From Eledone cirrhosa (Eukaryota): a stretch of DNA of 64,000 nucleotides. Below, piece after piece: positions 1 through 64,000 of the stretch; position 1 is the first letter of the stretch, and the number at the start of each line of letters is the position of its first letter. The DNA lies in the NCBI GenBank assembly GCA_964016885.1, contig OZ024741.1:300886001-300950000 (forward strand), written 5' to 3'. The notes beneath the pieces were generated by a model that had not been told where the DNA came from, searched no databases, and worked only from the letters and a program-made list of their open reading frames with translations. Position numbers and translations under genes: made by a program.

Positions 1-29
1 ATGTGTATATGTATATATGTATATATATG

Positions 30-2780
30 TATTATCAAGTCGCTCTATACAGTTATCCCCCACGCCGACGGCCTACGTGCTCTCAAGCACTACGTCAACC
101 ATCGCCCCTCCCCCTCCCCTCCACCCCACCCTCCTCCGCCTCGCCGAGCTGGTCTTCACCCTCAATTGTTTCTCCTTCTCGGGTGAGTTTTACCAACAGG
201 TCACGGGTGTAGCCATGGGCACAAGAATGGGCCCAAACTATGCCGACCTTTTCGTTGGGTATGTTGAGGCCCAAATCTTTACCCAGTACACCGGCCCCAC
301 GCCCGAACTGTACGGTCGTTACATCGACGACTGTATCGGAGCTACGACCCTCACGCAAGAACAGCTCGACTCCTTTCTGTCTATCTTCTGCTCCTTCCAC
401 GCCTCCCACCACTTCACCACCTCTATCTCCACCACCCACCTCCATTTCTTAGACATCTCCGTCGTCTTCGACCCATCCCACCACTCCCTCGTCACCTCCG
501 CCTTCTTCAAACCCACCGACTCCAACTCCTACCTCGACTTCACCTCCTCCCACCCTACACACACACTAAACACTCTATTCCCTACTCTCAACTCCTCAGG
601 ATCCGCCGCGTCTGTAGCCGAGATGCTGACTTTGAGTCCCAGGCCCTTTCCCTAGTCAGCCATTTCACCCGCAGAGGTCCCCCCCCCCTCGTCCACACCG
701 CCCTCACTCGCGCCCGTGCTGTCCACCGCTCCACTATCCTCACCCCACACCACCGCACACCAACCCATCGTCTCCACTTCCCCATCACCTACCACCCCTC
801 CACCCTACCCCTCCACCGCACCATCCTCCGCCTCTTCCGTCGCCTCTAGTCCGAGGCCACCACCTTCAGGGTAGCAACGGCCACTCTCTCTCTGTCCGAC
901 ACGCCGTCCACTGCACCTCCTCCAACCTAGTCTATGGACTTCGCTGCACGGATTGTAGCGCAACCTACGTCGGACAGACTGGACGTCGCCTGGCGGATCG
1001 TTTTACCGAACACCTCCGGGATATTCGTCTCGGCGGTAGTTCCCCCATCGCCCGTCACTTTGGCTCCCCTGGACATTCCGCGCACCACCTCAGTCTGTGG
1101 CCTACTCCAATGCCACGGAACACCCGCCACTCTCCTCAGAGTCGAACAACGCACCATCTTCCCCCTACAGACCCCTCCCCCCGGCCTGAACTCCCCACCC
1201 CTATTCTTTTAGCTTTCGACCGCCCTGTTCCCCCACCCCATCCCACCCACACATATCCCCCACTAACACCACCAACACACTCCTCCTTTTCACCGCCCAC
1301 CCCACAACTAACAATATACTAACACCCCCACCCCACCCTCGACAACCCTTCCCCAACTAACAATACTAACATTATTTCTCCCCCCCTATCACGCACACAC
1401 CCACCGGTACATACATACACGCACTCACACTAACCACACACCCTACTACCACCACTAACCCTCACCCTCACATCCACTCACACCACCCCACAACTAATAC
1501 CACTAACACACCCCGACCTCAGGCACACGAACACACACACACACCCACTTACACCACCCACTCTACACACCCTACCACCACTGAACCCCAATAACACACC
1601 CGCATTCAACCCTTTCCGCACCACCAGTATACTAACACACACTAATACCCCCTTCACCACACACACACTCATCCAAACACACACACACACACACCAGTAC
1701 ACTACACTCCCTCCACCTGCCCCACCCCTTTCTCTCCCTCTCCCTCTCCCCGCACCACCCACACCCCTTCACACACACACACACATCCCACTAACACCTC
1801 TACTAATACACACACCCTCCACACTCCACCTTTCACACCCACCCATCCTCTCCCCTGTTCACCGCACCTCCGCACACACTGACAAACCGACTTTCTCCAC
1901 CTGCCATTCTCTTCTACTGCTGCCATGCCCTGACCATCTGACCACCTCTCCGCACACACAGACACACAACCCTATTCCTGCCTTGACCCTCTGACCACTT
2001 CCTGTAGCGCGCGAACCCCACATCTCCCCTCTGCCGACCAACCTAACCACGGAGTACACACATTGGACATCTCTCCCACGAATCAACTCCATCACAAGGA
2101 AAATATCTGGCAGCCGACCACATCCTCTACGGAAATACCTTAGGAACTTACCCACGAACATACACTCACAACATTTTTTTTCCCATACGCCACCTACATC
2201 CACAATACGTACAAACACCACACACACGTGCGTACCACCACATATTTACACACTCAGCCTCCGGAATCCTCCGCGTCCCCTCTGACGCCTCACCATCCAC
2301 ACACGCACACACACACCTACCTAAACCCCACCCAACACACACCTTTTCCTGAACATGGAGCCCCGTTCTTCCCCCAACTCTCACACTCACATACACACAC
2401 ACACACACACATGTACACCTACACACACACCACCTTCAGCTCTCCCCGCTCGGACACCCCGCCTCCCTCCCCCCACACCACCCGCTTGCACCCCTACACG
2501 CCCCACACCCTTCCACCACTTGTTTATCTTCATGTTTATTTTTATTTTTATTATGTTTTTATATTTATTTTCATTTGTACCGTTACCTCTTACCCCCTTT
2601 TTTCTAAATGTCTCTCCCCCACTCCCCTACACACCCTATGAACTCTCTTCCCGCACACTTTTCGCCTGAAGAAGGGCTTATGCCCGAAACGTCGTTCCCC
2701 ACCACCACCCCACTCTCAAGAGCGTGAAACTAATAAACCTTTGTTCGTATTGCCTCTCTGTTTTGTTCCCGTTTCATTTT

Positions 2781-2785
<5 letters not shown>
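30..2785 (+). mobile_element. 5'-truncated, decayed Penelope-like retroelement (Neptune-like RT + GIY-YIG), long C/A-rich 3' UTR, HHR-bearing terminus ending in (TA)n
   Basis: ORF 17..655 has the RT motifs GVAMGTRMGPNYA, RYIDD, FLDI and KPTDSNSYLDFTSSHP. From 912 another frame reads CTSSNLVYGLRCTDCSATYVGQTGRRLADRFTEH (GIY-YIG). Frameshifts and stops are present, with an HHR at 2664-2695. Confidence 0.9.
2664..2695 (+). ncRNA. Minimal type I hammerhead ribozyme (dimeric type)
   Basis: CTGAAGA-A-GGGC-TTAT-GCCC-GAAACGTC. Palindromic ACGT stem III and GUC site. Stem I is weak. Confidence 0.8.
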
Positions 2786-2821
<36 letters not shown>

Positions 2822-2832
2822 GTATATGTGTA

Positions 2833-2965
<133 letters not shown>

Positions 2966-3004
2966 GTGTATATATATATGTGGGGGGAGGGGGTGCGCGT
3001 CTGT

Positions 3005-3530
3005 GTGTGTGTTTGTGAATGTATCTGTTGACACCTGGAATATAGCTTAAGAGAAATTTGAAGATAATGATATGATAGGCACCCAATATTTTGAACTGGT
3101 GTATAGAATTCTTTTGACCTTTGTCACTCTAAGTAGAACTTTAAAGAATTAGCTTTTAAATAATTTCCCTTTTCTTTAAATCCTTCAACCATGACCGACC
3201 CCCAACGATCTTATTGACACCTGAAATATAGGCATTGTTAGCTTAAGAGAAACTTAAAAATAAGGAGTGGCACCCCAATCTGAACTTGTTTATAGAATTC
3301 TTTCTACCTTTGTCACTCTAAATATAAATTATACCTTTAAAGAATTAGCTTTTAATGAATTCCCTTTTCTTTCAACCATTGACCTCTACTTATCCCACTC
3401 CCCACCCTCTCCTACCACCTGAAAAGACCTATATATACCACTTTTATTTTTGGATACCCAGATTCCTGATGATTTCTAAAGAATGAAACAGTTCTAGTGC
3501 TGTAGAATCTCATCTATATTAAAACTTATA
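3005..3530 (+). mobile_element. Solo pLTR fragment of the Hydra-type PLE family at 55974-58630 (diverged)
   Basis: Similar to 54340-54875 and to the reverse complement of 46165-46700. Contains the HHR at 3460-3510. Confidence 0.8.
3460..3510 (+). ncRNA. Type I hammerhead ribozyme (family A)
   Basis: AGATTC-CTGATGA-TTTC TAAA GAAT-GAA-ACAG..CTGT-A-GAATCT. Confidence 0.85.
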
Positions 3531-3559
3531 TATATATGTGTGTGTGTGTACATATATAT

Positions 3560-4385
3560 TTTGCTATTAGAATTACTCCATAGATTCAATCCTATAGTTC
3601 ATCCCTATAACTGTTTTAAATAATTAACTATTAATGAGTACTATATTATTACATTGTATTCAACACTCTAACAAAGCTTTAACCTATTAAGAAAAACAGA
3701 TTATTAATGAGATTTCTTATTCGAAAATAAAATTCCCTACAAGTAAAACTTCATTCTGACCACTCTAACACAATACAATACTTACAAAAATTCTATTATT
3801 TTCTTACCTATATATTTTTTTATCTACTTTTTACTTTTTGGGGTTTTATCTATATTCCTCTACTTGTTCTATTTTTAGAACAATTTTTTCTTCTTGAAAA
3901 AAGAAATAACAAATATTTAGGATTGTTCTATAATATTCTACTAGATATAACACACTGATATCTGCACCACTTTTCCTCCAACTTTAATCTTCCTTGACCG
4001 TCCACACTTTTCTATACAATCTGTCTAAATTCCTTTACACTCACAACTTCCTTTTCTTAAAGGTCATTCGATAACTCATCCCTGACTGCTAATTTATTCA
4101 TCTAGTACTACCAGCTTAATTATTTATATTGCCCCTTCCTATTTTTACTATTCGTTCATACATGATTTTATATTCTTCAATAAAAAAGCTCATTATTTTT
4201 GAAGACGTATGTATATTTTCTCACTTGGATAATTTGTAATATATTTTATATAGATCACTAATAGAATGAACATACGGAGCACTAACGCCCCCCCCCCCGA
4301 AACGATCGTAAAATAAGGAGTTTTCACTATGAATTACCCGTATTTTGTTTAATTTCATTGTTTTCACTATTTGTATTATATGTAT
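3560..4385 (+). mobile_element. Old PLE 3' end (decayed) with degenerate long-stem-II hammerhead at 4189-4320
   Basis: Stem I CTCATTATTT/AAATAAGGAG pairs 9 of 10. Core is TTGAAGA, with internal helix CGTATGT/ACATACG and GAA-ACGATCGT-A (palindromic stem III, GUA). Ends in (TA)n. Confidence 0.55.
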
Positions 4386-4400
4386 ATATATATATATATA

Positions 4401-4635
4401 TATAATGAAATGACAGGAGGCTGGATTTGTGTAAATCCTTGAAAGGTTAACCTTTCAAGGATTTACACAAATCCAGCCTCCTGTCATTTCATTATAATAT
4501 TTAACTCCGTAATAGCACCACCAACTACAAAAACAAAGACGGTTGCACTGCTTTACGTTGAGTACTCTCTATATTATTGCATTACGATTGACCATACGGA
4601 ATAGACCAGCTCTATACAGTGGTGAACCTCAAACG

Positions 4636-4640
<5 letters not shown>
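4401..4640 (+). mobile_element. Fold-back PLE tail fragment with a perfect 96-bp palindrome (4401-4496)
   Basis: The arms are exact reverse complements around GAAAGGTT|AACCTTTC. Bounded by (TA)n. The tail has a TTGAGTAC motif like other pLTR tails. Confidence 0.7.
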
Positions 4641-4666
<26 letters not shown>

Positions 4667-4667
<1 letters not shown>

Positions 4668-4859
4668 ACGGAGGAAATGTGGTAAGGAACAAGTTGGACC
4701 ATAACGCACCAAAGTACTCAATACTTAGGGGAGTAGAGTGGGTAATAGGAACGAGTAGGACCCCGACGGCTGAGCTCAAGCCGTTTCAACGGCTAATTCT
4801 GGACTCAGAATTAGACGTCGAAACGGCTTGAGCTCAGCCGTCGCGGTCCTACTCGTTCC

Positions 4860-4862
<3 letters not shown>
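4667..4862 (-). mobile_element. ~195-bp fold-back mini-element (family F), copy 1
   Basis: Near-perfect palindrome at 4745-4862 plus an ~80-bp tail. Homologous to 9366-9560 and 62170-62340. (TA)n on both sides. Confidence 0.85.
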
Positions 4863-4949
<87 letters not shown>

Positions 4950-5218
4950 AGTATGTATATATACGTACATACATGCTCACATATATATATGTTTACAAAC
5001 AAACAAACCGAACATTATAATAAATGTTCGGTAAACCCATACGTACATATATATATATATATGGGCATGTATGTATATATATACATACTACTGTACGTCT
5101 GTATACATATATGTATGTACGTATACATATATACTTGCATTTAAGTATCAGCCGTACTAAGAGTGAGTAAGGAAATTTCGTTTCATTCTTTTCCATATAT
5201 ATATATATATATATATAT

Positions 5219-5792
5219 CTAAGTCCAAAATTAAGATAAATGAATTAAATGAATTTAATCTAAATCGAAATCATGGGTGTCATGACATAAGGCATGCGCC
5301 ATATATCCTGAGAATTTAAGCTCAAAGATAAATAAACCTGAGCATATTATAATAACTAGAGATTGATTAACATATAAAAATACATGAATAATCACAGGAG
5401 ATAATTTAAGCTTGCGTGTAACCGCGCATAGCTAGTTTAGGCAATATTTACCTTTAAGAGTGATTAACTTTCCTTGTATATATCCCATTAAAGAAATATA
5501 TTTCACCAATTAATCAGATGGTAAGTCACGGAAAGTGGATATCATTGGATTGTCAACAAGGAAATAGATAATTATCCAGCCATTCGTGCTTACAGAGCGA
5601 GATCATATCTTCAACTATCCGTTACCACGTGTTGCGTCCACACAAGATAGCGGTTTCGTTTCAGTGGCGTGAAAAGGTAATCGACAATTAGAAATAGCAG
5701 TCAAAATTCTTCTCAACAGAAATAGCTCTACAATTAAGGAGCCGTATATAGATTAAATTCTTTTAATTCATTTATCTTAATTTTGGACTTAG
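5219..5792. mobile_element. ~570-bp element with ~28-bp terminal inverted repeats in (TA)n; possibly a distant relative of ORF-less family D
   Basis: CTAAGTCCAAAATTAAGATAAATGAATTA ... TAATTCATTTATCTTAATTTTGGACTTAG. Internal TTGCGTGTAACCGC resembles TTGCGTGCAACCGC at ~40605. Confidence 0.6.
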
Positions 5793-5799
5793 ATATATA

Positions 5800-8219
5800 T
5801 ATACGTGGCTCTGGTCCACCCGTTCCATCTATCTGTGTGGGTTTTCTTGGCCATTGAGGTAATGGTAGGTGGTCTGCTTCTTGCTGGTCTTGTAGAGCAC
5901 AGGTTGCTAAGGCCGTATGTATCTAGATAATTATTACTATAGGTAAGTTTAAGTAGGAGTCCCAGCTCACTGGTATCAATCCCACGGAATTCAACATTGC
6001 TTTCACTGATCATTTCTACGCATTTCCCCACAGCAAAATCCACGTCAATAGATGGATACAGGGACACAACATCCATACTACTTATTATGCAGTTTGTTAG
6101 GTCCCTAGATCGGTTACTCTCGCCGATTCTGCTGAGGAGGTCCTCCGTGCTGTCACATACATCTGGGGACATTTCAATGATGGGGCGTATGATCAGGGAG
6201 AGGAAGTATGAAAGTCTGTAGTTACTAGCAATGTTAGCTCCACAGACTGGCTGTGTTGGTGGTCCTGTGGCAGGGTCACTGCTCGTTTTATGGTCTTTTC
6301 GAAGCCCATACAACGCTGGCACGTCATTGTTCCAGGCCTGGAAGTTGTTGGCAATCCTTTTGTTGCCTCATTATATTTGTCCACATCATCATATCGGCAT
6401 TGAGGGCTTTTTCCCTATCCTCATGCTCTTGTGGTGTTACTTCTCTTGTATTAATGATGTGGGGTTGCATTGCCTGGATGTAGTTTGGCAGACTCTCAAC
6501 CGACATTCTGCCAGACTTGTCTGTTGGAAAGCATGCTATCTCTCCATTACGCGAGCGCTGCATGAGCTTACGCAAGCCATTTGCAGATTTTTCTCCCAGT
6601 TGCTGGGCCTCCATTCTATTATGTTTCTTGCTATACTGTTCTATAATATTTCTAAGTTAAATCTAGCTATACTAAATTGTGCTTCTGTTTGTTCATCGAC
6701 CTGCGACGGCAATTGCGTGCGTTTGTTAAAAGCTAAAGTCGTGGCGTGGACTCGTCGCAGGTCGAACGACTTATCGGAAGGATTATAAAAAGTAGAGTTC
6801 CAGGCTGCTGCTTTATGTGTACTAATGCTATTGTTATTGTTAGTTGTGTTGTTTCTATTTCTATTTTTTCCACCAACAGCCTCGTGGTTGTTTCTATGTC
6901 TCTCATTAATACTCCTGACTCTTTCCTCTGGCTCATTGTTATTATCTACTCTATTTTGTGTGTCTGTGTGTTCGTCCTGGTTATTTTCTCTGTCCATAGT
7001 CTCCCTTCTTTCAATCCTATTACCTTCCCTTATTTCTCTGCTACCGTCATTACCTGTTTTCTGTGTCTGTGTGTTTGTTAAGATTGTGGTGGTGGTGAGA
7101 GGCATTGAATGTGTGTGTGTTGTTGTTGATGTGTGCTGTTGTTGATGTGTGTTGTTGTTGTTGTCTCCGTGTATGTTATTATTGTTGTATGTGTTGTTTT
7201 GTTGTTTGTGTCTGCGTGTCTGTTGTTGTTGTTTCTGAGTATGTTATTATTGTTGATGTGTGTGTTGTTGTTATTGTTGCTTGTGTCTGAGTGTCTGTTG
7301 TTGTTGGGATGTGTGCTGTATATGTGTGTGTGTGTACTAATGTTGTTACTTTTGTTTTTTTGTTTTTGAGGCTCCAACGTAATTTTGTAAATGATTTTTC
7401 TATTTCTGACAAGCATTTAATCATATTTACCTTATTAAATGTGGCATACTTAGGTGGTAGTTGTAATACTGATAATTCATCAGAGTCGACCGTAGTGTTG
7501 CCGTATATATTTGTGTTGTTGTTGTTGAATTCATCTGTTAATGAGATGTCGGCCATATTTATACCGTCAATTTTGTCGGGATATATATTGATATTCTCTA
7601 AAGTATTTTGATTTAGTTTTATCTGTTTGAGCCACTTTAGTTTCTTGTTAAAGTGCTTGTCACATTCTTGAACAATGTACTTTTCTTCGGGATATATAAG
7701 GTTTATAAATATTATTTTTTTCTCTTGGTGTGGTGATCTTAGTTATTTCTTGTATTAGGTTACGCTTATGTTTTTCTTGATGACTTAATTCTCTATAAAT
7801 CTTCTTTTTTATGTTCAGAATTAGTGTTCGTTTTAGCCTATCTGCTTGTTTTTTGGTGAGCTGTAATCTTCTTACATCGGTGTTGATGGTGTTGGTGTAA
7901 ACTCGGGACGAGGCACATTCTTTTATGAAGTATAGTTGTCGAGATGTTATTGTTTTTCATAGACAACAGAACATGGTGGTTTTCAGTATCTTGTTAGCCT
8001 GGCTAAGGCTTACTATATTTCGTTTCTGAATTTGTTTAGCAAGATTCTTCATCTGAAAACGTGTGTTGAAACCGATATTGTTATACTTTGGGAGGGTCAT
8101 GTTGCCAATAAGAAACACACGCATCAGCTGCTTTCACTTCAATTTATTATAATAAATTTATAAATTTAGGAATTTAGGAATTTCCGGTTCGTTGGTTGTT
8201 TCCACAACCAGATGATTGT
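5800..8219 (-). mobile_element. Inverted 5' half of a PLE (pLTR tail, N-terminal region, RT up to motif A), frameshifted
   Basis: Minus ORFs contain LQLPPKYA, PTDKSG, YGLRKDHK, PVCGAN and SMDVVSLYPSID. ATG near 8052. 8075-8219 is the reverse complement of 9007-9150. Confidence 0.85.
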
Positions 8220-9142
8220 AATGTTCATCGATACAACCCCTAGAGGTGAATTAGCTTGCAAATTTAGAAGGGCCCTAGATAAACATAAACTCAATATTAA
8301 GATAGTAGAAAGACCAGGTACCTCCATAAAAACACTTATTAGCAATGCATAACCTTTTCAAAGACCTCCCTGTATAGATAGGAAATGTATAATCTGTAAA
8401 TTAAGCCCCCATATTAACTGTAAAACTAGAAATGTAGTATATAGCATAAGATGTACTGAAGGACAATGTAGAGATAAAAATATAGTGTACATAGGTGAGA
8501 CAGCTCGTAGTATAGGGGAACGGATATATGAACACTGCCGAGACCTTCAAGATAGTAAAGAACCATCTGTACTCTACCAACAAGCTAAAATAGAACATAA
8601 GGGTAAATTAGAGAACATAGAAATAAAAATAGAATCTACACACAGAAAAGACACAATGTTTAGACAAATCACAGAGGCAATAAACATAAATGAACTCCAA
8701 CCAAATTAAATAGAAAACATGAGTGGAACAGCAACATCACAACTTACAATTAAAGACAAAATGAAAACACACATGCACATAGAACAAACAACCAACCAGT
8801 AGCATGTAAATAAACAAATAAATAAACGAATATAAACACACACAGACACCCGGATGTAACACATGCGCAAACTAAGCACACAACACACACACAAAAACAA
8901 GATGGCGTAGGACAGAACAAAGGAGAGGCACAGAAACAAAGAAAAGAATCCCCAGTCACTGAAGATGTCACAGAATGTGTGACGAAAGAACTTTGACAAT
9001 ATATAAACAATCATCTGGTTGTGAACCAACCAACCAACCAGAAATTTATAAATTCCTAAATTTATAAATTTATTATAATAAATTGAAGTGAAAGCAGCTG
9101 GTGCGTGTGTTTCTTATTGGCAACATGACCCTCCCAAAGTAT

Positions 9143-9150
<8 letters not shown>
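8220..9150 (+). mobile_element. 3' half of the same PLE: Cys linker + GIY-YIG, 3' UTR, HHR, tail into (TA)n
   Basis: KIVERPG..PPCIDRKCIIC..NCKTRNVVYSIRC..YIGETARSIGERIYEH..RQITEAININELQP. Confidence 0.85.
8955..8997 (+). ncRNA. Minimal type I hammerhead ribozyme
   Basis: GTCA-CTGAAGA-T-GTCAC..GTGAC-GAA-AG AA CT-T-TGAC (CUU site). Confidence 0.7.
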
Positions 9151-9189
<39 letters not shown>

Positions 9190-9365
9190 TATAAATATTA
9201 ATAAAATAGATGCTCTTTTGATCAATTACATTTTATTATACATATTTCGGATGTACAACAGTACGACCTCACCGGACAAAATATAATGATATATTACAAA
9301 CCCTGAGATGTTAAATGGTTAAGATTTAATCAATCTTCAATATATATATATATATTCATATATAT

Positions 9366-9558
9366 ATAGGAAAATGTTTGACTCCGACGGCAGAGCTCAA
9401 GCCATTTCGACGGCTATTTCTGGACTGAATTAGCCGCCGAAACGGCTTGAACTATACCGTCGTGGTCAAATATTTTCCTATTACCCTCTCTACTACCCTA
9501 AGTATTAAGTAGTCTGGTCCGTTATGGTCCATCTGGTTCCTTACCACACCTCCTTCGT

Positions 9559-9560
<2 letters not shown>
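9366..9560 (+). mobile_element. Fold-back mini-element family F, copy 2 (older)
   Basis: Imperfect palindrome at 9366-9481 plus a tail that is reverse-complementary to 4667-4745. Confidence 0.8.
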
Positions 9561-9593
<33 letters not shown>

Positions 9594-9631
9594 TGGTTTA
9601 TTTACCATCTTTATTCTATATTTCCATCAAA

Positions 9632-9790
9632 ATGAGACTAAGCCTCTGATGAGTACCTGAGTCTCATGTGGTTTAAACTTAATCGATGGATTGCCTTCGA
9701 TGATAATCTTAATCGATAGATTGTCTTCGCTGATCGATTACATAGATCAATTTTTATCCATCTACAGGTATGAAATAGCGCTATAAGGTT
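9632..9790 (+). ncRNA. Type I hammerhead ribozyme with ~105-nt loop II and putative 8-bp pseudoknot
   Basis: AGCCT-CTGATGA-GTACCTG...CAGGTAT-GAA-ATAGCGCTAT-A-AGGTT. ATGAGACT (9632-9639) is complementary to AGTCTCAT (9660-9667). Confidence 0.75.
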
Positions 9791-10129
9791 TCACTTTTGA
9801 TTGCACCTTTGTCCGTATCTTCTACATGTTTTTGGTACATATATATATAATATACTGTGTTTCTTGTGCGATATATGGCTCTTTCAACTCTGTATATACA
9901 TATAATTCTTTATTTGGTTATTATGGCTCTGGAAATGAAAAAAGCTTGCTTATTGAGCTTACTTATATTAGCACAATATTCTAAACACATTTCATGTTTT
10001 GATTCATTATTTAGATATATATATATAAACCAACTGAACGGAAAGAGATGGGTGGTCACAGCCGACCGACCATGTGACAGGTTGCTCTGTGCTAAATGTT
10101 ACTTCACAGATGCACACACACAGACACAC

Positions 10130-10169
<40 letters not shown>

Positions 10170-10306
10170 ACACCCATTTTATAAATAAATGGTTTGGTAT
10201 TATACTGAAAAAATCCCTCTATCAATTTCTACTGAATTGTTTCCTTTTTACTATTTGTTTATATATATATCAACTCGTGTGTTACTTTTCTACATTCCAT
10301 ATATAG

Positions 10307-10768
10307 ATAAACTTTTATAAGGTGTTGAAATACCTTCAATTATAGAATCTGTATCAGATACTTATGTTTCTAAAATATCACCGGCGCGCGTGATAACAAT
10401 TACCAACTTAACATTATTTGTGTAAAGATACTTAGTTTAAACTGTTAATTCCCGCCAGATTAATGCACAGTTTTCTATGGTTCATATTTGTTACTAAGAA
10501 TATTCTTTGAACAGCCTAAGTTATACATATGTTCACTCATACAAATATATATTCATATACTTACAGACATACTTACACATCTTTCAGATATCTTTTGTAA
10601 ACAGTGTGCATTAATCTGGCGCGAATTAACAGTTTAAACTAAGTATCTTTACACAAATAATGTTAATTTGGTAATTGTTATCACGCGCGCCGGTGATATT
10701 TTAGAAACATAAGTATCTGATATACATTCTATAATTGAACGTATTTCAAAACCTTATAAAAGTTTATC
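10307..10768. repeat. Long inverted repeat (~163-bp arms, ~135-bp spacer); MITE or PLE fold-back
   Basis: 10307-10469 is the reverse complement of 10606-10768 with few mismatches. Confidence 0.85.
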
Positions 10769-10806
10769 AGTTCAATTTCGGACACGCATAAAAGATTGTC
10801 TTCACA

Positions 10807-11169
10807 CACTCCCGCGTCCCAAATAATATTGAGGTGCTAGAATATGCGGCGGGGTTGGGAAATCAGTAATCTTTGTAGGTTGTCTGTCACTCTCAATGTT
10901 TTGTTTAAAACAAAAATTAGTAGTTTAGTTTACATATTGAGACCAAAACCATCCTATTTATTTTATAACGTATGAGATTTTTTGCATAATGTTGTTTAAT
11001 ATCTAAAGAAAATTAATTTTCGCAGGATGCTACCACTTGAAATAAAGTTTCACCGGAAATAGATTAGCAAACTTTAATAAGCGGTAGTGATGGAATAAGA
11101 GTGGGGGTTGGAAGAAATCTAAAAAATTAATAAACGGGAGAGGGAGCGGTTATTCGAGACCCAAGAGTA
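10807..11169. mobile_element. MITE-like non-autonomous DNA element, copy 1
   Basis: Degenerate TIRs ACTCCCGCGTCCCAAATAA / TTATTCGAGACCCAAGAGT. The internal sequence is shared with 30165-30562. Confidence 0.65.
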
Positions 11170-13639
11170 TTAAGGACACAACAATTTCAAAGATTTTGAT
11201 TTGTGGACTTTTGGTTTCAATTATTACCTAATTATGTTCGTTATACTTTAATTTTCGTGGAACGGTTGTATTGGTAGATTGGTATTTTACCGTTAAATTT
11301 GTAGTATTATGAAGATGAGACGTGATTGGAAATATTGCTTACAATGTTCATACCTTTTGAGGTTTCAATTACATGCTAAACGGCGGTATTTATTTACATG
11401 GTAAATTGTAACAGCTGTTTGTGATTGAAAGCCAATATAATTGCATGTGTTCAGATTTGAAATAAATATATAATAAGTTGTAGTATATGATGAATAAAGT
11501 AATCGACATCTCATTTCTATGCTTCCTAATTTCAAGAAGTATTAGATACTCGATAATAATTGTAAACCAACGTCGTCTGAAATGTAATATAATATCAGGG
11601 CACAACACCTCTGAAATACTGAAGATCGTTTGCTTTCTAGCAACATGCGTTCTACAGAAAGAGACATTCAATGAATAAAGATCATTAAGCGATTGCGAGC
11701 AAATGACATTCTATAAGGAAAGCCACATCCGAGATAATATTCAATGAAATGTACCTAATGCTTCAGGAAAGAAACAGTTTCTGTAATAGAACTTATTTTG
11801 AATCACCTTTGAGAAATGCTTATAATTACGTATAATCGCATGTTATGCTGGAATAGTTTACGTTATTGAAATCATTGGATTGTTAATGGAGGCAAACGTT
11901 TGATGAATGGTATATTTTTTTCCACTGAGAAATGTGTGTGATGATTTCGGCTGAAAACAGTAGACCAAACGTTAAGCAACAGAAATGAAATAAAGAATTA
12001 TGAGAGAAGGGTTTCTGAAGTGAGGTAGGAGATAGAAACAAATGAAGAAAAACGAAAAAAATGATGTAATAGTTATAACATTTTAATTTTATTAGCTAAT
12101 ATCTATTTTCCTTTAATAGTATACGACACTACAGTCGTAAATTTAGTTCCACTTTAGTCCAGATTGAACAAACCTATCGGGAAAAGCATTCTAGTTGTGT
12201 ACGTGTCTTAATCTTGTAAATCTACGAAAGCAATGACCAATTTGAATCTCTTCTAATTCGGTAGTGCGTTATTTGAAATAGCCGGACTGCTAGCTCCAGC
12301 TGGTTAAGTGACGATGTAGAACACTGAACAGTAACTAATGCACTTCTAGACATTTGAAAGCACTTTAAAATTACGATTGTGGTACTCAATCAAAAAGACT
12401 TAAATAACAACGATAGCACACGAAAATACTAAATCATTTCGGCCTTGACCACGAACATTGTACGCACATAGATGTGCTATCTATTTTCCCCTTTGAGAGG
12501 TTAAGTCATCATGGACGCCAAATCTTGTGGCAACTCCGGCGTTACATTCTTGGCTTCGATCACAACCCGATAAGAATGTCAGCACTGTGGGGTGCGAATC
12601 AATTTATATTACTCTCAGGTAATTTTCATGCGAAACGATCACTAACTTGTGGCTGTCCTAATAACAGCCAGTTGTGTACATATCTTCAAATCTTAGATCG
12701 CAATCTACTGGTGAAATCAGTTCAGTGGCAAAAATAAACGATCACCTGTGGTAAACGTTCAATATTGACCACTCGATTCGCCATGATTGACTCGCTTGCC
12801 TATCTTAGCACTAGAGTCATTACAGCGGAGTCTGCAGACGTTAAAATACACCTCACTCGAACTGGGACACAGGAGAGCACGTAATTAAACGCAGACGATG
12901 TCTCACTTAACCAATAGTTTCAGAGGAAACTCTTTAAAAATTCAGTGATAGATAATATATATTTTATTTCAGTGATATTCTAACACCTGACAGGGTTTTC
13001 TGGAGATATAACTGATTGAGCTGAAGTTCTCCAATGTGTTCTGTAATAGGCAGGTCTCACTGGTCAGAGTGTTATTAAACTATTGCAGGGACGCACAGCA
13101 ACAACAAATCTGAAAGCAACTTTGCACTGGGAAAATCAGGAGGCGAACTTGCCACTGTTAAAAATACAATATTCACAAGAACAACCAAATAAAACAAATT
13201 ACAAAAACAACAGCATTAACATGAACACTCACACTACCAATACGACCACCAACACCGTCACCATAACCACTATCGCCATGACTGCAACAACAAAAAATAT
13301 TACAGAAACAGATTTTTGGGAAACAAAAATCGAAAATATAACAACAGTAACAACAAGAATACATTTTGCATCTACGACTGCCAAAGCAAAGAAACCGAAA
13401 TGTTTATGTACAGTGCCAAATTAATAATAGTAGATCAATCATGGGCTGACATGGACAACCACTTCCCCGAGCTGTTGGCAGAAACCCCCCAAAACTGTAA
13501 TTTACAAATTCCTGTCAGCAAACACGAGACAGCCGGAGCCAACAAATCACAGAGCACTGAAAAGCTAATGCCCGACATGCAGCAAGTTGCGAAGTCTAAG
13601 GAGTGTATGGGCATTTAAGTGCTCTTTAGAAATGAAGCT

Positions 13640-14757
13640 TTGACTGTATGGTAGGGACAGGTTCAACTGGTGAGGTGATCCATCTGCTGCTAACATTCTT
13701 TACGCGGAGGGCTGAGCATGACGTGGCTGATGATGCGCAGACATGCGCTCAGGCTACGTCGTCTTCAGATGTTCTTAACCGTATGGTCACCCTTTGTGGG
13801 GCAAGAATTTACGCATCTCGTTTCTTTGACAGAGCTGCAGTCGTGGGTAAAGCGAAGACCGAAACATGGGGCCTGGCATCTGGAATGTTGTCAGGAGCTC
13901 ACAACACTCTACCAGTCGGACAATGCGGTTAGTAGAAACTCCACTCTAGTGTTGTAGACATCTAGTGGTGAGCATTAGCGGAGACGTTCTCGGAAAGATG
14001 CTAGTTGTCAACGAGAACAAACTAACCAGTGAGCTCTGGAGGACTTTAGACAATTACCAGAAATTCTTTGCTTAGAAGTGCGAGAGGGAAGCACTGCTGG
14101 CCGAAAGAAAATCTACAGACACAGATGATCTGTCAGATGGCATTGTCCGAGATGCGTGCAGAGCGACAAAACAGTCCTGCAACCACTCGTTCGTCCAGTA
14201 TATTGCTGAATTGTGGAGTTTTATCGAACAGCTATTGTTACGTGTACGATGAATTTTGATATCGATCAACTCCACCGTGAAGATTGCCCAGTCGCCTACA
14301 TTTGGCTGGGAAGCACTGGCAATTCTCCTCTGTCTGGTAGTTGTGGCGAAAGATGGTGCATGTTGTACGAAGCTGAAAGAGTGAAGACATACACTTTCCA
14401 CTTTGGCCAAGCCATTTTCAAGTTCCCTTGGAAAGGACGGTGAGGGTGGTGTGAGAAGTGATGATCCCTAGTGTATTTGGTAAAATGTGGATGAATGTGG
14501 CAAAAATGGCAGTGAACATACTGGTATATGCTGGAAAGTTTTGAAAGGAGAGGAGCAGCTTCCTATAGTATTCTTGGGTTTGTTGGGTTCCTAAGTCACT
14601 CACTCCTGTGCGGTTCTCCCCTCTAGTGGCCAATTTTTTCTTCTCATTAATTTATTGTTATTGCTATGTTTTATATGTTTAAACGCTTTCAATTTTTTGT
14701 AAGTTTACATTTGTCCCCGTCTTTTGTATTGGCCTACATCTTTGTGCCTAATAAAGA
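13640..14757 (+). mobile_element. Decayed L1/Tx1-type LINE 3' fragment
   Basis: GGLSMTWLMMRRHALRLRRLQ at ~13706, a CPRCVQSDKTVL zinc-knuckle remnant at ~14144, and a T-rich 3' UTR ending AATAAA at ~14750. Confidence 0.65.
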
Positions 14758-14759
14758 AA

Positions 14760-14962
14760 GCAGTATCGGTAGAGCATCAGGCACCATGCTTTGTAGGATA
14801 GAGTTATGGCTCTTTACGTTGTGAGTACGAATCCCGACGTGGTTAACTTTGCCTTTCATCCTTACGGAGTCGATAAAATAAACTACCAGTAATGTACTGG
14901 CGTCTCTTTAATCGACTGCCCACGCCAAAAAATTACTGCCCTTGTGCCTATACTAGAAATCA
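14760..14962 (+). mobile_element. tRNA-derived SINE
   Basis: Degenerate B box, central TTTGCCTTTCATCCTTACGGAGTCGATAAAATAAACTACCAG domain, tail CTTGTGCCTA..TAGAAA. Confidence 0.85.
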
Positions 14963-15781
14963 TTATAATTAGTAGAAGCAGCACCCGCAGCAGCAGCAGC
15001 AGCAAAAGCAGCAGCAGCATCATCAGCAGTAGTAGTAGTAGTAATAGTAGTAGTCATTTTGTTTGCTGAAGTATCATTTTATCGTGTCTACGGCATTTAC
15101 GTGTAGTGAGTAATAAATTGCCACGAACAAAGTGTCCACTTGTTTTTTTATTAGAATTATATATGTTAATGTTGATATATTTCGTCTACTACAATATATA
15201 TTATCCTTAAAACAATTGTATATAAAATGGCATCTTGAGAATATCTCGTATTTATTTTGTATTAATGTATTTACAAATGTTTACAAACAAACCAGTCACC
15301 TACTATGAATACGACATAATTTATATTTAGTTCTGAAGTATAACTCAAATATTCGTATGCTTAACCGCTGCCAATATTAGATTCAAAGTATTATTTTTTT
15401 ATTATTTTATTCAAAGTATTATTCAAAGTATTATTCAAAGTATTATTTTTTATTATTTTATTTGAGTTCTAACATCATTAATTCCAATCTAATTAACACA
15501 ATTATTGTTCAGTTTTGAATTTCACTGTGGATTGAAGCACTTGTAGAAGAAACTATTTAAATTTTTTATTCCCACACTGACGTTAATAGAATAGGTCATT
15601 GACTTTCTGCTATGTAGTTCAAAAATATATATTGAAATGAAAATCCAATCATATTTGGTTCGATAATTTTGTATTATTATACTTATCATTATATATAATC
15701 ATATATCCAGTTAACTTAATTAGTTTTGACAATGTTTCAAATTTGAAATGTTATCATCCCAAAGCAGATGACTATAATAAT

Positions 15782-15966
15782 TGTTTCTAGTTTAGGCACA
15801 AGGCCAGACATTAATCAGTACATTACTGGTACTTTATTTTATCGACCCCGTAGGATGAAAGGCAAAGTTAACCTCGGCGGGATTTGAACTCAGATCATAA
15901 AGGGACGTAACTCTATGCTTCAAAGCATGATGTCCGACTCTCTACCGATACTGCCAATCCACCGCA
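15782..15966 (-). mobile_element. tRNA-derived SINE
   Basis: Reverse complement of the 39312-39495 SINE, including the B box GAGTTCAAATCCC. Confidence 0.9.
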
Positions 15967-16104
15967 CATGACTATAATAATAGTCGATCACTATGCACAT
16001 TATTTGAATCTCACAAATATTATCAGGAGACGGAATAAATCGGATATTCCACTATTTTCTATCTCCCGGTTTACACACACAAATGTATATATACACACAC
16101 ACAC

Positions 16105-16192
<88 letters not shown>

Positions 16193-16197
<5 letters not shown>

Positions 16198-16329
16198 CCT
16201 GATGATTTCTAAAGAATGAAACAGTTCTAGTTCTGTAGAATCTCATCTATATTAAAACTTTTATACTCTACAATGTATTGATTGAGTACCTTACTTACTG
16301 TGGTTACCTCCGACTCAACCCGGAATAAC

Positions 16330-16330
<1 letters not shown>
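16193..16330 (+). mobile_element. Very short pLTR tail (family A) starting exactly at hammerhead stem I (HHR 16193-16243)
   Basis: AGATTC-CTGATGA..GAAACAG..CTGTA-GAATCT followed by a tail identical in layout to the reverse complement of 58168-58250. Confidence 0.85.
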
Positions 16331-16367
<37 letters not shown>

Positions 16368-16946
16368 TGGTGGCTGCCAACTCGTTTTCGAGTACGGCCA
16401 CTACTTTATATCCATGTAGGAGAACCCCCACCGATGTGCTGAACGAGTGTGACTTCTTAGTCCAGCCAGCGACTTGAAAACTCTGGTACAAACACTACAC
16501 TTGTGACAATTATTGACACATAGAGCTGGGCCCATGGTACCATATGACGACAAGTACAGAGAGATCTCCAGATACAAAGCAATGCCTGTACCGTGAAGCT
16601 TTTATAGTGAGCAAAGGCACTGCACAAAGCTAGTCCCACTCTCTTAACCAAGATGATATTTACCAAAAAGAAGAACAAGTCAACATCATTGGATACAATC
16701 AGAGTTGCAGGTGTTATATCAGAGTTTTCCTTCTCCTAGAATTCTGCCTTGACAAAGGCTAAGGGTTCATCTCTCCCGGTGATTTTGGATGGCCATTGAC
16801 TCTTAAGAGCTCCTTTGCCCTTTGACAGTTTTGTTTTTATTCCTGCAGGATGTCCAAAGTCACCCTCCTCACCAAGAAACATTGGTGGGGTTGCCAGTTT
16901 AGTCGCCAACGACCCGACAATGAGTCAGGTTGTACTGGGATACATG

Positions 16947-16948
<2 letters not shown>
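16368..16948. repeat. ~590-bp dispersed repeat copy 1 (probably RTE-LINE 5' region or derivative)
   Basis: Closely similar to 18259-18862 and flanked by (TA)n. The RTE assignment is from recall of similar sequences and is not proven. Confidence 0.6.
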
Positions 16949-16998
<50 letters not shown>

Positions 16999-17005
<7 letters not shown>

Positions 17006-18183
17006 GTCTATATAATCACAAGATAAAATATATACTATTTTCTCTCCTAATATATATACTATTTTCTCTCCTAATAAACTAGGAGAAAATAGAATACATT
17101 TAAATACCTCTACCATGGTTTCCTCCGTGTTTTGAGTTTTCCAATAATTATGTAATAATTATATAAACTCGAGCGCCAGATTCTTCAGGAAGCTCGCTCA
17201 TATCTAGACATTAAATTTTCCAAAGCGATCGCGCCAAGAATTCATTTCAAAATGGCTAAAAATCGTGACGTAGTCGCGGTCAATTTGGAAGGGGTGTGGT
17301 AGTTGCTTACGACTGGTGGCATTTTTGCTAGAAAGCACAGCACAATACAGCCAAATTTGTATCTCAACCTAGTGGGAGATTATTACATTTAAAAGTTTAC
17401 ATATATATATACATACACATACATATACGTGTTTTGCAACTGGTCACTTTGTGGCTCAATGAAAAATTAATAAATTAAACAATCAGAGCTATATATCATA
17501 AAACATGTCTATAGAATCACAAGATAAAATATATACTATTTCCTCTCCCAATTAGCATAATTAACTATATAAAAAATCGAATAGACCAGGCTATACGAAT
17601 GAGGCTTCTATGAAGGAATCTCCGACAAATAATCTAAACTAGCGCTTCGCGTCGGCCGTAGCGGAATATTTATCGAATATTTCGACAGCGTAATCGCCTA
17701 GATATAGTCAACTAAACAGAATTAGGTTTAAAATAAACTAGGAGAAAATAGAATACATTTAAATACCTCTACCATGGTTTCGTCCGTGTTTTGAGTTTTC
17801 CAATAATTATGTAATAATTATATAAACTCGAGCGCCGGAATCTTCAGGAAGCTCGCTCATATCTAGAGATTACATTTTCCAATGCGATCGCACCAGGAAT
17901 TCATTTCAAAATCGCTAAAAATCGTGCTAGTTTCGGTTATTTGTCGGAGATTCCTTCATAGAAGTCTCATTCGTATAGCCTGGTCTATTCGATTTTTTAT
18001 ATAGTTAATTATGCTAATTGGGAGAGGAAATAGTATATATTTTATCTTGTGATTCTATAGACATGTTTTCTGATATACAGCTCTGATTGTTTAATTTATT
18101 AATTTTTCATTGAGCCACAAAGTGACCAGTTGCAAAACACGTATATGTATGTGTATGTTTATATATATGTAAACTTTTATATA

Positions 18184-18190
<7 letters not shown>
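16999..18190 (-). mobile_element. ORF-less HHR-containing tandem element (family D; retrozyme-like), ~1.4 units plus inverted segment
   Basis: Direct repeat with a 659-nt period (17073/17732). HHRs at 17107-17196 and 17766-17855. 17930-18190 is an inverted copy of ~17390-17640. Confidence 0.8.
17766..17855 (-). ncRNA. Type I hammerhead ribozyme, extended stem II (family D); second copy at 17107-17196
   Basis: Minus strand: CTTC-CTGAAGA-T-TCCG...CGGA-C-GAA-ACCATGGT-A-GAGG. Confidence 0.8.
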
Positions 18191-18258
<68 letters not shown>

Positions 18259-18260
<2 letters not shown>

Positions 18261-18862
18261 TGGCTGCCAACTCGTTTTCGAGTACGTCCACTACTTTATA
18301 TCCATGTAAAAGAACTCCTAGCGATGCGCTGAACAAATGTGACTTTAGTCGAGCCAGCGACTTGAAAACTGGTACAAACACTACACCTGTGACAATTATT
18401 GACACATAGTGCTAGGCCCATGGTACCATGTGACGACAAGTGCAGAGAGATCTCCAGATATAAAGCAATGCCTGTGCCGTGAAGCTTTTATAGTGTGCAA
18501 AGGCACTGCACAAAGCCAGTCCCACTCTCTTAACCAAGATGATATTTACCAAAAAGAAGAACAAGTCAACATCATTGGATACCATCAGAGTTGCAGGTGT
18601 TATATCAGAGTTTTCCTTCTCCTAGAATTCTGCCTTGACAAAGGCTAAGGGGTCATCTCTCCCAGTGATTTTGGATGGCCATTGACTCTTAAGAAGTCCT
18701 TTGCCCTTTGACAGGTTTTGTTTTTAGTCCCGCAGTATGTCCAAAGTCACCCTCCTCACCAAGAAACCTCGGTGGGGTTGCCAGTTTAGTCGCCAACGAC
18801 CCGACCATTAGACAGGTTGTACTGGGATACATGTTACCAGTAGCACCAACTGGTGAACTGAC
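18259..18862. repeat. ~600-bp dispersed repeat copy 2
   Basis: Direct copy of 16368-16948. Confidence 0.7.
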
Positions 18863-18868
18863 ATATAT

Positions 18869-18947
<79 letters not shown>

Positions 18948-18969
18948 CAGATATATATATCTATCTATA

Positions 18970-19018
<49 letters not shown>

Positions 19019-19019
19019 G

Positions 19020-22000
19020 GTATTAACAAATGGAAACTATATTTAGAAAACCATATTTATTTTATTATATATATTTCAAGGACACCAAGTTAAATTATCG
19101 TGTGCTTTCATCAGACATAATATAATATAGATCAGTTTTATAAATAAATATTGACATACCCTTAAAAAATGCAACCATTACTGTTGGAAGTTCCCGGATA
19201 GTGGAGTTGTTTACTTATATTATTATTAGTATTGGATATTTTTATTTTTAAAATAAGCCGTTGGGTTAGAGAGAAAGAAAAAGAAGGAGAGAGAGAAAAA
19301 GAGAGAAAGAGAGAAAAGAGAGAGAGAGAGAGATCAAAACAACAGAGAGAGAAAGATATAGATAGAGAGAGGAGACAGATAGAAGGGGAGAGAACGAAAA
19401 CTCTAAGTCATATCTTGTTGAGTTAACTTAACAATTGAGATGAAATGAATAAATAAAATTAGAAATGTTAATAATCATGAATGGAATATACATATATAAT
19501 ATGAGAAATTAATCATTGTTTAAATATGATTAGATGTTTAGTTGATCATTTAAAAATTGAGATCAATATATTAAAAATTGGGATTCATACATTAAGAAAT
19601 CCATATATTGCTAGAGAACTACATATCATATAACACGTATACACACGCAAAAATACATATAAATATATATACACACTTATAAAATACATAACATATCTAA
19701 CTACGTATATAATATATACACACAAAGCATAAAGGATTCTTTAATTTAATTTAAGATATAGGAATCTTAAAAATGTTTTTATTGTTAAGATATTAAATGA
19801 AATTTTATGTTATACACACTTTATGTTATTAAACAAAATTTTTTATATAAGTTTTATAAGATTACCTGTTATTTATTTATGGCTGTTAATTATATGTCTA
19901 TCTGTCAGTAGTCATTGGGATAATCACTATACATAAGTGCAATCAAATTGTATGGATATACACCATATACACAATTCTCACATATACATATATATACATG
20001 TGTGTGTACCCTCAGCCAATAGGTAGATACGCATCACGCATACATATACATACAGACAGACATACATTCATAAAAACGCATAGAACATATGTACATGTAT
20101 GTCAATATACACATATACATATATACTTACATATAGAGAGAAGTATATATACAGTACATAGTATAATTGAGTTCATAAAATACAAAAAGATTATATTACA
20201 ATTTGGAAATATAATTATAAGCAATATAATTTTAAAAGCAATACAATTTTAAAATATTATAGAATATAAGTTATAATTTCAAAATAATAGTTTGTTTAAT
20301 AGATTTAGTATAGAAATTTATCTTACGTATATTTAACTCAAAATTTTGAAAGGATAAACATTCGAAAATAGGAGAAGCTATCAGAATAATAAGAAAACAA
20401 TAAAAAATTAAAAAATAAGAAATAGGAAATATTTTCTCCTTTCAAGAGCTCTCAATATATTTCTCTAGAATAGTTTCTTATATTTATATTTATTTATATT
20501 TAGGGAAGAAAAGTTATTTTTACTTGAGTGTATAATCAGTCAAAAAAGATGAAGGAATCTAATGATTTATCGACAGGTTTCATATATTAATAAAATTAAT
20601 TAATTAATTTTATACTACATTTTAAAATTATATTTATATTTAAACGTTGAGTTTAATCTATGTCTGCAGCAACTGAATAAATTATTCCTTAAGTTCAGGG
20701 AATTTTTGGTCTTTAATATAAAGAATATCTCCTCTATACAAAGATCGCAATTTCCTGAAGAGTAGTTAAAAGGAGTAGCTTTTGAAATAATATTCCAAAT
20801 CAACGAATATTCAACGTTTTAGGCCCCATAATAGGCTAGATAGAGAAGTTGAAGATTTTTTGTTTGGATCTGTAAAATATTTTTTATGATTATTGTAGCG
20901 GGATTTAAACTCTGTGGAAGTAGATCCCACATAATTAAATGAATTTAAATTAGTTTTTACATTACAATTATATACTAGATTTTTAGCTAAGCAATTGTTA
21001 TTTAACGGACAGTTAGATGTATTTCTACAGTACATTTATCAGATTGAATATTGCTTGGCTTATTATTGGTATTTTGGTTAGGTTTTAAATTTCTATTATT
21101 AATTCTATTAATATTTTGCGCTAAATTTTTGGTGGAAGAATAAGTTAATTTTATAGTATGTCTATTAAAAATTGAGTAATATCTATGTGTTCTAGGGAAG
21201 CATTTGTCAAGAGCTTTAAAAAATAGTTTAGCAATAGGGGTTTTAATATTTAATGAGAAAGGAGGAGCGAACCATAATGTGTTCCTAGTTCTATTTCTTT
21301 TTCGGCTTTCGGAATTAATGTAAGGTTTTCTATTACAGTTGTTAAAATTGTTACCATAGTTAAAATTGTTACGATTATGGTTAGTTGTTATATTATTATT
21401 AATATCGATGTATTTAATTTTATTTCTATACCCAGCTCTACCTAACGCTTCGTTGTAATAATGTGCTGTTTCATCAAATATATTCTTATTAGCTGAAATT
21501 CTAGATACTCGTTCTTGTACAGAGTTCACTATAGTATTTTTAACGGATCTGGGGTGATTAGAGTTAAAATTTACGTAATTTAAGTTCTCATTTAGTTTGT
21601 GAAATGAATAATGAAGACATGTGTTAAGATTTAGTGTTACATCTAGAAAATTGACTATCTTATGGTTATTCTCTATTTCTACTTTTAGATTAAGGTAATT
21701 AAAAAATTGTATAATTTGTTTTCTTTTTCTATTTAGTTCACAGTTATTATTTTCTATAAGTAAAAGCATGTCGTCACGACATAAACCTCCGGTTATCTCA
21801 GGTATTTTTCTATGTAGAGAATTAATTATAATAAATACATAACAGCCATAAATACATAACAGGTAATCTTATAAAACTTATATAAACAATTTTGTTTAAT
21901 AACATAAAGTGTGTATAACATAAAATTTCCTTTAATATCTTAATAATTATAAGATTTTTAAGATTCCTATATCTTAAATTAAATTAAAGAATCCTTTATG

Positions 22001-22590
22001 CTTTGTGTGTATATATTATATACGTAGTTAGATATGTTATGTATTTTATAAGTGTGTATATATATTTATATGTATTTTTGCGTGTGTATACGTGTTATAT
22101 GATATGTAGTTCTCTAGCAATATATGGATTTCTTAATGTATAGATCCCAATTTTTAATATATTGATCTCTATTTTTAAATGATTAACTAAACATCTAATC
22201 ATATTTAAACAATGATTAATTTCTCATATTATATATGTATATTCCATTCATGATTATTAACATTTCTAATTTTATTTATTCATTTCATCTCAATTGTTAA
22301 GTTAACTCAACAAAATATGACTTACAGTTTTCGTTCTCTCCCCTTCTCTCTGTCTCCTCTCTCTCTCTATATATCTTTCTCTCCCTCTATCTTTTCTCTC
22401 TCTCCCTCTTTTTCTCTCTCTCCTTCTTTTTCTTTCTCTCTAACCCAACGGCTTGTTTTAAAAATAAAAATATCCAATACTATTAATAATATAAGTAAAC
22501 AACTCCACTAGCCGGGAACTTCCAACAGTAATGGTTGCATTTTTTAAGGGTATGTTAATATTTATTTATAAAACTGATCTATATTATATT
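19020..22590 (-). mobile_element. 5'-truncated Hydra-type PLE with inverted duplication of its 3' UTR
   Basis: Minus ORFs 21002-21769, 20811-21035 and 20615-20803 contain VNFLDVTLNL, SNHP, WFAPPFS, CPLNNNCLAKNLVY..YVGST and CDLCIEE. 21835-22590 is the reverse complement of ~19120-19895. Confidence 0.9.
19059..19121 (-). ncRNA. Type I hammerhead ribozyme with (AU)4 stem III
   Basis: Minus strand: ATTATGT-CTGATGA-AAGCACAC..GGTGTCCTT-GAA-ATATATAT-A-ATAAAAT. Confidence 0.7.
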
Positions 22591-22597
22591 TTGCCAT

Positions 22598-22662
22598 AAT
22601 TTAACTTGGCTTTACATCCTTTTGAGGTCGATGAAAATGTACGAGTCTGGTTCTGGGGTTGA
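22598..22662 (+). mobile_element. SINE central-domain fragment
   Basis: TTAACTTGGCTTTACATCCTTTTGAGGTCGATGAAAATGTAC. Confidence 0.55.
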
Positions 22663-22842
22663 TTCTTCTTTTATATGTCGTTCTCTCATTCTATCTTTTT
22701 CTGGAAGAAAAAATCTACTATACTCAAGCCTGGAGAGGAATGGGCTCCGACAAGCCTAAGAAACGCCGTATATTAATACGGCGCTACTATGATTCCATCA
22801 GGAGCAACGGGACCAAACCAAACCATATATATACATATATAA

Positions 22843-23205
22843 AAATAACATTAATAAAGATGCTGATGTTACATAAATCGTTTATTCATTATAATTATTT
22901 CAACAGACATGTCTGCTGGACGCACGAGCAGAAGAGCGTGTGTTTTTTATTCCTGCCGGCAGCATATCACTAAATCGAATTTCATCTGAGGGTACCGTTC
23001 TCATAACAACAACAAATGCATGAATCACATCTTGATTGCATAGGAGAAGCGTTGAAATAATTATAATGAATAAACGATTTATGTAACGTCAGCATCTTTA
23101 TTAATGTTATTTTTTATAGTGAATCTCCATCGTAACTACAAGCTACGAATCTTGAGCGCTTTCTCCTGCTTGCTCCTGTTTTTATAAAAAACAATCTCTT
23201 CGTAA
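22843..23205. repeat. Fold-back element with ~60-bp inverted arms (22843-22902 / 23051-23110) between TA-rich tracts
   Basis: AATAACATTAATAAAGATGCTGA...TTCAAC and its reverse complement. Confidence 0.7.
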
Positions 23206-23697
23206 AATATATATATATATATATATATATTTTCTTTCTAAGTTATTGTTCCATTTTTATAAATATATGGTGAATGACACTTTCTTTTTACTATTACACT
23301 CCCTTACCTCTTTTTCTTCCGCATATAAGTGTACGCGCGTGTGTGTGATTATACGCGTGCCTTCATATTCTTATAATGTATCTAATACCCTGTTTTTCTG
23401 TATACCTGTCAACCAGACACTCATATCATGTCTGTGTCTGTGGTTACATATACACAGATATACTTTCCCTCACACATATATTTACGCACACATTTTCACT
23501 ATACACACACATTTGTACATACATACATATGTATATCTGTGAGTGTATATACATACATATACACACACCTAACTATATTTCTGAAAACATTTTTTTTCAT
23601 ATATTTTATATGTCTATTGTATTACCTTTATCTATATATATATAATTTTTGTTTGCATTTCTTGAGGAGACTTTCCAAATATTTGACTATGTTTTAT

Positions 23698-23775
23698 ATT
23701 GCCTCGTCCGACGAACGAATGAAGACGTTTCTTTCGTATTCGTCTTATTCGAGAAACCTCTGGTAATAAGGTAAT
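23698..23775 (+). ncRNA. Hammerhead ribozyme with CCGACGA core (5' pLTR)
   Basis: ATTGCCTCGT-CCGACGA-A-CGAATGAAGACG..CGTCTTATTCG-A-GAA-ACC TCT GGT-A-ATAAGGTAAT. Confidence 0.7.
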
Positions 23776-26199
23776 TATATTGTATTGTTTTTTATACATT
23801 AAATTTTGCTCTGGTACTTACATAGAGCACTCTTCACTCCTATGACTTTATCTATTTTCAACGGAAACTTCAATACTTATACAGCTCCCAAGGGAATGAT
23901 CGCAACATATTCTACATTTTATGAGATTGGCACCTACCAGCCCTTTTAAAGTCGAGCACTCTTCAGTCAATAGGATTTTAAACCAATACTGAACATGGAT
24001 AAATACTCTTTGGATTACTCTATCAAGAATATCCCAACACCCTCTCACACTTTCTACACGAAAATGCTGATAGACAAAGTAGAGAGGGTTGTTAAAAGAA
24101 TGAGATGGAAAGCTTTGATTCTCGATGGACACTTGAACACAGATTCTACGGAATATTTTGATATCAAAACTCATAAATACCCGGAAAGAGTAAAAGATAT
24201 GACCGCTTTTGAACTAGACCTAGTTAATCTAATCAACAATATCAATTTTCGTAAGTACTCTAACCCTTTTCAATCTAAACTATCTAATGATATCTCAACA
24301 TTCAAATCTTCTAATAATAAGTTTATTTTCTCCGACAAAATTAAAAACCTATATGAAGTTAATAATAATTTACATGACCAACTATTAATAGATAATATCA
24401 CCTCTAAATACCAAATAGCTAATATAAACGCGTATCATAATATAAATAAGGAAGCTAAAGAATTAGCTGTTTCTTTAAAAATAGATAATAGGACAGAAAA
24501 ACTTGCTAAACATAATGAATATATCACCCTTAAAGATCAAAAACCTGACTTTATTAATCGTCATAGTTGTAGATTAATCAACCCTGCTAACTGATATTGG
24601 TCTTGCCAGCCAAAAAAAAAAAAAAATATAAATACACACATTAGAAGTAAGTCTAAATTACTCCAATGGGTAAATAGCTCTTCCGTAGTACATTGGTTTA
24701 ATAAAATTAAAAACAAAAATTGTTCTAGATTCACCCAATTTGACATTGTAGATTTCTACCCATCCATCACTCAGACTCTTTAAGCGAAAGCTTTAAATTT
24801 CGCTAGAAAGTTTATCAATATCTCTGATATTGAAGAGAATGTCATCTTGCACGCTAGAAACACTCTACTCTTTACTGATAATGACACTTGGGTAAACATA
24901 TCTAACCCAGAGAGCCCATTCGATGTCTCAATGGGCTCTTATGACAGTGCAGATGTTTGTGATTTAGTCGGCCTATTCCTCCTACACACACTTAAAGAAA
25001 AATTCCCTAACCATATTTTTGGGCTTTATCGCGACGATGGTCTAATACTTTCCCATACCACCATAGGCCATAACTTAGATAGATTAAGGAAAGACTTAAT
25101 AAAAACCTTTGCTAGTTTTAATCTTAAAATTACTATTGACACTAAACTTTCCAATGTAAATTTCCTAGATATAAACCTAGATTTGTCTACTGCTTCTTAT
25201 AAACCATACCATAAACCTAATGAAAATTTAAAATATATAAATAAAGGATCTTGCCATCCTCCTATAGTTTTTAAAAACCTTATCCCTAATATTAGCCCTA
25301 GGATCTCCACCCTCTCTTCCTCAGAAGCTATTTTCAATAAGGCATCCCCTACTATAATAAAGCCCTCCAAAATAGCGGTTTTAGAGAACCGATTAAATAC
25401 ATACCCAACTATACTAACTCTATTAAACATAAAAACAGGAAAAGAAAAATAATCTGGTTCACACACCCCTACTCTCTAGCAGTTAAAACTAATGTAGGCA
25501 AAAAATTCCTAGAGCTCTTAGATAAACATTTCCCTAGAACACATAGATACTATAAGATTTTTAATAGAAACTGTGTCAAAATTAGCTACTCCTGCGGTCC
25601 CCCTGTTAAATCTTATATCATCAATAAAAATTCACCTAGAGAACATCAAAATTGCTCCTGTAGAATCAAAAGTGAATGCCCATTACAAGGTAAATGCAAC
25701 ACCAAAGCCATTGTATATGCGGCTAAAGTGACAACCAACCAGCCACCAGTGAACGATATGTGGGTATGACGCAAGACAAATTTAAAACGCGTTATTACTC
25801 ACATGTCGCATCCTTTCGACATCCAGAAAAAAAATTTACAACAGCTCTGGCTAGCAGAATATGGGATTTGAAAGACCAAGGTATCCAATATAAATTGGAT
25901 TGGTCAATTTTGAACCAATATAAAGAATATGCAAGGGGAACAAGAAAATGCACGCTCTGCATAAATGAAAAATATTGGATTTTGCAAAACCTTAAATCAC
26001 CAAAGACCTGCCTAAACACAAAGACAGAAATGTTCACCAGTTGCCCACACATGAAATCACACCTGCTTTCCAGTTCATATAAACTTAACACACTTTCAGA
26101 TACTTATCCCCCATAAGCTCTTATTCTTCACTTAAATTATTCTCTTTAAGACTACCTTTTCTGATTTACTTTCATTTTTAACCTTATTATTAATTTTAT

Positions 26200-26342
26200 T
26201 TTTTATTTTTATTTTTATTTTTTTTTTATTTTTATTTTTATTTTTATTTTTATTTTTATTTTTATTTTTATTTTTATTTTTATTTTTATTTTTATTTTTA
26301 TTTTTATTTTTATTTTTATTTCTAGTTTTATTTTTATTTTTA
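26200..26342. repeat. (TTTTTA)n microsatellite in PLE 3' UTR
   Basis: Direct reading. Confidence 0.9.
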
Positions 26343-27512
26343 CTACTACCCCCCCCCCTTTATTCTCCGATTCACTTACCTAATATCTTCACTTTCCACT
26401 TTTTACTTCCCTATTTTCTTCACTACCTGATTACAGGGTCACTTGCGTTTTCCACTCAAGATATTTTCTGTTATTTCGCAGCCAATTTTATATTTTTATA
26501 TTTGTACTCACTTATTCACAAGGCTGTTTTTACACCCTGTATCTGTGTCTGAGCGTCTTTATGTGTGTATACTTTCTGTATATGTACACGAACGCATCCG
26601 TATGTGCGCGCGCGTGCGTGTATATATATATGTGTATGTATGTGTGTTTTTATATCTGTGTTTTTACATCTATGTTCTTTTACATTCTTATTTTTATGTG
26701 TGTGCATGTAACCGGGTCAATGTGCGTGAGTGTGTGTGTGTGTGTTTGTGTGTACGTACTGCATGTATGGATGTGTATGTGTGCGTATGTGTATATATAT
26801 ATATATATTTATGTGTGTGTATATGTGTGTGTGTATACAGTCGCGTACGTACGCGTGATTAGATATACATGGGGCGATGTGTATGTATATATATATGTGC
26901 ATCCTGTGCGTGTGTATGTACGCTTGCATACGCTTTTGTCTGCACGTATTACGTGTATATTTTTTTTTTTTATAGATATATGTTTCTTATAGATATATGT
27001 GTGTATGTACGCGTGTACCTTGTTTGTTTTCTTTTCTTTACTTTGCAATTATTTCTTTCTAAATTATTGTTCCATTTTTATAAATATATCGTGAATGACA
27101 CTTTCTTGTTATTATTACACTTCCTTACCTCTTTTTCTTCGACATATAAGTGTACGTGCGTGTGTGTGTGCTTATACACCTGCCTTCATATTCTTATAAT
27201 GTATCTAATACCCTGTTTTTCTGTCAACCAGACACTCATATCATGTCTGTGTCTGTGGTTACATATACACAGATATACTTGCCATCACACATATATTTAC
27301 GCACACATTTTCACTATACACACACATTTGTACATACATACATATGTATATCTGTGAGTGTATATTCATACATATACACACACCTAACTATATTTCTGAA
27401 AACATTTTTTTTCATATATTTTATATGTCTATTGTATTACCTTTATCTATATATATATAATTTTTGTTTGCATTTCTTGAGGAGACTTTCCAAATATTTC
27501 ACTATGTTTTAT

Positions 27513-27590
27513 ATTGCCTCGTCCGACGAACGAATGAAGACGTTACTTTCTTATTCGTCTTATTCGGGAAACCTCTGGTAATGAGGTAAT
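27513..27590 (+). ncRNA. Hammerhead ribozyme with CCGACGA core (3' pLTR)
   Basis: Same fold as the 5' copy, with a 10-bp stem I ATTGCCTCGT/ATGAGGTAAT. Confidence 0.75.
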
Positions 27591-27691
27591 TATATTGTAT
27601 TGTTTTTTATACATTAAATTTTGCTCTGGTACTTACATAGAGCACTCTTCACTCCTATGACTTTTTCTATTTTCAACGGAAACTTCAATAC

Positions 27692-27782
<91 letters not shown>

Positions 27783-27848
27783 AGCACACATAGTCATGGT
27801 TGTTGAAGCAATAAGAAGTATTTAGCGCTGAGTCAGTGTTATGTTATT

Positions 27849-27903
27849 AAATTCAGATATCAAACATCAGATATCAAGTTCAGATATCAAATTCAGATAT
27901 CAA
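27849..27903. repeat. Short tandem array of ~13-bp TTCAGATATCAA units
   Basis: Four imperfect copies. Confidence 0.8.
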
Positions 27904-28319
27904 GTGTTTAAACTTTACTACCAGAACAAACCTACACTGTTTGACTTGCGTACAGTTTAGATCTCATTATCCACTGCGGTGTATCACAGTACACAACATG
28001 TTTGTTATTCCAGTGTATGCTAGGTCAGGATTTGTGTTATTTCTTATTTGTTTTTTCTTTAACAAAGATAATGAAGTCACCATGGATTTTAACTTACTGG
28101 TCCTGATATAATAACTCCAGTGATGCAGGTCTGTAACAAATTCATAATAACCAACTTTTCCTACACCACCCCTTCCATGGTTACATGCTTTCGGTACATG
28201 AACTTTCATACTTCAAATAATCTGTATGCCATCAAATCGGCAAACTGAAACGTCCTTTCCGAAAAATACACATCGAAGGTTCACTCAATATATCCAAGAC
28301 GATTTTCTGGGGACATACC

Positions 28320-28517
28320 TTAACCCTATAGCATTAATATTACTCTATATATACTATTGTATTTTCACGGTAGTATCGAATCTATGAGATTTTTATATAA
28401 TTTATTTTGAAAACAATACCTTAACATCTGTATAAGCAGCCGATTACAGCCGGTTTGAACAGAAAGAGGTGAGAGAATTCTGGCCGGATAGGGCCGGTTT
28501 AAATGCTAAAGCCTTAA
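28320..28517. mobile_element. piggyBac-type MITE (degenerate)
   Basis: TTAA-CCCTATAGCATT ... AATGCTAAAGCC-TTAA. Confidence 0.6.
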
Positions 28518-28837
28518 AATCAAGAGAGTATTTGTGCTGTGAGATAAATGTCGTCCACGTATTTGTTCATGGCAGTCAGTTTCATTCAATTTATTTGTAG
28601 TATTCTAGTAAAAAAAATGTTTAATCAAGTAATCAAAAAGGACGCCTTTGGCGACATGTCATGGATACATTGATATCTAGCATCTAGTATACGTGACCTT
28701 CCTTAAACGCAAATAATGGTGTCCAGTATCTTACATACAACAGTGAAATACATATATAAAAATGCCCACTGAATTTTCAATGACCCCGTAATATGAAGGA
28801 ATATTTCTAAATCTGTGTAGATCTTACTTTATATAAT

Positions 28838-29080
28838 TGTTTCTACTTTAGGCACAAGGCCAGCAATTACCCAGTGTATTACTGGTACTTTGCCAGCATC
28901 CTTTTTTTTCTGGAGCGTCGATTAAATTAACCCCTGTGCATTACTGGTACATTATTTTGTCGACCCTTAAGGATGAAAAGCAAAGTTAAGCTCGGTGGGA
29001 TTTGAACTCACAACGTTAAGCGCCTTAACTATGCGGCGAAGCATGATGTCCGGCGCTCGACGGATACTGCCAATCCACCG
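28838..29080 (-). mobile_element. tRNA-derived SINE with internal duplication
   Basis: Reverse complement of the SINE consensus (GGATTTGAACTC, GATACTGCCAATCCACCG). Confidence 0.85.
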
Positions 29081-29395
29081 TCCTTCTTATAATACAATGT
29101 AAATTATGACACGCTCATGATCCAATATTTGTAATCAAATAGAATATATCAAAATGATAACACATACTTTTATACATTGAATCCCTTCTTGAACAACTAA
29201 TTGAGACCACAAGTCGCAGTAAAATTGCCAGATATTGTAAATCATTTCGATGAAACAATTGAGCATCAATTTGAGAGATATAATTTTGTTCAAATTCAGT
29301 TATGAAATGATTATCTCATACTTCTATTATATTGTCGATTATATTATCCATTATATCATCCCTATTTTTAAGACTGTAGAAACTCCCTCATTGTT

Positions 29396-29530
29396 TGGAG
29401 TTAAAATCGCGCCGAGGTTAGCTTTGGCTTTCATCCTTACGGGGTCTATAAAATAAAGTACCGGCAATGCACTGGGGTCGATTGAATCGACTTTCCCCCC
29501 TCCTACAAAATTGTTGACCTTCTGCCTAAA
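29396..29530 (+). mobile_element. SINE, 5'-truncated
   Basis: GCCGAGGTTAGCTTTGGCTTTCATCCTTACGGGGTCTATAAAATAAAGTACC. Confidence 0.8.
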
Positions 29531-30164
29531 ATGCAAAAACCCTTATTTGGAGTCAATAGGAATGCCCTATCGTCAAAGCCAGTACTACAGCTGTGTTCTA
29601 CAATACATCATATTCGTAACAACGTCAAGACAAACACATTGTTCTTTTCTCCTTTGAAATGTGAGAAAAACATTACTTTACTTGGAAATTTCTTTATTAA
29701 CATTTGTTGGATACATGAAAGCTATCGTAGTTACATTTCTCGGTGTGTGGACTGTTACAGAAAACACGAGCGATTATATTGAAACATTTCTTACCGAAAT
29801 AGTTCTTACCATTACAATTCGTAAATAGGCATTCCCAATAACATCCCAATTCGCCACACGTACCACGAAGAAGTTGATCAATATGATACGTAGGATTTTG
29901 GGCAATTATTTCTCAATTAAAACAAAACTTCAATATGTTTATTTTGAATAGTTTGTTCGATTATTGGATTTGGAAGATTATTTCTAATTTGCTAAATACC
30001 ATATTCGACTGGATATATCAGTATTAATTATAGATGAGCGGGGCGAGATAAATTTCTATTAGTAATCGGGGACATGAAATCAGGAGTTCTAAAATTTGAC
30101 TATAATCATTGGTCTAGAATATTGCCATTGTCATTTATTGAAGTTACTTTGAGAAACATGTGGC

Positions 30165-30562
30165 CAGACCCCAAATAATAGGTAAGGCATGGAATAAGCG
30201 GGGAGGTTGCAATAAGTGGGGGAGTTGGAATAAGTAGGGGGGAAACAAACTGGGAGATTGGATAATCGCTAATCTTTCTAGGTTGTCTCTTTTGATTTTT
30301 TTTTTAAACCAGAATTAGCTGCTTAGTTTACATATTGAGACCCCAACCCATCCTATTTATGTTATAACTTATGGGTTTTCTTGTAATGTTGTTTATTTTT
30401 TAACTTTTTTTAATACATAAAGAAAATTAATTGTCGCAGGAACGCTACTACTTAAAAAACAATTACGCCGGAGATAGATTAGCAAAACTTAATAAGAGGG
30501 GTGGGGAAAAATCTGAAAACTTAATAAGCAGGTGGAAGACGATTATCCGGGACCCAAGAATA
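30165..30562. mobile_element. MITE-like element, copy 2
   Basis: Shares TAGTTTACATATTGAGACC, AAAGAAAATTAAT..TCGCAGGA and CCGGA.ATAGATTAGCAAA with 10807-11169. Ends TTATCCGGGACCCAAGAATA. Confidence 0.65.
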
Positions 30563-30779
30563 AGTGATGTAGTAAAAAATGATAGAATATGATAGTATTC
30601 CGTTGGCGTAGTACACTAATTCAATCAAGTCGAACAAGGAAGGAATAGAATAAAAATGTGAATATTGTTAAAGGGAAATTGTAGCATACTGTAACACGTT
30701 TATTAATATGGTGCACTGTGCAACAAACAGAGAGCTTTCGCAAAGGCAAGTTGTTAGTTAACTCACCCCATACACTTTA

Positions 30780-31780
30780 AAAGGGTTTCAAGTGAATCAA
30801 TGAGACAAATGTGTCCGTATCTTCTTTGGGAGGCAGACGGCTATTGTTCACGGCAGATTGAATGCTGAGTTTACCCGTAAGTTATATTTATCACCTCTGA
30901 TTTGCACAAGCTTTTCCCGATTCCAAGACGCAGTTGCGTTGTGAAAGTCATCGCAGAGGTCAACCTGACTTCTTAGGTTCGTGCAGTTGATATACCAGGT
31001 GTTCCAACATTTACTTAATCAGGTTGGGAAGGGCGTGAAATGCTAATGAAAGTAGAAATTGTAACTGGGAATCGCCTATTTGGGACAATTTCGGAGGAAA
31101 GGATATTACTAGTTAACACATTTATATTTTCCTCGGAAATATGTCAGTAGGAATACTGGAGAGGGCTTTCGCTGAAAATGCAGTTAAAGAATGAGTAAAA
31201 TGCAAGGACTATCCTAGAGGAATACATATATATATGAAGTGCCTCGCACAAAAGGGCTGTTGCTTCCCATTTGCTGTTCACGATAAAACCATATAGAGTG
31301 GAGCCCAATTTTTGTTGACGTCGAGTCATCAGAAATGTTACCAAATAATATGGCACGAACACCTCCGTTTTACCATCCCAATACAGTCAAACTGACTGAG
31401 AAGAGAACGTCGAAAGTCTAGAGGTGATGTTCGACGTGGAATATGCTGTTCGTTAGATAAGCGATCGACCAATGTCAATGTAGATTTACCATCATAACGT
31501 GCAGCGAAGTTACGTTTTACTGTGTCCTGTAACCAGGCTTCTATCCAGAGGCTGTAATTAATCAGGTATTACCCTGCAAAGACTGGTGCTTCATTGGAAA
31601 AGCTGTTAAACCATCGGGTTTGCGCTGGATGATCGAAGCATTCACTGTTAGTAACCTCACTGCAGTACAAATGTCTCTTCCTGTGAATTCTACATTGATG
31701 CGTGTAAGGATACTTTTGTTGTTGAGAGGTGTGTTGGCGAATGCTAGAAAAATGTAGTACTGCTGAAGCTTCGCGCGAGA
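30780..31780 (+). pseudogene. Possible very old LINE RT remnant
   Basis: Higher-GC stretch with a frameshifted GC..SHLLFTI (QGCxLSPLLF-like) at ~31255 and FVD at ~31312. Weak support. Confidence 0.3.
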
Positions 31781-33009
31781 GAGATATGAGGAATTGTTTT
31801 GAAAACCACGATATTAAACACAGATTTGGGTAATCAAAAGAGGGAGTTCTAATCTTATGGCTCTCGGAATACAGTCTTCGTCAAATGCCTTGCAAAACGA
31901 GGGAATAGTTCGTGGGAACATAGGCATATGATGAAAATACTCACCCCTCCCGTATCGGATTATTTCAACGATATTAAAACTTTGTTAGTTTCCCACTATA
32001 ATAACACGAGTGCCTAATAATTATCATATGTTTGAAATAGATAAATTTACAATATCGTTTTGTATTGAAAAATTTCTCCACACATATGACATTATCATAT
32101 TTTGTTTTGTTTCTATGTATTTTTAATAGAGACGAATGTAGATTTTAGATTTAGATTTAAATAGGAAAATGGATTGAAATTGAAAAAAGCAAACACAAAA
32201 TACTCATTGTGAATTAAAAATATATATATAATTTAAAAGACAGAATGATTCTATACTTATAATTTTATGTATATGCGGTGATTTAAAGCCCGTACATACT
32301 TTTGCAGAGGAAAAGTTTTTTAATCCTCACATTGCTAGCATTATAATTAACATTTTTCTCTTGTCGAACTTGTATTTCGATTATATATGTTTTGTTATAT
32401 ATGCAGGGAATAGAATTATTTCATCAGAGTAATTTCAGGTTTAAATATTTCTGACGCCTTATAAACCGAGTATGGCTCAATGCTGTTGGATTATAATGAC
32501 GAAATAGAAAGAAATAAGTGCCATAGACAGCAGCAGCACCAGCAGCAGTAGTAGTAGTAGTAGTAGTAGCGGTGCTAGCGGTGGTAGCGGCGGTGGCGAC
32601 GGTGGTGGTGGTGGTGGTTCAAGTGCTGTGGTGATTGGGGAAAATAGGAGATTACGCTGATCAAGAAAAGTCAGAGGCGTCGACAACGATCGACACTGGA
32701 TCACTTTAAGTTGAGTACCAAATTGTTTTTGATGTTACATTTTGTTGCCGGGGTAACATTGTGACAAAAGTAGGTAATAAATAGATATTGTAAAATAAAT
32801 AGATATTATAAAATAACTGCGAATTTTAAGTTATGCAAATATGAATATATTAATATACTAAGTAGTTGTGTTTGTGAAACGACAACAAACACCCGGTCTA
32901 CCCTTAAGGTGACCATACTGGTGATACGATGGAAAAGACACCAGTGCAACCTGTCAGATGGTTGTTTTGATGTCACAACAAAAAGCACCTACTCCACACT
33001 GTAAATGTG

Positions 33010-33152
33010 TTTGGCGTTAGGAAGGGCATCCAGTCGTGGAAACCAAGCCAGAAACAGTATTGTATGATCATGTCACAGGTCAGAAGTATCACAACGGGAA
33101 GATTCGTCTAACCCAGGCTAGCGTGGAAAATGACATTTAACGGAGATGATGA
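33010..33152 (+). mobile_element. Second SINE type, 3' part with RTE-like tail
   Basis: GGCGTTAGGAAGGGCATCCAG..AACCCAGGCTAGCGTGGAAAATGAC..GATGATGA. Confidence 0.6.
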
Positions 33153-33257
33153 TAACAGGCATGTTGAATGAATAAAATTATAATCAAATTATTATATATC
33201 TTCCCAATATGATAGAAATATACACACACAATCACACACACACACACACACACACAA

Positions 33258-33342
<85 letters not shown>

Positions 33343-33361
33343 TATACATATATATACATAT

Positions 33362-35910
33362 AAAGAAAAAAAGAGGAAATCGAAAATGCAACTGGAGTCT
33401 TATTTTTAAAAAAATATATATATTTATTTGGTTCCTTTACCGGTTTCGCAGTTCTTCTGCTTTTCAAAAGTAGAGTTGAGATGGAGGGTCTGTGGTTTTT
33501 CACACATCTGGTTGGTCTTTGAATGTTACTTGTTTTAAATGGAAAAAAGTGGCTCGAAACACCAGGTTTTTAGAGAAGTAATTTGATTAGTTGCTCAATA
33601 AGAGTAATGAATTTCGCGCTCGTATTTGGTCAATAAGTATAATAAATTTCGCGCCAGTTCGCGTTACAAAGTTCTTCAAACAGGGGGGGGGGGGAGGCTC
33701 AGGTTGTTTGTTCATATATGAGTGTTTGAATTTCTTTAAAAAAAGGGACCCACGAAGGCTTTTGTTTTTAATTGTAATTTGATTGGTTATAAATGAAATT
33801 ATGGTTGTCACGTATTTGGGAATTTATTTTGTAGCCTTTTAGAGAATGTTATCACAAGCAAAAGAATGGTCAAGAGAAATGGGATGGGAGAATTGTTCTG
33901 GTTCAGTGAATATGGCTAGTTCGTTGGGGTGTTAGAATTCAGATTTTCTATTGAAATAAAGAAAGTAGAGATATGTATGTTGATTTGTGCACTACTGAAA
34001 CAAGACCCAAGAATGAAAAAAGGCCTTGAAACAGACAAAATGATCAAAAGCAAAAGACAACCGAAATCACTGAAAACATTACTCACCAATGCCAAATTAC
34101 CTACCACGAACTCACAACCAACTGTCAAAAAATGTGGTCGCTCTAATTGTGGAACCTGCACTCACCTCATTGAAGGCAACACGTATACATTTAAATCAGG
34201 ACAAAATTTTGCTGTAAAAAATCACTTCACTTGCTCATCAAAATATTTAATTTATGCATTAAATGTAAAGGATGCAATGAAGATTATATAGGACAAACTA
34301 AACTCACACTCAGAAATAGAATGACAGTTCATCGCCAACAATTACGAGATCCAACCACGAGACAGATACCACTAAGCGCATATCTAGACATTTGCGCAAG
34401 TAATAATACACCCAATTTCCAAGTCTTCCCATTTTACCTTTGCGCTGATAATACAACAGGACAAATACGAATAAATAAGGAAAATATGTTTATTCAAAAA
34501 TATAGACCAGCATTAAATATGGTTTAATATACATTATGTCAACACCCACCATAACATGCTAACCATCCAAACTGGCACATACACACACACACATAACACC
34601 TTCTACTTTAGAAAATAAAAACCCGAACTAAATAAACCTTAACATACGTTTGCGCTGACAATACAACAGGACAAATACGAATAAGTAAGGAAAATATGTT
34701 CATTCAAAAATATTCCTACTAACGGAATCATTTCCCCCCCCCCCACACACAAAATATATATATATATATATTCTCTTCATCTTAACATGCTAACCATACT
34801 CCCACGCACACATAACACCCATACACACACACATAACAATACATACACACAACTCCCTCCCCCATTTCTACTAATAGAATCACTTTCCTACACATACACA
34901 CACACATACATAATATATATATATTCTCTCCATCTTAACATACTCCCACATACACACACATAACACCCATATATACACACACACAACTCCCTCCCCCATT
35001 TCTGCTAATAGAATCATCTTCCTATATACACACACACACAAGCACACAAATCAACATACATATCTCTACTTTCTTTATTTCAATAGAAAATCTGAATTCT
35101 GACACCCCAGCGAACTAACCATATTCACTAAACCACAATACTTCTCCCATCCCATTTCTCTTGACCATTCTTTTGCTTGTCATAAAATTCTCTAAAACGC
35201 TACAAAATAAATTCCCAAATACGGGCGCGAAACTTAATGAACTTGTTTACGTGACAGTCATAATTTCATTTATAACCAATCAAATTACATTTTTTTTAAA
35301 AAAGCCTTCGTGAGCCACTTTTTTTTATTGTCATAAAATTCTCTAAAAGGCTACAAAATAAATTCCCAAATTCGGACGCGTAATTTAATGAACTTGTTCA
35401 GGTGACAACCATAATTTCATTTATAACCAATCAAATTACATTTTTAAAAAAAAAGCCTTCGTGAGCCCCTTTTTTTTAAGAAATTCAAACACTCATATAT
35501 GAAAAAAACAACCTTACCCCCCCCCCCCTTATTTGAAGAACTTTGTAACGCGAACTGGCGCGAAATTTATTATACTTATTGAAAAAATTAGGGGCGCGAA
35601 ATGTATTACTCTTATTGACCAACCAATCAAATTACTTCTCTAAAAGCCTGGCGTTTCGAGCCACTTTTTTCCATATGAAACAAGTAACATTCAAAGACCA
35701 ACCAGATGTGAGAAAAACCACAGACCCTCCATCTCAACTCTACTTTTGAAAAGCAGAAGAACTGCGAAACCGGTAAAGGAACCAAATAAATATATATATT
35801 TTTTTTATAAATAAAACTCCAGTTGCATTTTCGATTTCATCTTTTTTTTCTTTATACTTTCACTCGTGTAGGACACCTCGGTTATTTTTCATTTTGTAAA
35901 AAGACCTCAC

Positions 35911-35918
<8 letters not shown>
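33362..35918 (+). mobile_element. 5'-truncated Neptune-type PLE (GIY-YIG + pLTR) preceded by inverted pLTR (33362-33990); same family as 46855-52765
   Basis: ORFs 33929-34291 and 34231-34527 match the C-terminus of 50373-51557. U3-A8 HHRs at 33434-33471 (-) and 35742-35779 (+). Confidence 0.92.
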
Positions 35919-35965
<47 letters not shown>

Positions 35966-37019
35966 TACAGATATATATTATATATTACTCTTTACAATTT
36001 TACCTGTTCCAGCTGACTGGATGAGGTCATACTGGGGCACCACCAATAACTCTATACTTTCTATAGCAAGCCATCCTACTTTGGCCATTGATGTAGGAGA
36101 TAGTTCGTTGCTGTCAACCTTCGCCCTGTACTATAGGTTTATCGGGTATCTTTGTTAGCAGAATGTCGATATGTTTCTTTAAATCATCTACATACACACG
36201 ATATAGATCTCTCAAAACTTTTGTCACCTTGTTATATGTGTGCGTGCGTTATATGCCTTTGAGTAACTTCATTTCATGTAATAAGAGGTACTTCAATCTC
36301 GCAATCTTATGAAATTGATTTAACTAAATTTTTCAATAGCTATGATTTCTATGCACATTTTAATAACCGCATGCTATAGTCGCGCCTAGATGTATTTTAA
36401 TTTAATGCAGGTGGCATGTTAGCCGTATTTTAATGAGATTCAATTCAAAGGAAAACAATAAGCTTTCAAATGATAAAGAAAATTTATCTAATTTATTTGC
36501 TTCAGAGCTAGAAATAGGTTTTCTTTTCAATTACTCTTAATTTCATTCTATTTTACTTATTTATAAATATAATGATTGCGCATTAATTATAAACATCATA
36601 ATCGCTGTGTCCACTCTGTAGTTGGGAATAAATATGTTTCAATATCAATTTCGTTTCTCATACAGTTTACCATGCATGTTATTAAAATACTTTAAATAAA
36701 CGCAACATACTAGCAACGTAAACTATGGTTATTGTAATTAAAGGAATATTGTCATTAAGGTAATTTAGCATGTTCATATTTTCAATCAAATTATAATTAG
36801 ATATATAAATATTTCAAATTAGTCAAATTTACAACGAGAAAATCATATATAAAAATATATTCTATTTTAACGTTGATAATTATGTTCTCCGGTATTTTTA
36901 AACGGCTAGTTATATAAATTTTAGTAGGAAGAGAAAAACGATCGCTTTAGGCTCTACAGGTTTATTCACTTGCCATAACGATTTGATTTTGGCTTAATGG
37001 CAATGATACATAGTAATAA

Positions 37020-37202
37020 TTGTTTCTACTTTTGGCACAAGGCCAGCAATTATCCAGTGTATTACTGGTACTTTATTTTATCGACCCTGTAAGGATGAAA
37101 GGCAAAGTTTACCTCGGCGGGATTTGAATTAAGAATGGCAAGGGCCATAACTCTATGCGTCAAAGCATGGCGTCCGACCCTCTACCGATACTGCCAATCC
37201 AC
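37020..37202 (-). mobile_element. tRNA-derived SINE
   Basis: Reverse complement of the SINE consensus. Confidence 0.9.
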
Positions 37203-63539: not shown

Positions 63540-63760
63540 TGGTGGTGGATTGGCAGAATCGGTAGACTGCCGATTAAAAGGCTTTTGTGATATTTAGTTT
63601 CGATATTCTAACGTTCTGTGTTCAAATCCCGCCGAGGTCAGCTTTAGTATTCAGCCTTCTGGGGTTGATAAAATAAAGTACCAGTAACGCACAAGGTCGA
63701 TTTAATCGACTTTCTCGTGCCCCACTCCATTGTTGATCTTGTCTCTGAATTATAAACCAT
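63540..63760 (+). mobile_element. tRNA-derived SINE (older subfamily)
   Basis: GGATTGGCAGAATCGGTAGA, GTTCAAATCCC, GGGGTTGATAAAATAAAGTACCAG. Confidence 0.85.
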
Positions 63761-64000
63761 TATAAAAATTGTAATTGTTGTGTGTGTGTAGAAATATTTA
63801 AGAGCTGAGGAAAAGATTCATAAGCAGAGAATCAATACAGAGATTGCTAAACGTTACCTACAATCTAAAACACATAACTATTATATATACTGAAGTTTAT
63901 TTTTTGTTCTGGTGGGAAATATAAATTAAAAAAGTAATTTTTACATTAGGCTTTGAAACATTTTTTGTATCCGAATTCTTCAAAGAGATTTCTTTCATGA

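What the first reader, a model, noticed from the sequence alone, without database searches (positions are those of the whole stretch)
9632..9790. Hammerhead with ~105-nt loop II and an 8-bp 5'-flank/loop-II pseudoknot
Seen: an intact CUGAUGA/GAAA core, 7-bp stem II GTACCTG/CAGGTAT, stem I AGCCT/AGGTT and palindromic stem III ATAGCGCTAT (AUA site). Loop II holds two copies of a ~27-nt repeat (CTTAATCGATRGATTGYCTTCG.TGAT). ATGAGACT just 5' of stem I is exactly complementary to the first 8 nt of loop II. Known: fast HHRs need stem I/loop II tertiary contacts. Inference: Watson-Crick pairing supplies that contact here. Motif scans with a short loop-II limit would miss this ribozyme.
Basis: partly seen in the sequence, partly recalled or inferred. 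Interest (0 to 1): 0.75.

Follow-up and report, generated by a model that had tools for sequence, protein, structure and literature searches.

The report
Long-insert, pseudoknotted hammerhead in mobile repeat
This is one old copy of a roughly 600-base non-coding repeat, present at hundreds of places in an animal genome and likely spread by Penelope-type retrotransposons, whose hammerhead (predicted self-cutting RNA) motif carries an unusually large insert and a predicted bracing helix; each feature has a precedent, and cutting is untested.

Summary
In detail: intact type I hammerhead core, stems I-III, a 105-nt loop II and a perfect 8-bp 5'-flank/loop-II complement; Rfam misses it. It is one decayed, 5'-truncated copy of a ~600-nt non-coding repeat (family F1; 338 candidates) that ends at a fixed point in (TA)n, with partial tandems and inversions typical of Penelope-driven retrozymes. 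The 'loop' is largely a folded insert; the 27-nt duplication is private to this copy (1 of 70). The pseudoknot shows no compensatory change in 70 F1 copies or 8 F2/F3 sequences. However, two other sequence groups (F2/F3, F5) have a different complementary pair at the same position; three further long-loop families do not. No copy starts at the cut site (0 of 30 F1, 0 of 30 F3). Stem I/II pseudoknots (about 40% of hammerheads) and dimer-type stem III are published. This scan has already noted long-armed and pseudoknotted hammerheads in other families of this genome. Verdict: new variant of a known kind; pseudoknot plausible, unproven.

The parts
9589..10013 (+). 5'-truncated copy of repeat family F1 (full monomer about 600 nt, non-coding), flanked by (TA)n on both sides
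   Evidence: blastn to other copies 73-78% over 9589-~10027; tail end 228 nt after the cut; TA arrays 9559-9593 and from ~10015
9632..9639 (+). 5' strand of predicted pseudoknot
   Evidence: exact complement of 9660-9667; duplex -9.3 kcal/mol; no covariation
9640..9645 (+). stem I, 5' strand
   Evidence: 6 bp with 9786-9791
9646..9652 (+). hammerhead core CUGAUGA (C3-A9)
   Evidence: sequence; N7 is U/A polymorphic in the family (28 of 70 A)
9653..9659 (+). stem II, 5' strand
   Evidence: pair probability 0.55-0.69
9660..9667 (+). 3' strand of predicted pseudoknot (first nucleotides of loop II)
   Evidence: left unpaired in the loop-only fold
9668..9764 (+). structured insert in loop II; its closing helix is damaged by a 3-nt deletion in this copy; holds a private 30-nt duplication (9674-9734)
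9765..9771 (+). stem II, 3' strand
9772..9785 (+). GAAA core, palindromic stem III (9775-9784), AUA triplet; predicted cut after 9785
   Evidence: hairpin not stable alone, self-duplex -13.1 kcal/mol
9786..9791 (+). stem I, 3' strand
9792..10013 (+). 3' tail of the unit, ending at the family's fixed 3' end
   Evidence: median 224 nt from cut to tail end in 23 copies

Best explanation
The motif is the type I hammerhead of an old, non-coding ~600-nt repeat that was likely mobilised by Penelope-like retrotransposon enzymes, and its 105-nt loop II is predicted to be a folded insert whose first 7-8 bases would pair with the 5' flank to brace stems I and II. Shown: anatomy, family, fixed 3' end in (TA)n, variable 5' ends, head-to-tail permutation, no ORF. 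Inferred: transcripts would cut after AUA only when two copies pair through the palindromic stem III (double hammerhead); unit-length RNA would then circularise or stay multimeric and be reverse-transcribed from a (TA)n break, starting about 224 nt downstream of the cut and running through it. The Watson-Crick brace would replace the usual loop-loop contact, which frees the rest of loop II to grow. This particular copy is probably a neutral relic with an intact core.
For: Family: 338 candidates, 40 scored, non-self hits 76-84% identical; 29 exact matches of a core pattern, control 0. Of 71 tail ends 26 run into TA/TG repeats, 21 into the unit's own start, 24 other (30 loci were chosen by the start segment, so the tandem share is inflated). 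Inverted second copies in several loci. Frequent shared variants fall at tolerated places: N7 (28 of 70), U4C (11; reported to keep viroid infectivity, PMC3088659), stem I A-U to G-U (13), and three pair-keeping changes in the insert's 7-bp closing helix (27, 19, 11 copies). Related design in young families F2 (1339 candidates, ~702-bp unit) and F3 (1566, ~1000 bp): 7 of 30 pairs change on both sides, in stems I, II, III and both insert hairpins. In 5 of 8 long-loop representatives (3 sequence groups) the best flank/loop helix starts at the first loop nucleotide, with a different sequence in each group. Pseudoknot precedent with compensatory rescue (PMC3088659); dimer model and circular-template model (PMC4209133).
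Against: No compensatory change in the pseudoknot: 0 of 8 pairs in 70 F1 copies (nor in any other F1 stem, as expected of copies decaying after insertion), 0 of 4 in 8 F2/F3 sequences, and 0 of 9 F2/F3 copies picked for a changed 3' strand had the matching change. 3 of 8 long-loop representatives (F4, F6, F7) show no such helix, F2, F3 and F5 are each only borderline (energy p 0.007-0.06), and F5's strand can also pair inside its loop. The active fold lies 12-16.5 kcal/mol above the minimum-energy fold before the brace (about -9.5) is counted; in the window copy the flank prefers the stem I 3' strand. 0 of 30 F1 and 0 of 30 F3 copies start at the cut. No autonomous partner identified. Only 40 of 70 copies keep an intact core.
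Confidence: 0.62

Rival explanations
1. Real hammerhead in the same repeat, but the 8-bp complement is not an activating brace: it is a by-product (for example of an old local duplication) or an alternative, inhibitory fold in which it replaces stem II, while the insert serves another role such as a binding site for the partner's reverse transcriptase.
For: No covariation; the non-knotted fold with this helix in place of stems I/II is only about 3 kcal/mol above the minimum in the window copy and is the favoured fold in F3 (probability 0.84); 3 of 8 long-loop families lack it; the flank also pairs with the stem I 3' strand (-8.6 against -9.6 kcal/mol).
Against: Same position with unrelated sequences in three groups; both strands are kept between F2 and F3 while neighbours diverge; ViennaRNA cannot form pseudoknots, so it must show the helices as alternatives.
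Confidence: 0.25
2. The unit is the orphaned terminal repeat (pLTR) of an autonomous Penelope-like element not yet located, not a self-standing retrozyme.
For: Stem II of 7-9 bp and stem I of 4-6 bp match PLE hammerheads (PMC4209133); PLE-type reading frames lie next to some copies; only 40 of 338 candidates were scored.
Against: The adjacent reading frames belong to different families and are separated by microsatellite or inversion junctions; in 30 loci picked by the unit's 5' segment the upstream DNA is the unit's own tail or unrelated sequence, never a coding 3' end.
Confidence: 0.1
3. Loop II is a spliceosomal intron whose removal gives a compact hammerhead.
For: The loop ends in a pyrimidine run plus CAG/G; PLEs carry introns near hammerheads (PMC4209133).
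Against: 0 genome matches for the spliced junction with up to 1 mismatch; weak donor site; the CAG is part of the 7-bp stem II; insert helices covary in F2/F3.
Confidence: 0.03

Closest known systems
Metazoan non-LTR retrozymes (Cervera and de la Pena 2020, PMC7229834, passages read; Li, Clavereau and Pollet 2026, bioRxiv 10.64898/2026.07.22.740005, part 1 of 5 read)
   Same: Non-coding repeat with one type I hammerhead per unit, head-to-tail permutation, link to Penelope-like elements.
   Different: Unit about 600 nt (F2 702, F3 about 1000) against 220-390 bp in the passages read; mostly dispersed truncated copies in (TA)n; loop II 78-136 nt; expression as circular RNA untested.
Pseudoknot-stabilised hammerheads, including the human C10orf118 ribozyme (Perreault et al. 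2011, PMC3088659; passages and section 3 part 2 read)
   Same: Watson-Crick helix between stem I and stem II peripheries in place of loop-loop contacts, found in all three types, about 40% of representatives.
   Different: Here 7-8 bp (5 bp in C10orf118, 6 bp in their tested construct) and followed by a 70-130-nt folded insert; not tested biochemically.
Hammerheads of Penelope-like elements (Cervera and de la Pena 2014, PMC4209133, parts 1-2 of 4; Craig et al. 2021, PMC8557442, passages and File S2)
   Same: Long stem II, short stem I, palindromic stem III predicted to need a dimer, position near a 3' end that inserts in (TA)n.
   Different: No reading frame in the unit; longest loop 2 in Craig File S2 is about 35 nt; a G-U closes stem II with no extra base after A9.
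Discontinuous Clec2 hammerhead (as described in PMC6155905, passage read)
   Same: Hammerhead with a large natural insertion that hides it from scans.
   Different: Type III, insertion of 150-1500 nt in helix I, in an mRNA 3' UTR; here type I, insertion in loop II, in a mobile repeat.

Membership tests
Type I hammerhead ribozyme | Core CUGANGA ... GAAA ... UH | tested here: met
   40 of 70 family copies intact
Type I hammerhead ribozyme | Three helices around the core, helix I open-ended | tested here: met
   6, 7 and 3 bp; stem III stable only as an intermolecular duplex; helices covary in the sister design F2/F3
Type I hammerhead ribozyme | [quoted passage not shown] | tested here: inconclusive
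   8-bp complement present, positional recurrence in 3 groups, no covariation
Type I hammerhead ribozyme | Site-specific self-cleavage | not testable with these tools
   no assay; 5' ends of genomic copies show no excess at the cut
Non-LTR retrozyme | No protein-coding capacity | tested here: met
   no shared reading frame in 30+30 loci
Non-LTR retrozyme | Head-to-tail units, each with a type I hammerhead | tested here: inconclusive
   F1: partial tandems (21 of 71 tail ends; 3 loci hold two cut sites), two complete hammerheads in direct tandem not seen and not searched for exhaustively; F2 has up to 3 units, F3 2 units
Non-LTR retrozyme | Expression as circular RNA | not testable with these tools
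   no RNA run listed
Autonomous Penelope-like element | RT plus GIY-YIG reading frame | tested here: not met
   none in the unit; neighbouring frames are from several unrelated families
Autonomous Penelope-like element | Insertion signature: fixed 3' end, (TA)n target, partial tandem, 5' inversion | tested here: met
Type-SGC non-circularly permuted hammerhead | Core blocks in permuted order | tested here: not met
   order is the classical type I order (definition in PMC10085705)

The most novel reading that the evidence does not exclude
Animal retrozymes have repeatedly evolved a hammerhead architecture in which a Watson-Crick brace at the very start of loop II replaces the loop-loop contact and turns loop II into a free cargo site for a 35-130-nt folded domain (possibly the docking site for the Penelope enzyme). 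Such ribozymes number in the thousands in this genome, are invisible to Rfam and to short-spacer descriptors, and may explain Penelope clades reported to have only 'half' hammerhead cores.
Probability: 0.3. Interest if true: 0.65.

Novelty: new variant of a known kind. Interest (0 to 1): 0.42.

Why it matters
If the brace and dimer model hold, hammerhead counts in animal genomes are underestimated, because published searches cap the stem II spacer (7-17 nt in Craig et al. 2021, who list eight 'half-core' cases at 35-50 nt). The young families F2 and F3 give clean, near-identical constructs to test how large an insert a fast hammerhead tolerates, and a natural scaffold for placing a domain in loop II without losing the tertiary contact. 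The window copy itself is probably a relic with no function.

Tried and rejected
Rfam at gathering and E-value thresholds: no hammerhead family hit. Search for the autonomous parent: reading frames beside copies L022, L038, L045 looked promising but are different families that share the (TA)n target; 30 loci of one such family had no long-loop hammerhead in their 3' UTR; Pfam gave only a weak GIY-YIG hit for 1 of 5 such fragments, so the clade label 'Neptune-like' is from recalled motifs. Covariation of the pseudoknot: none. Test of 5' ends at the cut site, a lead from earlier notes: 0 of 30 and 0 of 30 (one F3 copy starts within a few bases of the previous unit's cut but merges with a GA repeat). 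A cluster of 4 of 30 F1 5' ends 14-20 nt upstream of the cut is post hoc and may be microhomology with (TA)n; ends beyond about 450 nt are lower bounds. Intron idea: rejected. Expression: no RNA holder listed; the three contig runs laid say nothing on RNA. Ten 315-nt 'long loop' hits in L234 were dropped as artefacts of a 310-nt tandem array. Look-ups of earlier scan notes by sequence and by words were empty. Lunse et al. 2017 and Arkhipova et al. 2017 could not be read, and Perreault's descriptor file was not readable; long stem II variants may be described there.

Full report
Observation. The sequence shows a complete type I hammerhead at 9640-9791: stem I of 6 bp, core CUGAUGA, stem II of 7 bp, a 105-nt loop II, GAAA, a palindromic stem III and an AUA triplet with the predicted cut after 9785. 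The 8 nt before stem I are the exact complement of the first 8 nt of loop II. A descriptor for such motifs gave 1 hit and no long-loop hit in 600 kb of shuffled control. The 8-bp helix has p about 0.001 against shuffled flanks, a post hoc figure. Rfam finds nothing in the window at gathering score and no hammerhead family at E up to 10 around the site, so the remark that scans miss it holds for Rfam.

What it is part of. The stretch is one copy of a dispersed repeat in a 3.0-Gb animal genome: 338 candidates, 40 scored, other copies 76-84% identical. Earlier scan notes call the genome a cephalopod (not checked by me). The unit (F1) is about 600 nt: about 377 nt from its start to the cut (20 copies) plus a median 224 nt from the cut to a fixed 3' end (23 copies). 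Of 71 tail ends, 26 run into TA/TG repeats, 21 into the unit's own start and 24 into other sequence; the tandem share is inflated because 30 loci were chosen by the start segment. 5' ends vary and several loci have an inverted second copy. No reading frame belongs to the unit. Penelope-type frames lie beside a few copies but come from different families that share the (TA)n target. These are the marks given for Penelope-like elements in Craig et al. 2021 (PMC8557442, passages), on a non-coding unit, which fits the proposal that animal retrozymes are non-autonomous Penelope derivatives (bioRxiv 10.64898/2026.07.22.740005, part 1 of 5). The window copy covers 9589-10013, is 5'-truncated and sits between TA arrays.

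The loop. In 70 aligned copies loop II is 78-136 nt, median 108. Folded alone, the loop leaves its first 5-10 bases free and pairs most of the rest, in F1 and in the other families. In F1 a 7-bp helix closes the insert right after the pseudoknot strand; its three frequent variants (27, 19 and 11 copies) all keep pairing, though C-to-U and G-to-A changes are also the commonest mutations. In the window copy this helix is damaged by a 3-nt deletion.

The pseudoknot, for. Scanning fetched loci and 600 kb of evenly spaced genome samples gave further long-loop families. In 5 of 8 representatives, which form three sequence groups (F1; F2 and F3; F5a and F5b), the best flank/loop helix starts at the first loop nucleotide, with a different sequence in each group (8, 4-5 and 5-6 bp). 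F2 and F3 are young and abundant (1339 and 1566 candidates; 2100 exact matches of a shared pattern, control 0). Between them 7 of 30 pairs change on both sides, in stems I, II, III and both insert hairpins, while both pseudoknot strands are kept (8 related sequences that I chose, so these are a few events, not a probability). Perreault et al. 2011 (PMC3088659; passages and section 3 part 2) showed by disruption and rescue that such a helix gives fast cleavage and predicted it in about 40% of hammerheads of all three types.

The pseudoknot, against. No pair of it covaries: 0 of 8 in 70 F1 copies (the sample includes copies picked by patterns that fix part of the motif, and no F1 stem covaries either), 0 of 4 in F2/F3, and 0 of 9 copies picked for a changed 3' strand. 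Three of 8 representatives lack it, and the others are each borderline. Nearest-neighbour folding puts the active form 12-16.5 kcal/mol above the minimum in three F1 copies before the brace (about -9.5) is counted; in the window copy the flank prefers the 3' strand of stem I. The program cannot form pseudoknots, so this is a rough guide.

How it likely works. Stem III is not stable as a hairpin but forms a -13.1 kcal/mol self-duplex, so cleavage would likely need two copies, as proposed for Penelope hammerheads, which cut poorly in vitro (PMC4209133, parts 1-2 of 4). Brace plus dimer would roughly pay the folding cost (inference). Copies contain the cut site and 224 nt beyond it, so the template was circular or an uncut multimer; 0 of 30 F1 and 0 of 30 F3 copies begin at the cut, which fits a circle but equally fits a ribozyme that rarely cuts. 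Shared core variants are N7 (28 of 70) and U4C (11 of 70), the latter reported to keep enough activity for viroid infectivity; this hints at selection on the source elements. No RNA data were available. An intron reading was tested and found no spliced copy.

Comparison and novelty. It works like a non-LTR retrozyme with a pseudoknot-type hammerhead; membership of the hammerhead class is met on sequence and structure, cleavage untested. Pseudoknot braces, dimer-type stem III and a large natural insertion (Clec2, helix I; PMC6155905, passage) are each published. I did not find a type I hammerhead with a 70-130-nt loop II insert in the papers searched; the longest loop 2 in Craig File S2 is about 35 nt. 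Two relevant papers and one descriptor file could not be read, so this absence is soft. This scan has already noted long-armed and pseudoknotted hammerheads in other families of this genome, though not this sequence.

Verdict. Real feature, new variant of a known kind. The bolder reading, a recurring braced architecture that frees loop II for a cargo domain and hides thousands of ribozymes from standard scans, has probability about 0.3.

Noticed in passing
window 5789-9146: A Penelope-like element with an inverted 5' part: GIY-YIG domain at 8353-8706 (+; Pfam PF01541, E 5e-05), RT-like pieces on the minus strand, and a minimal hammerhead in its 3' UTR (core 8959-8965, predicted cut after 8993; read by eye).
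   Followed up: partly
window 58887 (+): A second, short-loop type I hammerhead of another repeat family.
   Followed up: no
L080:2091-2240 (-) and L189:8120-8267 (+): Young families F2 and F3 (2100 exact matches of a shared pattern, control 0) with 77-79-nt two-hairpin inserts; better test material than the window copy.
   Followed up: yes
L236:9470-9610 (-), L016:3036 (+): Family F5 (800 candidates): 35-nt loop II whose first bases can pair either with the 5' flank or inside the loop; possible switch.
   Followed up: partly
L187:6769 (+), L196 minus-strand position 2906: Hammerheads with 70- and 59-nt loop II and no flank/loop helix.
   Followed up: partly
F1 copies L002, L005, L015, L016, L024 and others: A sub-lineage with core U4C (11 of 70), mostly together with the stem I A-to-G change, spread as a group.
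   Followed up: partly
L234 (G000:C3:190000001-190010000): Array of at least 11 hammerheads at 310-nt spacing.
   Followed up: no
G000, 60 evenly spaced 10-kb stretches: 43 hammerhead-descriptor hits (53 less 10 artefacts) in 600 kb, 4 with loop II of 35 nt or more; one PLE endonuclease query had 64,381 candidates.
   Followed up: partly
F1 and F2 unit junctions (L004, L119): Both families have TTGTATTTA at the point where copies end and (TA)n begins; possible priming site.
   Followed up: no
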